Below, piece by piece: positions 1 through 64,000 of a stretch of DNA of 64,000 bases. The position numbers and the translations under genes were made by a program. Location: contig JAHPZH010000003.1 of the NCBI GenBank assembly GCA_019058315.1, positions 300,451-364,450 on the forward strand, in the 5' to 3' direction. This DNA comes from Candidatus Helarchaeota archaeon (GTDB taxonomy: Archaea; Asgardarchaeota; Lokiarchaeia; Helarchaeales; RDOG01). Within the stretch, counting starts at the first letter, position 1, and every line of letters starts with the position of its first letter. The notes beneath the pieces were generated by a model, which made no database searches, was not told where the DNA came from, and saw nothing but the letters and a program-made list of their open reading frames with translations.

Positions 1-103
1 ATTTTCTACATCCAATGCATTTATCTTCATTTAATTTAATAAAATCCCCTGTATCTCCTGGGGCTCGTTGAGATATTTTTTTTAATTCAATATTCAAATT
101 CAT
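1..103 (-). CDS. 4Fe-4S ferredoxin, FixX-like (5' part only; runs off the window; not in the ORF track)
   Basis: Manual translation from ATG at 103 gives MNLNIELKKISQRAPGDTGDFIKLNEDKCIGCRK..., the start of a CxxCxxC motif. GAGG RBS upstream; 9 bp downstream of the FixC-like gene. Confidence 0.8.
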   Translation of the reverse strand, partial: MNLNIELKKISQRAPGDTGDFIKLNEDKCIGCRK

Positions 104-112
104 TACCTCATC

Positions 113-1513
113 CTATTTTTTCTTTTTTGGACGCATATTTTCTAACATTTTCATCAATAGGGGAAACGTCGAAGCATTTTCTTCCATTATATCTGATAAA
201 ACAGGCATTCCATATTTCATCATGAATGGAATAGCTTCAGGTAAATATTCTTGGATTTTATTGAGAATTTGGCGGAATCTTACAATATGAGGTTCACTCC
301 AATCATAATGTGCTCCATTCATTTCAACATGAAGAGGAATAAACCATTCCATATTATTTTTTTCTGATTGTGTGCTGAAAAATAAATTTTTCCATAGTGT
401 TTGTAAGCTTTCACCAGCTTGAAATTCAATTCCAACTGATGATTCTTTCCACTTATCTTCATATAATTTCAAGTTCTTTTTTGAAGTATCGCCTTCTGAA
501 ATTGCCTTTATTGCTACCTCAGCTGCCAGTTTTCCTGTTTCCATCGCAGGATATACTCCTTCTGCCTCGAGTGGGCATGGAAATCCACCAGCATCACCAA
601 TTAACATGACATTATCGGTATAAGTCTTAATTGGTTCTTTAGTCCAAGGTAATAAATGAGATTGTACTTCACGTGGCTTTGCATCAATTGCTTTTATCAT
701 TCGTTGAAAGGGTTTTGAACCAACTAGTTGATTAATATAGCTTATTGGATTCTTTATCCATTGACCCATCCATGACCCAAGTCCTATGTGAAATCCATCT
801 CCAAAAATTACTTGATATGCAGCAGGAAAAGTAACTCCCCACCAGATTCCATCAGCTGCATTAGCAAGGACACCATCTGGACCGTAGATTTTATCGATTT
901 TTTCTCTATCAGCAGAGAAATCGTATTGTGGAACTAATGTAATTTGATCAGAACGCCATCGGGGATTGAGACCTGAAAACCGTGCTACTGTTGAAATTAC
1001 TCCATCTGCACCAATTATAATTTTGCCAAGTATTTTATCCCCTTTTTCGGTTTGAACCCCAATAACCTTTCCAGCATCATCTTTAACTAATCTTTTAATT
1101 AACATAGAGGTTTTTAGCTCCGCTCCTGCATCTGTCGCAAATTTCGCAAGCCAAGGGTCAAATTCAGAACGATAAGCATTCATTGTTATAAATTTCTTAG
1201 CAGGATCATAAGTTACACTATCTGTAGGATAGTACATCTCAATAGCTCGTTCTTTTAAGTCTTTATCCAAATAATGGTTCATAACACAACTTGCCATTCG
1301 CATTGATGGTACTACATCCGGTTTTAATTCCTTCATAATATTGGGAAATTCTCGCCACATACGAGGACCTAGTCCGCATCCAGATGCGTTTTTCTCACCG
1401 GGTTTACGACCTCGTTCGAAAAAGACTGTTTTCAACCCAGCTTCTGCAGCAACCTTCGCCGTTATCGAACCTCCAGGACCAGCACCTACAATTATAACAT
1501 CATAACCAGACAA
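113..1513 (-). CDS. FAD-dependent oxidoreductase, FixC/geranylgeranyl reductase family
   Basis: GAGPGG dinucleotide fold, FixC-like ERGRKPGEKNASG, GADG and IGDAGG motifs; followed by a ferredoxin as in fixCX. Confidence 0.8.
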   Translation of the reverse strand: MSGYDVIIVGAGPGGSITAKVAAEAGLKTVFFERGRKPGEKNASGCGLGPRMWREFPNIMKELKPDVVPSMRMASCVMNHYLDKDLKERAIEMYYPTDSVTYDPAKKFITMNAYRSEFDPWLAKFATDAGAELKTSMLIKRLVKDDAGKVIGVQTEKGDKILGKIIIGADGVISTVARFSGLNPRWRSDQITLVPQYDFSADREKIDKIYGPDGVLANAADGIWWGVTFPAAYQVIFGDGFHIGLGSWMGQWIKNPISYINQLVGSKPFQRMIKAIDAKPREVQSHLLPWTKEPIKTYTDNVMLIGDAGGFPCPLEAEGVYPAMETGKLAAEVAIKAISEGDTSKKNLKLYEDKWKESSVGIEFQAGESLQTLWKNLFFSTQSEKNNMEWFIPLHVEMNGAHYDWSEPHIVRFRQILNKIQEYLPEAIPFMMKYGMPVLSDIMEENASTFPLLMKMLENMRPKKKK

Positions 1514-1853
1514 TCCATTTCACCAATTTTTTTTAATTAATTTCAAAATTCTAATTCATTAAAAGTATTTAGAAATAGTTGAAATAGTCTGATTTTTTAA
1601 TTTAATTATAAGATATTAGATAATAACTGAAGATTATTAAAATTATCATTTTATCTTCTAAAAGTAGCTAAAGTTCTAAATACCAAAAACTTACCAATTA
1701 AATAAATGAAATTTTAATGGTTGGGAGAAATAACATTAAATTTGAAGTTAATTTTGATTTAGAACATTCTCCTATAATTTTTAATTAGATTAAGTAAATA
1801 TAATTTAAATCTTATTTAATTTATCTTAAATCCATTATAATAGGGGCAGTAAG

Positions 1854-2891
1854 ATGGTCGAAATTATAGATGAGGCTGAAAAAAAAGCTATTGAAGTATT
1901 AAAGAAAAGATGTCATTTGGGAGAAGATGGATTCAAAACTAAAAATGGACATATAGAAATTCTTTGGTTAACTGATAGAAAATTAACAACACTTCCAGAT
2001 TCATTCAAAGATCTTAAATCACTCATTCATCTAGATTTGAGTCGTAATGATTTTACGACCATTCCTGAGACAATATTCGAGTTAAAATCGCTTAAAACTC
2101 TAAGTTTAGGTGGTAATCTGTTAACAATTCTCCCAGAGTCATTTGGAAATTTAAAATCGCTCCAAGAACTATTTTTAGGCTATAATCAATTAAAGACACT
2201 TCCAGAATCATTTTGTGGTCTAGAATCAATTTATTGGTTATATTTAGATGGTAATAAGTTAACAACTCTCCCAGATAGCTTTGGAGAACTAAAGTCACTC
2301 AATACACTGGCTATCCAAAAAAATCAATTAACAACCCTTCCGGAATCATTTGGAAATCTAAAATCGCTTCAAGTACTAAAAATTCATTTTAATAAATTAA
2401 CGACTCTCCCAGAGTCTTTTTGCAACCTAAAATCACTTAAAGAATTACAGATTCATTTCAATAAGTTAACAACTCTCCCGAAGTCATTTGGAAAACTAAA
2501 ATTCCTCGAAAAATTATTTATCAATAATAATCAGTTAAGTACTCTCCCGGAGTCATTTGGGCAACTAGAATCGCTCCAAGAACTATATTTAGGTTATAAC
2601 CAGTTAACGAATCTCCCGAAGCCTATAATTGAGTTAAAATCACTACAAAAACTATATTTGAGTAACAATCAGTTAAGTAATCTTTCGAAATCATTTGGAG
2701 ATCTAAAAGCACTAAGAGAATTAAATTTAGGTAATAATAAGTTAAAAAAACTCCCTGAGGAGTTAGGTGATTTGGATCAACTAACTTTTCTTAATTTAGA
2801 AGGTAATCCCTTATCAGAAAATGACAAGGAAATATATAGACAAGGAACAAATGCAGTAGTTCAATATTGTAAAAAAAAATTAGAAAGATAA
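1854..2891 (+). CDS. Leucine-rich repeat protein, about 13 x 23-aa repeats (LPESFGxLxxLxxLxLxxNxL)
   Basis: Repeats visible in the translation; C-cap GNPL...G..AVVQYC. Confidence 0.92.
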   Translation: MVEIIDEAEKKAIEVLKKRCHLGEDGFKTKNGHIEILWLTDRKLTTLPDSFKDLKSLIHLDLSRNDFTTIPETIFELKSLKTLSLGGNLLTILPESFGNLKSLQELFLGYNQLKTLPESFCGLESIYWLYLDGNKLTTLPDSFGELKSLNTLAIQKNQLTTLPESFGNLKSLQVLKIHFNKLTTLPESFCNLKSLKELQIHFNKLTTLPKSFGKLKFLEKLFINNNQLSTLPESFGQLESLQELYLGYNQLTNLPKPIIELKSLQKLYLSNNQLSNLSKSFGDLKALRELNLGNNKLKKLPEELGDLDQLTFLNLEGNPLSENDKEIYRQGTNAVVQYCKKKLER

Positions 2892-2989
2892 AAAAGGAAA
2901 CATAAAGAATCAAAAAAGTTGGAGAAAGAATGTTATAGAGAGCTTGAAGAATATATCGATTTTCATAGAAAATTATATAGTTTGAAATT

Positions 2990-5197
2990 TTATATCGATT
3001 TAAGAGCTTTTATTTTATCAGTTATCTCCCGAACCCTCTCATTTAATTTTTGCAACTCAGATAATTTAACTCCAGGACTGTTTTTTTGGACTTTTATATT
3101 TTCTAATTCATCAACAAATCTTTTTAATTTCAAATTCTTACAATACTCAATTACTTCTGGAGTACTTCGTCCACTTAATTTTTCATCTTTTTTTGTAAAT
3201 TTATTATACATGAGATTTAACATTTTAAGTTGTGTAAGATGTTCTAAATTCTTGATTTCTGTAATTTGATTTCTTTGAAGTTGTAAAGAAAATAATTGTG
3301 TTAATTTCTCTAAATTCTTGATTTCTGTAATTTGATTTTCTTGAAGTTCTAAATGTTTTAATTCGGTTAGATTATCCAAATTCTTGATTTCTGTAATGTT
3401 ATTCTCTCCAAGAAATAAATTCTCTAATTTAATCAGATGTTCTAAATTCTTAATTTCTCTAATTTGATTTCTATTAAGTTTTAATATTTTTAATTGTGTT
3501 AATTTTTCTAAATTCTTGATTTCTATAATTTGATTATCATTAAGCCACATTCTTTGGAGCTGGGTAAGAGTCTCTAAATTCTTGATTTCTGTAATTTGAT
3601 TATTGTGTAGAAATAATTTTTGGAGTTGTGTAAGATTTTCCAAATTCTTGATTTCTGTAATTTGATTATCTTGAAGAGATAATTCTTTAAGTTGGGTTAG
3701 ATTTTCTAAATCTTTAATTTCCAAGATTTGATTAAATTGAAGAGTTAATGTTTGAAGTTGTGTTAATTTTTCTAAATTCTTGATTTCTGTAATTTTATTT
3801 CCATAAAGACATAAACTTTGGAGTTGGGTAAGCTTTTCTAAATTCTTGATTTCTGTAATTTGATTATCATGAAGACATAAACTTTGGAGTTTTGTAAGCT
3901 TTTCTAAATTCTTGATTTCTGTAATTTGATTTTTATAAAGACATAATCTTTGAAGTTGGGTAAGTCTTTCTAAATTTTTTATTTCTTTAATTTGATTTTT
4001 ATAAAGTTCTAAACTTTTTAATTCAGTCAGATTTTCCAAATTCTTGATTTCTGTAATTTGATTATCGTCAAGAGATAATTCTTTAAGTTGAGTCAGATTT
4101 TCCAATTTCTTAATTTCTGTAATTTGATTACGACTAAGCCATAATAATTTTAATTGGGTAAGCTTATCTAAATTCTTGATTTCTGTAATTTGATTAATAA
4201 AAAGCTTTAATATTTTTAATTGGATTAGATTATTTAAATTCTTGATTTCTTTAATTCTATTTATCTGAAGATATAATCTTTCTAGTTGTAGAAGATTATC
4301 TAAATTCTTAATTTCTGTAATTTGATTCCGAGAAAGGTCTAATAATTTTAATTGGATTAGATTTTCTAAATTTTTAATTTCCAAGATTTCATTAGAGAAA
4401 AGATTTAATGTTTGAAGTTGTGTTAGTTTTTCTAAATTCTTGATTTCTGTAATTTGATTCCCATGAAGATATAGTCTTTCTAGTTGGATAAGATTATCTA
4501 AGTTCTTAATTTCTGTAATTTGATTATCGCTAAGATCCAATTCTTTAAGTTGAGTCAGATTTTCTAAATTCTTAATTTCTGTAATTCGATTCGCTCCGAG
4601 GTATAAGACTTTGAGATTTTTAAGATTTACCAAATTCTTGATTTCAGTAATTGTATTTTTCTGAAGAAATAATCTTTTTAATTGTGTAAGATTATCTAAA
4701 TTCTTGATTTCCGTAATTTCATTGCCAAAAAGATCTAATTTTTGGAGTTTTGTAAGCTTTTCTAAATTCTCTATTTCTGTTATTTGATTTCGACTAAGCA
4801 CTAATGTTTTTAATTGTGTTAATTTTTCTAAATTCTTGATTTTTGTAATTCGATTTCCAAAGGATAAATCAGGTTTTTTTAATGGTATTTCCAAATACTT
4901 GGTTTGTGTAATTGGTTTTCCAAGGTATAATTCCTGTAATTGTGTTAGCTTTTCTAAATTCTTGATTTTTGTAATTTGATTATCGGTAAGATCTAACCTT
5001 TGAAGTTGTGTAAGATGGTCCAAATTGTTAATTTCTGTAATTTTATTACGACTTAGATCTAAATATTGAAGTTGAGTTTGATTTTCAAATCCCTTAATTT
5101 CTGAAATATCTTGAATTCCTAAATTAGTAAGGATAAGCGCTCTATATCCAATTTTCATTTCTACTTTGTGAATTTTTCCTTTATATTCAACAGACAT
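2990..5197 (-). CDS. SDS22-like LRR protein, 28 x 22-aa repeats plus C-terminal helical tail
   Basis: Consensus QLxxLxLxxNQITEIKNLExLT counted 28 times; about 20-aa insertion in repeat 3. Confidence 0.93.
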   Translation of the reverse strand: MSVEYKGKIHKVEMKIGYRALILTNLGIQDISEIKGFENQTQLQYLDLSRNKITEINNLDHLTQLQRLDLTDNQITKIKNLEKLTQLQELYLGKPITQTKYLEIPLKKPDLSFGNRITKIKNLEKLTQLKTLVLSRNQITEIENLEKLTKLQKLDLFGNEITEIKNLDNLTQLKRLFLQKNTITEIKNLVNLKNLKVLYLGANRITEIKNLENLTQLKELDLSDNQITEIKNLDNLIQLERLYLHGNQITEIKNLEKLTQLQTLNLFSNEILEIKNLENLIQLKLLDLSRNQITEIKNLDNLLQLERLYLQINRIKEIKNLNNLIQLKILKLFINQITEIKNLDKLTQLKLLWLSRNQITEIKKLENLTQLKELSLDDNQITEIKNLENLTELKSLELYKNQIKEIKNLERLTQLQRLCLYKNQITEIKNLEKLTKLQSLCLHDNQITEIKNLEKLTQLQSLCLYGNKITEIKNLEKLTQLQTLTLQFNQILEIKDLENLTQLKELSLQDNQITEIKNLENLTQLQKLFLHNNQITEIKNLETLTQLQRMWLNDNQIIEIKNLEKLTQLKILKLNRNQIREIKNLEHLIKLENLFLGENNITEIKNLDNLTELKHLELQENQITEIKNLEKLTQLFSLQLQRNQITEIKNLEHLTQLKMLNLMYNKFTKKDEKLSGRSTPEVIEYCKNLKLKRFVDELENIKVQKNSPGVKLSELQKLNERVREITDKIKALKSI
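3203..5074 (-). repeat. 66-bp coding tandem repeat array (LRR modules)
   Basis: Core tctaaattcttgatttctgtaatttgatt recurs with a 66-bp period on the + strand. Confidence 0.92.
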
Positions 5198-5238
5198 ATT
5201 CTTCTACTTTTTTACCAATCTTTTTTTTATTATTAAAA

Positions 5239-6354
5239 TTAAGATTGGAGGATTTTTATTTTTTCAATAATCTCCTGAGCCCTCTCATTTAATTTCTGTA
5301 ATTCGGATAATTTAACTTCAGGACTGTTTATTCGGGAATTTATATATTCTAATTCGTCAAAATATTTTTTTAATTCCTTCTTTTTAGCAAGTTCTTTTAA
5401 TTTTAGATTCTTACAATGCTCAATTACTGCTTTAATACCTCTCCAACGTAATTTTTTACTATTTTCTGTAAATTTATTTCCCCAAATGGTTAATTCTTTG
5501 AGTAGTATGAGATTTTCTAAATTCTTGATTTCTCTAATTTGATTATCGCTAAGATCTAATACTCTTAGTCTAGTAAGATTTTCTAAGTTCTTTATTTCTG
5601 TAATTTGATTATTATCCAAATATAATTTTTGAAGTTTGGTCAGGTTTTCTAAATTCTTTATTTCCTTAATTTGATTTTCACCAAGCTGTAAATATTGTAA
5701 TTGCGTTAGATTATCCAAATTCTTGATTTCTGTAATTTTATTAGCATTAAGTTTCAATTCTTCTAATTGCTTTAATTTTTCTAAATTCTTAATCTCTGTA
5801 ATTTCATTTTTCCAAAGTTCTAAAGTTTTTAATTGAGTTAGATTATCCAAATTTTTGATTTCTGTAATTCTATTTTGAGTAAGATTCAGATAATTGAGTT
5901 GTGCTAGATTATCTAAATTCTTGATTTCTGTAATTTGATTCCCATGAAGATATAAGATTTCGAGTTGGGTGAGATTATTCAAATTCTTGATTTCTGTAAT
6001 CTGATTATTACTAAGCTTTAATCCTATTAATTGTGTTAATTTCTCTAAATTCTTGATTTTTGTAATTTCATTTTTCCAAAGTTCTAATGTTCTTAATTGA
6101 GTCAAATTATCTAAATTTTTGATTTCTGTAATTTGATTATCACTAAGTTCTAATCTTTTTAATTGTGTTAGATTATCCAAATTCTTAATTTCTGTAATTT
6201 TATTATTTCTAAGATTTAAGAATTGAAGTTTATTTTGCTTTTCTAATCTCTTAATTTCTGATATATCTTGAATTCCTAATCCTTTAAGGTCAATGGTTAT
6301 GTATCCATATTTATATTCAACTTTATGAACTTTTCCTTTATATTTTACAGACAT
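5239..6354 (-). CDS. SDS22-like LRR protein, 12 repeats; tandem paralogue of 2990..5197
   Basis: Same repeat consensus, N-cap (MSVxYKGKxHKVE...LGIQDISEIK), C-tail (SPxVKLSELQKLNER) and upstream sequence. Confidence 0.93.
   Translation of the reverse strand: MSVKYKGKVHKVEYKYGYITIDLKGLGIQDISEIKRLEKQNKLQFLNLRNNKITEIKNLDNLTQLKRLELSDNQITEIKNLDNLTQLRTLELWKNEITKIKNLEKLTQLIGLKLSNNQITEIKNLNNLTQLEILYLHGNQITEIKNLDNLAQLNYLNLTQNRITEIKNLDNLTQLKTLELWKNEITEIKNLEKLKQLEELKLNANKITEIKNLDNLTQLQYLQLGENQIKEIKNLENLTKLQKLYLDNNQITEIKNLENLTRLRVLDLSDNQIREIKNLENLILLKELTIWGNKFTENSKKLRWRGIKAVIEHCKNLKLKELAKKKELKKYFDELEYINSRINSPEVKLSELQKLNERAQEIIEKIKILQS
5476..6231 (-). repeat. 66-bp coding tandem repeat array (LRR modules)
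   Basis: Same DNA core as 3203..5074. Confidence 0.9.
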
Positions 6355-6642
6355 ATTCTTCTACTTTTTATAATCCATATTTTTATTAATTTTTTTGTTT
6401 TATAATGTAAATAAACAAATTTTCCAAATTTTTCTTTTTATATTTCAACCCAAAATCCCTTTATTCATCAATTACAAGAGTTCATTCCAAATACTCTCAA
6501 TTTTTTTTTTATTAACTAAAAAGAACTTGCCATTATATTTTGAACTAATTAATTTGATATATTTTAATAATAGTATAATAATTTTCAATATAAGAAAAAA
6601 TGAATATTGAATTTATATTATTAAAAAACAAATATAACAAAA

Positions 6643-7056
6643 GTGGTTAAAATGGGCGAATTAGATCTTGCAAAAAATGTATTAAAACTAGAGCCTGAAA
6701 AAATTCAGCAATTACTTGATATCATTGCGAATTCTAAGTTCTATACAAAACCATTTGCAGATGAACTAGGTAGAGCCGTAGCAGAATTTTACAAAGAGAT
6801 GCTACAAGATAATGTGCCAGAAAAACAAGCGGGTGAATTCACTCGTGACTATATCAGTTTTATTCGTTATCCAACTGATGTAGAGAAATTTGAATTGACT
6901 ATTGAATTGGAATATAATCGAAAAGTGGCAGCAATTTACAAAGAAGAAAACGATAAACTATGGAATTTATTAAATAAATTGACCTTAGTCCATACCGTTG
7001 ACGCGAAATCGGTAATGATGACTAAATCAACAAAAATAGAAAACGACGATGACTAA
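6643..7056 (+). CDS. Hypothetical protein
   Basis: 137-aa ORF in its own intergenic space with protein-like composition; the start may be the ATG at 6652. Confidence 0.7.
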   Translation: MVKMGELDLAKNVLKLEPEKIQQLLDIIANSKFYTKPFADELGRAVAEFYKEMLQDNVPEKQAGEFTRDYISFIRYPTDVEKFELTIELEYNRKVAAIYKEENDKLWNLLNKLTLVHTVDAKSVMMTKSTKIENDDD

Positions 7057-7226
7057 AATAAAGCATAAATTATAAAATATTCTCTAATTCTTTTTTTTTA
7101 GAAAAATCTATTTTTTTGAATAATTATAAAAACTAAATGATTAAAATTTATAACTAATTAGACAATTTCGGATAAATTTATTTAAAAAAAATCAATATCA
7201 ATTTAGATAAACTAGAGGTTTTTTTA

Positions 7227-8705
7227 TTGACTGAAGAAAGAATCATAACCATTCTCCAGCAAATTGTTGGAGAAGATAGGGCAACTGCTGATGATGCTGA
7301 GATGATCGCATACTCCAGAGACCAGCATTACATGTTTAATAAACCTATGATTCCAAATTACGTAGTAAAACCGATAAATAAAGGTCAAATAAAACAAATT
7401 TTAAGTCTAGCAAATCGCCATAGAATACCAATTGTACCTTTAGCACAAGGAGTTAACATCAGAGGATTGTGCATCCCAACAGAGGGAGGCATAATATTAG
7501 ATATGAGAAATATGAACCAGATAAAAGAAATAAACCTTGAAATGATGACAGCTACAATTGAGCCAGGAGTTTCTGTAGGACAATTAGTAGCGGCATGCAG
7601 AAAATTAGGAGTTAGACCTGCGATTCCAGGGTCCCCCGCAACAGTTAGTGCATTTGCGAATTATATGCTAAGAGGAGTCTATCATTCCAATCCCTTGGAT
7701 GGAATTGATCATGTACTTTGTATGGAGATTATGTTACCTACAGGTGAGACTATAAAAACTGGATCAAGTGCAATTACGACCTCCTATGGACCATATTGTA
7801 GATGGTTTGGACCTGACCTAACTGGTTTATTTCAAGGTGTTCCTGGAGCCTTTGGAATAATAGTTGAAATGACTGTTAAATTATATGATTTTCCAGAAGA
7901 ATCAAGATTTTTGGGTTATGGATTTGATACATGGGAAAAAGCAACTGAATTTGCTATGGAAGTCCAGCGTCGAGTTATCCCCAATTTGATGTGGCTTATT
8001 GATTGGTTAGCTCTCACAGTTGTAAGTGGAATGTTTAAAAGAAAGGACATAATGGAGAAATCCACTAAAGCATCGATGCCCCATTGTACTGTTCCTGTTT
8101 TAATTGAAGGTGAAAAAGACTTAGTTGATTTTAAGTTAAATCGGCTAAAACAAATCCTGGAAAAGGTCCCTCCCGACAGACAACCACTAACGGACATAGA
8201 TACTGCAATTCAACAACCTGAAAGTGGTGGTACAGGTCAAGGAATGAGCTCTGAAGAATTCCTCGGTGGTCGTAATGTCGCAGGAATGTTAAAAATGGGT
8301 TATTATTTTGCGTTAGCTTTTTTTCATCCCCTTAAGACAGGACCAGAGTTATTCAAAATTTTTAAGGATGTCGGTGAGGATAATGGATTTGATAGAGATA
8401 TTGTTTCGTTTGTTTCTACACCAACAGCTACAGGAGCGAACAATTGGTCAGGACAATGTACTTATTCAGAAGGAGAATTATTTGTGGACCAAACAGAACC
8501 AGGTATGATGGATAAATTACGGAAGTTTAGTACACAAAGTATCCAGAAAATCTTAGATGCAAAGTTGATATACTCTTGGTTTAGACCATATGCCCAAGTC
8601 CTTGAAATTACATTAGATAGGGCAGGCGCAACAGGACTTTTCTTAAGAAAGCTTAAAAACTTAATAGATCCGAACAATATCATGAACCCAGGAAAATTTC
8701 TATAG
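7227..8705 (+). CDS. FAD-linked oxidase, GlcD/D-lactate dehydrogenase-like
   Basis: PCMH-type FAD domain (YSRD, P..VVKP, IEPGV, GxxGIIVEMT) and C-terminal DPNNIMNPGK. Confidence 0.88.
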   Translation: MTEERIITILQQIVGEDRATADDAEMIAYSRDQHYMFNKPMIPNYVVKPINKGQIKQILSLANRHRIPIVPLAQGVNIRGLCIPTEGGIILDMRNMNQIKEINLEMMTATIEPGVSVGQLVAACRKLGVRPAIPGSPATVSAFANYMLRGVYHSNPLDGIDHVLCMEIMLPTGETIKTGSSAITTSYGPYCRWFGPDLTGLFQGVPGAFGIIVEMTVKLYDFPEESRFLGYGFDTWEKATEFAMEVQRRVIPNLMWLIDWLALTVVSGMFKRKDIMEKSTKASMPHCTVPVLIEGEKDLVDFKLNRLKQILEKVPPDRQPLTDIDTAIQQPESGGTGQGMSSEEFLGGRNVAGMLKMGYYFALAFFHPLKTGPELFKIFKDVGEDNGFDRDIVSFVSTPTATGANNWSGQCTYSEGELFVDQTEPGMMDKLRKFSTQSIQKILDAKLIYSWFRPYAQVLEITLDRAGATGLFLRKLKNLIDPNNIMNPGKFL

Positions 8706-8715
8706 GAGGAATATT

Positions 8716-9903
8716 ATGTCTCTTGATTTATTAGAAAAATATTCTAAAATTGTTTATTACTGTTCACACTGTCGATTATGCTCTATAGCAAACTACCATC
8801 TTTTAAAAGATTGGGTTCCTATTTGTCCCTCAGGCGAATATTTCAAATTTGAAAGTTATTTCTCCTCGGGAAGAATGGAATTAATACGTGGATTATTAGA
8901 AGGAGAACTCAAACGCACTAAAACTGAAACTATAATGAAAATAGCATTCGGCTGCCAAGTTTGTGGAGGTTGTTATACACAGTGCTCAGATCACACAGCC
9001 TTAGGAGAAACTCAGCAACAGGTGGAAACCTTTGAGGATTTAAGAACTGCACTTGTTGATATGTATGGAGCATTACCTAAACATCAAGAATTAGCTGATG
9101 ATACTACTAAGGACCATAATCCCTATAAGGATAGCAATAATAATCGTTTCAATTGGTTAGAGGGAAAAAATATTCCCGCAGGGTCAAAAACAATCTATTT
9201 TGCAGGTTGCACCGCCTCATTTCGGGAGCAAGAAATTGCTAAAGCTACTGTCAACCTGCTAGAAGCGGTAGGGCAAGATTTTTCTATTCTTGGACCAGAT
9301 GAATGGTGTTGTGGATCTCCACTTCTTAGAACAGGGCAGAGAAAAGTTGCGATGCCTCTCATTGAACATAATTATAATATATTAAAAGAAAGAGGGATTG
9401 AAAGAATAATAACAAGTTGTGCTGGCTGTTATCAGACCATTAAAAACGATTATCCCAAATTTTTAGGTAAGAAATTGGATATTAAAATTGTCCACTCTGT
9501 CCAATTTTTCCAAAATAAAATTAAAAGTGGAGAGTTGAAATTAAAAGGAAAAGATCTTAAAATTACTTATCATGACCCCTGCCATATTGCTAGACATGCA
9601 AACATTAGAAAAGCTCCACGTAAAGTAATAGAAGCCATACCTAATATAAAATTTGAAGAATTTCAACGGAATAAAAAGAATGCTTGGTGTTGCGGAGCAG
9701 GTGGTGGAGTTAAGAAAGCTTTTGGCGATTTTGCAAATTGGACAGCTAATCAACGAATACTAGAAGCGGATAAAATTAAAGATTTACAAGCTATCGTATC
9801 AACATGCCCTTTCTGTAAAAATAATTTAAAACAAGCTGTTGAAAGAATGGGTCGAAAATATAGAGTAATGGACTTAACTGAGTTATTGCAAGAGTGTATA
9901 TAA
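8716..9903 (+). CDS. HdrD/GlcF-like Fe-S protein with two CCG domains
   Basis: CxxCxxC...CP and CxxCxxCxxxC; FAGC...WCCG...SCAGC and HDPCH...WCCGAGGG...TCPFC; 10 bp after the GlcD-like gene with a GGAGG RBS. Confidence 0.88.
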   Translation: MSLDLLEKYSKIVYYCSHCRLCSIANYHLLKDWVPICPSGEYFKFESYFSSGRMELIRGLLEGELKRTKTETIMKIAFGCQVCGGCYTQCSDHTALGETQQQVETFEDLRTALVDMYGALPKHQELADDTTKDHNPYKDSNNNRFNWLEGKNIPAGSKTIYFAGCTASFREQEIAKATVNLLEAVGQDFSILGPDEWCCGSPLLRTGQRKVAMPLIEHNYNILKERGIERIITSCAGCYQTIKNDYPKFLGKKLDIKIVHSVQFFQNKIKSGELKLKGKDLKITYHDPCHIARHANIRKAPRKVIEAIPNIKFEEFQRNKKNAWCCGAGGGVKKAFGDFANWTANQRILEADKIKDLQAIVSTCPFCKNNLKQAVERMGRKYRVMDLTELLQECI

Positions 9904-10052
9904 TTTCGCAATTTTTGATTATTTTATTTATCAAAGATTGCGATATCAGTCATCTTTTTTTTTAAGTCTTTAAAATTCTAAAAAGTCCTTATTCAAATAA
10001 ATAAAAAATAATGTATTTTATATAATATAAAAAAAGTAAATCTCAATCAAAT

Positions 10053-10262
10053 CTATGGAATTTCAAGACACATTTCTTTTGCTTTTCTTACTAATTCGTC
10101 TAGTTCATCTAATTTTTTTCCTATCTTTACTAATTCTTTACCTTTATATTTTTCTTTAGCTGTATCAACATTTTCTTGAATTGAGTTTATTATATCACCT
10201 GTAGATTCTAATAAATCCATTATTTGTTCAATAATTTTATCTCTTTTTTCTTCTATACTCAA
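10053..10262 (-). CDS. Small helical hypothetical protein
   Basis: 69 aa, coiled-coil composition, AGGAG RBS. Confidence 0.65.
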   Translation of the reverse strand: MSIEEKRDKIIEQIMDLLESTGDIINSIQENVDTAKEKYKGKELVKIGKKLDELDELVRKAKEMCLEIP

Positions 10263-10358
10263 AACCTTTCTCTCCTAGCGTTTTATTCTAATATATTTTA
10301 TAATTTTTTTATTTTTCATTGATGCTTTCTTTTATAAAAATTTAAAAATTACTGAATA

Positions 10359-11168
10359 TCATTTCTCTAATTTTTGAAATTCCCATAAATCAATCTCATT
10401 TTCACAGACGGGACAAGATGCTTTTACTTTTATCCATTCCAAAAACTCGGTCTTATGAAGTTTAGTTCCACAAAATGGACAAATTGCAGTAGCTTCTTCA
10501 CTTTTTATATAATTTTGGCAAATTGCGCAAATACTTATTTTTAAACCACAATTAACGCAAAATTTTGCATCCTTTTGAATTAGTTCAAAACAATTTGGAC
10601 ATGTATTTTCCAATTCTTTTTCGATTGGACTTTCTCTAATAGGAATCAGATATGCTTCTTCTCTTTCAACTTCGCCAGGAGTTTCAGTCCGTTTCAATAT
10701 ATAGAAAGCTGATGATCCAGATATGAATTGACTAACAATTAATAAAATACGTAAATTGGAGGAATTGAGAGTTTGAATTCCACTATTAAAAATAAATATT
10801 AACAAATAAAAAATCAAGATTTCACGGATATCACTAGTTTCTATTAAAAAAATATAAAATAAGGTATTTGATAAAGTCTGGAAGCGAATCCAATACATAT
10901 TGTAAATGGAACCTATTAATAGCATATTCCATATTATTAAACCTAATATAAATCCTGTTTTTACATAATTTCTAAATTTAACTTCATCCGAATCGTTTAC
11001 AAAGAGAAATGAAACAATTATATCAAATATCCCTAATATTAAACTGAATAAAAAAGACCCACCACGTACTATAAAGGTCAATATTATAGATATCAAAACA
11101 TTAAAAAACCCCAGAACTTTTATTTTTGTAAATTCCTCCATAATTTCCACACTTATACTGATTTTCAA
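10359..11168 (-). CDS. Membrane protein with C-terminal zinc ribbon and RING-like domain
   Basis: About 5 hydrophobic segments, then CPNC..CVNC and CAIC-x12-CPFC-x4-H-x2-E..W..CPVC. Confidence 0.75.
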   Translation of the reverse strand: MKISISVEIMEEFTKIKVLGFFNVLISIILTFIVRGGSFLFSLILGIFDIIVSFLFVNDSDEVKFRNYVKTGFILGLIIWNMLLIGSIYNMYWIRFQTLSNTLFYIFLIETSDIREILIFYLLIFIFNSGIQTLNSSNLRILLIVSQFISGSSAFYILKRTETPGEVEREEAYLIPIRESPIEKELENTCPNCFELIQKDAKFCVNCGLKISICAICQNYIKSEEATAICPFCGTKLHKTEFLEWIKVKASCPVCENEIDLWEFQKLEK

Positions 11169-11311
11169 AAATATAATATATTACATAATTCACAAAAATT
11201 TTAAATTATTTTATTTTGAAAATGTACCTAAAATAAGGCATTTCTTTAAATAAAAATAAATTTAATTGTGGTTATAATAAATTTTATTTTATTTTTGAAA
11301 GAGGAATTACC

Positions 11312-12703
11312 ATGAAGTATAAAGATAAAATTGATTTATACGATGGAAGAAACAATTGCATAGCTTCAGACATTCCATTAGAAGCAATATCACCATTACA
11401 TAATCCATATATTAAAAAAGTGCTTAATTTTGTTAAACGCACTTCTATTATTAATTTGGGAAAGCTTCAGAATGTAATGAAAAAAGGTACAGTCGGTGTT
11501 ATGACGGCAGTTAAACAAGATGAATGTAAAGTTATGAACACATTAGATATACCCATAGTTAAAGATGCTCCAGAGATTGCTGAACGTATTAAGAAACTAA
11601 TTGAGGTCCCAAATTATAATGGGACTCCTGATGATACAGAAGTTTTTCTGTGTGGTAATAATGAAATTATGCTTGTTAAAATGCCAAAAGCTAGGATGGA
11701 TTTAGCTGCTAGTAGAGATGTAGTATATACTTTTCCTGGTCAAGCTCTAGCTCAAGTGCTATCAGAAATGTATGATATTAACCCAGAAACAAATCCAGAC
11801 CATTGTGGTCTTATAAAAACTGCATTGTATGGAAGATATCCCCAAACTGTTCAATTTGCACCAGGAAACGTTATGGGCGCTTTTTTAAACCCCCCACAGA
11901 CTCAAGAGGGGGTTGGAATCGGATATAGGTTAACAACAATAAATAATATTGTAGCATTGACAGATAAAATTACTTTAGACGCAGTAGCGCTATGTTCAAT
12001 TCTAGAACAGGGCTGCCAATTAGAAACTGGTAATGCCGCAGGTTGGTATGAACGTTACTGTTTGCTGGGTATGGCATATCAAGGACTTAACGCAAATAAT
12101 ATTGTTATGGATTTTGTAATAGAGAATAAATCAGGAACAGTTGGAGATGTTATTCGCTCACTTATGGAACGAGCTATTAATGATGGTATTATTAAACAAA
12201 AAGGAGAAAAATATCCAGATATCTTATTCTCGGGTTACAAACTATATTCAACTTCAGATCCTTCATTATGGAATGCATATAATTGCACAGGGTTGTTAGC
12301 TGCATCTATTATTAATGTAGGAGCAAGTCGTGCAGCACAGTGTGTATCCGCAGTATTAGGTGCATATCCCGATTTAATAGCTTTTGAATCAGGAGGTTTG
12401 CCAGATCCCGATTTCGGTCGTATTATGGGAACTGGACTCGGGTTTTGTTTCTATACACATTCAATTTATGGCGGAGCTGGACCTGGAGCTTTTTCTCTTG
12501 ATCACGTATTAGTCCGTCACACCTCTGGGTTCTTCACTCCATGTGTTGCTGCAGCTATGTGCTTGGATGCGGGAACCCAAGTTTTTAGCCCAGAAGTAAC
12601 AAGTGGAAGTATGTTTAAGATTAAAGAGGTAATTGATATCTTTAAAAATCCATTAAATAAAGTCGCCGAGGCGGCGGAGGAGATAAAATCTAAAATAAAG
12701 TAG
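11312..12703 (+). CDS. mcrB: Methyl/alkyl-coenzyme M reductase beta subunit (divergent)
   Basis: KYKDKIDLYD, PLEAISPLHNP, GRYPQ, AYQGLNANN, WNAY, DFGR and HSIYGGAGPG motifs. Confidence 0.96.
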   Translation: MKYKDKIDLYDGRNNCIASDIPLEAISPLHNPYIKKVLNFVKRTSIINLGKLQNVMKKGTVGVMTAVKQDECKVMNTLDIPIVKDAPEIAERIKKLIEVPNYNGTPDDTEVFLCGNNEIMLVKMPKARMDLAASRDVVYTFPGQALAQVLSEMYDINPETNPDHCGLIKTALYGRYPQTVQFAPGNVMGAFLNPPQTQEGVGIGYRLTTINNIVALTDKITLDAVALCSILEQGCQLETGNAAGWYERYCLLGMAYQGLNANNIVMDFVIENKSGTVGDVIRSLMERAINDGIIKQKGEKYPDILFSGYKLYSTSDPSLWNAYNCTGLLAASIINVGASRAAQCVSAVLGAYPDLIAFESGGLPDPDFGRIMGTGLGFCFYTHSIYGGAGPGAFSLDHVLVRHTSGFFTPCVAAAMCLDAGTQVFSPEVTSGSMFKIKEVIDIFKNPLNKVAEAAEEIKSKIK

Positions 12704-12704
12704 G

Positions 12705-13514
12705 GTGATTATTATTCCTGAAGAAAAACCAAAAGATAAAATAAAGTATCAGAGACAATTTTATCCTGGAACGGAAAAAGTATCTGAACGCAGAAGAAAA
12801 ATCATGGATCCTAATCGTAGATTAGTTAAATTGCGTGATATTCCAGATGACGATATTATCCTTTTACTTGGACATAGAGCTCCAGGGGCTTTATATGCTA
12901 GTGTTCACCCTCCATTGGATGAGATTTTAGAACACGAAGACCCAATTAAGTCAATAGTAGAACCAACTCCTGGTGCAAGGGCTGGTGATCGAATGCGGTT
13001 TGTTCAATTTACAGATTCTTTCTGGAGACCTCCATTTGCACCTTGGTTGCGAGCTAGAACATATTTCACTCGGTTTAGGGGGCTGGATACAGTTATTTAT
13101 TCAGGGCGACAACTTTTAGAAATGCGTGAAAGAGACTTAGAAGCTACCACCAAACTCCTTATAGAAACAGAAGTTTTCGATCCCGCTCGGACTGCACTTC
13201 GAGGAATCACAGTTCATGGACATGCATTACGTTTAGACTCCGATGGATTGATGTTTGACGCACGGAGGAGATATATTTATGATAAAGACATAGACGAAGT
13301 TGTTTATCATAAAAATATGAATGCCGAAGTTCTAGATATCCCTGTACCTGTCGGTAGACCTATGTCAGATGAGGAACTACAAGAATATGACGTTACATAC
13401 CGTTGGGATACTACAGCATATAAAAGCCGAACAGAATTGCTCATGATAGTCACGCGAATAACAAGAATGCGCATCTTGGGTGGTTTTAAACCAGATTTAG
13501 TTGCAAATATGTAA
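12705..13514 (+). CDS. mcrG: Methyl/alkyl-coenzyme M reductase gamma subunit
   Basis: QFYPG, LGHRAPG, SVHPPLDE, GDRMRFVQFTDS, SGRQ..E.RERD and VHGHALRL..DGLMFD motifs; 1 bp after mcrB. Confidence 0.96.
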   Translation: MIIIPEEKPKDKIKYQRQFYPGTEKVSERRRKIMDPNRRLVKLRDIPDDDIILLLGHRAPGALYASVHPPLDEILEHEDPIKSIVEPTPGARAGDRMRFVQFTDSFWRPPFAPWLRARTYFTRFRGLDTVIYSGRQLLEMRERDLEATTKLLIETEVFDPARTALRGITVHGHALRLDSDGLMFDARRRYIYDKDIDEVVYHKNMNAEVLDIPVPVGRPMSDEELQEYDVTYRWDTTAYKSRTELLMIVTRITRMRILGGFKPDLVANM

Positions 13515-13551
13515 AATTTTTTTTCCTATTTTTTTAATGATTTTAAAAAGC

Positions 13552-15957
13552 CTACTGAATTTCTTTTCGTTGTTTAGTGCTAGGAAATCCCTTTCGAAGC
13601 CATCCTATCATCCCACCGATTAGGTTTCGAACATCTTTAAAACCCGCTTGAGCTAATAGTCGAGCTGCCATCATCGATCTCATTCCAGAATGACATATTG
13701 TTACGATTTCTTTATCCTTAAATTCATTAAATTCTTCAATTTTATTCATTAATTCGCCCAGTGGAATTAATTTAGAACTTTTAATATGCCCTTCTGGACC
13801 GTAATATTCCTCTGGAGATCTTACATCTATAAGAAGGTCTGGCTTATCATCTGTTTCAAGACGTTCAAATAATTCATTTGGTTCTATATCTGATAAAGCT
13901 GGGGAATCAGGTCTTCTTAATTCTTTTCTAGAAATTTTGGGTAGTTTAACTGGTGCAATAACATCATCTTTCGAAATTTTACCTTTTTGTAATATTGCTA
14001 CTATTTTTCCCATACTTTTTTCGAGATTTAATAGTTTAATATTATCTGTTAATTTAACATATGCTTCTACACTTGATTTAAAACCTGGATCTGTTGCGAA
14101 AATTTTTAATTTCTTTTCACTTTCCTCAGGAAGTGTTTCAAGACCTTTTATTAGAGCATTCAATGGACCAGGACAGCTCAAACCACTAGCATCAATTTCA
14201 ATAAATTCATTACTTTCTTGAGATTTATCTTTGATAAATTCCTCCATAATTTCTTGAGGACTACCACATGCATTTATGATTTCCTCAGTTGTTGCCCTCG
14301 CCATTTCAAAAAGTCTAAATCCACCAGTTAAATTATAAACTTCTTTAAAGCCATTTAGTAATAACATTCTCGATGCCAAATAACTTCTAAAACCAGTTTC
14401 GCAAAACACATAGATTGGTTTATTCCTAGGAATTTCATCTAATCTTTTTCGTAATTCATCTACATGGATATTAATAGCGGCTTCTATAGGTCTTGTCTTA
14501 AATTCTGCTGGTGTTCTAACATCTAGAATAAAACCACCATTTTCTTTAATTTTTTCATAATCATGATAATGCCAAATTGGCATATCACCTTTAATAAAAT
14601 TTGAAGCTATAAAGCCAGCCATATTTATAGGATCCTTAGCCGAACTATAGGGTGGAGCATAAGATAATTCTAATTCTTCCAGATCGAAAACTGTTCCTCC
14701 CATTTTTATTATCGTTGAAATTATATCTATCCTTTTTTCAGCTCCAGAACCGCCAACAATTTGAGCACCTAAAATTTTTCCAGAAGACTTATTGAAGATT
14801 AATTTGAATGCTAATGGAACTGCACCTGGATAATAACCTGCATGATTATTAGGATGAAGAAATATTTTTTCATATTCATTTCCATTATTTTTTAATGTTT
14901 TTTCAGTTAAACCTACAAAAGCAGCAGTAAGATCGAAGATTTTAACAACAGAAGCACCTAATGCCCCATTATATTCTGAATCTCGACCAGCAATATTATT
15001 TGCAGCAATTCTTCCTTGCTTATTAGCAGGTCCTGCTAATGGAACCAGAGTAGGCTCATTTGTTTGAAGATTTAAAATTTGTACAGCATCTCCAACAGCA
15101 TAAATATGAGGATCTGACGTTTGCATTTGTTTATTGACTATTATATGTCCTCTAGGACTCATTTTGAGGTTTGAATCTTTAAGAAAAGCAGTTTCAGGTT
15201 TTATACCAATTGACATAATAATTAAATCAGTTTCGATTATTCTACCACTTCTAGTTTTAACATAAGGTCTATTTTTTTCAGTTCGTCCAAAAGAATCAAC
15301 CCCATCTTCTAATACCAAGCAAATTCCATTTAAAATTAATTCTTGATGGATAAATTGACACATTTCTTTGTCCATAGGAGGCATAACTTGGTCTAACATT
15401 TCAACTATTTTTACTTTCACTCCCATTTGACGTAAGTTCTCCGCAATCTCTAGACCAATAAATCCTCCTCCTATAACAACTACGTGTTCTGGTTTTTTAT
15501 TATCTACATAATTCCTAATAGCCACTGCATCAGGAATTGTTTTTAAGGTGAAAATCGGAACATCATCAATTCCGGGTAAATTTGGTCTTATTGCTCTAGC
15601 CCCTGGTGATAAAATAAGATAATCGTAGGATAGATCATACTCAGATTTATTTTTTAGATCTTTAATTTTAACTTGTTTATTATTTTGGTCTACTGAAATA
15701 GCTTCATGATTAATACGGACGTCAATATTATATCTATTGAGAAATCTTGAAATTGGTACTAATTCTAATGCCTTACGATCTTTGATATCACCACCTATAT
15801 AATAAGGCAGACCACAATTTGCAAATGATACATATGATCCTTTTTCAATCATTATTATATCAAAATCTTCATTAAGTCGGCGCAATCTAGCAGCAGCAGA
15901 TGCTCCACCTGCCACACCACCTATAATTACCACTTTTACCATTTTATCATTCCACAA
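13552..15957 (-). CDS. CoA-disulfide/persulfide reductase fused to rhodanese, TusA-like and a second rhodanese domain
   Basis: GGVAGG, SFANCGLPYY (redox Cys), GGGFIGLE, AVGDA and YAPPYS; rhodanese FCETGFRS; TusA-like DASGLSCPGP; rhodanese ICHSGMRS. Likely true start is the ATG at 15942. Confidence 0.9.
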   Translation of the reverse strand: MWNDKMVKVVIIGGVAGGASAAARLRRLNEDFDIIMIEKGSYVSFANCGLPYYIGGDIKDRKALELVPISRFLNRYNIDVRINHEAISVDQNNKQVKIKDLKNKSEYDLSYDYLILSPGARAIRPNLPGIDDVPIFTLKTIPDAVAIRNYVDNKKPEHVVVIGGGFIGLEIAENLRQMGVKVKIVEMLDQVMPPMDKEMCQFIHQELILNGICLVLEDGVDSFGRTEKNRPYVKTRSGRIIETDLIIMSIGIKPETAFLKDSNLKMSPRGHIIVNKQMQTSDPHIYAVGDAVQILNLQTNEPTLVPLAGPANKQGRIAANNIAGRDSEYNGALGASVVKIFDLTAAFVGLTEKTLKNNGNEYEKIFLHPNNHAGYYPGAVPLAFKLIFNKSSGKILGAQIVGGSGAEKRIDIISTIIKMGGTVFDLEELELSYAPPYSSAKDPINMAGFIASNFIKGDMPIWHYHDYEKIKENGGFILDVRTPAEFKTRPIEAAINIHVDELRKRLDEIPRNKPIYVFCETGFRSYLASRMLLLNGFKEVYNLTGGFRLFEMARATTEEIINACGSPQEIMEEFIKDKSQESNEFIEIDASGLSCPGPLNALIKGLETLPEESEKKLKIFATDPGFKSSVEAYVKLTDNIKLLNLEKSMGKIVAILQKGKISKDDVIAPVKLPKISRKELRRPDSPALSDIEPNELFERLETDDKPDLLIDVRSPEEYYGPEGHIKSSKLIPLGELMNKIEEFNEFKDKEIVTICHSGMRSMMAARLLAQAGFKDVRNLIGGMIGWLRKGFPSTKQRKEIQ

Positions 15958-16118
15958 TTTAGGAAATAAGAATAATATTTTCTAATAAGTAAAGATTTTA
16001 TATATATAATTCTTCTAATGAAGGAATTAAAAAAAATAGAATGCTCTTAATGTATTTAAAATGTATTTAAATTATGATTTTAAACAGAATTATAAATTCA
16101 AAAAAAATAAAAAAAGTT

Positions 16119-17939
16119 TTAGTGTGCTGGAACTATTAAATCACGTTCTCCAGCAGGTTTGAATTGTCTCAAGCATGCTTTTGCTAATGAAACTCGCGGA
16201 TTCTTAAAATCAAAGATTAAATCACGATCTGCGAATGCTACTTTTATAACTGGACTTACTGCATATGCTCTACCTCTACCTTGAGCCGCGGCCATCACAG
16301 CAGCAATTTGACCAGCTGAATGTCCCGCGGTATATGATCGAACCGGAAAATTCGGACCAGCAAATTCAAGAAGCCCACCTTCATCCATTCGGAAAGAACA
16401 TGAATATGGAAGTCCTACATGATCTTGAACTTCTTGTCCTGCCCAACCAGTTCTTACCCAACCCTCTTTCATCAACATTCCAATTGCATAATTCTGACCC
16501 TGAACACCAATTATTGGTGACCCTGTCATCATTGCAACTCCAGCTCCACCCAAAGCACCTATTACGGAAATTCGGTGAGCTCCACCCCAATGGAACTCCA
16601 TAAGAGATGGATATTTCTCATATTGTTCCATAGCTGCTTGAATCAACATGTCTATCATGAATTTCACTCTTTCCCATTTTGGAGGGATCCTAGGAATCTT
16701 AAACATAGAACGATTTTGTACCTCTGTAAATGATTCAAGCAAATCTTCCATAACATTACCGCAATATGCCCCTGCTGCCACAGCAGTTGAGAAACCTAAT
16801 CCACCAGACATATAAAATCCGTAATTCAACAATTCGGTCATAACAGCAGCTATAATGCCTAAACCCTTTGACATTTCGCGTTGTCTAGTTTTTGCATCAT
16901 CTAAATCTTCTTGTACCACTTCCCAATAAGCTCTAGCAGGCAACATCGCATCCGCTTGTTGGATATCTGCTAAAAAACCGTATGAGATTCCAGTGGGTTC
17001 ATTTTGTCCACGAGCTCTACTGAACCAAGTACGTTCACCCATATTTATAAGGCATGCAGATTTAGCAGCATATGCAATATCAGATATGATACTTTCACCT
17101 GTGAGCCTATAAGAGGATATAAATGACATCGAAGATTGCATGGCTGCCCATCTATAAACAACAGCACCATCAGCCATACGAACTGCAATTGTAGGTATAC
17201 GGACAGCTATGTATATTGTATCCCCAATATCACGTTTTAACATCTCAGCTTTAGTTGGATGAAACTCTTGATCAATATTAATGACAAATCTTCTATCTAT
17301 ATTGTCCACGAAATCGTCATTGCCAGTAATAACCTTAGCATGTGCATCATAGGTTAATCCAGGGTGAATTTCAGCCATATGTTCTTGAGCCACCGCACCT
17401 CCAGCTACTGTGTGTTGTAATGTTTCCAGATAAAGATTTACTGTTTCAGGTGTGATTTCCTTACCTGCTCTTACTTGTAAAACTCGATGTGGGATATCTA
17501 AATTCAAAATAACTGTACGTTTAATATCGTCAAGTAATTGCTGAATTGCAGCATTATTAACATGATGTAAATCGTCATAATCTACTATCACATCAGTCCC
17601 GCTTATAATATATGGCTCTAAAGCCCTCTGTCCTAGTGGAATACCGACTGCTCTGTTGTAAGCAGGTATTCCTCTTTCCTTTGCTATTTTCTTTCCCCAT
17701 TCGGAAAATTCTTTCTTACGCCCACTTTGACGAATTCCACCACGATGATACATTAGAGGGTCCATAGTTGATAATGGATGGATTCCATAAATTTTTTCCA
17801 TAGTTTTATAGATTAAACGGTCTTCCTCATTAGGAAGGAACTTCTGTGCCAACTTAGATAAATTATATTTATATTCTGTCTCTTTTGCAATCCTTTTTTT
17901 TCCAAATGCAAGATCTTTTCTTTTGGCCAAAAAAATCAC
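16119..17939 (-). CDS. mcrA: Methyl/alkyl-coenzyme M reductase alpha subunit (divergent, ACR-type)
   Basis: RQSGRK, PLGQR, DDLHHVNNAAIQQ, GGAVAQEHM, RWAAMQ, RARGQNEP, YMSGGLGF, HWGGAHR, GWAGQEVQDH, KVAFAD and PAGERD motifs. The start may be the TTG at 17930. Confidence 0.96.
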   Translation of the reverse strand: MIFLAKRKDLAFGKKRIAKETEYKYNLSKLAQKFLPNEEDRLIYKTMEKIYGIHPLSTMDPLMYHRGGIRQSGRKKEFSEWGKKIAKERGIPAYNRAVGIPLGQRALEPYIISGTDVIVDYDDLHHVNNAAIQQLLDDIKRTVILNLDIPHRVLQVRAGKEITPETVNLYLETLQHTVAGGAVAQEHMAEIHPGLTYDAHAKVITGNDDFVDNIDRRFVINIDQEFHPTKAEMLKRDIGDTIYIAVRIPTIAVRMADGAVVYRWAAMQSSMSFISSYRLTGESIISDIAYAAKSACLINMGERTWFSRARGQNEPTGISYGFLADIQQADAMLPARAYWEVVQEDLDDAKTRQREMSKGLGIIAAVMTELLNYGFYMSGGLGFSTAVAAGAYCGNVMEDLLESFTEVQNRSMFKIPRIPPKWERVKFMIDMLIQAAMEQYEKYPSLMEFHWGGAHRISVIGALGGAGVAMMTGSPIIGVQGQNYAIGMLMKEGWVRTGWAGQEVQDHVGLPYSCSFRMDEGGLLEFAGPNFPVRSYTAGHSAGQIAAVMAAAQGRGRAYAVSPVIKVAFADRDLIFDFKNPRVSLAKACLRQFKPAGERDLIVPAH

Positions 17940-18306
17940 TTCATAATTTTTGTAAAATTAGAAAATAGAGTACTCTTTTAATTAATATTCTCTAAGCCCA
18001 TAAGACTATTTAAGAATTTGTAAATTTATCACAATTATCATATATTAGAGTTGAATGATATATTCAATTTAAAAGCTGATAAAAAATTTAATAGCAATAT
18101 TAAATATAATTGAATAAATCCTTTGTAATCTCGCGTTTAAATCTTTTAGGATATTAAATATTTAATAAATAACTAAGTTATATCAGGTATAAATTCAAAT
18201 TGAAACTTATAACCATTATCAAAAAAGTGATATATTACTATAAAATGAAAAATGGAAAAACATAATAAACTATAACAATTGCAATAGAAGTTGGGAGCAA
18301 ATAAAA

Positions 18307-19269
18307 ATGAGCAGTAAAATTGATGATAAAAGTTATTTGAAATATTTATTTCAATCATATAATCTTAAAGAATTAAAGCAAACTTGTAAGGATCTTGAAA
18401 TAAAAGGCTATTCAAAATATAAAAAAGCAGATTTAATTGAATATGTTATAGATTCAATGTCTAATGAAGAAATAGAACAGTTTTTTAAGACAAAAGAATT
18501 AGAAATTATATCTAAATCGATTGATGATGCGGTTAATATAATAAATGGAACAGGAAGAGAATCAATCGATAGAATTAGGATTAAAAATCCTGATAATCAT
18601 GAAATTGAAATAGATTTTAAAGGATTTAATTGGGAATTATCATCATATTTATCAATAACCAAAGATAATATCCATGATCCCGAAAGAGATTGTGATTGTA
18701 GAATAGGATCTGAAGGAGGTCTATGCATTCATTTTTGGGTGGGATTTATTTTTTCTCTAATACAAGATTATTTTAAACTTGAAAATTGGAAAATGACAAA
18801 AATCCCAAGCGATTTTGAAGAGAAAATAAAAACCATTTCTATATCTAAATTATCAACAGAAAGTGAGGATAAAAAATCGGGTCGTAAAGCTCCTACTTCA
18901 GTAACTATGATTGATGAAAGCTCAGCGATGTCGAAAATTTCCAAATATATTGATTCCAGAATAACAATATATCAAGGAGAAATCAAAGAGATCATCGAAA
19001 GAGAATCCGAATTTGAAGGACATAAATCAAAATATTATTTATTGGATTTAGAAAATGTCAAACTCGGACCTCAATTAAAGAAAAAAAGTGATTATGATGA
19101 AAAGGTAATAGAAGAAATTTCAAAACTAACAATTAGAGTCGGTGAAAAAGGCTATAATAAAGTATCATTGAAAGTAGGAGATAAAATATCTTGTAATGGG
19201 GCATTAAATAAAGATAATTTTTTAGGTATATTATTAAAAAGATCTACTTCAATAAAAAAGGTAAAATGA
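18307..19269 (+). CDS. SWIM zinc-finger protein with N-terminal Rho-N/SAP-like hairpin and possible C-terminal OB fold
   Basis: LKELKQTCKDLEIKGYSKYKKADLI; CDC-x8-CIH. Confidence 0.65.
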   Translation: MSSKIDDKSYLKYLFQSYNLKELKQTCKDLEIKGYSKYKKADLIEYVIDSMSNEEIEQFFKTKELEIISKSIDDAVNIINGTGRESIDRIRIKNPDNHEIEIDFKGFNWELSSYLSITKDNIHDPERDCDCRIGSEGGLCIHFWVGFIFSLIQDYFKLENWKMTKIPSDFEEKIKTISISKLSTESEDKKSGRKAPTSVTMIDESSAMSKISKYIDSRITIYQGEIKEIIERESEFEGHKSKYYLLDLENVKLGPQLKKKSDYDEKVIEEISKLTIRVGEKGYNKVSLKVGDKISCNGALNKDNFLGILLKRSTSIKKVK

Positions 19270-19387
19270 TAATAATTATTTGTTTTCTAATTAACTGTAA
19301 TATTATTGACTTAAAACCAAATGAATAAAAACGGAAAATTATAATAATTTATTATATTACTTTGTTTTTAGTATAATTTAATAAAAT

Positions 19388-20008
19388 TTGAATGAGTGTA
19401 TTGAATTGTCTGAAGAAAAGAAAGAAGAATCAGAGGAATTTGATGATGAATACGATGAAGACGTAGAATATGAGTATGAATACGAATACGAATATGTTAC
19501 TGAAGAAGGCGAAGAAGCAGAAGAGGGAGAAAAAGAGACATACACATATAGAGAGCTTGCCGATGGTTGGTGGAAAGATATCGATTTTATCTTACCCGGA
19601 AGAGAAAAAGAACCAACTGTATTTGAAATATTTCATGATATGATGGTTTCCAATATAGTTGGAAATCCAAAAGCTGTTGAAATTGCAGGCTTTTTTGTTC
19701 CACGTGTAATATTATTAGAAATTGATCATCCGAAACGAGAAACCGAATATGTTCGAATCATGATTTCACCTACAGATATTGCACCTGGAATCCCTGACGC
19801 TGAACCTGATTTAATAATTCATTTTCGTTATTACGATTTTATTAGAACTCTTTTGGGGGAAATAGACATTATGACTCCTTTATGGAGTGGAGGTGGGTGG
19901 ATTTTGGGAAATATGACCGCCGCATTAGATTTAAGAGATATTATGGACGCTGCAAACGAAAGAGAAGTCCAGAAACGCCCAAAGATTTGGCCATTAGGGT
20001 CTCCTTAA
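19388..20008 (+). CDS. SCP2 (sterol carrier)-like protein with acidic N-terminus
   Basis: PDLIIHFRYYDFIRTLLGEIDIMTPLWSGGGWILGNMTAALDL fits the SCP2 C-terminal pattern; E/D/Y-rich N-terminus. Confidence 0.6.
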   Translation: MNECIELSEEKKEESEEFDDEYDEDVEYEYEYEYEYVTEEGEEAEEGEKETYTYRELADGWWKDIDFILPGREKEPTVFEIFHDMMVSNIVGNPKAVEIAGFFVPRVILLEIDHPKRETEYVRIMISPTDIAPGIPDAEPDLIIHFRYYDFIRTLLGEIDIMTPLWSGGGWILGNMTAALDLRDIMDAANEREVQKRPKIWPLGSP

Positions 20009-20110
20009 TTATTTTTTAATATTTCATTTATTTTTCTATTTTAAAATAACTTTTATTATCCTTTTCTTTTTGTCATTTCAAATAATAAATTCTTGAAGGC
20101 TTTCATTTAG

Positions 20111-21211
20111 ATGTCAAAAGAAATTAAGGTATTTGGGGCTTCTCTTGATCCTTCTGATACTCAAACAAAGATTTCAATTAAACAAGCTTATCTAAGTGCC
20201 TTAGCTTCGGGTGACAAAGAAAAGTCTAAATTTCTTGACGCTTATGATGTTTTTATAGCACATTCAAAATACCTTGGACTTCCAAATTTTAAAAAAATTG
20301 GTAAATTCCCAGTTGAATCTTGGTTGAGACCAAAACCCGATCTTGAAGATTTTCAATTTGTGAATCCTCTAGATTTTAGAATTTTTTTAGACAGCAATGG
20401 ATGTAAGGAATATTCTGATGAAATTGAACAATTTATCGAAGAAAAAGTGTTACCTGATATACCCCTAATGATCGGTGCTGATCATTCTCTTACGGGTGGT
20501 ATTTTAAGTGTATTTTCGGATAGGTTTAGAGCAGAGAATATTACTTTAATAATGCTTGATGGACATTTCGATGCTATACCCCCTAAATTACGACTTGACC
20601 TAGCAAAATATTCTAAAGATCACAAAGAAGAAATCGGAATTCTTTTTCCAGAGTTAGTCGAATCGATTAATGGAAAGCTTGAAATTCCTCGAACATATAA
20701 TTGTGGCACTTTTCTATATTATTTAATTAAAGAAGGGAAGATTAAACCTGAAAATCTGATAGTTTTTGGATGTATGGATTATCCTAGAGATGAGTTTAGA
20801 AGTATAAAAGACCCGAGAGTAAAAAGTTACGTCGATTTTTATCTTTCCTATGAAAAAAAAGGTGTGAAATTTATTCCAAATTCAGGGGATAACGAAAAAA
20901 TGAAAAAGCAGTTTGAAGAAGCTCTTCAATCTATTAACACTCCCTATGTATATGTATCGATCGATGTAGATGTCGGCGCTTTAAATGCCATTCTCGCATC
21001 CCGGTTTTATGATTACACTGGAGTTAATGAAGAATGCTTGTATAATGCTGCTAAATCCTTAAAAAATTTCATTCACACAAAGAAAGTTGAGTTAGTTGGA
21101 CTCGACATTATGGAAGTTGAAACGTATTTCTTAAACCTTAAATTAAAAAAATTCGGAAAAGCTGATAATACTATTGAAATTATGGATAAATTTTTGGAAA
21201 TTCTACTTTGA
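20111..21211 (+). CDS. Arginase/ureohydrolase family protein
   Basis: GADHS, DGHFD, SIDVD and DIME motifs. Confidence 0.85.
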   Translation: MSKEIKVFGASLDPSDTQTKISIKQAYLSALASGDKEKSKFLDAYDVFIAHSKYLGLPNFKKIGKFPVESWLRPKPDLEDFQFVNPLDFRIFLDSNGCKEYSDEIEQFIEEKVLPDIPLMIGADHSLTGGILSVFSDRFRAENITLIMLDGHFDAIPPKLRLDLAKYSKDHKEEIGILFPELVESINGKLEIPRTYNCGTFLYYLIKEGKIKPENLIVFGCMDYPRDEFRSIKDPRVKSYVDFYLSYEKKGVKFIPNSGDNEKMKKQFEEALQSINTPYVYVSIDVDVGALNAILASRFYDYTGVNEECLYNAAKSLKNFIHTKKVELVGLDIMEVETYFLNLKLKKFGKADNTIEIMDKFLEILL

Positions 21212-21351
21212 TAAAGAATGTCTTTAGAAATCGCTTTGATTCCATTTTTAGTTATTTTTTTGAGTTATAATTTAATTCGAATATTAGTTAGTTATTTTAT
21301 TTTTTATATAAGAATAAATTAATGATTTTATAATGATTTAATGATGATAAT

Positions 21352-21624
21352 ATGATCTATTCCAGGAATGAACTTGATTCAATTAGGAAAAAAAAATTGA
21401 AAATTGAAATTCTCTCGGCAAAAAGACTATTAAAAAATACAGAGCTGCTAAAGATTGCAGATCAATTCATTCATAATAGTTTTAAGATAATGGAAAATGG
21501 ATTTATTAAAAGAAACCCAACTTTGAATCAAGATGAAATTAAAAAAAAGATAAGGGAGAGCTTGTTGTTTTCACAAAAAATTGAGAAATTAAGAAAAAGG
21601 GGAAGAATTCTTTGGCAGAGTTAG
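21352..21624 (+). CDS. Small basic protein, putative partner/antitoxin of the adjacent nucleotidyltransferase
   Basis: 90 aa; overlaps the next gene by 13 bp. Confidence 0.55.
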   Translation: MIYSRNELDSIRKKKLKIEILSAKRLLKNTELLKIADQFIHNSFKIMENGFIKRNPTLNQDEIKKKIRESLLFSQKIEKLRKRGRILWQS

Positions 21625-22193
21625 AAAATATTTTGGCTCGTTTAGGAAAAATATTTAGCTCGGTAAGAATTAAATACGTCATTGTAGGAGGGATTGCGGT
21701 AATTCATTATGGTCATTTAAGAACTACCCAGGATATAGATGTTATTATTGAAGATGACCAAAAAAATTTTCCAGAATTATTAAAACTTCTAAAAAAACAT
21801 GATTTTGAGATAAATGACGATGATTTTTATCAAAGTTACAAAGAAAAATCACACATCACAGTATTTGATAAAAAGAGTTACTTGAGATTAGACATTAAAG
21901 TTGCGTCTAAAATTCTAGATAAAGAGACACTGAAAAATGCCATAAAAGAAAAAATTTTCAATTATGAATTATTCATAGCGTCTTTAGAATATGTTCTGAT
22001 AGGTAAAATATTATTCATTGGTAAAATTGATGATATTCCAGATTCTGAACTTCTTGAATATCAAGATATATTGGATTTTCTAACCATCTATCATGCAAAT
22101 ACAGATCAAATTAGAGAAAAATTCTTAAAGGAGAAGGTTTTGGAGATTGGATTAGAATCAACATTAGATAGATTGACTTCTTTTAAATTCTAA
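21612..22193 (+). CDS. Pol-beta-superfamily nucleotidyltransferase (AbiEii/DUF6036-like)
   Basis: VGGIAVIHYG..RTTQDID motif; late K...D motif. Confidence 0.78.
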   Translation: MAELENILARLGKIFSSVRIKYVIVGGIAVIHYGHLRTTQDIDVIIEDDQKNFPELLKLLKKHDFEINDDDFYQSYKEKSHITVFDKKSYLRLDIKVASKILDKETLKNAIKEKIFNYELFIASLEYVLIGKILFIGKIDDIPDSELLEYQDILDFLTIYHANTDQIREKFLKEKVLEIGLESTLDRLTSFKF

Positions 22194-22290
22194 AATTTTC
22201 TCTAATTTACAATCGGAGTCTGAAATATAATTTATAAATTAGTAGACTCAGAGGAATATCTTGGGTCCATTGAGTAATACTTGAGTGCAT

Positions 22291-22635
22291 TTATTTCTTT
22301 TTAGTCCATCTATTCATATCCCGATTTTCATACTTTTTCAAAATTAATTCAAAATTTTCTTCTAGATCGATATTATAATAATTTGCCAAGCAAATGATGC
22401 TAAAAATTATATCTCCTAATTCCATACCTATATTTTTTTTATAATTAGTATCAGCACCCTTTTTCTTTGTTTTGTAACCTTCTAGAGCATTAATTTCTCT
22501 TGAAACCTCTCCAATTTCCTCAACAATTGAGGCGAGCATGGATAATGGTGGCCAATAACCTTCTTCGAACATGCTAATAAATTCATGAACACGTTTTTGA
22601 GCTTTTTTAAAAGATAATTCCGACAATCTTTTCAC
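22291..22635 (-). CDS. MazG-like NTP pyrophosphohydrolase (YpjD-like)
   Basis: GYWPPL, EEIGEVSRE, ELGD and KYENRD..RW motifs. Confidence 0.88.
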   Translation of the reverse strand: MKRLSELSFKKAQKRVHEFISMFEEGYWPPLSMLASIVEEIGEVSREINALEGYKTKKKGADTNYKKNIGMELGDIIFSIICLANYYNIDLEENFELILKKYENRDMNRWTKKK

Positions 22636-22804
22636 ATTCCATTTATTTATATTTTATTTCTATAATTTGAATTAAAATTATAATAAGAAATAGTTTAAAT
22701 AAACGTACTATCTCACAAATTAACCAAACTAAAAGCATTATATATTATGTTTCCTTTTACAATCTTAGCCTTAAATAAATTAAAAATTTCCAAAGGTTAA
22801 ACTA

Positions 22805-24166
22805 ATGAAAAGAAAAGCAGAGCGTTTAATTCAAAGTTTACAACAACGAGGAATATTACATGATAAGCGCTTAATAAGAGCATTTTTAAGAGTGCCCCTT
22901 GAGGAATTTATACCAAAAAATTTGACTGATGACCGAAGAATATATGAAGATATTCCCCAATTATTTTATTCAAGACCACCAACTCGTAGAACGATAAGTG
23001 CACCTCATATGATCTGTATTATGTTACAGAATCTTCATTTAGAAGAAAATGATAATTTATTGATTTTAGGTTCAAAAAGTGGATATATATCGGCTATTGC
23101 CAGTCATTTATGTCCAGCTGGAGAAATTATTATTGTAGAATCCATAAAAGAATTAGTTAATATTACTCGAAATAACCTTGATAGAACTGGATTTGGAAAA
23201 AACATTACAATTATTCATGCAAATGTTGTATATGGGTTAAAGGAATCCGGACCATGGCAAAAAATTCTGGTTACTGGACAAGTTGAGAAAGAAGATTTAG
23301 ATTATGTAATTTATCAATTAGATCCTAATGGAGGTATGTTATTCGCTCCTATTGGAAATATGTATAAGCAAGATTTTACTCAAATCATCCGTAATGGTGA
23401 TGATTTCTATTATAAAAAGATGGGAGAGGTAATTTTTGGTCCATTAGATCTCTATGAACCCACAATTCCAGAAGAGGAAACCTCTCGTGAATTGCCTGAG
23501 AGATTTCCTCCAGTTCAATTTAAGCTTGATCTGAATTTCCTTGATAAAAATGTTAAGAAATTCATAGATAGACAAAGAACTCGAGAACGGAGTATAGAGC
23601 AATCTGGTGAAGAGGAAATGATAAATATCGCCATTGAACTAGCTAGGGATAATGCCGGTTTCATTCACATCATATCTATAGCTGATCGTCTTAATAAAGA
23701 TCCTGAAGAAGTGTTAAATATATTGAAGAAATCTAAATTAGGAATCATTGAAGATTTTGGAACCTCCAATTTAGTAACAACATTATTCATTTTGAAAGAA
23801 GAAATTCAAGAAACCATTGCTCAGTCAATAGAAATTATTGACAAAATTATTATAATCGTAAAAAATATGAAAAAAGAACAAAAATTAGAGAAGATTTTAG
23901 ATTATTTAAATGAATTTGATACAGAAATAGAGGATTTATCTGAGAAAGGTCCAGAATCTGTATATAGAATAAAGAGATTGAAAAATTTGGCGAGTTCAAT
24001 TAGAAGTAATTCGATTCTTTTAACACGCCTTGAAGAAAAAATTGTCTCAGACCCAAAATTAATGGAACAATCCAAAATAATTACAAACCAACAAATTTTA
24101 GATATAGAAGAACTTAACGAAAATCTACAAGAACTTTCGAAGAAATTTCGTAGCTGGCAAGTTTGA
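22805..24166 (+). CDS. Protein-L-isoaspartate O-methyltransferase-like domain with long C-terminal extension
   Basis: VP.EEF, TISAPHM, degenerate SAM motif LILGSKSGY, QL..GG...PIG; extra helical/coiled-coil region of about 235 aa. Confidence 0.75.
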   Translation: MKRKAERLIQSLQQRGILHDKRLIRAFLRVPLEEFIPKNLTDDRRIYEDIPQLFYSRPPTRRTISAPHMICIMLQNLHLEENDNLLILGSKSGYISAIASHLCPAGEIIIVESIKELVNITRNNLDRTGFGKNITIIHANVVYGLKESGPWQKILVTGQVEKEDLDYVIYQLDPNGGMLFAPIGNMYKQDFTQIIRNGDDFYYKKMGEVIFGPLDLYEPTIPEEETSRELPERFPPVQFKLDLNFLDKNVKKFIDRQRTRERSIEQSGEEEMINIAIELARDNAGFIHIISIADRLNKDPEEVLNILKKSKLGIIEDFGTSNLVTTLFILKEEIQETIAQSIEIIDKIIIIVKNMKKEQKLEKILDYLNEFDTEIEDLSEKGPESVYRIKRLKNLASSIRSNSILLTRLEEKIVSDPKLMEQSKIITNQQILDIEELNENLQELSKKFRSWQV

Positions 24167-24227
24167 AATTTTATATATTTTTTATATTAAATTTTTTAAT
24201 TTATCGATAAATTTTTTTGATGTGAAA

Positions 24228-26276
24228 TTATTTTCTAATCTTATATTCATTAACAAAGGTCTTTATTTTTTCTATTTCGTTAGTATTTAATCCATAAATT
24301 TGATATATTCTGGTGTTTAATTCTTCCATCAAAGAATCTATTTGCGATTTTATTTCATCTTGCTTAATCTCAGTAATTTCAAATTTATCTTTATTTAATT
24401 TGATAATTTTAGAGACAATATTAGAAATAAAATCGATATCTATTTCAGAAGCAGGAAATATAGGTAAATTTAAAATATGCGAGCTATTAATTGAGAAATA
24501 TCCTCCTCTAACTTTTATTGATGGGTTTTTATGAAAGAAGTAAGCATTTATTAAATCCGAATTAATTACGCCCACTAAAAATTTTGGATCATATCGATTT
24601 TGAATAATGGAATAAACACCAACAAAAACATAACCTTCTTCATCAATAGCTGCTGTCAGTCTAGTATCATTCCCACGAATTAGAATTTTAGGAGTAATTT
24701 GAAAATTTTTCCATTTTTGAACAGGCATTGCCTTCTGATGATATTTAAAATAGGGAGTTTCATAAGAATTTCTAAAAGAATTGATGGATATTCCCCAATT
24801 AATGCAAAAAGGTGAAATATTTCTACATACAATATACTTTAAATATTTATTATGTTTGGGAAGTTTATCTGTTACGTAATTCTTCCAACTATGATAATAT
24901 TTCGCCCTAGGAGTGCCACAAAAGATATTATTTTTTTTAACAAAATCTCGAATTTTAGGTAATTTTTCAAGTTTTGTTTCCACAATATCATAAATTTCAT
25001 CTACATTAATATAAATTCGCGATTTAGGCGAGTTTGCAAAGTTTAACTGATTTATTTTTTTATGAAATATATTAGACGATTTTTTAATGTGTTTGAAATT
25101 ATTATTAAGTCTTCCACGAATTTGATATACGTCAATTTCATTATTATAGAACCGAACAATCTTCTTTGAAGTAATAAGTGGTTCTTCAACTTTTTTTAAT
25201 GTGAAAATTATAGGATAGGTACTTGCTTTAAATACCTCACATCTTGAAATATCAAGTAATTCGATTAGGTGTGTGTTATTTAATAATAAATATCGTAAAT
25301 ATTCAGCATATTCCCTAACTAAAAATTTATCAGGAACTATAAATGACAACAGACCGTATTTTTTAAGTAACTTCAGAGCCAATTCAATAAAGCAAATATA
25401 AATATCAAAATCCATTTTTGGCGATATATATGTGGATTTTAAATAATTTTTTAATGCAGGATCTTGCTTATGAACACGAATATAAGGTGGATTTCCAACA
25501 ATCGCATCGAATCCTTCATTATATAGAAAAACTTCCGGAAATTCTAGAACCCAATTAAAAATTTTATATTTCCAATCTTTTACATTAAAAAATTTGCTTA
25601 AACTCGAACTATAACGTTTATTCAATGGATCTTGAACATTTTTAATTTCTTTTTTTAATTTCTGATTGTCTTTGAAGGATTTATCCAGGCTTTTCAATCT
25701 AGTCCGTTTATTTAGAATTTCTTTTAGGTTTTTATCTTCGGTCATATTTATTTTGAAATTATTGGGAAATACAAGAGAATTTCCTATTTTAATGTTTAAA
25801 TTCATTAGAACTAAAACATTAATATTAATTTCTTTATTTAATTCTGTCTTTAACTTTAAACAAGCTTCTTTAATGGCCTTTTCATCCTTATCGACGCCAT
25901 ATATATTGTTATATATTGCATATAATCCAGGATATTGAATTTTTTCTGAATTATCTCTCATATATTTTTGAGGACTCTGTTCAATTAAAAATTCTAATTT
26001 TTCATTATAAGAAAGATAAAAATCACGCATAATTTTAAATATCTCTAGTAAAAATATTCCGTTTCCGCAAGCCGGGTCAAGAAATTTTAATTTTTTGGCT
26101 TTTAGAAGAATTAAATTTAATTCTTTTGGATTTTTACTTGAACTTAGTTCTTCGTGTAATTTGTTTATTAAGGATCCAACAGTATTTTTTACAATATATT
26201 TTGCAATATAAGTCGGTGTATAATAAATTCCATGAAATTTACGAACGAGGGTATGATCCTCATTTAATTCTTTCAA
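24228..26276 (-). CDS. N6-adenine DNA methyltransferase (Eco57I/TaqI-like) with target recognition domain
   Basis: GIYYTP, DPACGNGIF, IYGVD, FDAIVGNPPY, GVINS and LPI motifs. Confidence 0.88.
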   Translation of the reverse strand: MKELNEDHTLVRKFHGIYYTPTYIAKYIVKNTVGSLINKLHEELSSSKNPKELNLILLKAKKLKFLDPACGNGIFLLEIFKIMRDFYLSYNEKLEFLIEQSPQKYMRDNSEKIQYPGLYAIYNNIYGVDKDEKAIKEACLKLKTELNKEININVLVLMNLNIKIGNSLVFPNNFKINMTEDKNLKEILNKRTRLKSLDKSFKDNQKLKKEIKNVQDPLNKRYSSSLSKFFNVKDWKYKIFNWVLEFPEVFLYNEGFDAIVGNPPYIRVHKQDPALKNYLKSTYISPKMDFDIYICFIELALKLLKKYGLLSFIVPDKFLVREYAEYLRYLLLNNTHLIELLDISRCEVFKASTYPIIFTLKKVEEPLITSKKIVRFYNNEIDVYQIRGRLNNNFKHIKKSSNIFHKKINQLNFANSPKSRIYINVDEIYDIVETKLEKLPKIRDFVKKNNIFCGTPRAKYYHSWKNYVTDKLPKHNKYLKYIVCRNISPFCINWGISINSFRNSYETPYFKYHQKAMPVQKWKNFQITPKILIRGNDTRLTAAIDEEGYVFVGVYSIIQNRYDPKFLVGVINSDLINAYFFHKNPSIKVRGGYFSINSSHILNLPIFPASEIDIDFISNIVSKIIKLNKDKFEITEIKQDEIKSQIDSLMEELNTRIYQIYGLNTNEIEKIKTFVNEYKIRK

Positions 26277-26309
26277 TCTAATTTTTCCATGGTAAAAATT
26301 AAAAATTGA

Positions 26310-27410
26310 TTACATTGGCACATATTTATGAAATAAATCAAGAGCTAATCCTTTGATTTCTTCAACTCCAATAATCCGCATATTTATATCAGGCGATTCT
26401 TGAACATCACTGACGGCTTTTTGTGCTCGATTTATAAAATTTTCAAGGTCTTTATTAGACATATCGTCTAATATATTGTCGAATCTTGCCATTCCAATCG
26501 CGGCTTGGTAAGCTCCTGCACCTTGTTGAATTCCTTGCCAATGAGTAACAAGGACTTCTATCTCTTCAATTTGTTGACTAATTATAAACCAGTCAAAAAG
26601 AATTCTTATACGATCTTTTTTCTTTGCTTCTTTGAAAATTCGAATTATCCTGTCTAATCTATCAGGATGAATTCGTTTCATGACTTCTAAACCTGTAATT
26701 TGTGCTTCGGGATGTACTTTTGCATTTTTTATTATTTTTTCAATTACCCTCATTTTTTCCATTACTTCTTCTCTTCTATGTGCAAGAATTTGATCTGGAC
26801 GTTTATCAGGAGGGGGTTTAACAGGAATCTTTGGTTCTGAAGGAATAGAATCATCATCATCTGGTATCGTGGGAGAAGAAAATGGAACATCATTTGGTTC
26901 TTCTATAGTGGGAGAGGGGTAGGTAGGAGGCTCGCTTGATTCAGGAGCGGGCGGGACTGATATTGGTTTTTGTGTTCTTACTGGAGGTCTTATTCCTAAT
27001 GCCACTTGTAGAGATTTTAGGCTCATTTGGCTTAAATTTACCAATTTATTAATATCTTCAATTCCCATAAGTCTTTCATTAATTTCGTTCTTTAGATCAG
27101 GTCCAACATATTCTTCATGGATATTTACTAAAATTCCTGCAATAATATCTTGCTTTTCATCATAATTGCTTGGAAGAACAGCAACTTCATATATCCGTTG
27201 TTCAATATTTGCAATAATATCTTCAGGATTAGAATTTTCAATTATTTCAGCAATTTCTGAAGCAGATACATTTGAATCTTGGTAAATTAATCCAAATATT
27301 GTGTCTAAATCATCAATTGATAACCTATACAGTAAAGCTTTATCTACTTCTAGTTTATTTTTAATCGCTAAAACGACGTCTTCTTTTGCTCCAAATTCGT
27401 CATCGGACAT
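26310..27410 (-). CDS. Hypothetical protein with central Pro-rich linker
   Basis: 366-aa ORF; Pro/acidic stretch at about aa 141-205. Confidence 0.75.
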   Translation of the reverse strand: MSDDEFGAKEDVVLAIKNKLEVDKALLYRLSIDDLDTIFGLIYQDSNVSASEIAEIIENSNPEDIIANIEQRIYEVAVLPSNYDEKQDIIAGILVNIHEEYVGPDLKNEINERLMGIEDINKLVNLSQMSLKSLQVALGIRPPVRTQKPISVPPAPESSEPPTYPSPTIEEPNDVPFSSPTIPDDDDSIPSEPKIPVKPPPDKRPDQILAHRREEVMEKMRVIEKIIKNAKVHPEAQITGLEVMKRIHPDRLDRIIRIFKEAKKKDRIRILFDWFIISQQIEEIEVLVTHWQGIQQGAGAYQAAIGMARFDNILDDMSNKDLENFINRAQKAVSDVQESPDINMRIIGVEEIKGLALDLFHKYVPM

Positions 27411-27548
27411 TAGATTACCTTATAAGTTATCTGTAAATTAATAGTGCTGATTATATTTAAAAATTAAGATTTCTAAAAATTTAACATTTTGGTTTCATTT
27501 TCCCATTTATTATAACAGAAATCATGATTATTATTTTATTATTAATGT

Positions 27549-28826
27549 TTAAACAGGGTTTTCATGTGTAAAATGCTTATACATATCATTAAAGGTATCT
27601 TTATCATAAGTTTCTTGAAGTTTTTTAACCATTTCTAATTGAAAAATTTCTGAATGATATAAATATTTAATTTCTTTAATTTTTTTAGCTTCTTGATATA
27701 ATTTTTTCATAATTGTTTCATCATTTAAAACATCGACAACAGCCTTTGAGAACTCGTCAAGATATGAAGAATGATAATAAAAATGGTGAGTAAATCGAGA
27801 GTCTAATAAGAATGGAAGATATATCTCACGATTCCATATTTTTTCATAACGCCCTAAATATGCAGCTGAGAGATTTTTACGAGAAATCGCCTTTAGAATT
27901 ACCTTCGCTGCAATTTTACCGGATTTTCTAGCATAATAAATACCTTCATAGTTCATCCTATTTACGAATCCTGCAGCATCACCAATAACTAAAGTTCGGG
28001 GATAGTATGTATACTCAATAATTCTATCAGGAATGGGTGCCGCCCAATAATGGCGATCTTCTATTAATAATGGTTTTGCTCCTTGTAAACGAGGTGAAAT
28101 TGTGGGATGTGATTCAATTATTTTTTTAAGTCTTTCTACTTTAACAAAATAGTCTAACACACCCACAGTTAATCCTCCAGGTTTCGTAAAAATCCAAGCG
28201 TATCCATGTGAAGCTATCCCTTTTGCATCCCAATAAATTTCAATATCTCCTCCTCCAAAACGTTCTTCAATTATACTATCTGCTATGGTAAATTCAGCTT
28301 GTACACAATTTACAGTTTCTCTCGGATATTCTACACCTAAAGATCGTTGTATTTTTGATGACGAGAGACCTGTTGCTATTATTAAGAAATCAGAAAGATA
28401 AGTCTTCTTTTCTCCTGTTTTTGTTATTGTTTCAACTTCTATTCTATCATTAAATCTATTAGCTGAAAGTGCTTCAGTTTCAGTATAAAGCTCAGCACCA
28501 GCAGATTGTGCACTTTCGGCAAGGAATCGGTCATATTCGGTCCTATAAACTAAAGTCCCAAATGTTTCACCATCGTGAATTGGTTTCATTTTTCCAATTT
28601 TATCTTTTGTTCCAATTAAAACTTGATTTATCGATTGTTGACGAACGGAATTTGGTAATTTACCAAACTCCTTTTCATTATCACCTAGTAAACCCCCAGC
28701 ACACGGTTTATAACGACCTATTGCTGACTTTTCAAGTAATATAACATGTGCACCATTTTTAGCTAATTCAATAGCACATGTTGATCCAGCTGGTCCTGCT
28801 CCAACTATTATAGCATCTACTTTCAT
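27549..28826 (-). CDS. Geranylgeranyl reductase family flavoprotein
   Basis: GAGPAG, KPCAGG, R..YD..LA, GYAWIF and GDAAG...EGIYYA motifs. Confidence 0.88.
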   Translation of the reverse strand: MKVDAIIVGAGPAGSTCAIELAKNGAHVILLEKSAIGRYKPCAGGLLGDNEKEFGKLPNSVRQQSINQVLIGTKDKIGKMKPIHDGETFGTLVYRTEYDRFLAESAQSAGAELYTETEALSANRFNDRIEVETITKTGEKKTYLSDFLIIATGLSSSKIQRSLGVEYPRETVNCVQAEFTIADSIIEERFGGGDIEIYWDAKGIASHGYAWIFTKPGGLTVGVLDYFVKVERLKKIIESHPTISPRLQGAKPLLIEDRHYWAAPIPDRIIEYTYYPRTLVIGDAAGFVNRMNYEGIYYARKSGKIAAKVILKAISRKNLSAAYLGRYEKIWNREIYLPFLLDSRFTHHFYYHSSYLDEFSKAVVDVLNDETIMKKLYQEAKKIKEIKYLYHSEIFQLEMVKKLQETYDKDTFNDMYKHFTHENPV

Positions 28827-28837
28827 ATTAAAATCCG

Positions 28838-29797
28838 TTAACTGTTAAGTTTTTGAATTATTTCCTCAGCTTCTTTCATAATCCGATCGAAATACTCTTT
28901 AACTGTTGGTATATCGTTTGCTAAACCTATACTTTGACTACAAGAGATGATACCTGCATCTATATTTCCTTCATCGTACATTTCTTTCGTTTTAGTTCCT
29001 GCAGCAGCATTAAAAACCTCATTTTGCTTGCCAGCTTTCTCTAATTCAAGCACTTTTTGTGCTGCCTTATTAGTCCATACACGATGAGTTGCATTAACAG
29101 ATTTCATAACAAGACAAGTGTCATAAATTCCGGCTTTTAGAAGAGCATTTTTCAAATTTTCATGAATTGGACATTCTTTTGTGAGAAGAAGACGAGAGCC
29201 TATTAATGCAGCTTGCGCACCTAAGCTTAATACCGCAACTACACCCCTTCCATCCGCGATGCCGCCACCTGCTACAATAGGGATTTTTAAAGCATCTACT
29301 GATGCGGGAGTTAATACCATAGTTCCAATATCAAACCGACCAGTCGCACCACCATTTTCGTATCCAACAACTTCTACAATATCAGCTCCGAGTTTTTCTG
29401 CTGTTAATGCATAACGAATACCAGCACATTTATGGATCCAGGTTACATTATTTTCTTTAAAGAGAGGAACATACTTTTCAGGGGCTTTATGACCCGATGT
29501 TTCAATAATTTTAACTCCCTCTTCGATCATAACCTTCACTAGGTCTATCTGCTTTACCGGCATGAGCATTGGGAATAGATTTACGTTAACAGCAAATGGT
29601 TTATCCGTCAAAGCTTGAAGCTGATTAATTGCTTTCCTTAATGGTTCAGGTTTACGATACATAACTGAAGCAAGAATTCCAAGTGCTCCTGCATTAGAAC
29701 ATGCAGCGGCGAATTCTGGATTTGTTACATTCATCATATTACCTGCAAATATAGGATATTTTAGATTCAGCATCTCAGTAACTTTTGTTTTTAACAT
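28838..29797 (-). CDS. Nitronate monooxygenase/FabK-like FMN enzyme
   Basis: LKYPI, KPFAVN, GYENGG, PIVAGGGIADGRG and SQSIGL motifs. Confidence 0.88.
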   Translation of the reverse strand: MLKTKVTEMLNLKYPIFAGNMMNVTNPEFAAACSNAGALGILASVMYRKPEPLRKAINQLQALTDKPFAVNVNLFPMLMPVKQIDLVKVMIEEGVKIIETSGHKAPEKYVPLFKENNVTWIHKCAGIRYALTAEKLGADIVEVVGYENGGATGRFDIGTMVLTPASVDALKIPIVAGGGIADGRGVVAVLSLGAQAALIGSRLLLTKECPIHENLKNALLKAGIYDTCLVMKSVNATHRVWTNKAAQKVLELEKAGKQNEVFNAAAGTKTKEMYDEGNIDAGIISCSQSIGLANDIPTVKEYFDRIMKEAEEIIQKLNS

Positions 29798-29961
29798 TTT
29801 ATCACATCCATTTACCTAACTCATAATAGAAATAATATTTTTTTTTTAATGATTTAATTATTTACAAAAAAGCTAGATTTCTTAAATAATTTTGAATATT
29901 AAAATAAACAAGGTTTTAATAATTATATAAATTAGGAATCTAATTAATAAATATTTATAAT

Positions 29962-31065
29962 GTGAGTATTTTGAGCGAAAGTGAAGATGTTTACAGAAAG
30001 TTACAGAAACATCTCGATACAGGACCTATTGGGTTTCCCCCTGCTAAATCAGGATCGGATATTCGACTATTAAAAGCTTTCTTTAATCCTAAAGAGGCGG
30101 AATTTGCGACTAAATTAAGTTTCTTCCCTTCAAACCTAAAAAGTATTTATAGAAAAACAAAAAAGCAAGGAATGTCCCTTGAGGAAACCAAAGACATGTT
30201 AGATAACTTAGTAAAAAAAGGTCTTATTTTTCATGCTGATATTCCCGAAGCTGGTGAAAGATTATATTTAAATGCACCACTTGCCGTCGGATTCTACGAA
30301 CTTAATGTTAATAGACTCACAAAAGAAAGAGCTGAAGCTTTCGAGGAATACTTGAATGAAGAATTTATTGATGAATATAATACATCTGGAATTCCTCAAA
30401 TACGTACTATACCAATCAACGCCGCCGTTACTAAAGAGAATAAGGTTATGACATATGATGATGTTAGACAACTAATTGAAACGCATAAAGGTCCATACTC
30501 GGTACAAGAATGCATCTGTACGCAAGAAAAAGAAATCCTTGGAACGAAATGCAAGCACAGTCTTACAGAAAGATGTCTATCAAATAGCCAAACATCGATT
30601 GACCGGGGCGACGCACGCGAACTCAGTAAGGAAGAAATATTTGACCTTCTAAAGAAAGCGGAAGAAGATGGCCTAGTAATTCAACCAGGAAACTTCAAAG
30701 AACCTGGATTTTTCTGCTTATGTTGCAGTTGTTGCTGTGGTATTCTTTCTAATGTTAAGAACCTTGACAAACCATCTCAATATTTTGCGACAAATTATTA
30801 TTCAGAAGTAGACGCAGATCTATGTTCTGGTTGCGGTACCTGTGCAGATCGTTGCCCAATGGATGCGATAACCATTGAAGATGTCTCAACCATTAATCGC
30901 GATCGTTGCATTGGTTGTGGTATATGTGTGCCTTCGTGTCCTGAGGAAGCAATTCATCTCCGAAATAAAGAAGAAATTACTGAGCCTCCAAAAGATTTAA
31001 TGGATTTATGGTTAAAGATTGGAAATAAAAAAGCAGAATTACAAAAAGCAGCAAAAAATCAATAA
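29962..31065 (+). CDS. Fe-S protein: N-terminal wHTH-like region, Cys cluster and C-terminal 2x[4Fe-4S]
   Basis: CICT...C, CLCCSCCC, CSGCGTCADRCP and CIGCGICVPSCP. Confidence 0.88.
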   Translation: MSILSESEDVYRKLQKHLDTGPIGFPPAKSGSDIRLLKAFFNPKEAEFATKLSFFPSNLKSIYRKTKKQGMSLEETKDMLDNLVKKGLIFHADIPEAGERLYLNAPLAVGFYELNVNRLTKERAEAFEEYLNEEFIDEYNTSGIPQIRTIPINAAVTKENKVMTYDDVRQLIETHKGPYSVQECICTQEKEILGTKCKHSLTERCLSNSQTSIDRGDARELSKEEIFDLLKKAEEDGLVIQPGNFKEPGFFCLCCSCCCGILSNVKNLDKPSQYFATNYYSEVDADLCSGCGTCADRCPMDAITIEDVSTINRDRCIGCGICVPSCPEEAIHLRNKEEITEPPKDLMDLWLKIGNKKAELQKAAKNQ

Positions 31066-31077
31066 TATTTTTTTTAA

Positions 31078-32400
31078 TCATACTTTCTTTGGGGGCAGAA
31101 TTTTACCCTTAAGAATAGGATCATTCGTATTTTCCAACCAATCATTTAGTCTCTTTCTTAGCTCTTTAGCAATATGATCATAAGCAGGATCATTAATCAA
31201 ATTAGTAATTTCATTAGGATCTTTTTTAAGATCATATAATTCTTCATCCAGTCTTGGTTTTTCATAAATTTCTTTCATAATTTTGTTTATTAATTTCCCC
31301 GTTCGAAGTTGATAAGCCATATCTGCAGGTACCTCAAATGCAGTTTCACACTTTTCAAAATTACGAATAAACTTATAATTCTCCGTCCGAATTCCCCGCA
31401 TTGGATCATATTTATCATGCCAAGTTTTTTCAACAAATATCTCTTTTCGAAATATCTTTTTCTCATTTTTTAGAACAGATAGAAAGCTCTTTCCAGCAAT
31501 ATTTTTTGGTATATCCCCACCAATAAAATCGAGAATAGTCGGGAGTAAATCAATATTACTTATCATACTTTCGATTACTTTTCCTCCAGAAAGCAAGTTT
31601 GATTCAGGAAGAGACATTATAAGAGCAGTTTTTGTTCCAGGATCGTACAATGTACATTTTGCCCTTGGAAAAGGGATTCCATGATCTGTAGTAAAAATAA
31701 ATAGCGTATTATTTTTCAATCCATACGTTTCTAAATTATTAATTATATTACCTATCATCTTATCTACGGAATGTATAGAACCATAAAATTCAGCGAAATC
31801 TTTCCTAACTTCGGGATGATCTGGTAGAAAGGGGGGTATTATAACCTTTTTAGGATCATCGGGGACCCCAAATGGTTCGAACGGAATGTGAACTTCAAAT
31901 GTTCCTATGCATGTATAAAAAGGGTTTTCATCATCTTTATGCTTTAATAAAAATTTTGGAATTTTATCAATTTTGTTCTTGGTATCATACCCTAGAGTAC
32001 TTTTAATATCAAGAAATCTCTTACTTTCATGTTGAACTCCAATTAAATGTGCTGAATATCCATTTTCTTTTAAATACATAGGTAAGGTTTTATTAGTCTT
32101 ATGTAAAGTCCAGTTGTAAATATATTTTGGACCAGGATTAGCTAATCCCATAAGCCCATTTTGATGTGGATATAATGATGTCTGAATACTACCTCGACTA
32201 GGACTACATTGGGGTGCTGTACAAAAATAATTTGTAAATCTTACACCTTCCTTTGCTAATCTATCTAAATTAGGTGTATTTAACGAGTTTGGCATTTGAG
32301 GTGAGTCATAACATCCTATAAGTTGCCCTTGATCATGAGTTATAAATAAAATAATATTAGGTTTTTTTTTCATATTCCACAACATAAAGTAGTTTTTCAA
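31078..32400 (-). CDS. Sulfatase (formylglycine type)
   Basis: PNIILFITHD, CSPSR, TTDHG, NIDLLPT and ELYDL..DPNE..NL motifs. Confidence 0.92.
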   Translation of the reverse strand: MKNYFMLWNMKKKPNIILFITHDQGQLIGCYDSPQMPNSLNTPNLDRLAKEGVRFTNYFCTAPQCSPSRGSIQTSLYPHQNGLMGLANPGPKYIYNWTLHKTNKTLPMYLKENGYSAHLIGVQHESKRFLDIKSTLGYDTKNKIDKIPKFLLKHKDDENPFYTCIGTFEVHIPFEPFGVPDDPKKVIIPPFLPDHPEVRKDFAEFYGSIHSVDKMIGNIINNLETYGLKNNTLFIFTTDHGIPFPRAKCTLYDPGTKTALIMSLPESNLLSGGKVIESMISNIDLLPTILDFIGGDIPKNIAGKSFLSVLKNEKKIFRKEIFVEKTWHDKYDPMRGIRTENYKFIRNFEKCETAFEVPADMAYQLRTGKLINKIMKEIYEKPRLDEELYDLKKDPNEITNLINDPAYDHIAKELRKRLNDWLENTNDPILKGKILPPKKV

Positions 32401-32439
32401 CTTTAATTTAATATCTATTTGATTTGAATTATTAATATA

Positions 32440-32853
32440 CTACCAAAAAGCGGTTTCCATGTCTTTTTCTGGTGCATCCTCAAAGATTTCTTCAATAATT
32501 TCGCCGAAATTATTAAATATGGAAACCTCGCCATCCCAATTTTTAATCTTTTCTCCATATAGTTCGAAAAATTTTGATTCGATTAATTTTAAATATTTTA
32601 TTATTTTTTTTTCTTTACTTTTCAAATCAGATCTTGATATAAATAAAAAATCTCTATCTCCTTGATAAACCATTAGTTGAGAATTTCCCAACACTAATGA
32701 CTTTAGCTCTTTTTCCCCAAGATTCGAAATAAAGTTTTGTATTGCAGAAAAAAATCCCCCAAATAAAACTGCATCAATATTTTCTTCCTTTGACATGTTA
32801 AATAGTGTAATACCCGATGGATCAATTATCCAAATTTCATTAATTACTCTCAT
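32440..32853 (-). CDS. Longin-like domain protein
   Basis: IWII..SGITLF...LFGGFFSAI..F pattern; F...Y...WDG....F; paralogue of 51594..52007. Confidence 0.72.
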   Translation of the reverse strand: MRVINEIWIIDPSGITLFNMSKEENIDAVLFGGFFSAIQNFISNLGEKELKSLVLGNSQLMVYQGDRDFLFISRSDLKSKEKKIIKYLKLIESKFFELYGEKIKNWDGEVSIFNNFGEIIEEIFEDAPEKDMETAFW

Positions 32854-33030
32854 CTTGTAAGACTCAATTACCTAGTGAAGAAACCTACTGGGTACTATCT
32901 ATAAACTTTAATCTTTATCGATTAACTTTATAAATACTTATATTTGAATCTGATGATTTAATTTAAATATCCAAATTATTATTCGTTTATACCGCGAACT
33001 GTAATAATAAAAAAGAATTGGTCGAGAAAA

Positions 33031-33825
33031 TTGAGTGTAATAAATGCGGCAGAATTAGGAGCGTTATTATTTGAAATTTCAGTATTTGTAATTACTTTTT
33101 CAGTCAGCATGATTCTTTTTTATAGGTATTTCAAAAAAAGAAATAATAATCTCTTAATATTTGCGATGTGTATTTTAGTATTTTCTTTTGCGGCTATTAG
33201 CCAAAGTCTTGATATTCTAATTTTCGACCAAATTCCAAAATATAGTGAAACATCACTAGGCTATAATTTTGCGTTCTTAATGAGTGCATATGCAAATATA
33301 TTACTCGCTTTATTCTTTTTAAGAATCTATGAGAAAGAACATGTGAATCTCATTATTACAATTTATTCCGTTTCTAATATTGTAAATACCACTATTTTAG
33401 TAAGTACTACTTTTCAGAAATCAGCTCATATCTTATATCCCTTACTTCATATCCTTAACTCAACACTATTTGAAAATGCAGAATTATCATTCCCAGAAAT
33501 AGAATTAATAAGAATGATGTGCTTAATTTTACATTTAGCCCTCTCAATGATATTATATATTTATATGACCCAAGCAACGGTGAGATCGTCCAGAAAAGAT
33601 TTAACACTTAAAGTTAGAAGGGGATTTCAACTAATAGCTTCATTTGGGTTATTTTTGTTGATAGCTTTTACCTTTTTTATTATGGATTTCATTTCAGGAG
33701 CTTTATTCCATTGGTGGTATTCACCTTGGCTATATATTGGTTGGACTTCAGCTACTGTTGGAGCCATAATGGCTTATTTGGGGTATATAATGCCGGATTG
33801 GTTGAAAAAACGTTGGGAAGAATAG
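33031..33825 (+). CDS. Seven-TM-like membrane protein
   Basis: About 7 hydrophobic helices; ends YLGYIMPDWL; paralogue of 50596..51381. Confidence 0.75.
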   Translation: MSVINAAELGALLFEISVFVITFSVSMILFYRYFKKRNNNLLIFAMCILVFSFAAISQSLDILIFDQIPKYSETSLGYNFAFLMSAYANILLALFFLRIYEKEHVNLIITIYSVSNIVNTTILVSTTFQKSAHILYPLLHILNSTLFENAELSFPEIELIRMMCLILHLALSMILYIYMTQATVRSSRKDLTLKVRRGFQLIASFGLFLLIAFTFFIMDFISGALFHWWYSPWLYIGWTSATVGAIMAYLGYIMPDWLKKRWEE

Positions 33826-33888
33826 TAATTTTGGTAACTATTCACTAATTACTGGATGAAAAATAGTAATTTTATATAATTTAAAGAC

Positions 33889-34392
33889 TTAACTGTAGTA
33901 AGTAGTTGAACTTTTATCGAAATTCTCGACTCTTTCTATTTTTAGATATTTTGCCATTTGATAATCTGGTGGTGCATAAATGATATCAGGGAAATATGCA
34001 CCTATTCCACGTGCAGCCATTACACGTGCAGGATGTTTATCATCAGGAATAATTTCTTTTGTAACATAATCGGTATATTGTCGGCATTCTCGTTCACTAA
34101 GAAAACCCAACGAATGGATATATTCGTGTAATAGTATATGGTATACATATGCCAAAACTATTTCATCATTCATTTCTTTCTTTGTCAATAATACCCTTAG
34201 AGCAGTAGAATTCATCAAAATCATGGTGCCACCAGAGAAAAACATTCCACCTATGAATCCCCTTCCTGAAATTCCCATTTCCACAAGCCCTAGGCTCAGT
34301 CCTGCGCGATGGCGATATAGTGTCTTCTCTACATCACGCTTTACCTTCTCAAATATATCAGGCATTTCTTTTTTTAATTCATCGAGATCCAT
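33889..34392 (-). CDS. Putative zincin-like (HExxH) protein
   Basis: ILLHEYIHSLG motif. Confidence 0.65.
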   Translation of the reverse strand: MDLDELKKEMPDIFEKVKRDVEKTLYRHRAGLSLGLVEMGISGRGFIGGMFFSGGTMILMNSTALRVLLTKKEMNDEIVLAYVYHILLHEYIHSLGFLSERECRQYTDYVTKEIIPDDKHPARVMAARGIGAYFPDIIYAPPDYQMAKYLKIERVENFDKSSTTYYS

Positions 34393-34554
34393 AAAGTCTT
34401 CACACCAATTAAATAAAAAAATTAATAGTATTTATTGACTTAGTTTGAGGTTTACCACAATCCAACTAAATATAACAGTTACAATAATTATCTATTATTT
34501 TTAAAAACATGATTTCTCTTAATATTGATTGAGTTCTACGCAAGGTGAGATTGT

Positions 34555-35844
34555 TTGCCATTAGAAATTTATGATAAAAATGAAATTAAGTTACGTTCAA
34601 TTTCTGAAGTATTTAAAGAGTTACCTCCAGAATACAAATTAAAGGATTATCTTCCAATAACTGAAAATTCATTACTGGGATTACGTATTGTGGAGGATTT
34701 TACTGGATATGCAGAAATGAGCGAATCAACAGGAGAGTTCATTAGTAAATTTTTAGATGCTAGGTTCAACGAAACAATTAATTTTTCTAAAGCAGCAAAA
34801 GAAGGTAGAATCCCTAAAGAACGTTTAAAAGAAACAGTAACATTTTGGGGAATTCCGCCTGTAATGGCTATAAGAGGAGACATTAGTGGTGTTTCTTCTA
34901 AAATGATATACGGTCCGAGTAATGATATCACTTTTTGTGCAGTTTCAGACTTGACTAATGAGCTTACATTCCTTTTTAATATTCACACCGAAGAGGGGCT
35001 TTCTGAGGATTATTGGGTTGTTTTTGCTGATGATGAACTGTTCAATCGACGACATATGAAATTAGGTTATAGATTAAGAGAAATTCCTCAGAAAATAGCA
35101 GGTTTGGGACCAGCAGCTGATAAAATTCGAGATATAATGATAGATATTAGAAATGAACGTAATCCACAGTGGAGTGATTCTAGTTATCATATTTGTCTTT
35201 TTTATTTAACTGGTGCTGCTACAATGGGTATGGAATTATCTTCTTATAATGCTTTAGCAGAAATCTGGGATGGTGTAAATGCAGTAAGACATTATGGAAT
35301 GAAAGGACAGCTTTTTGCTTATGAACCTTGGCCTCCTATTCTCAATGTAATGTTTGGGTTAGATAGAGGAATGTGGACTCAGAAATTAACACGAATGCTT
35401 ACAGAAAATCTCCTATTTGTAAATTATTTGGAAAAAGAAACCATTGAATACTTTAAAAAGCATTATTACGAGTCATATGAATATTTTATCAAATTAATTT
35501 CCTACCAACTTCACCAAGGTATACCATTACCTTACCAAACTATGGGATGTATTCCTCCAAAATTTAATAATGAAAAGGGTGTGTGGGAGGAAATTAAATT
35601 TCAATATCCTGAGGGAAAAAGAATTAATTTAATGGAGGATTGTGGTCTATCATTTGAAGAAGCGATTGGAGGCGTTCTTTTAGATGTTGATCATAATTTT
35701 AGAGGTGAAGTAAACCAAGAAAATATAATTTCATTAGGACACGGTCTAAACACAAAATATTTGCGACCAGTGACAGTCAAGACAAAAAAAATAAGGAAGG
35801 TAAAAAAAATCAGAAAAGTCAGAAAGGTAATTAGAAATCTTTGA
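34555..35844 (+). CDS. Hypothetical protein with polybasic C-terminal tail
   Basis: 429-aa ORF with GGTGA RBS; ends KTKKIRKVKKIRKVRKVIRNL. Confidence 0.8.
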   Translation: MPLEIYDKNEIKLRSISEVFKELPPEYKLKDYLPITENSLLGLRIVEDFTGYAEMSESTGEFISKFLDARFNETINFSKAAKEGRIPKERLKETVTFWGIPPVMAIRGDISGVSSKMIYGPSNDITFCAVSDLTNELTFLFNIHTEEGLSEDYWVVFADDELFNRRHMKLGYRLREIPQKIAGLGPAADKIRDIMIDIRNERNPQWSDSSYHICLFYLTGAATMGMELSSYNALAEIWDGVNAVRHYGMKGQLFAYEPWPPILNVMFGLDRGMWTQKLTRMLTENLLFVNYLEKETIEYFKKHYYESYEYFIKLISYQLHQGIPLPYQTMGCIPPKFNNEKGVWEEIKFQYPEGKRINLMEDCGLSFEEAIGGVLLDVDHNFRGEVNQENIISLGHGLNTKYLRPVTVKTKKIRKVKKIRKVRKVIRNL

Positions 35845-35944
35845 CTTTTTAAGTAAAATTCGTATTCGGATACATACTTTTATATGTCCTTTGATATAAA
35901 AATTGATATAACTATATAAAAATGAAATAAAGGAAGGAATTAAA

Positions 35945-36436
35945 ATGACAATAACAATAAGACGCTTCAAGAAAGATGATATAGAAGATGCTAAAAATTT
36001 AATGATTCAGCTTTGTGAGGTAACTGGTGCTGAATTTAACGAAGAAAGATGGCTTTGGGGTATTAAAATGCGCCTATATGACGCATTGAAGAAAAATGGT
36101 ATGTTAGTTGCAAGCGAAGATGGAACAATGGCAGGTCTACTACTTGCAGATATTAATATCGATCCTACTGGTGTAAGTACAGGTTATATTCGATCTGTAA
36201 TTGTAGGTGCTGATTTTAGGAAAAAAGGAATAGGAAAGAAACTTGTTTCAGAAGCTATAAATTATCTCAAAAATATGGATGTTGATACGATTCTAATTAA
36301 TGTAAGAGGGACAACCGAGCATGCAATGAAGTTATATGAGAGTCTAGGATTTCGAGAGTTATATCGCGTAATGGAATATCCCGTACCTAAGAAAAGAATT
36401 GAGAATATGAAGCTTCCCGACTCATACAATCCATGA
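35945..36436 (+). CDS. GNAT acetyltransferase
   Basis: V..DFRKKGIGKKL and A.KLYESLGF motifs. Confidence 0.88.
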   Translation: MTITIRRFKKDDIEDAKNLMIQLCEVTGAEFNEERWLWGIKMRLYDALKKNGMLVASEDGTMAGLLLADINIDPTGVSTGYIRSVIVGADFRKKGIGKKLVSEAINYLKNMDVDTILINVRGTTEHAMKLYESLGFRELYRVMEYPVPKKRIENMKLPDSYNP

Positions 36437-36485
36437 TTTTTCTTATTTATTTTAAATTTTATTGGTTTTTTAAAATTGGTTCTTA

Positions 36486-37466
36486 TTGATGCCAAAGCTT
36501 TATAAAATTACCAAAAATCTTTTTACTTTAACTCCTTCTTCGAATATATACAGCTCTGCAAATGTCAATTTTTTAATTGATAAAAAAATCACTCTTATTG
36601 ATGCTGGAACGAGTAATGACCCAGGACCTAGAAATATTAGGAAAATTTTGAATTCTTTAGGGGTACCTCCTCGAATAGATTTAATATTAATTACTCATTC
36701 TCATGTTGATCATTTTACAGGTGCAAAAAAGCTAAAAAAAGTTTTTAATCCCCAAATTTTTGCCCATTATCTTACAGAACAAGCTATTAAACAATATAGT
36801 GACTTTCGAAATTTGGGAAGCTTTGAATATTGGGAGTTTATTGAAAAAACCTTTCCGATTGTCCGAAAGACTCATTTCATCAAATATCTCATTAGTTTTA
36901 TGTATAGGCGTTCATTTGGGAATTTTGAGGAGTTTCAATTGGATAAAAAGTTAAAAGAAGGGGATGAAATAAATTTAGGCAGTTTTAATTTTAGAATAAT
37001 TTTCACTCCAGGACATAGTCCTGATTCTATTTGTTTATATGAACCTAATAAGAAGATATTATTTTCTGGTGATATGATTCCTTATACACCTTATATCCAT
37101 ACCTCAATTTCTGATTTCAGAAGCTCTATTAAGAAATTGATTAATTTGGATGTTAAATTAGCTATTCGAGGTCACGGAAAGCCTCAAATTTGGCAAGAAG
37201 AGAAGCCTAGATATATGCATTTTTTAAAAGATATGGATATTGCAAAACTTAGAATTCTTAAAATATTAAAATTAAAAGGACCACAAACTGCACATAGAAT
37301 GGCAAATAGTGTTTTTCAGAGAACTCATTTAATCCATAAAACAATTTATACAAACCTAATGAGAGTTTCTGTATTTTGGATATTAAAATATCTAGAAGAA
37401 TTAGAAGAACAAGGAAAAATTAAGAGCCAACTAATAAAGAATAGATTAATTTTTTCCTTGAAGTAA
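36486..37466 (+). CDS. MBL-fold metallo-hydrolase
   Basis: LIDAG, THSHVDH, TPGHS, FSGD and GHG motifs. Confidence 0.9.
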   Translation: MMPKLYKITKNLFTLTPSSNIYSSANVNFLIDKKITLIDAGTSNDPGPRNIRKILNSLGVPPRIDLILITHSHVDHFTGAKKLKKVFNPQIFAHYLTEQAIKQYSDFRNLGSFEYWEFIEKTFPIVRKTHFIKYLISFMYRRSFGNFEEFQLDKKLKEGDEINLGSFNFRIIFTPGHSPDSICLYEPNKKILFSGDMIPYTPYIHTSISDFRSSIKKLINLDVKLAIRGHGKPQIWQEEKPRYMHFLKDMDIAKLRILKILKLKGPQTAHRMANSVFQRTHLIHKTIYTNLMRVSVFWILKYLEELEEQGKIKSQLIKNRLIFSLK

Positions 37467-37605
37467 ATATTACAATCTGAAAAAATAAGATATATAGATG
37501 GGTTTTATCCTAAAAATGAAAATTAGTATCTAAGAAAAAATCCAATAAATTATGTAAATACTTTAAATTCAGCCATTAATTATACAATTCAAGGTGAAAT
37601 AAAAA

Positions 37606-37989
37606 TTGGATTTTAATTTAGATTGGGATTCAATAAAAGAACAAATAAAAGATGCTGTTGAAATAGAAAAAGATGAAGCAAAAAAACTGGTAAAAATCAA
37701 ATTTAAAGGCGATATATCAGATAATCCCATGGTGGGCAAGATGGTCGGTGATGATACGGGGTTACAAGATACATTAACTCAATTTGTCGGAAAGGGCGAA
37801 CAAATTGATTGTGATATTAAATTTCTTGATGCAGAAAATACATTTTTACTTGAAAATTTTAAGGATGAAAAGACAACGAACCAGGTCTATGATTTTTTCA
37901 ACGAGTTGTTCTTTGGTGATTTTCTAAAAAATCTAATGGATCAGATGATGGATGCATTCGGAAATTTAGGAGATTTAATGAAAGAATAA
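37606..37989 (+). CDS. Hypothetical acidic protein
   Basis: 127-aa ORF with GGTGA RBS. Confidence 0.7.
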   Translation: MDFNLDWDSIKEQIKDAVEIEKDEAKKLVKIKFKGDISDNPMVGKMVGDDTGLQDTLTQFVGKGEQIDCDIKFLDAENTFLLENFKDEKTTNQVYDFFNELFFGDFLKNLMDQMMDAFGNLGDLMKE

Positions 37990-38041
37990 AAATAAAGACT
38001 TATCTTTTAACCGTCTTTTTTATTTTTTTATATAATGAGAT

Positions 38042-38662
38042 TTAGTAAAGCCCTTTTAAATCAGACGTTCCAAACTCAAGTAAGTTTCGAAGTTTTTTTA
38101 CTTTTTCTTCGAGTTCAGTAATAGCAGTTTCTAATGTAAGGTATGACTCTCCGAAATTTAGATCTGCTGGATCTAGGTCATCTTTAATACCTTTTAATTC
38201 TTCTAAAAATGTTGTATTATGTTGAATACGCTCTTGGATTTTAGCTATATAATCTTCATTTATTAATTCAGTGCAAGCTCCAATTGTTTCTGCGTCACCT
38301 GCTAGAAATTCTGAATATTTATCGTTTTTTTCGATAAGTTCTGGTTCCCATAGATCTGGCAATCGGTTATCTTTTTTTAATTCATCAATAATTTCAGCAC
38401 TATACATATTTTCTCCTATGAAGCGCAATCCAAGCTCTCCAGTAATCAATATATTAGCTTGGCTATCGTAGACTACTGCGTGCTTTTTTTGGTATTCCAA
38501 ATCTCCGTCATTTACTTGAATAATTTTAGCCAAAATAGTAAAATTTCCGCAACTATATGATTCACCACGATCCATCGCATCTGCTAATAGTTTAATAGTA
38601 TTTTCTTTTTCTAGATCTTGTTCATCATACGTTTCAGGTATTAAGTCCATAAAAAAATTCAT
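38042..38662 (-). CDS. Hypothetical protein
   Basis: 206-aa acidic ORF with a C-terminal coiled coil. Confidence 0.7.
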   Translation of the reverse strand: MNFFMDLIPETYDEQDLEKENTIKLLADAMDRGESYSCGNFTILAKIIQVNDGDLEYQKKHAVVYDSQANILITGELGLRFIGENMYSAEIIDELKKDNRLPDLWEPELIEKNDKYSEFLAGDAETIGACTELINEDYIAKIQERIQHNTTFLEELKGIKDDLDPADLNFGESYLTLETAITELEEKVKKLRNLLEFGTSDLKGLY

Positions 38663-38838
38663 CCAAGCTGTTTTTTATGGTTTAGTGCATTCTTAAAAAG
38701 TCAATAATAAAATTCGTGTTATAATATGTATTTCATTGGTTACTTATAAAGGATTATTATCGGTTCTGTTTAAGAATTTCAAACTTGAACCTAGGTAAAA
38801 CTGCTGTCATTTTTATATTGATATCATAATATTCTTAG

Positions 38839-39672
38839 TTGATGTCATCTGAGCAAATTCCTATTGGAAGATTTTCACAAATTACGAGGCTAACACAAAA
38901 AGCTCTAAGAATTTATGATGAACGAGGAATATTAATTCCAGACGTGAAGGATCCTATAACTGGTTATCGTTATTATACCACATCGCAAATTGAAAAAGCG
39001 TTGAAAGTAAAATATTTGATTGAAATTGGGTTTAATCTTTCTGAAACTAATGAATTATTAAATGCAATGGAAATAGCTAACCATGATCTAATCAAAGAAA
39101 TGTTTTCCAAGAAATTATTAGAAGTAAAACATGAAATTATAAGATTAAAGAAAATTGAGGAAATTTTGCTCGAAAATACATCAATTGAGGTTTTATTTAT
39201 GAACACTACTGAACCTGTTATTAAAAATGTCTCTAAGATGAGAGTAATAAGTAAAAGAGAAAAAGGAACATATAGTAACACTATAAATAAACTAATTGGT
39301 GAAATAATGGGACAGATTTTTAAACCAGATAATCAAAAAGAGCGAGTTACCATCATTGGACCACCAATGTTTATATGTCATGATAAAGGTTACAATGATG
39401 TAGATGCAGATATTGAAATTGCCGTCCCAATAACTGGAAGAGTCAACGTTGAACAAGATTTTGAAGTAAAATACTTGGAAGGAGGAAAAGTAGTTTCCAC
39501 TATCCATACTGGGTCATATGGTAATCTAAGTGAAGCCTATACAAGGGTTTTTGAATATTCTAGAAAGAATGGTTTAAAGATCGCTGGACTTACTAGGGAA
39601 ATATATCTAACAAATCCAAATGAAAAACCTGAAAATGAATTATTAACAGAAATTCAACTTCCGATAGAATAA
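38839..39672 (+). CDS. MerR-family regulator with GyrI-like effector domain (BmrR-like)
   Basis: IGRFS...KALRIYD..G...P...TGYRYY; HTGSY...AY; REIYL...TEIQLP. Confidence 0.92.
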   Translation: MMSSEQIPIGRFSQITRLTQKALRIYDERGILIPDVKDPITGYRYYTTSQIEKALKVKYLIEIGFNLSETNELLNAMEIANHDLIKEMFSKKLLEVKHEIIRLKKIEEILLENTSIEVLFMNTTEPVIKNVSKMRVISKREKGTYSNTINKLIGEIMGQIFKPDNQKERVTIIGPPMFICHDKGYNDVDADIEIAVPITGRVNVEQDFEVKYLEGGKVVSTIHTGSYGNLSEAYTRVFEYSRKNGLKIAGLTREIYLTNPNEKPENELLTEIQLPIE

Positions 39673-39785
39673 TTTTTTTTAAGTCTATTTTTGCAAAACT
39701 TTTACCTAGGGTAGAATCTTAGATGTTTTATATGGGAATAAGAATTGAAAATTGGATACCTTAGGAAATTAAAGAAAAAAGTAAA

Positions 39786-40487
39786 TTAGATTGTTTCATA
39801 ATATGGAGCTTTTTTTATAAATCCAATAATCATGGTTAGAAAACCAGCTAGCCAAATTATCATAGCAGGCCAAACGGCATCAGTATAAATTCCTGCAAGC
39901 CTAATGCCCAACTGACCTAATACTGAATGAATTAAATGAGCTACGAGAATAATTGTCATCCCAGAGCCTATTAAAAGTGGATGAATATTTGGAAGTCTAT
40001 GTTGGTGATAACAGAAGAAAAATGTGAAAACAAATATTAAATACATGGGAAGACCGATCACAACTAATAAAATATCCATAATAGCTATATTAACGAAGGC
40101 AGCAATAAGAATTGCTATTTCTGTGAAAATTATCCACATGATAATGCTCAATAAGATCCTTTTTTTATGTGTGGGAAACCACACCACTAGTAAAATTGTG
40201 AAATTTAATCCATAAACTACGGTATTTAGATTTAAATCTATTAAATATGCAATTTGTCCAATAGGACTCTCAATCGATACAATAGGATAGAAAGCTACAA
40301 AATATAATTCAATTGGAGTATAGATACACATAATTATCAAAACAAATGCAAAAATAAATGGCAAGTCTGAGTAATATCTAACTTTTCCTTTATACCACTG
40401 TCGAAGAAGTATGATCGCTCCTATTGGATATAATACCAATCTTCCAATTAACAAAAAGGTTACCAATAATTGTCCTGTGCTAATCAT
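39786..40487 (-). CDS. Polytopic (about 7 TM) membrane protein
   Basis: Hydrophobic helices throughout; ends GFIKKAPY. Confidence 0.75.
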   Translation of the reverse strand: MISTGQLLVTFLLIGRLVLYPIGAIILLRQWYKGKVRYYSDLPFIFAFVLIIMCIYTPIELYFVAFYPIVSIESPIGQIAYLIDLNLNTVVYGLNFTILLVVWFPTHKKRILLSIIMWIIFTEIAILIAAFVNIAIMDILLVVIGLPMYLIFVFTFFFCYHQHRLPNIHPLLIGSGMTIILVAHLIHSVLGQLGIRLAGIYTDAVWPAMIIWLAGFLTMIIGFIKKAPYYETI

Positions 40488-40588
40488 TATGATTTCTCCT
40501 TAAATTATTAAACAATTTATCTCTATAACAATATATAAACTCCATTCAAAATCAAAATTTATTTAAAAACTCTATATATACTTTATTC

Positions 40589-41491
40589 ATGAATTATGTT
40601 GAGCCAGTGTACCGTCCACCTTCTGAAGGTCGAAGTTTATTAGTGCAGTGCACAATTGGATGCAGTCAAGCAGCACGAGGATGTTGTTATTTTTGCGGAT
40701 CTTATTTAATGCAAAAAATGATGCCGAAAAAAAGATTTAGAGTTAGACCTATTAAAGAAATATTAGATGATATAATATCTGCAAGATTGCATTATGGAGA
40801 AAGAGTTCGCAGAGTATTTCTTTTAGATTCAAATGCATTAGTAATGAAAACAGAAGATTTATTAACTATAATTACAGCTTTTTACAGAACATTTCCTTAT
40901 TTAGAAAGAGTTTCGACTTATGCTTGTGCTATTGATATTTTAAGAAAATCTGAAGAAGATTTAAAGAAATTATCAGATGCTGGATTAAAAATTTTATATA
41001 TAGGAGTGGAATCAGGGGACGAACAAGTTCTTCAAGATGTAAATAAGGGGGTAAATGTTGAAGAAACCATAAAAGCTTCTAAAAAAGCGATAGATGCAGG
41101 ATTTATCATATCTATAACTGTTATTCTGGGATTAGGAGGAAAAAAAAGAACTAAAGAACATGCCATAAATACTGGGAAAATCATTTCTGCAATAAATCCA
41201 CATTATTTAGGAGCTCTGACCCTGATGGTTGTTCCTGGAACTCCAATTCACGATAAAATACGAAAAAAAGAGTTTCTTCAATTAGATACTCATAAATTAT
41301 TGGAAGAAATGAAACTTATGGTTGAAAATATTAACGTAAATCGTGATTGCATTTTCAGAACTAATCATGCATCTAATTATCTCCCAATAAAAGGAACTTT
41401 ACCTCAAGATAAAGCTAAATTATTGGACATTATTAAGCAAGCTCTTGAAAATAAAGTTCCTTTACGTCCTGAATTTTTGAGAGGTTTATAA
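40589..41491 (+). CDS. Radical SAM protein
   Basis: VYRPPSE..S...Q.TIGC...CYFC, VFLLD, YIGVESG and FRTNHASNYL motifs. Confidence 0.88.
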   Translation: MNYVEPVYRPPSEGRSLLVQCTIGCSQAARGCCYFCGSYLMQKMMPKKRFRVRPIKEILDDIISARLHYGERVRRVFLLDSNALVMKTEDLLTIITAFYRTFPYLERVSTYACAIDILRKSEEDLKKLSDAGLKILYIGVESGDEQVLQDVNKGVNVEETIKASKKAIDAGFIISITVILGLGGKKRTKEHAINTGKIISAINPHYLGALTLMVVPGTPIHDKIRKKEFLQLDTHKLLEEMKLMVENINVNRDCIFRTNHASNYLPIKGTLPQDKAKLLDIIKQALENKVPLRPEFLRGL

Positions 41492-41518
41492 TCCATCTAT
41501 TTTTAATGAGGATTTGAT

Positions 41519-44152
41519 ATGTTAGATGAAATTTTGCAAAGTAAATCGAAAAATAAATTAGTCAAATGGTTAGACAAAAAAAATTTTTTTTATCCAGGAA
41601 CTAAAATTCTATTTAAGATCATTAGATTAATTTTTAATCTAAAGGGCGTTCAAATTTGTTCAATAGGACAATCTCATTTGGATGCCTGTTGGCGTTGGGT
41701 TAGAAAAGATACAATTAGAAAGAATTATATTACTTTTAGAAATGCATTAGAACACATTGAAATGTTTCCATTTTTTAAGTTTTCTTGCTCTTCACCTCAA
41801 TATTTTGAATGGATGGAAAGATATTTTCCTAAAATATTTAAAAAAATTCAACAAAGAGTAAAGGAAGAGCGAATTGAGTTGCTCGGGGGGATGTGGATAG
41901 AGCCTGATATGAATTTAATTAGTGGAGAGTCGATTGTTAGACAAAGATTATATGGTCAAAGATATTATTTATCAAGGTTCGGAAAAGTTAGTGAAGTTGC
42001 TTGGCTAAGCGATACATTTGGGTATAATTGGCAATTACCCCAAGTCTTGGCAAAAAGTGGTGGAAAATATTTCTACACCAATAAAATGTGTTGGAATTCT
42101 GAAAATGAATTTCCATTTAGTATCTTCTATTGGAAATCTCCAGATGGTTCAAAAATTTTAACATATTCATTTCCTTATTCAATTAATTTGTTTGCTCAAG
42201 ATCCCAATATTGGAGGGTTTAAAAGACTTTGTAGTTTCTTATCAAAGTCTGATTTAGAATTTAATTATAATTTTAATTTTGAGAAAATTAAAAGAATGAA
42301 AACCAAAAAACATGTGAAAGAACTTGGATTGGTTTATGGAATTGGTGATGGTGGAGGAGGTCCATTACTTGAGGAAATAATAATATTAAAGGATTTAATG
42401 AGACAAGGGCAAAATAAATTTATAACAGCATTAGATTACTTTAAAATATTAGAAACCTATGGAAATTTCCCAATTTGGAACGATGAATTATACTTAGAAT
42501 TTCATAGGGGAGTTTACACAACTCATGCATGGATTAAAGACACAAATAGAAGAATGGAAATAAAATTAAAAAATTTAGAGATAATTTCTACTCTTTCTAC
42601 TTTTTTTGGATTTAAATATCCAAAGGTAGAAAATCTTTGGCGACTTCTGCTCTTTAATCAATTCCATGATATTTTACCTGGTTCGAGTATCCCAGAAGTA
42701 TATGAAGAATCAAAAGAAGATTTTAAAAAGATCAAAGAAAAAGCGAATAAAATTGAAAAAGATGGGTTAGAAAATCTTTTAAAAAATATAAACACTACTG
42801 ATTTTGAGAATCCTCTTGTAATATTTAACACATTAAATTGGGATAGAACAGGAATTGTTGAATTACCATTCAATAAAGAAAATATTTCAGTATTAGATAG
42901 CGAAAATAATGAACTTACAACACAAATAATTGAGAAAAAGGATAAACAATTTTTATTATTTAATGCTTCGATTCCTAGTTTAGGTTACTCCGTATTTAAC
43001 TTGATCAAATCTAAAACTACTCCCAATAACCAAACTGATTTGGAAATTCGAGATGAGAAAAATTTCATTTCTTTAGAAAATAGTTACATGATTATTCGAA
43101 TTAATAAGAAACATGGTTATATTTCTAGTATATACCATAAAATTTTAGATAAAGAAATCATTTCTGGAAAAGCAAATTGGATTCAATTATACAAAGATGA
43201 TCTTCCCAAAGATTCGGCTTGGAATATTGATAGAAATTATTATAAAAAATTAATAGAAATACCCGAACCAAATAAAATTGAAATATCAGACCGGGGACCA
43301 ATATTAGCTACTGTTAAAATATATAGAAAGTACAATAATTCAAAATTTGTTCAAATTATCAAATTATATTCTCAAATTGACCTTCTAGAATTTAATTTGG
43401 ATTTAGATTTTAACGAAAAAAAACGAATTTTAAAAGTTGCCTTTCCACTAAATATAAAAACTGAAGAATTTTATTCTGAAATACCATTTGGAGTGATTTC
43501 AAGACCAACTAATCCTAAGTTTGAATCTCAATCTGGAAGATGGGAAGTTCCTGCTCAGAAATGGATAGACCTATCAAATGATGATTTCGGGGTTACTTTG
43601 ATCAATTATTCTAAATATGGATTTAATGTCATTGGAAATGTTCTTAAAATGACAGTTTTAAGAACACCTCAATATCCAAGGGCTGGCGGGCCTCTGCAAA
43701 TTAGTGATTTAAGAAAAATTACTGATTTAGGAAAACACTCTATTAAGTATGCATTAAAAATTCATAAAGGAAAAGAATTTGCAATCAAGGAAGCCCATGA
43801 ATTTAATGATGAGTTTTTAGTATCCAAAATTTCTCCTCATAAGGGAATATTACCAAAAAAGTTATCATTTTTAAGTATTGAACCAAATACCATAATTTTA
43901 AGTGCATTTAAATCATATGAGGACAGAAAAAGTGATGAATCAAGATTTATTTTACGAATTTACGAAGCTTGTGGAAATCAAACAACATGTAAAATAAATT
44001 TTGCATCTAATTTCAAAATCTCGGAAGTCTTTGAAACAGATCTTTTAGAATTTAATCCTAAAAAAATAAATAAGCATAATGAAGATACAATCGAGGTTGA
44101 ATTGGGAAAATTTGAAATTAAAACTTTATTAATAACATTGAAATTAAGTTAG
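41519..44152 (+). CDS. Alpha-mannosidase, glycoside hydrolase family 38
   Basis: SHLDACWRW, GGMWIEPD, DTFGY, GDGGGGP, ELYLEFHRG and NQFHDILPGS motifs. Confidence 0.93.
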   Translation: MLDEILQSKSKNKLVKWLDKKNFFYPGTKILFKIIRLIFNLKGVQICSIGQSHLDACWRWVRKDTIRKNYITFRNALEHIEMFPFFKFSCSSPQYFEWMERYFPKIFKKIQQRVKEERIELLGGMWIEPDMNLISGESIVRQRLYGQRYYLSRFGKVSEVAWLSDTFGYNWQLPQVLAKSGGKYFYTNKMCWNSENEFPFSIFYWKSPDGSKILTYSFPYSINLFAQDPNIGGFKRLCSFLSKSDLEFNYNFNFEKIKRMKTKKHVKELGLVYGIGDGGGGPLLEEIIILKDLMRQGQNKFITALDYFKILETYGNFPIWNDELYLEFHRGVYTTHAWIKDTNRRMEIKLKNLEIISTLSTFFGFKYPKVENLWRLLLFNQFHDILPGSSIPEVYEESKEDFKKIKEKANKIEKDGLENLLKNINTTDFENPLVIFNTLNWDRTGIVELPFNKENISVLDSENNELTTQIIEKKDKQFLLFNASIPSLGYSVFNLIKSKTTPNNQTDLEIRDEKNFISLENSYMIIRINKKHGYISSIYHKILDKEIISGKANWIQLYKDDLPKDSAWNIDRNYYKKLIEIPEPNKIEISDRGPILATVKIYRKYNNSKFVQIIKLYSQIDLLEFNLDLDFNEKKRILKVAFPLNIKTEEFYSEIPFGVISRPTNPKFESQSGRWEVPAQKWIDLSNDDFGVTLINYSKYGFNVIGNVLKMTVLRTPQYPRAGGPLQISDLRKITDLGKHSIKYALKIHKGKEFAIKEAHEFNDEFLVSKISPHKGILPKKLSFLSIEPNTIILSAFKSYEDRKSDESRFILRIYEACGNQTTCKINFASNFKISEVFETDLLEFNPKKINKHNEDTIEVELGKFEIKTLLITLKLS

Positions 44153-44355
44153 AATCATTAAAAATTCAGCCCAGAAATCTCTAATTTTCTTCAAAGTTCT
44201 AATAAGAATTCAATTAAAAACGAAAAACTTGAAAATTTTATTTTTAAGAGGAATGGCTTTAGAACTATAAATTTATTCCTCAAACAAAAAATTAAAAAAA
44301 CAACTTAATTTCAATTACCTATATTATTTCTTAAAAAAAAACTCGATGACTTAAA

Positions 44356-45804
44356 ATGGAGAGAAGAACGTCAACAATTTTAATAGTATGTATTGTAATT
44401 GGTGCTTTTGGAGTTACAATTGGAATTATTACTATGGCAAAACCTGAATCCCTAAATCCTATAATTCTTTTTCTTGCAAATCCTTCTAAAACAAGTCATC
44501 CTACCTCAAATGTGTGGACTTGGGTGTCTGGAACTAGTGAAATTAACCAGTTGGGAATCTATGGTAAGAAAGGTTTAGCTGCTAGTAGCAACTTTCCCGG
44601 AGCGAGAGACAGAAGTATCTCTTGGATAGACTCGAATGATACATTATGGCTCTTCGGGGGAGTTGGTTATAATAATCTTTCAGGTCCAGGTTATCTTAAT
44701 GACTTATGGAAATTTGATGGTATATACTGGACTTGGGTATCTGGGACTCATTTACTTGGTGAAGTGGGAACCTACGGTACGCAAGGTTTACCCACAGCCA
44801 TCAACATACCTGGAGCAAGATGTAATAGCATCTCTTGGATAGACTCGAATGATAACTTCTGGCTCTTTGGTGGATATGGACGTGATAGTGTAGGTGATAG
44901 TGGCTATCTTAATGACCTATGGATGTTTAATACCACTACTGGCTGGTGGACATGGGTTTCAGGAAATAATACAATAAATCAAAATGGAACCTATGGCATA
45001 AAAAGCGTAACTGCAACCAGCAATGTTCCCGGATCAAGAAGAAGAAGTATCTCTTGGATAGACTCGAATGATACGTTATGGCTCTTTGGAGGAGATGGAT
45101 ACAACAATGAAAGCAGCGGTTATCTTAATGATTTATGGAATTTCAATGGTACACACTGGACGTGGGTTTCTGGAACTCATTTAATTCAACAGCCAGGAAA
45201 CTACGGCATGAAAGGCGTGCCTACAGCCGGTAATGTTCCCGGAGCAAGGGACAGAAGTATCTCTTGGATAGACTCGAATGATACGCTATGGCTCTTTGGG
45301 GGATGGGGATATACCAATGTAAGCGGTGGTTTTCTTAATGACCTGTGGAAATTCAATATCACTACACTTGAATGGACTTGGGTGTCCGGAAATTATACAA
45401 CGAATCAGTTGGGAAATTACAGCACGAAAGGCGTGCCTACTGCCAGTACCGTTCCTGGAGCGAGACATTATAGTTTCTCTTGGATAGATATGAATGATAA
45501 TCTATGGCTCTTCGGCGGAGAAGGATATAACAATGTAACTGGTGGTTCAAGTTTTTATCTTAATGACTTGTGGAAATTTAATACTACTACTCTTGAATGG
45601 ACTTGGATGTCTGGAACTCATTTATTACAACAGCAAGGAAATTACGGCAGTAAAGGTGTGGCTGCTGCCAACAACATTCCTGGTGCAAGATATGCTAGTA
45701 TCACTTTTACAGACTCGAAGAATACTCTCTGGCTCTTCGGGGGATATGGATATGATAGTGAAGGGAATGATGGTTATCTAAATGACTTGTGGAAATTCCA
45801 CTGA
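44356..45804 (+). CDS. Membrane-anchored Kelch-like six-bladed beta-propeller
   Basis: N-terminal TM; six repeats of about 72 aa (WTWVSG...PGAR...LWLFGG.G...LNDLWKF); many N-x-S/T sequons. Confidence 0.88.
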   Translation: MERRTSTILIVCIVIGAFGVTIGIITMAKPESLNPIILFLANPSKTSHPTSNVWTWVSGTSEINQLGIYGKKGLAASSNFPGARDRSISWIDSNDTLWLFGGVGYNNLSGPGYLNDLWKFDGIYWTWVSGTHLLGEVGTYGTQGLPTAINIPGARCNSISWIDSNDNFWLFGGYGRDSVGDSGYLNDLWMFNTTTGWWTWVSGNNTINQNGTYGIKSVTATSNVPGSRRRSISWIDSNDTLWLFGGDGYNNESSGYLNDLWNFNGTHWTWVSGTHLIQQPGNYGMKGVPTAGNVPGARDRSISWIDSNDTLWLFGGWGYTNVSGGFLNDLWKFNITTLEWTWVSGNYTTNQLGNYSTKGVPTASTVPGARHYSFSWIDMNDNLWLFGGEGYNNVTGGSSFYLNDLWKFNTTTLEWTWMSGTHLLQQQGNYGSKGVAAANNIPGARYASITFTDSKNTLWLFGGYGYDSEGNDGYLNDLWKFH

Positions 45805-45881
45805 CTCTACAAAAGCTTTAATTTTCCTTTTTTTTTAAATTTAATAAATTAAATAAATATAATTAAATCGGAATAATATAT

Positions 45882-46709
45882 GTGAGGTGTTTCATGAAAT
45901 CCATTTTATTGACTAACGACGACGGAATCGATAGTCCTTGCCTTCAATACTTAAAAGATGTGCTATCTGATTTAGCAGAAGTTACAATCGTAGCCCCAAA
46001 AAGTGAGAAATCTTGGTGTGGAAAAGAAATAACTCGCTTTGGTGAATTTGTTGTAGAGGATTATGGAAAGATGGGATATGCAGTTGCAGGAACCCCAGCA
46101 GATTGTGTATTAATTGGTATATTTCATATTTTGAATAAAGATAAAAGACCTAATTTAGTTATTTCTGGGATAAATGTAGGGGCCAATGCAGGAGATTCGT
46201 TTATTCTTTCTTCGGGAACAGTCGGAGCAGCAATAGAGGCGGCTCTTTTAGGTATACCAGCAATTGCTATAAGTATTTTAATTCCTAACAAACATAAGAA
46301 AAACCTTGAAAGTTGTGATGTGGATGTTAAATATTTCGAAGTTGCAGCTACTCTTACAAAGAAAATTGCAAAACAAATTCTAGAAGTCAATAATAAAGAT
46401 TTACCATCTAATTTACTTATAATTAATGTCCCCTTCAATGCTACCAACGATACAAAAATAAAGATAACATCGGTTGGTGAAGCACATTATGGTTCTATAT
46501 TTAGAGAGCTTAAAGAAAAGGGAGAGAAAAATAAAAAGATTTATAGATTTGGAGCTAAGAATCCCAAAGGGGCTAAATTTCGTATAGACCTCAAAGGTTC
46601 CGATATTAGAGCTTTATTGTTTGAAAGAAATATTTCAATTACTCCTATCTCACTCAAATTAACGGGAGATATGGAAAAAACAAGAATTTTCTTTAAAGAT
46701 TTATTATAA
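45882..46709 (+). CDS. surE: 5'/3'-nucleotidase SurE
   Basis: ILLTNDDG, VAP, GTPADCV, SGIN.G.N, SGTVGAA.EA and ISITP motifs; probable start is the ATG at 45894. Confidence 0.92.
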   Translation: MRCFMKSILLTNDDGIDSPCLQYLKDVLSDLAEVTIVAPKSEKSWCGKEITRFGEFVVEDYGKMGYAVAGTPADCVLIGIFHILNKDKRPNLVISGINVGANAGDSFILSSGTVGAAIEAALLGIPAIAISILIPNKHKKNLESCDVDVKYFEVAATLTKKIAKQILEVNNKDLPSNLLIINVPFNATNDTKIKITSVGEAHYGSIFRELKEKGEKNKKIYRFGAKNPKGAKFRIDLKGSDIRALLFERNISITPISLKLTGDMEKTRIFFKDLL

Positions 46710-46937
46710 TTAGTTCTTTTTATTTAAAATTCATTATACAATTAATTCTTTTAATAATATGCTTAGTGTTAAATTGAATACATTTTTGATCTAAAGCACA
46801 TTATATCAAATATAGTCGCAAATAACTCGAATCATTCGAAACATTTATCAATTCTTTCTTTATTTAAAATTTGAGTTTATTAAACTCATTATCTAAATAA
46901 TAATTATCGGGTTTTATTGTGAAATAGAGGGTTTCAA

Positions 46938-47384
46938 ATGACTAGAATCCGTATAATGACAGAGAAGGATATTGACATAGCAAAACAATTGATGAAAGCT
47001 TTAGTAAATGAAATGAATGAACAATTTAATGAAGATCGATGGAATGAATCGATAAATAGAAGGCTTTCTGATGAAGAAATTTTTGGAATTTATTTTACTT
47101 TAATTGCTGAAGAAAATAGTAAGATTTGTGGTATTGCATTTTCAGAAGTGAGAGAAGAAATCCCCGGTTCAGTCATATATGGATATATAAGTAATGTTTA
47201 TGTAACCCCAGAAGAGAGAAAAAAGGGTATTGGTTCACAACTTCTCAAAGAATCTATTAGTAGCTTAAGAAGAACTAATGTTTCTAAAATACGCTTAAAT
47301 ATTAAAAGTACAATGGGCGATGCTTTGAAATTAGTTGAAAAGGTAGGATTTAAAGAAATTTCCAAAACTATGGAAATCAAGTAA
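46938..47384 (+). CDS. GNAT acetyltransferase, paralogue of 35945..36436
   Basis: V.PEERKKGIGSQL; shares DI..AK.LM..L and FNE.RW with the first GNAT. Confidence 0.88.
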   Translation: MTRIRIMTEKDIDIAKQLMKALVNEMNEQFNEDRWNESINRRLSDEEIFGIYFTLIAEENSKICGIAFSEVREEIPGSVIYGYISNVYVTPEERKKGIGSQLLKESISSLRRTNVSKIRLNIKSTMGDALKLVEKVGFKEISKTMEIK

Positions 47385-47398
47385 TATAATCTATCTAG

Positions 47399-48256
47399 CT
47401 ATTTAGTTCTTTTTCTTATTATAAGCCAGATTATTAGAATATCAACCATAATTAATATCACAATAATTATATACATTCCAATAATGCTTCTTATCCAAGA
47501 GATATTAATAGAAATTAAAAAGGAATTAAAAGTAAAAGTAAGAATAATTATTGTAATGTTTCTTAATTGTTCATATTCAGGATCATTAGCATCGGGAAGA
47601 AAACTCAATAAAGAAAATGTAGATATTGCTATCCAGGACATAATGAAAAATACTAAATCATTAAAAATTGTTAAAAATTCCAGTCCGCGGTTCAAACTTA
47701 AATTCCATGCAATAAAAGTTAATCCAGTTGAGATAAATTCATTCTTTATTTCGTGTATTAAAGGTGATAGGTAGCCAAATGTTGTTATTGAAATTCCTAT
47801 CATAAATAATAAAATTCCAAATTTTTTTCGGAAATTTATGGATTTTAAAAAGGGAGTTATGCCAAACATATAAATTCCAAAAATAATTTCCCAAATAATC
47901 AATAAAATTAAGATGGTTGGGTGAGTAGGTAAATAAAATAAAACCAAAGAAATTAAGAACAAATCAAAATTTATTGTGAAAGGGATTAATGCTTTAGTTT
48001 CCCAAGGGGAATCAAGTACAAATATAAGACCAAAAGTGAAAGTGCTTACTATAAATATTGCTGCAAATATGAATAAAAATGTCTGATGAAAAAAGGGTTC
48101 AATAAATACAAAGGATATTACAGCGAAACTTAGCAGAAATGCAAATCCTGAATGTTTTATCCTTTCTTCTATAAATTTATCTTGTGGTATTTTAATATAT
48201 ACTATAAAGACCGCAATCCAAATTGCTAGGAGGATAATCGTGAATAAATTAACCAT
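47399..48256 (-). CDS. Polytopic membrane protein, function unknown
   Basis: About 9-10 hydrophobic segments. Confidence 0.7.
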   Translation of the reverse strand: MVNLFTIILLAIWIAVFIVYIKIPQDKFIEERIKHSGFAFLLSFAVISFVFIEPFFHQTFLFIFAAIFIVSTFTFGLIFVLDSPWETKALIPFTINFDLFLISLVLFYLPTHPTILILLIIWEIIFGIYMFGITPFLKSINFRKKFGILLFMIGISITTFGYLSPLIHEIKNEFISTGLTFIAWNLSLNRGLEFLTIFNDLVFFIMSWIAISTFSLLSFLPDANDPEYEQLRNITIIILTFTFNSFLISINISWIRSIIGMYIIIVILIMVDILIIWLIIRKRTK

Positions 48257-48463
48257 TAAGTTTTCATCTCTAAAAAAAATTATATGCTTTAATTTTCAAT
48301 TTTGTTCTTATAATTTTTCTATCTATATTTTTTCCTTTTCTTTTAATTTTTTCAATTCTTCAAAAAGTTCTTTAAATTTTTGAATCAATGAAAAATGTTA
48401 TTAACACAACAAAATAAAATAATTAAAAGAAATTTAATTGTGAATAAGTAATTAAAAGGAGTT

Positions 48464-49999
48464 TTGTATTTGAGAAAGAAATCAATTATGTTAATGCTTA
48501 TACCTTTTTTCTTAATTATTTCAGTGAGTCTTCAAAATTCGGATCTACTTAGTATACAACCTTATATTGCAGTTGATGTCAATAATACACTTACAACAGC
48601 TGCAATTTGGTCTAATTCAACAGTGATTTCGGATGATCCGACAGGTTGGAACGATGAAAATAGTGAACGGCCAAGCATCGCCGTGGATGGTAGCGGTAAC
48701 TTGCATGTGGTCTGGGCTGATAACACTAATGGCACATGGGGCACAGACTACGAAATTATGTATGCTAACTACACAAGTGCTGGTTGGTCTAATGCAACCG
48801 TAATCTCGGATGATGCAACTGGATGGAATGATGGTATTAGTTATGATCCTCAAATCGCAATTGATGGTATTGGAAACTTGCATGTTGTCTGGGATGATGA
48901 AACTATTGGTGAATGGGGAACTGATAGCGAAATCATGTATTCAAATAATACTGGTGCTGGTTGGTCCAATGCAACCGTGATCTCGGATGATGCCACTGGA
49001 TGGAATAATCAAACTAGTGAAAAACCTAGCATCGCAATCGATGGCATTGGAAACATACATGTAGTTTGGGATGATGATACTGATGGAACATGGGGAAATG
49101 ATCGGGAAATAATGTATGTAACCAGAACTGGTGCTGGTTGGTCTAATGCAACTGTAATCTCAGATGATGCAACTGGGTGGAATGATGGTGTTAGTTCGAA
49201 CCCTACTATTGCAATCGACGCTGTTGGAAACGAACATGTGGTCTGGGAGGATACAACAAATGGTGAATGGGGCACAGATACAGAAATTATGTATGCTATA
49301 AATATCTTTGCTGGTTGGTCTAATGCAACTGTAATCTCAGATGATGCAACTGGGTGGAATGATGGCACTAGTTGGCACTCTGCTATCACAATCGATTACA
49401 ATGGAAATTTGCATGTGGTCTGGGAAGATCAAACTGATGGTGAATGGGGTTCAGACACAGAAATTATGTATGTTAACTATACTGCTGCTGGTTGGTCTAA
49501 TGCAACCGTGATCTCGGATGATGCAACTGGGTGGAATACGGGTCCCAGTTATAATCCTAGCATCGCAGTCTATTCCTATGTGAAGGTGCATGTAGTCTGG
49601 GAGGATTATACAGATGGAGAATGGGGAACTGACACCGAGATTATGTATGTTAATTATACTGTTGCTGGTTGGTCTAATATTACAGTGATCTCGGACGATC
49701 CAACTGGATGGAATACGGGTGGTAGTCTTAATCCTTGTGTCATCGTAGATATTAATGGAACCGTGCATGCAGTCTGGGAGGATTATATTTATCTTACGGC
49801 AACAGAATCCGAAATATTGTATTCTAATACTTTCATTTCGCAACCAAGCGATGGTGACGAACCAACAAACCTAATTATTGTTCCCTTGCCAGATTCTTCT
49901 ATATCATTACTCTCACCATTGGGATTAGGAATAATAGGTATTGCCGTTGCTGCAACTGCAATTATAACAGTAATAATCACTAAAAAAATAAGAGAATAG
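48464..49999 (+). CDS. Cell-surface seven-repeat beta-propeller-like glycoprotein (copy A)
   Basis: Signal peptide; 7 x 59-aa repeats (WSNATVISDDATGWN...P.IAID..GN.HVVW.D.T.GEWGTD.EIMY); C-terminal TM and basic tail. Confidence 0.88.
   Translation: MYLRKKSIMLMLIPFFLIISVSLQNSDLLSIQPYIAVDVNNTLTTAAIWSNSTVISDDPTGWNDENSERPSIAVDGSGNLHVVWADNTNGTWGTDYEIMYANYTSAGWSNATVISDDATGWNDGISYDPQIAIDGIGNLHVVWDDETIGEWGTDSEIMYSNNTGAGWSNATVISDDATGWNNQTSEKPSIAIDGIGNIHVVWDDDTDGTWGNDREIMYVTRTGAGWSNATVISDDATGWNDGVSSNPTIAIDAVGNEHVVWEDTTNGEWGTDTEIMYAINIFAGWSNATVISDDATGWNDGTSWHSAITIDYNGNLHVVWEDQTDGEWGSDTEIMYVNYTAAGWSNATVISDDATGWNTGPSYNPSIAVYSYVKVHVVWEDYTDGEWGTDTEIMYVNYTVAGWSNITVISDDPTGWNTGGSLNPCVIVDINGTVHAVWEDYIYLTATESEILYSNTFISQPSDGDEPTNLIIVPLPDSSISLLSPLGLGIIGIAVAATAIITVIITKKIRE
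48608..49830 (+). repeat. 177-bp coding tandem repeats
   Basis: gctggttggtctaatgcaac.gt.atctc.gatgatgcaactgg recurs with a 177-bp period. Confidence 0.9.
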
Positions 50000-50065
50000 A
50001 TTATCAAATATTGCTTAATATTTATTAATTAAAATTATCTAATTTATCAAATAAGGTGTGGATGG

Positions 50066-50545
50066 ATGCCAAGAAGATATTATGCTAAGCAAAAGAAAAC
50101 CTATGCAAAAGGTCAAGATTTTGAATTAAGAAGAAAAGATAGATATATGATAAATATAGCTTTAGTTTCCATAAAGCCAAGGAAAGATTACGATATTGCA
50201 AGTAAGACTGGCGAATTTTATATAAAAGTAGGTTCTGGTGTGAGATATGTTAGAGTCCCAAATAATGGGTTTATACAAATTCATGAAAATGATACATTTG
50301 AAACAGGACAAAGCGATTTTTCATTGTATAATGAATTTTTAACCTTAAAAAGAAATGATAAAAAAGAAAGAAAGATTAGAATTCGTCTCTTTGAGAGAGA
50401 TGTGGGAAAAAAAGATGATGAAATCTTTGATATAAAGCTTCCACTAAAATTGCAAGTTTCGGATACTGAATACAAAATTTTAGAGGATAAAGATAAAAAA
50501 ACAAAAGTAAAAATAAAGATTCGTGTTGCTCGAACTCGCTATTAA
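50066..50545 (+). CDS. Basic protein, possible C2-like beta-sandwich
   Basis: D.....GEFYIKV and IRLFERDVGKKDDEI resemble C2 loop motifs. Confidence 0.5.
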   Translation: MPRRYYAKQKKTYAKGQDFELRRKDRYMINIALVSIKPRKDYDIASKTGEFYIKVGSGVRYVRVPNNGFIQIHENDTFETGQSDFSLYNEFLTLKRNDKKERKIRIRLFERDVGKKDDEIFDIKLPLKLQVSDTEYKILEDKDKKTKVKIKIRVARTRY

Positions 50546-50595
50546 AGAACAATTCGAAATTTTTCTTTTAAATTCATAACCAATAATATTTAGGA

Positions 50596-51381
50596 CTATC
50601 TGTTAATATAATTCCTGAACCAAGAAGGTAAAATAAACCCGAGATAAAATAGAACATTTGCTATCAAAGCACTGACCCAAGCTAAATAAATAAAAATTGA
50701 AAATCCAGGACTACCTGGGTTCAACAATAATAGGATAGCGTCGCCAAGGAAACAAATAAAAATGAGAATGTTAGCTATTTGTCCCATGGCTATTACACGA
50801 AATCCCACTCTATATTCTTTTTGTTCTGTCAGTTTTGATTCTTTGAATGCATAATAAAATAAAATTAAATAAATAGTAACATTATAGACAAGGAAAATTG
50901 CCATCGCTAACGTTCGAGTGCTAGGAGGGTCGATCAATAAATTATCGAATCCCCAATAATTGGATGGTAACCATGAAAGGATTACCATAAATATTCCTAT
51001 AATTGCTACGGGGATGACTTTTTTATCATTTTTATCCATAAAAATTTGGATTGTAAAAAGAAATAAAAAGACGTCGTAAACAACGACTAAAGAATATCCA
51101 AGAGGGAGAGTCAAAGGGTAATATGCAGGGCTTGTGACATAAGGAAAAACCGAAAAAGAATACTTAAAAAACCAACTCGCAAGTCCAGTAAATACAATAA
51201 AAACGGCAAGTGCAATCGATAATATTGCAATGGCTAAGTATAAAGTAGCAATTGTTTTACGTTCTTTCCATTTAAAAAAGATAATTATAGCAATAATTAA
51301 TGAAAATATAAAAACTAATAATTCTAAAATCATAGCAGGAAAATGAATTTCGTATAAAAATATATCATCCTTATATGGCAA
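50596..51381 (-). CDS. Seven-TM-like membrane protein
   Basis: About 7 helices; R.GF..IA and YLGFILPSWF shared with 33031..33825. Confidence 0.78.
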   Translation of the reverse strand: MPYKDDIFLYEIHFPAMILELLVFIFSLIIAIIIFFKWKERKTIATLYLAIAILSIALAVFIVFTGLASWFFKYSFSVFPYVTSPAYYPLTLPLGYSLVVVYDVFLFLFTIQIFMDKNDKKVIPVAIIGIFMVILSWLPSNYWGFDNLLIDPPSTRTLAMAIFLVYNVTIYLILFYYAFKESKLTEQKEYRVGFRVIAMGQIANILIFICFLGDAILLLLNPGSPGFSIFIYLAWVSALIANVLFYLGFILPSWFRNYINR

Positions 51382-51593
51382 CTTTCATCTCTTCATTAAA
51401 ATTAATCATTTATTTAATTTCAATAATTTTGTAATTGAATTAAAGAATGACAATATACATTTAAGGTTTTGTCCTAATTTGAATTTAATAAACCAATATG
51501 AATAATAAAACTAGTTAAACCAGAATTTTTTATAATTATATTCATCTTTCAATATAGAATGATATTTCACATAGGATTTTTGAGAACGAAAAA

Positions 51594-52007
51594 ATGAGAG
51601 ATATAGACGAAATTTGGATAATAAATCAATATGGAATAACTTTATTCAATATATCAAAAGAAGAAACTATTGATTCACTTCTATTAGGTGGTTTTTTTTC
51701 AGCAATTAAAACAATGTTAGAAGAAATGGGAGAAGAACAATTGAAATCAATTATTCTCGGTTCTTCAAAAATGTTAATCTATAATGCTAGAAATGGAATT
51801 ACATTTATTTCTCGTTCTAAAAAATCAATAAAAGATAAAAAAATTGAGGAACATATAAAATCAGTAGAGAAAGAATTTTTTGAAGAATATGGAGATATTT
51901 TAGATAGATGGAATGGAGATACAAAAATATTTGATCGTTTTGAAGTGAAGATTGAGGATATTTTCAAAGATACCCCCGAGAAGCGTGTTGAAAAGGCGCT
52001 TTGGTGA
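51594..52007 (+). CDS. Longin-like domain protein
   Basis: IWIINQYGITLF...LLGGFFSAI; also 137 aa and colinear with 32440..32853. Confidence 0.72.
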   Translation: MRDIDEIWIINQYGITLFNISKEETIDSLLLGGFFSAIKTMLEEMGEEQLKSIILGSSKMLIYNARNGITFISRSKKSIKDKKIEEHIKSVEKEFFEEYGDILDRWNGDTKIFDRFEVKIEDIFKDTPEKRVEKALW

Positions 52008-52057
52008 GTTTTAAATTCTGCAAATTTAAATTATAATTTTATTAAGATGATAGAAGC

Positions 52058-52780
52058 ATGATAAAAGCAATTGCATTCGATCTACAATTTACATTAGTAT
52101 TTTTAGAAGATTTCACATTACAAAAGTGGTTCCAATTATTTGACAAAGGCTTTTTCAAAGTTATGGATTATTTAAGGGAAAATAATATTAATTTTGACTC
52201 AAAAAAATTGTATAGGACTTTGAAAAGAGTTAGAAACAAATATTTTGCAAGAACTATAACAGAAGACCAACAATATTATACTGAGGAAATTTTAAATGAT
52301 ACTTTTTTAAAAAATAATATTCAATTCAATCCTGAAACCTTAAGTAAATGTTGTGAAATTTACCATTCAGTCGAAATATCAGCCTGGAAACCTAATACAG
52401 ATATAATACAAATATTAGGGGATCTTTCGAAAAAATATAAATTAGCAATTATTACAAATGCTTCAGAGTATATAACAAATGAAATTCTTAAATTACAGAA
52501 TATAAAGGACTTTTTTCACTCAATTTTTGCACATGCTAGGAAACCAAGATTAGATTATTTCGTGAAATTTAAAGAACATATGGATTGTGAATATAAAGAA
52601 CTAGCTATGGTTGGAGATGATATAAAAACTGATATTCAACCAGCATTACAATTAGGAATAAAAGCAATTCATTTATTTCGGGGTTATGAGTATTTAAAAC
52701 ATCATGCATCATTGGATATAATACCCAATAGAAAAATCATTAAATTAGAGGATTTATTAAAAATAATTGAAGAATTTTAG
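52058..52780 (+). CDS. HAD-superfamily hydrolase
   Basis: IKAIAFDLQFTL (variant motif I), IITN, RKP and MVGDD..TDI motifs. Confidence 0.85.
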   Translation: MIKAIAFDLQFTLVFLEDFTLQKWFQLFDKGFFKVMDYLRENNINFDSKKLYRTLKRVRNKYFARTITEDQQYYTEEILNDTFLKNNIQFNPETLSKCCEIYHSVEISAWKPNTDIIQILGDLSKKYKLAIITNASEYITNEILKLQNIKDFFHSIFAHARKPRLDYFVKFKEHMDCEYKELAMVGDDIKTDIQPALQLGIKAIHLFRGYEYLKHHASLDIIPNRKIIKLEDLLKIIEEF

Positions 52781-52830
52781 ATCGAAAATAGGGAGTTAGA
52801 ATTTTTCCCGAAAATGGAGATTAATAAGAT

Positions 52831-54207
52831 ATGAAACTCATAGAAGATTTAATTCTTGGACATTTTGATGATGTTAATTCAGTTAAAATTACTCCTGATT
52901 GTGAATACGTAGTTTCGGGCACGGGAACTAAATATTCTGGTATTTCTAGCAAAAATAGAGTTGAAATTTGGGATATGGATAATGGTAGACTTGTATATTC
53001 TCTTAGTGGACATAGTGAACCTGTTGTTTCGGTAGATATTTCACCCGATGGAGAGTATATTGCAAGTGGGTCTTGGGATCATACGATAAAAATTTGGGAA
53101 TTGAAGACATGTAAGCTTCTTAATACTCTTACAGGTCATACAAATAATGTGGTCTCAGTCATTTATCATCCAGATGGGAAATATCTCATAAGTGGATCTT
53201 GGGATAATACAATTAAAATTTGGGATTTATCTTCTGGAAAATCCGTCAGAACACTCAGGGGACATGACCTTTATATATTATCTGTTGCAATATCTCCAGA
53301 TGGTAAATATATTGCTAGTGGTTCGCATGATAAACAAATTAAAATCTGGAATTTTGAGAGTGGGGAAAACATTCGAACAATTCTAGGGCATAAAAACTCT
53401 ATTAATTCAGTCACATTTACACCTGACGGAAAATATATCATAAGTGGATCTAGTGATGATACTATTAAAATATGGGAATTAGAAACGGGTAAACTTATCA
53501 GGACACTTGAGGGTCATAAGATGGATGTTAACTCGGTAATTTGTCCATCAAGTGGAAAATATGTCATTAGTGGATCTAATGATAACACTTTCATACTATG
53601 GAACTTTAAAAATGGAAAGATTGTCCATGTATTCAATGCGCATAGAGATAATGTTACCTCTATTGCAGCTTCTTCAAATGGCAAATATGTAATTAGTGGA
53701 TCTGAAGATAGACTAGTAAAAGTATGGAACGCCAAGAAATTTATGAAACAAATAAAAGAACAGAAGAAAGAAATAAGAGAAGAGAAGGAAAAAATGAAAG
53801 AATTAGAGCAAAGAAAACTAGAACAGCAAAGGTTTGATGAATTTAAACAAGAATTAAAATTAGAACTTCAGGATTCAGCAAGAATGTACGATGGAATCAC
53901 ATTGGAAAAACTATGTTCTAAAATGAATTGTTCTTCTAGACAACTTAAATTTTTAATTAAAGAAATGTTCTCAGAAGGTGAGATTGGAGGGCGAATTATG
54001 GGGAATACAATAATTTTTAGAAATAAGAGAAATAAGATTGGTCCGATATCGGAAATTAAAGAAAAGAGAGTAACAAAACATTTCGAACCTAAAGTAACTG
54101 AATGGAATTGTGCTTATTGTGGTGCTCCATTAGATAAAGAAGATGTTGAAAAATTATTAAAAGATGAAACAATAGAATGTAGATATTGTGGTCTGACTCT
54201 TACTTAA
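52831..54207 (+). CDS. WD40 (7 blades) - coiled coil - PCI-like winged helix - zinc ribbon protein
   Basis: Seven GH...SGS.D..IKIW repeats; YDGITLEKL...LIKEMFSEGEIGGRI; CAYC...CRYC. Confidence 0.88.
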   Translation: MKLIEDLILGHFDDVNSVKITPDCEYVVSGTGTKYSGISSKNRVEIWDMDNGRLVYSLSGHSEPVVSVDISPDGEYIASGSWDHTIKIWELKTCKLLNTLTGHTNNVVSVIYHPDGKYLISGSWDNTIKIWDLSSGKSVRTLRGHDLYILSVAISPDGKYIASGSHDKQIKIWNFESGENIRTILGHKNSINSVTFTPDGKYIISGSSDDTIKIWELETGKLIRTLEGHKMDVNSVICPSSGKYVISGSNDNTFILWNFKNGKIVHVFNAHRDNVTSIAASSNGKYVISGSEDRLVKVWNAKKFMKQIKEQKKEIREEKEKMKELEQRKLEQQRFDEFKQELKLELQDSARMYDGITLEKLCSKMNCSSRQLKFLIKEMFSEGEIGGRIMGNTIIFRNKRNKIGPISEIKEKRVTKHFEPKVTEWNCAYCGAPLDKEDVEKLLKDETIECRYCGLTLT

Positions 54208-54235
54208 CTTTGAATCTTAATAAAATTAATAATAT

Positions 54236-55729
54236 TTAGTCCATCGTTTCATTTCTCTTTTTATTAAGCTGTTCTCTCATTTCTTCTAAGGTTTTTCCAT
54301 GTAGTTCATAACTTCTTAAGGCAAATATTGCAATTATTATCGCTATTGCTGGAAATCCGAACATCAAAGTTTTTAAACCAATCGCTGTCAATAACGGATC
54401 AGCAACAGGGGTGTATTCGGACCAGCCAGTACCAGTAAAAACAAGAGCAATGGAACTAATAATTAAGATAATTGATAATCTGTGAATAAATGCATTTATT
54501 CCATAATAGCTACCCGGTCTCCTTACTCCAGTTTTTAATTCGTCTTGATCAATTACATCACCGTGTAGGATGTCTACGAAATATAAAGCACCACTTAAAC
54601 TGAATCCTTGACTAGCTGTGACAATAATATAAATAATACGCATAGTTTCATTATCAAAGAATAGAACATATGGAAACAAAGTAAAAAGCCAAACTACGCA
54701 TGTAAAAATTAAAGCATTACGCATTCCAAATTTTTGTCCAATTTTTCGTTGAATTGGAAAAAATAATGCAGCCATGACAAACGCAAGCAATAAAGATATT
54801 CCAATTAATAAAGAATCCCTATCAATACCAAGAACATATATACTATATAAGGGGATCACTGTTGGAAGTATTCCAAATATATACCAAAGACATGTATTTG
54901 CGACCACAAATTTGATAAATGTTTTATTTTTCAAAGATATTTTTAAAGATTCCATAAATGGAGGCCTTTTTGCATGTAATTCGGGGGGTTCTTCATCCTC
55001 TCTTATTCCAAATAATAAAAAAGGAACTGCTGCAATTCCCGTAATGATTGCAAGTAAAATTCCATTCGTAATATAATTAGAAGCAATTTTTGGGTTTTCT
55101 ATCATATAATTAAGTAAAACGAATGGAAATTCAGGAATTTCCAATAAACTTGCCAAAATCCATTTTTCTAGTAAGAAATCAGTTGAAATTACTAATTGAG
55201 GAATCACTATTGTTGGCAATAAAAAGGAAAATATTAAGGCAACAATAGTAAATCCCTTTACAAATAAATTAGTGGTTGCCCTTTCTTTTTCATTAGGGAA
55301 CATTTCGGGGAATATTGCATTTACATTTACTGAATATAGTGTGTAAATACCCTCAAATAATAAGATGATAAAAAGGAAATAAAGAAAATTAATGATTTCG
55401 GTTGAATAAGGAGCAGTAAATAAAAAGATCATCATTAAAGCAAGAGGAATTATTGAAATATATAAGTATATTCTCCTACCAAATCTTCTTTGCCTTGTTC
55501 TATCAGAAAGTGCTCCTAAAAGCGGATCATTAACGGCATTCCAAACTCCCCAGATAACATAGGCTACCCACATTAACAGCATATTAATTCTAACAACAGC
55601 AAAATAATAAGTGAAGATTAAAAATGAAAATGCTTGATAGGTTAATTGATCTGGTATGGCACTCAAACCAAATACGATTTTAGTTTTAAGAGTTTTGGGA
55701 TCAGGAGACATATTATCAAATTCCTTCAT
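54236..55729 (-). CDS. MFS transporter, GPH (glycoside-pentoside-hexuronide) family
   Basis: WNAVNDPLLGALSDRT and DVIDQDELKTGVRR.G.YYG motifs. Confidence 0.9.
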   Translation of the reverse strand: MKEFDNMSPDPKTLKTKIVFGLSAIPDQLTYQAFSFLIFTYYFAVVRINMLLMWVAYVIWGVWNAVNDPLLGALSDRTRQRRFGRRIYLYISIIPLALMMIFLFTAPYSTEIINFLYFLFIILLFEGIYTLYSVNVNAIFPEMFPNEKERATTNLFVKGFTIVALIFSFLLPTIVIPQLVISTDFLLEKWILASLLEIPEFPFVLLNYMIENPKIASNYITNGILLAIITGIAAVPFLLFGIREDEEPPELHAKRPPFMESLKISLKNKTFIKFVVANTCLWYIFGILPTVIPLYSIYVLGIDRDSLLIGISLLLAFVMAALFFPIQRKIGQKFGMRNALIFTCVVWLFTLFPYVLFFDNETMRIIYIIVTASQGFSLSGALYFVDILHGDVIDQDELKTGVRRPGSYYGINAFIHRLSIILIISSIALVFTGTGWSEYTPVADPLLTAIGLKTLMFGFPAIAIIIAIFALRSYELHGKTLEEMREQLNKKRNETMD

Positions 55730-55818
55730 TATTTAAGAGAACTAATAGAATCGAATTTTTTAATACTTTCTATCTATAATGTTTTTGTTAGGAACTTGAA
55801 TAAAAAAAGAGAGGATAT

Positions 55819-56994
55819 TTATTTTTTTATGCGTGGAGGAGGGACGAATACTTTTCGTAAACCTTGTTTTAGTGAGATCGCACCTTCGGGACAGAAGTGA
55901 GCACAAATTCCACATCCTATACAAAGTTCCTCATTAACTTCTGCTATATTCTCACCACCGACGGTAATGGCTCCAGTAGGGCATTTTTCCTCACATGTAC
56001 CACAGCCTGTACAAGTATCTTTATTCACTTGTGAGAGATAACTTGTGGAGTTTACCATAGCAGTTGCACCCATTCTCCAAAGGTTAAACGTATCACAGCA
56101 ACATTTACAGCAGTTACAAATGGAATTTTCTATATTATAAATATCAGATTTATTATGGAATGCTTTATGAACTAATCCTGCTTCATCTGTCATTTTTAAG
56201 ATTTTTAATGCTTCCTCTTTACTAACTTCTCTTCCAAAGCCTTGTTGAATAACATGTTTTGCAGATTTACCAAATGTGAAACAGACTTCCATAGGGGCAT
56301 TAATCTCACATGGCTCACCTAACATTTGTCTATATTGGCGACAGAAACAGTTGCCTACTGCGATAGTATCGAATTTATTAATAATTTCTTCTACAGATTG
56401 AGCGGGTAATACTTGTTCTTCCGCTTCCATCGATTTATTTATTTCTATTGTCTTTCCTTCCTCATTTGTATAAATGGGAATTGTTCTATCTATAGGAGGT
56501 TGTTGTTTGAACATAGGCATGATACTATCATAACGCTCTTGAATTGCTGAAGCTAATTCTAACATTAATGTATCATAAAGCTTTGCTAATTTTCTAAGTC
56601 CCTCAAGTTCTTTTTCATCTTTGGGTAAATCTGGCATATATGTGTATTCAAATGCGCCTATAGCAACTATAGGTAATAATCGATAAACCATGAGACCTGA
56701 TGAACTTGGTTGATTAAAAATAAATCCCTTTTTTGCCAATTTAGCAGCTTTTTTATCAATTTCCTCCTCACTTAAATCTGGAAGTTTTTTCTTCAACTGA
56801 TCCATTGTTAATGATTTTTTACTTTTAAATGCTTTTATGAAATCCATGTCCTCTTCGTCTAAATAAAACTTTAGAATCTCAATAAATGTGTCAGTTGGTG
56901 GAAAAGGCATCATTCCTGCACTCAATATTATTTTTGCTGCTTTATTTATCTTTTTTACAAGCTCTTCTTCTTCATTTTTTGACATAATAATCAT
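55819..56994 (-). CDS. Fe-S protein (wHTH-like + Cys cluster + 2x[4Fe-4S]), paralogue of 29962..31065
   Basis: CFCR...C...C, ICNCCKCCC, CTGCGTCEEKCP and CIGCGICAHFCP. Confidence 0.88.
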   Translation of the reverse strand: MIIMSKNEEEELVKKINKAAKIILSAGMMPFPPTDTFIEILKFYLDEEDMDFIKAFKSKKSLTMDQLKKKLPDLSEEEIDKKAAKLAKKGFIFNQPSSSGLMVYRLLPIVAIGAFEYTYMPDLPKDEKELEGLRKLAKLYDTLMLELASAIQERYDSIMPMFKQQPPIDRTIPIYTNEEGKTIEINKSMEAEEQVLPAQSVEEIINKFDTIAVGNCFCRQYRQMLGEPCEINAPMEVCFTFGKSAKHVIQQGFGREVSKEEALKILKMTDEAGLVHKAFHNKSDIYNIENSICNCCKCCCDTFNLWRMGATAMVNSTSYLSQVNKDTCTGCGTCEEKCPTGAITVGGENIAEVNEELCIGCGICAHFCPEGAISLKQGLRKVFVPPPRIKK

Positions 56995-57150
56995 CTCAAT
57001 TTGCTATATTTGAATAGATATTTCCTTATGTTTATTTAAATTTAATTTAGTAGATTTTAAAGAAGATGTATTATTATTTTAATTTTCAATATATCATTTA
57101 GAAATAATTTCTTAATATTTTTTAGAAAGAATTGCTAAATAAGAGAAAAA

Positions 57151-57951
57151 ATGGAAAAAATTTATGTTGGTTGCGCTGGTTGGGAGTATAGTGGTTGGAT
57201 TGGAACTTTTTATCCAAAAAATTTGAAAAATATAAATCATTTAAGATATTATTCTGATCATTTCAATTTTATGGAGATAAATTCTACATTTTATAACTTA
57301 CCTAAAGAAAAAATAGTCAGACATTGGTTTAATCAAGTCCCCAAAAATTTTCTATTCACCGTAAAGGTTTGGCAAAAAATCACGCATAAAAAAAGCTCTG
57401 ACCTTGATTCTCTAATTGATACATTCTTTAAGCGTATGAAAATTCTTGAACCAAAAAATTATGGATATTTATTACAATTTCCGCCTAAATTTAAATATAA
57501 TACTAAGAATTTAAAGTATCTAACAAACATACTTGATAAAATTCCTTCTGAATCGAAATATTTTTTAGAATTTAGGGATAATTCCTGGTTTAATCCCGAT
57601 ATAGTTGAGCCAATTTTACAATCTTCGAATTTAATTTTAGTTACATCTTATATAATAGGTGTAGATCCATATTATTATCCTGAACAATCAGAATATTACA
57701 TTAGACTTATTGGAGATCATCAAATTCAAGTATTTAATCAAATCCAAAGGGAGCAAGATGAGGCATTATCACACTTAGAACAAAATTTAAGAGTTTTTGA
57801 CAGATCTCCCCAAGTTAACAGAGTTGTGGTAATTTTTAATAATAACTTCAGGGGATTTGCACCTGATGACGCAAATCAATTAATAAAAAGAATGGGAATA
57901 CCTCAACATCATGTTTCCCAACAAAAAAATCTTCTTGATTTTATGAAATAA
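57151..57951 (+). CDS. DUF72 (YecE-like) protein
   Basis: VGCAGW.Y..W...FYP, EINSTFY, ITH, LLQFPP, EFR..SW, YIRL.G and FNN motifs. Confidence 0.9.
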   Translation: MEKIYVGCAGWEYSGWIGTFYPKNLKNINHLRYYSDHFNFMEINSTFYNLPKEKIVRHWFNQVPKNFLFTVKVWQKITHKKSSDLDSLIDTFFKRMKILEPKNYGYLLQFPPKFKYNTKNLKYLTNILDKIPSESKYFLEFRDNSWFNPDIVEPILQSSNLILVTSYIIGVDPYYYPEQSEYYIRLIGDHQIQVFNQIQREQDEALSHLEQNLRVFDRSPQVNRVVVIFNNNFRGFAPDDANQLIKRMGIPQHHVSQQKNLLDFMK

Positions 57952-57981
57952 AGAAAGAAAAATATTAATAAACTACGCTTC

Positions 57982-58131
57982 TTACTCATTAGATTCTTCT
58001 TTTATATCTTTAAGAGTCTTAATAGTTACTTCTAATTCCTTTTCTAGAAATTCTTTATACTTAATTAAGTCCTCTACACTCGAAATTTCGTGGTTGACAC
58101 CACATTTATGATTAGAACAATCATTGCACAT
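57982..58131 (-). CDS. Small Cys/His + coiled-coil protein, 49 aa (not in the ORF track)
   Basis: Manual translation MCNDCSNHKCGVNHEISSVEDLIKYKEFLEKELEVTIKTLKDIKEESNE; GAGG RBS; 12 bp after the ArsR-like gene. Confidence 0.65.
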   Translation of the reverse strand: MCNDCSNHKCGVNHEISSVEDLIKYKEFLEKELEVTIKTLKDIKEESNE

Positions 58132-58143
58132 AATTTACATACC

Positions 58144-58440
58144 TCATTTCATTAATTTAATATTTAGTTGCTTGATATTTAATTTCCAAATTTTTTTGGG
58201 AGCTCTGTTTTTATCACTAGGTATATATTCCTCTAATTTTATTATCCCGACGGCTTCCAATTCTCTCAAATGATAGTAAAGTGCAGGCTTTTTTAATTCC
58301 ATATCATTTTGTATTAAGTAATCATTAATTTCGTCAGAACTTTTAGAACCAGTTTCTAAAAATTCAATTATTTTCCATCTTGTCGGACAATGCAGCGCTT
58401 TAATGAAAGGGCCGATCTTTGTTATGTTAATTTCCTTCAT
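58144..58440 (-). CDS. ArsR-like winged-helix transcriptional regulator
   Basis: KALHCPTRWKII..L...LYYHLRELEAVGII. Confidence 0.85.
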   Translation of the reverse strand: MKEINITKIGPFIKALHCPTRWKIIEFLETGSKSSDEINDYLIQNDMELKKPALYYHLRELEAVGIIKLEEYIPSDKNRAPKKIWKLNIKQLNIKLMK

Positions 58441-58560
58441 GGTAATGTCAATTTAATCATTCTATATTATTTAAAACATACAACAAAATATTTAAATATT
58501 TTATGTGATTAGTTAAGTACAATATTTAATTAATTAAAAAACAAATGTCGGTTATGAAAA

Positions 58561-58704
58561 ATGTGTGACCAAAAATGTAATTGTACTCATCCTGAAATAT
58601 CAAAAGGAAATCCAGAGAATTGTACTTTAAACCAAATAATAAAATGTCATGGTGATCAACCATTTAAAGACATTTTAAAACACTTCGAAGAAAAAGAGGA
58701 ATGA
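58561..58704 (+). CDS. Small Cys/His-rich protein, 47 aa (not in the ORF track)
   Basis: Manual translation MCDQKCNCTHPEISKGNPENCTLNQIIKCHGDQPFKDILKHFEEKEE. Confidence 0.65.
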   Translation: MCDQKCNCTHPEISKGNPENCTLNQIIKCHGDQPFKDILKHFEEKEE

Positions 58705-58766
58705 TAGGAATTGAATCAACAATTAACCAAAAATCTATATTTTTTTTCTGAAAAAGAGGTGTTTTT

Positions 58767-59687
58767 TTGAGCGTTATTACCGTAAAAAATTTATCTAAAT
58801 ACTATAATAATTTTTGTGCAGTTGATAATATTAGTTTTGAGGTAAAGAAAGGAGAAATTTTTGGTTTTTTGGGTCCAAATGGAGCAGGAAAAACTACTAC
58901 AGTTCGAATATTATCAACTATTTTACGCCCAAGTTCAGGTAACATAGAAATTGGAAATTGGGATATTAAAAAAGATTCCTTTAAAATCAAACAAATGATT
59001 GGACTCGTGCCTGAAACAGCAAATGTATATCCCGATTTGACAGCAATACAAAATTTAAATTTAATGTGCGATCTATATGATGTTCCAAAAAGAGAAAGAA
59101 AAGAAAAAATCGAGAATATATTAAGACAATTTCAACTTTATGATAAAATCAACGTAAAGACTAAACAATTTTCTAAAGGATTGAAGCAGAGATTAATCTT
59201 ATGTATGGCTCTAATACATAACCCAGATATTCTCTTTCTAGATGAGCCTACAGCAGGTCTTGATGTGCAAAGTTCACGAGTTATAAAAAATCTAATAAAA
59301 GAGTATAATGAAAAAGGAATGACTATTTTTCTAACAACCCATAATATGGAAGTAGCTAGTGAATTATGTGATAGGATTGCGATCATCAATAAAGGAAAGA
59401 TAATTGCTCTAGATTCACCTCAAAATCTTAAAAAAATCTTCCAGCAAGCTCAAACAATCGAAATTACATTTAATGGCGGAATTGAACAAGCAAATTTAGA
59501 AAATTTATCAGAGATTAATAAAGTAATTAAAACAGTAGATAATTATCGTTTGTTTATTAAAAATCCTACAAATGCTTTCATCGAAATTATGGATTTTATC
59601 CAAAAAAATAACTTAAAACTAATTAAATTTAGTTTACAGACTCCAAAATTTGAGGATGTCTTTTTAAAAATTATTGAGGAGAGTTAA
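58767..59687 (+). CDS. ABC transporter ATP-binding protein (DrrA-like)
   Basis: GPNGAGKTT, FSKGLKQR, LFLDEPT and TTH motifs. Confidence 0.95.
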   Translation: MSVITVKNLSKYYNNFCAVDNISFEVKKGEIFGFLGPNGAGKTTTVRILSTILRPSSGNIEIGNWDIKKDSFKIKQMIGLVPETANVYPDLTAIQNLNLMCDLYDVPKRERKEKIENILRQFQLYDKINVKTKQFSKGLKQRLILCMALIHNPDILFLDEPTAGLDVQSSRVIKNLIKEYNEKGMTIFLTTHNMEVASELCDRIAIINKGKIIALDSPQNLKKIFQQAQTIEITFNGGIEQANLENLSEINKVIKTVDNYRLFIKNPTNAFIEIMDFIQKNNLKLIKFSLQTPKFEDVFLKIIEES

Positions 59688-59689
59688 AA

Positions 59690-60460
59690 ATGGATAATAT
59701 TAGTGATATGAAAAAAGGTTTAATTTTAAATCAATTAAGAAAATCTTTAGCTCTAGCTAGAAAAAATATTCAAATATATTATAATAAGGGACCTGTAGTA
59801 ATATTTGGGTTATTTCTCCCTTTATTGCTTTTCTTAGCATTTTCAATGAATCGAGTAATTGAACCAATGTACGTTATATCAGGATTATTAGCCATGATAA
59901 TTCTTTTAACAGCAAGTTCAGTAGGTCCAATTGTTATGCCATGGGAAACTATGCAGAAAACCTTAGAAAGAGTCTTGGCAAGCCCTATAAAACTTACTAC
60001 ACTACTTTTTGGAGATATTTGGGCATCGATGTTTTTTGGATCATTAATTTCAATATTCCCAATCGCAATTAGTATTTTCCTTGGTTTGACTCTGATATCA
60101 CCGATTGTTTTAATATTTGCTTTAATTTCAGGATGCTTTTGCTTTGCATGTTTTGGAATTATCTTATCGTCACCTCCAACAGATATGCCATCTAATGTCA
60201 TGGTTCTTTCCACGTTCATAAAATTCCCTTTGCTCTTTATTAGTCCACTTTTTATGCCTATTGAATCCGCTCCATGGACGGTTATTTCCCCTCTCGCATA
60301 TTTTGTAGATTTAATTAATTTTGCTTATTCAGGCAAGAGTTATTTTGGACCTTGGGGATTATTGATAGATTTTGGTATAATCATTCTTTGGACTTTGATT
60401 TTTCTTGCTGTGGGAATTTCAGTGCATAAAAAAACACTTCAAAAAAGATTTAGAGGTTGA
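59690..60460 (+). CDS. ABC-2 type permease
   Basis: Six TM segments, E....TLERVLASP, F.SPLFMP; 2 bp after the ATPase. Confidence 0.9.
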   Translation: MDNISDMKKGLILNQLRKSLALARKNIQIYYNKGPVVIFGLFLPLLLFLAFSMNRVIEPMYVISGLLAMIILLTASSVGPIVMPWETMQKTLERVLASPIKLTTLLFGDIWASMFFGSLISIFPIAISIFLGLTLISPIVLIFALISGCFCFACFGIILSSPPTDMPSNVMVLSTFIKFPLLFISPLFMPIESAPWTVISPLAYFVDLINFAYSGKSYFGPWGLLIDFGIIILWTLIFLAVGISVHKKTLQKRFRG

Positions 60461-60512
60461 TTAAACTTTAGAATAATTAAAAACTAAAAATATAAAGAAA
60501 AAATAATTAATT

Positions 60513-61112
60513 TCAACCTTTTTGTTTTTTAGGTGTAGAACTTACTTCTTTCCCCAAATTATATGCTTTTTTCATCAATTGTTTATTTTCTTTTATTTTT
60601 CCTGCACCTAATGCGCTCCCATAAACTTTTCCAACTATTTTAGCACCAACATAATTAAAACAATTTTCATATGTATGTAAAGCATTAACTGCACCTGAGG
60701 TATATGGGTCTGTATCACCATAGGTTAAAATAATAACAATTTTCTTGCCTTTAAATGCATGAGTATATGACCAACCTTCAACTTTAGTTAATGCATAACA
60801 TCGATCAATGAATATTTTCGTCTGGGCTGTAAAAGTAAACCAATAAATCCCACTTGCAATTACTATCACATCCGCTGAAATAAGAGAAGGATAAATTTTT
60901 TGCATATCATCTTTAATCACACAGCCCGATCCAGAATTAGTAATGCATTTATCGCATCCTGAACAAGGTTTTATATTCATTCCTTGAAGAAAAAATGTTT
61001 CTATTTCAGCACCTTTTTTTTCAGCACCTTCTATAAATGATTGTGCTAATGCCGTACTATTTCCATTTTTTCTAGGACTTCCAAGAATAACTACAATTCT
61101 TTTATTAACCAT
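60513..61112 (-). CDS. Iron-sulfur flavoprotein (Isf)/flavodoxin family
   Basis: GSPRKNGNS, PCSGCDKC...CVIKDDM and K.FIDR motifs. Confidence 0.9.
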   Translation of the reverse strand: MVNKRIVVILGSPRKNGNSTALAQSFIEGAEKKGAEIETFFLQGMNIKPCSGCDKCITNSGSGCVIKDDMQKIYPSLISADVIVIASGIYWFTFTAQTKIFIDRCYALTKVEGWSYTHAFKGKKIVIILTYGDTDPYTSGAVNALHTYENCFNYVGAKIVGKVYGSALGAGKIKENKQLMKKAYNLGKEVSSTPKKQKG

Positions 61113-61275
61113 TATAAAAACTCCTACTTTGACTTGAACTGTAATGTTAATTAATTTTTTTATTCAATTATATAATAATTTTAATAAGAACTGATAGCAG
61201 CTCATTTAAGAATGGTAAATAGATTATTATAATAGATTTTAATAAAAAATAAGAAATTATAGATTTTTTTATTCT

Positions 61276-62811
61276 TCACTTACTTTTCTTCATAATTACT
61301 GTTGATATAATTACAGCTGTAGCAACTGCAATACCTATTATTCCTATCCCTAATGGTGATAAAAGGTCTATAGAAAAATCTGAAACGGGTAAAATAATGA
61401 GGTTTATTGGTTGATCATTGTCGTCTGTTAGTGAAGCTGACTTCTTTGAATACATTATTTCATAGTCTGTTCCCCACGCACCATCAGTCCAATCCTCCCA
61501 GACTACATATAAGTTTCCATCACTATCGATTGCGATGTCAGGATAAATACTCCAATCATCATTCCAACCAGTTGTATCATCTGAGATGACTGTTGCATTA
61601 GACCAGTCGGCAGCGATGTAATGGGCATACATTATTTCATAATCAATTCCCCACTCACCATCAGTGTCATCACACCAGACTACATGCACGTTTCCATCAC
61701 TATCGATTACGATGTCAGGAGCAGCACTCCAACCATCATTCCAACCAGTTGCATCATCCGAGATGACTGTCGCATTGGACCAGCCGAAGACGGTGTAGTT
61801 AACATACATTATTTCATAATCAGATCCCCACTCACCATCAGTGTCATCTTGCCAGACCACATGCACGTTTCCATCTCCATCAATTGCGATGTCAGGATTT
61901 TTACTAACATCATCATTCCATCCAGTTGCATCATCTGAGATCACTGTTGCATTAGACCAACCGGCACCAGTATATTTGGTATACATAATTTCTGTATCTA
62001 TTCCCCATTCTCCATCAGTGGAATCCTCCCAGACTACATGTATGTTTCCAATGCCATCGAATGTAATACTAGGGTTAGAACTACTTTGATTATTCCATCC
62101 AGTTACATCATCCGAGATCACGGTTGCATTAGACCAACCAGCACCATTATAGTTAACATACATAATCTCGGTGTCAGTTCCCCATTCTCCATCAGTGGAA
62201 TCCTCCCAGACTACATGTACGTTTTTAAAATGATCGATTGCGATGCGAGGATACCAACTAGTATTATTATTCCACCCGGTTACATCATCCGAGATCACGG
62301 TTGCATTAGACCAACCAGCATCAGTTTGGTTAACATACATTATTTCCCAGTCTGTTCCCCATTCACCATCAGTAACATCTCGCCAGACCACATGCACATT
62401 TCCATCGGTATCGATTGCGATGCTTGGAAATTCACTGGCACCATCATTCCACCCAGTTAGATCATCCGAGATCACGGTTATATTGGACCAGCCAGCACCA
62501 GTGTGGTTTGCATACATTATTTCTGTATCAGCCCCCCATTCACCATCAGTATCATCCTGCCAGACTACATGCACATTTCCATCTCCATCAATTGCGATGT
62601 CAGGATTTTTACTAACATCATCATTCCATCCAGTTGTATCGTCCGAAATCACTATTGGTTTAGACCAACTTGCAGTTATTGTAAGCATATTATTGAGATT
62701 AGCTGCTTTATAAGATTGAACAATTAAAAGATACGAACTTTGTTGACCCACTGAAAAAATTAAGAAAAAAGAGAGCAATAAAAATGTAATTGATTTTTTT
62801 CTCAAGTACAA
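61276..62811 (-). CDS. Cell-surface seven-repeat beta-propeller-like glycoprotein (copy B)
   Basis: 511 aa like copy A, with the same MYLRKKSI start, 59-aa repeats and LLSPLG.GIIGIAVA anchor. Confidence 0.88.
   Translation of the reverse strand: MYLRKKSITFLLLSFFLIFSVGQQSSYLLIVQSYKAANLNNMLTITASWSKPIVISDDTTGWNDDVSKNPDIAIDGDGNVHVVWQDDTDGEWGADTEIMYANHTGAGWSNITVISDDLTGWNDGASEFPSIAIDTDGNVHVVWRDVTDGEWGTDWEIMYVNQTDAGWSNATVISDDVTGWNNNTSWYPRIAIDHFKNVHVVWEDSTDGEWGTDTEIMYVNYNGAGWSNATVISDDVTGWNNQSSSNPSITFDGIGNIHVVWEDSTDGEWGIDTEIMYTKYTGAGWSNATVISDDATGWNDDVSKNPDIAIDGDGNVHVVWQDDTDGEWGSDYEIMYVNYTVFGWSNATVISDDATGWNDGWSAAPDIVIDSDGNVHVVWCDDTDGEWGIDYEIMYAHYIAADWSNATVISDDTTGWNDDWSIYPDIAIDSDGNLYVVWEDWTDGAWGTDYEIMYSKKSASLTDDNDQPINLIILPVSDFSIDLLSPLGIGIIGIAVATAVIISTVIMKKSK
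61440..62667 (-). repeat. 177-bp coding tandem repeats, inverted relative to 48608..49830
   Basis: Reverse complement of the copy A repeat core. Confidence 0.9.
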
Positions 62812-62920
62812 AAACTCCTATTAATTATCTTATTGATTTTTATGATTTTATATTAAAAACTTTTTTTATTAAATGTAAAGAATGAATTGTTGTAAGAATA
62901 TGATTTATCCAAAAAATAGA

Positions 62921-64000
62921 TTATAGTATTTTTATATTATTTGTTACATTCTTATATTTATAGAATGATTCTGGCCACTTTATTGGAGATCTCTCTATAA
63001 ATTTAATAACTTTTGTCTCTATATTAGGAAAACCGATGAAGTAGGCGAGAGAATCAAGAAATAATTGAGTTGGACTAAAGAATCCATTTTTCATAGCAAA
63101 ATTTTTTGTAAATCCGTATTTCTTTGCTAATTTTTTAAGGATATCGTATGATCCAGAGCTGAATTGTATAGCTCTTTTTGGTTTTTTGATGATTTTTTCT
63201 GAAAGCCCGATTTCTTTCCCTATTTTTCTTAATATAAATTTACGAATTGGAGCTTTTATTTTATAAGAAGGTGGAATTTGCATGGAAAATTCAATAAATC
63301 TTCTATTTAAATACGGTAAACGTAGTTCTACTGTATTAACCATAGAGACAGCATCATCACGTTCGAGGTTAACTGTAGGTGAATTTACTATGTCTTCCCA
63401 TAGAGCTTTTTGAATATTATTGGGTTGTTCTTTAATTTTTATTTCGTGTCGTTCGTAACCACCAAAAATTTCATCTGCACCTTGTCCTGCAAATGCGACA
63501 TTATAACCCTTGGCTTTAAGATAATTAGAAGCAAGAAATAAAGGAAATCCAATATTAATTTTTTTCTCATCTGTGCTTTCTAGAGTATAAATCAATAAAG
63601 GAATTATTTTTTCTAAATCAGTAACATCAAATTTTTTAATTTCTAATGATAAATCTAACGAATTTGCAACCTCTTGTGCTGCAATTATGTCTTTAGACTT
63701 TTCATTTCCAATTACAAGTGAATTAAATTTTATTTTATTTCTTAGTAAAGCGGCGGCTAGAAGACTGCTATCTATACCTCCCGATAATAATAAATAAAAA
63801 GGAACTCTTGGTTTTATTTTCAAGAGGTTATCGTTGAGTAATTTTAATAAAATTTCACTATAATATCCAATTGAATTTTTTTCAATACCTCTTCGGTTAA
63901 ATTCTTCTTTAAAGATTGTTGAAAACCCTTTTTCTGTAATTCGGACTACAGACCCAGGAATAAGGGGTTGAATATTTTGTTTAAAACCAGCTATCCATAA
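62921..64000 (-). CDS. Asparagine synthetase-like (AsnB) protein, 5' end outside the window
   Basis: LLSGGIDSS, GQGADEIFGGY, NLERDD, ELRLPYL and RKFILR motifs; frame stays open from 63823 to 64000. Confidence 0.88.
   Translation of the reverse strand, partial: LWIAGFKQNIQPLIPGSVVRITEKGFSTIFKEEFNRRGIEKNSIGYYSEILLKLLNDNLLKIKPRVPFYLLLSGGIDSSLLAAALLRNKIKFNSLVIGNEKSKDIIAAQEVANSLDLSLEIKKFDVTDLEKIIPLLIYTLESTDEKKINIGFPLFLASNYLKAKGYNVAFAGQGADEIFGGYERHEIKIKEQPNNIQKALWEDIVNSPTVNLERDDAVSMVNTVELRLPYLNRRFIEFSMQIPPSYKIKAPIRKFILRKIGKEIGLSEKIIKKPKRAIQFSSGSYDILKKLAKKYGFTKNFAMKNGFFSPTQLFLDSLAYFIGFPNIETKVIKFIERSPIKWPESFYKYKNVTNNIKIL

Follow-up and report, generated by a model that had tools for sequence, protein, structure and literature searches.

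Anaerobic oxidation of non-methane alkanes begins with alkyl-coenzyme M reductases (ACRs). A predicted enzyme of this kind is encoded in the stretch of DNA analyzed here (the window; 64,000 nucleotides of a Candidatus Helarchaeota archaeon, assembly GCA_019058315.1, contig JAHPZH010000003.1), and its alpha subunit has Ser in place of both His257 and Arg270, two residues that hold coenzyme B (CoB) in canonical MCRs. The original prediction took this for a remodelled channel mouth, possibly suited to a different thiol partner or a wider substrate entry. We asked how far each substitution extends beyond this gene and which thiol the enzyme is likely to use.

The acrA frame (Table 1) matched the Pfam families MCR_alpha_N (2e-101) and MCR_alpha (1e-18). 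Its product, AcrA, matched 18 PDB alpha chains in HMMER searches, the best being that of M. kandleri MCR (1e6v_A, E 2.5e-147), and is 73% identical to proteins deposited as Ca. Helarchaeota McrA. With the F430 axial ligand Gln147 and Gly445 both present, it is an alpha subunit of the MCR/ACR superfamily, and an AF2 single-chain model gave a confident fold (pLDDT 83, pTM 0.87). The gene runs in the opposite direction to acrBG and converges on it across a CoADR-rhodanese-TusA fusion gene, a layout otherwise found only in a 90% relative. The genome holds three complete acr A/B/G sets and hence three acrA copies; YSGR, which contains the CoM sulfonate anchor gamma-Arg120, occurs in all three gamma subunits. 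AcrA is best explained as the alpha subunit of a predicted functional alkyl-coenzyme M reductase of the Helarchaeales type, and its relatives suggest that it would form alkyl-CoM from an alkane (PMC10811742, PMC6478937).

Table 1 Features of the acr locus, in window coordinates; residue numbers follow M. marburgensis MCR.
Feature	Position	Strand	Basis or remark
acrB, beta subunit	11312..12703	+	Pfam MCR_beta 9e-91; alignment to 5a8w_B
beta-Tyr367 codon	12467-12469	+	CoB/CoM contact, kept
beta-His379 codon	12503-12505	+	CoB phosphate anchor, kept
acrG, gamma subunit	12705..13514	+	Pfam MCR_gamma 8.5e-96
gamma-Arg120 codon	13107-13109	+	kept
acrA (mcrA-like), alkyl-coenzyme M reductase alpha subunit, 606 aa	16119..17939	-	Pfam, HMMER, tree
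Arg271, retained	17016..17018	-	alignment; 5-methyl-Arg site of canonical MCR
Segment Ser257 to Ser270	17019..17060	-	translation + alignment
Ser270 codon	17019-17021	-	opposite Arg270 of MCR
Trp268 codon	17025-17027	-	Pro in canonical MCR
Arg266 codon	17031-17033	-	gained basic residue
Glu265 codon	17034-17036	-	gained in Asgard clade
Ser257 codon	17058-17060	-	opposite His257 of MCR
Lys256, CoB phosphate anchor, retained	17061..17063	-	alignment
Arg225, CoB phosphate anchor, retained	17151..17153	-	alignment

The segment from Ser257 to Ser270 translates as SACLINMGERTWFS. When 133 full-length McrA/AcrA sequences were aligned with MAFFT, AcrA had R225, K256, S257, R266, W268, F269, S270 and R271, whereas all 61 canonical MCRs had R225, K256, H257, P268, R270 and R271. 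HMMER alignment to 1e6v_A and the MCR II chains was gapless from AAKSA to SRARG, and both programs placed Ser257 and Ser270 in identical columns. The residue assignments of the original prediction, made by hand, therefore stand: the gapless match to the canonical motif, Ser at both positions, the Trp-Phe pair just ahead of Ser270 (Trp268-Phe269) and the retention of Arg225, Lys256 and Arg271. Its statement that His257 and Arg270 contact the threonine phosphate of CoB likewise agrees with the reported phosphate anchors, namely alpha-Arg270, alpha'-Arg225, alpha'-Lys256, alpha'-His257 and beta-His379, with Lys256 the strongest in an in-silico alanine scan (PMC12842094). In the AF2 model, helix 282-294 ends at Ser257, and both Arg266 and Ser270 fall within a loop or short turn, which precludes any argument from a shared helix face; loop 301-310 of the model has pLDDT 69.

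A quick maximum-likelihood (ML) tree of 73 rows placed AcrA within a 59-row ACR clade (SH-aLRT 100), apart from methanogenic and methanotrophic MCR. All 59 sampled members of this clade had W268 and a residue other than Arg at 270 (S, A, Q, N or G), with R271 kept. They included the P0033 and P0031 clusters, to which Ca. Methanoliparum thermophilum and Ca. Methanolliviera belong (A270, S270), and, with S270, Ca. Alkanophaga (P0040) and Syntropharchaeia (P0035/P0037). Alkyl-CoM formation has been reported for Ca. Alkanophaga and Ca. Syntrophoarchaeum (PMC10811742). Besides W268 and non-Arg270, AcrA carried W396, Q446/E447, T/S481 and a one-residue deletion in loop 239-246, the last described for ACRs by Lemaire & Wagner (PMC9118554). 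By tree position and signature residues, AcrA is a member of the multi-carbon ACR clade, and the alignment shows the Arg270 loss as an ACR-wide signature rather than a local oddity.

His257 followed a different pattern. Ser257 occurred in 21 sequences, which fall into three paralogue groups, one per acrA copy of the genome, and was also found in the sister genomes G001 and G003. The quick ML tree did not resolve the order of the three Ser257 groups, the His257-bearing P0013 and a divergent Asgard clade, and Ser257 may have arisen once or several times. AAKSA and GERTW were invariant across the 21 members, in which the segment had a mean top-residue frequency of 0.90 compared with 0.78 for the whole protein. 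Ser257 is spelled by TCN in most members and by AGT in the C5 paralogue, Arg266 by CGN or AGA and Ser270 by AGY or TCN. The use of both Ser codon families for Ser257 indicates selection, and the codon comparison as a whole shows purifying selection on Ser257, Arg266 and Ser270. As judged from the alignment, H257S is thus specific to one Helarchaeales subclade and not to this acrA gene. The supposed special double loss survives in part: both residues are changed, but their ranges differ, since Arg270 is lost together with P268W in every multi-carbon ACR sampled and H257S is confined to the subclade. The remodelled channel mouth is borne out by conservation above the protein average and by residues kept through codon-family switches, and a selected, lineage-typical state of the CoB channel mouth would best explain Ser257 and Ser270. 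Coenzyme-site changes in Helarchaeota ACRs were already noted in kind by a 2022 review, which remarked on their "drastic substitutions".

Three of the five phosphate anchors (R225, K256 and beta-His379) are retained in the enzyme along with Arg271. The alpha subunit further keeps Q147, M324, S325, F330 and G445. Among CoB/CoM contacts, acrB retains F361, S365, I366, Y367, G368, G369, H379 and V380 and differs at F362 (Tyr) and V381 (Leu) in the alignment to 5a8w_B, and acrG retains Arg120. The residues of the hydrophobic heptanoyl tunnel are kept in alpha (F330, M324, S325) and beta (F361, Y367, G368, G369). A search of the alpha subunit for compensating basic residues returned Arg266 alone, where Bathyarchaeota and Methanoliparia have Lys, and no other clade-specific basic gain. 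Arg266, the Arg in GERTW that the original prediction named as possible compensation, is gained and invariant, but Glu265 was gained with it, leaving the local net charge below that of MCR.

The substitutions also affect modification. With Ser at position 257, the clade cannot carry N1-methyl-His257, one of three that a 2022 review describes as strictly conserved modifications of methanogen MCRs (PMC9081873). Arg271 of AcrA is probably unmethylated, as a search of the genome for the Mmp10 methyltransferase gave at best 31 bits against a cut-off of 350.

Genes for CoB recycling and supply gave a mixed picture. HdrB reached 426 bits, above the cut-off of 345 bits for the methanogen-type CoB-CoM heterodisulfide reductase equivalog, a model passed by only two methanogens among 14 control genomes and by five of the seven genomes of the order. 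It keeps Arg14 and Arg201, which contact the CoB phosphate and carboxylate, and Gly46 and Gly198 of the 5ODR CoB/CoM site; Hdr, however, accepts CoB analogues with altered head groups, so the equivalog is no proof of canonical CoB (PMC13261682). Arg240 was discarded as a discriminator: HdrB has Val where M. thermolithotrophicus has a phosphate-binding Arg240, and Val also occupies this position in 8rvu_b, the solved HdrB of an H2:CoB-CoM heterodisulfide reductase, so nothing follows from this residue. For CoB precursor synthesis (aksADEF), the best candidates in the genome fell under the methanogen cut-offs (AksF_Meth, 286 of 500 bits; HacA_Meth, 494 of 550 bits), and neither equivalog passed in any of the seven genomes of the order. 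These models are lineage-narrow, and the test is weak because AksF_Meth passes in only one of two control methanogens and later CoB steps have no models. All matches were generic members of the LeuA/HacA/LeuB families; the genome's five LeuA/AksA-family and two HacA-family paralogues could elongate 2-oxoacids. ComA was not found in the genome; the control M. acetivorans also lacks it, which makes its absence uninformative on CoM. The CoADR-rhodanese-TusA fusion was considered as a conserved thiol-recycling partner and rejected, being single-copy, adjoining one of the three acr sets and missing from the 73% orthologous acrBGA operon.

On balance, we lean towards a Helarchaeales-type ACR with a selected Ser257/Ser270 mouth and CoB as its partner. 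Canonical CoB appears the likelier thiol from the retained beta-His379, beta-Tyr367, hydrophobic tunnel and gamma-Arg120, the gained Arg266 and the HdrB equivalog. The mouth would then have changed in two layers. An old, ACR-wide layer, comprising Pro268 to Trp, a small or polar residue for Arg270 and the loss of one residue from loop 239-246, would accompany the switch from methane to larger alkanes; a later, Asgard-specific layer would have replaced His257 by Ser together with the fixed Glu265-Arg266 pair. The threonine phosphate may be held by the retained Lys256, Arg225, Arg271 and beta-His379, perhaps with help from the hydroxyl of Ser257 and the newly gained Arg266, both of which we infer to take over phosphate contacts.

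Three other readings were weighed against this one. The substitutions may be unrelated to CoB affinity and, with the thiol unchanged, may reshape or widen the shared entrance for bulky alkanes and alkyl-CoM or adjust the alpha/alpha' interface. [quoted passage not shown] Cerberiarchaeum (PMC10811742). Trp268-Phe269, however, is bulkier than Pro-Ala and suggests no obvious widening, and H257S does not follow substrate class, as the long-chain ACRs of Methanoliparum keep His; we regard this reading as possible but rather unlikely.

Quite unlikely, in our estimate, is a mouth adapted to a CoB variant, for example one altered in head group or chain, or to some other thiol. This reading draws on the loss of two of five phosphate anchors and a lowered local charge, on selection rather than drift at Ser257, on the further loss of R225, K256 or R271 in sister Asgard ACRs and on the mention by Lemaire & Wagner of "a variation of these molecules" for such sequences (PMC9118554); the head-group tolerance of Hdr, the failure of the methanogen-type AksF and HacA equivalogs across the order and the missing ComA would fit as well. 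Set against this are the heptanoyl tunnel and the K256, R225, R271 and beta-H379 contacts, Arg14 and Arg201 of HdrB, the narrowness of the Aks models, the 2-oxoacid-elongating candidates and the absence of the CoA-disulfide-reductase fusion from 73%-identical orthologous acrBGA operons. The different thiol partner originally envisaged thus finds no support in the anchors, the beta contacts, HdrB or the gene neighborhood, and the specific claim that Helarchaeales ACRs use a head-group variant or different thiol, with H257S as the visible adaptation, strikes us as improbable. Were it true, H257S would have removed a modification site strictly conserved in methanogen MCRs, in an order also lacking methanogen-type Aks equivalogs.

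A decaying or non-catalytic paralogue with relaxed constraint, as three acrA copies in one genome, the inversion of acrA away from acrBG and many active-site positions unlike MCR might suggest, is hardly credible beside an intact frame with complete acrB and acrG adjoining, residues invariant in 21 sequences at 61-90% identity despite codon-family switching, the retained Q147, G445, gamma-R120 and beta-Y367, and remodelled positions common to ACRs of cultured alkane oxidisers.

The preferred reading, a CoB-using enzyme with a selected mouth, bears on a group for which we know of no cultured Helarchaeales and, to our knowledge, of no purified or solved ACR from Bathyarchaeia, Helarchaeales or Methanoliparia. 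N1-methyl-His257, though listed as strictly conserved in methanogen MCRs, is impossible throughout a selected Asgard ACR clade, and the findings on H257 and R270 sharpen what structure or cofactor analysis should look for. For mcrA-like sequences in metagenomes, P268W with R270X would mark ACRs and H257S the Helarchaeales type. If the partner thiol did differ, the HdrABC-based recycling assumed in Asgard alkane-oxidation models would need revision, a case that the evidence does not favor.

Among known systems, canonical MCRs (M. marburgensis 1hbm/5a0y, M. kandleri 1e6v) are ~45% identical to AcrA and share Q147, R225, K256, R271, M324, S325, F330 and G445 in alpha, Y367 and H379 in beta and R120 in gamma. 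AcrA differs from them by H257S, P268W, R270S, Y333V, F396W, Q400H, F443W, Y444A, C452V, M480Y, N481T, V482A and an insertion of about 17 aa ahead of YMSGG. It therefore lacks the marks of a methane-type enzyme, with Ser/Ser for His257/Arg270 and V, W-A and T for Tyr333, Phe443-Tyr444 and Asn481.

AcrA does not match the ethyl-CoM reductase (ECR) type either. The structure 7b1s, with CoB and CoM bound, is that of the Ca. Ethanoperedens thermophilum ethyl-CoM reductase, and we know of no other ACR-type structure. The enzyme has the same family and fold class but is among the weakest PDB matches to AcrA (E 1.7e-109), from which it differs in Lys-His at 256/257, Pro-Tyr-Arg-Arg at 268-271, a Met axial ligand and large insertions. 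The original prediction would have been undercut by the same substitutions in a CoB-using ACR; this CoB-bound enzyme keeps both residues and is silent on CoB binding by a Ser257/Ser270 enzyme. Nor do we know of any ACR with Ser257 or Ser270 shown biochemically to use or bind CoB.

A second Asgard ACR clade of the same order (P0046-P0058; sister genomes G001, G002 and G004-G006), a type absent from this genome, is more divergent. It shares W268 and S270, but position 257 is occupied by K, Q, Y or A, position 225 by Lys and position 256 by Arg or Gln; Leu or Phe often replaces Arg271, or Leu the axial residue. The clade loses far more than AcrA. Closer are the long-chain ACRs of Ca. Methanoliparum and Ca. 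Methanolliviera (VUT24756.1, RZN64248.1) and the Bathyarchaeota BA1/BA2 ACRs, which belong to the same ACR subclade at 51-57% identity and share W268, non-Arg270, a basic residue at 266, W396, H400, W443, A444 and T/S481; they keep His257 and Lys266 where AcrA has Ser257 and Arg266. The nearest relatives are the ACR alphas of Ca. Helarchaeota (including proteins deposited as Ca. Helarchaeota or Ca. Hodarchaeota McrA; PMC6478937), 61-90% identical over their full length, which have AAKSA, GERTW, [SA]RAR, the axial Gln and Gly445 in common with AcrA. The 73% orthologue lies in a plain acrBGA operon, in contrast to the inverted acrA with intervening fusion gene found here.

The acrA open reading frame matched all 18 solved alpha chains of methyl-coenzyme M reductase (MCR) or ethyl-CoM reductase (ECR), with M. 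kandleri 1e6v_A on top (E = 2.5e-147). Its closest database protein, a JGI entry, shares 90% identity, followed by relatives at 73-61% deposited as Ca. Helarchaeota or Ca. Hodarchaeota McrA, Bathyarchaeota BA1/BA2 (55-56%), Syntropharchaeia and Ca. Alkanophaga (~50%) and methanogens (~45%). Within the host GTDB class, alkyl-CoM reductases (ACRs) occurred in all seven genomes of the host order versus none of 154 others. These identities and this confinement mark the window gene as a predicted Helarchaeales-type ACR, a kind of enzyme already published (Seitz et al. 2019, PMC6478937). The host genome, G000 (5.8 Mb, 12 contigs, 94% complete), carries three acrA copies, each in a full acrA/B/G set.

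Features of the acr region in the window
Feature	Position	Strand	Annotation
FAD-linked oxidase (FAD_binding_4), directly followed by a 395-aa protein	7227-9903	plus	the latter carries two CCG domains (HdrD/GlcF-like)
acr set	11312-17939	plus (acrB, acrG); minus (acrA)	acrB and acrG converge on acrA
CoADR-rhodanese-TusA-rhodanese fusion, 801 aa	13552-15957	minus	CoA-disulfide/persulfide-reductase; between acrG and acrA
acrA (alpha subunit), 606-aa ORF	16119-17939	minus	Pfam MCR_alpha_N (2e-101), MCR_alpha (1e-18)
Analyzed segment	17019-17060	minus	translation SACLINMGERTWFS
S270 codon	17019-17021	minus	
S257 codon	17058-17060	minus	
682-aa restriction-modification methylase	24228-26276	minus	Eco57I/MmeI-type, TaqI-like specificity domain

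HMMER alignments to the solved chains ran without gaps from AAKSA to SRARG, placing Ser at His257 and at Arg270 (M. marburgensis numbering), with Trp-Phe at 268-269; the original prediction of both replacements was correct as written. The role in binding the coenzyme B (CoB) threonine phosphate that it ascribed to these residues agrees with the published anchors, alpha-Arg270, alpha'-Arg225, alpha'-Lys256, alpha'-His257 and beta-His379 (PMC12842094).

The two changes differ in their spread across 133 aligned full-length McrA/AcrA sequences. All 61 canonical MCRs contain R225, K256, H257, P268, R270 and R271. In a quick maximum-likelihood tree, 59 rows formed a multi-carbon ACR clade (SH-aLRT 100) that includes clusters with the Ca. 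Methanoliparum thermophilum and Ca. Methanolliviera ACRs as well as Ca. Alkanophaga and Syntropharchaeia; all 59 combine Trp268 with S, A, Q, N or G at 270, and Arg271 was kept throughout. Alkyl-CoM formation has been reported for Ca. Alkanophaga and Ca. Syntrophoarchaeum, as it has for a related ACR, the long-chain enzyme of Ca. Cerberiarchaeum (PMC10811742). Judged from this alignment, Arg270 loss is thus an ACR hallmark and not a peculiarity of the window gene. Ser257 was found in 21 sequences forming three paralogue groups, each containing one G000 copy, and also occurs in sister genomes G001 and G003; His257 is retained in Bathyarchaeota, Methanoliparia, Syntropharchaeia, Alkanophaga and one relative (P0013). 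No text naming a His257-to-Ser change was found in the literature, and the general point of coenzyme-site substitutions in Helarchaeota ACRs is already published.

The Asgard ACRs include a further clade that diverges more and has no copy in the G000 genome; its residue 257 is K, Q, Y or A, and R225, K256 or R271 has also been lost. Its members in G001, G002 and G004-G006 (L034-L037, L042) carry Lys225, Gln/Arg256 and Gln/Tyr/Lys257, several with Leu at the F430 axial-ligand position, and an eight-residue deletion in the G006 protein removes positions 267-274. The window gene stands much closer to MCR than this type does.

Within the Ser257 clade, 19 of 31 segment positions were invariant versus 37% over the whole protein, and AAKSA and GERTW showed no variation. 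Codons vary: for Ser257, most members use TCT, TCG or TCC and the paralogue on contig C5 uses AGT; Ser270 codons are AGT/AGC and TCN, and Arg266 codons are CGN and AGA. The segment residues are maintained rather than drifting. A scan for clade-specific charge changes revealed one local basic gain, Arg266 of GERTW (Lys in Bathyarchaeota and Methanoliparia). Its invariance and selection are consistent with the compensation originally named as grounds for refuting the proposal, as far as sequence can indicate; local charge remains below that of MCR because Arg266 is paired with a new Glu265. In an AF2 model (pLDDT 83, pTM 0.87), Ser257 ends helix 282-294, and Arg266 and Ser270 lie in a lower-confidence loop or short turn.

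The remaining site is largely retained: alpha R225, K256, R271, M324, S325 and F330; in the window's beta subunit, F361, S365, I366, Y367, G368, G369, H379 and V380 (with F362Y and V381L); and, in all three G000 sets, the CoM sulfonate anchor gamma-Arg120. Alpha L320Y, F443W and V482A are conservative, and M480Y and N481T are common to other ACRs. Loop 239-246 bears a one-residue deletion that Lemaire & Wagner (PMC9118554) associate, in models of long-chain ACRs, with an open cleft. beta-His379 is also present in the C5 set; Asn replaces it in the C3 acrB (G000:C3:195535-196929), removing a third CoB phosphate anchor there. Neither Mmp10 (Arg271 methyltransferase) nor ComA (phosphosulfolactate synthase) was found in the 94% complete genome; given the missing Mmp10, Arg271 is probably unmethylated.

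The CoADR fusion might hint at another thiol but was rejected as a conserved partner, being single-copy, adjoining one of three acr sets and lacking from the plain acrBGA operons of the 73%-identical orthologues. It lies between acrG and acrA elsewhere only in the 90% relative, and its placement looks like a recent inversion carrying acrA and its downstream neighbor, not a conserved functional pairing. The local layout is consistent with simple inversion of this stretch, starting from an ancestral acrBGA operon; among the other copies, C3 has a plain BGA operon, and C5 reads A, 2.2 kb, then BG. The FAD-linked oxidase and CCG protein genes lie 1.4 kb upstream of acrB.

One G000 HdrB, at 426 bits, exceeded the 345-bit cut-off set for the subunit B equivalog of CoB-CoM heterodisulfide reductase (Hdr), a threshold passed by five of seven genomes of the host order and, among 14 control genomes, only by the two methanogens. 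In an alignment with the M. thermolithotrophicus HdrB structure, its residues Arg14 (phosphate), Arg201 (carboxylate), Gly46 and Gly198 are all retained; Val stands at position 240, as it also does in the solved HdrB chain 8rvu_b. The HdrB/CCG family is very large in G000 (58 matches to the equivalog model, ~12 full-length HdrB-like genes, one above cut-off). Weighing against canonical CoB, the top candidates for its synthesis (aksADEF) fell below the methanogen AksF and HacA equivalog cut-offs in G000 and across the host order, with models that are narrow, since only one of two control methanogens passes AksF_Meth. A second HacA-family match (homoaconitase/IPM dehydratase large subunit; L018, G000:C6:232462-233748; 525 bits) contains three in-frame stops (TGA, TAG, TAA), which may reflect pseudogenization or an assembly error. 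Hdr accepts CoB head-group analogues (PMC13261682). The balance favors, without proving, canonical CoB as the putative partner. The original reading, a remodeled mouth possibly for a different thiol partner or a wider substrate entry, holds in part: the mouth is selected and remodeled, but nothing points positively to a new thiol.

Among known systems, CoB has been seen bound in a single ACR-type enzyme, ECR (7b1s), which, unlike the window gene, keeps His257 and Arg-Arg. The refuting observation named originally, these substitutions in an ACR shown to use CoB, is thus strictly not provided by ECR. Ser or Ala at 270 is common to ACRs from alkyl-CoM-forming cultures, in which CoB use is assumed.
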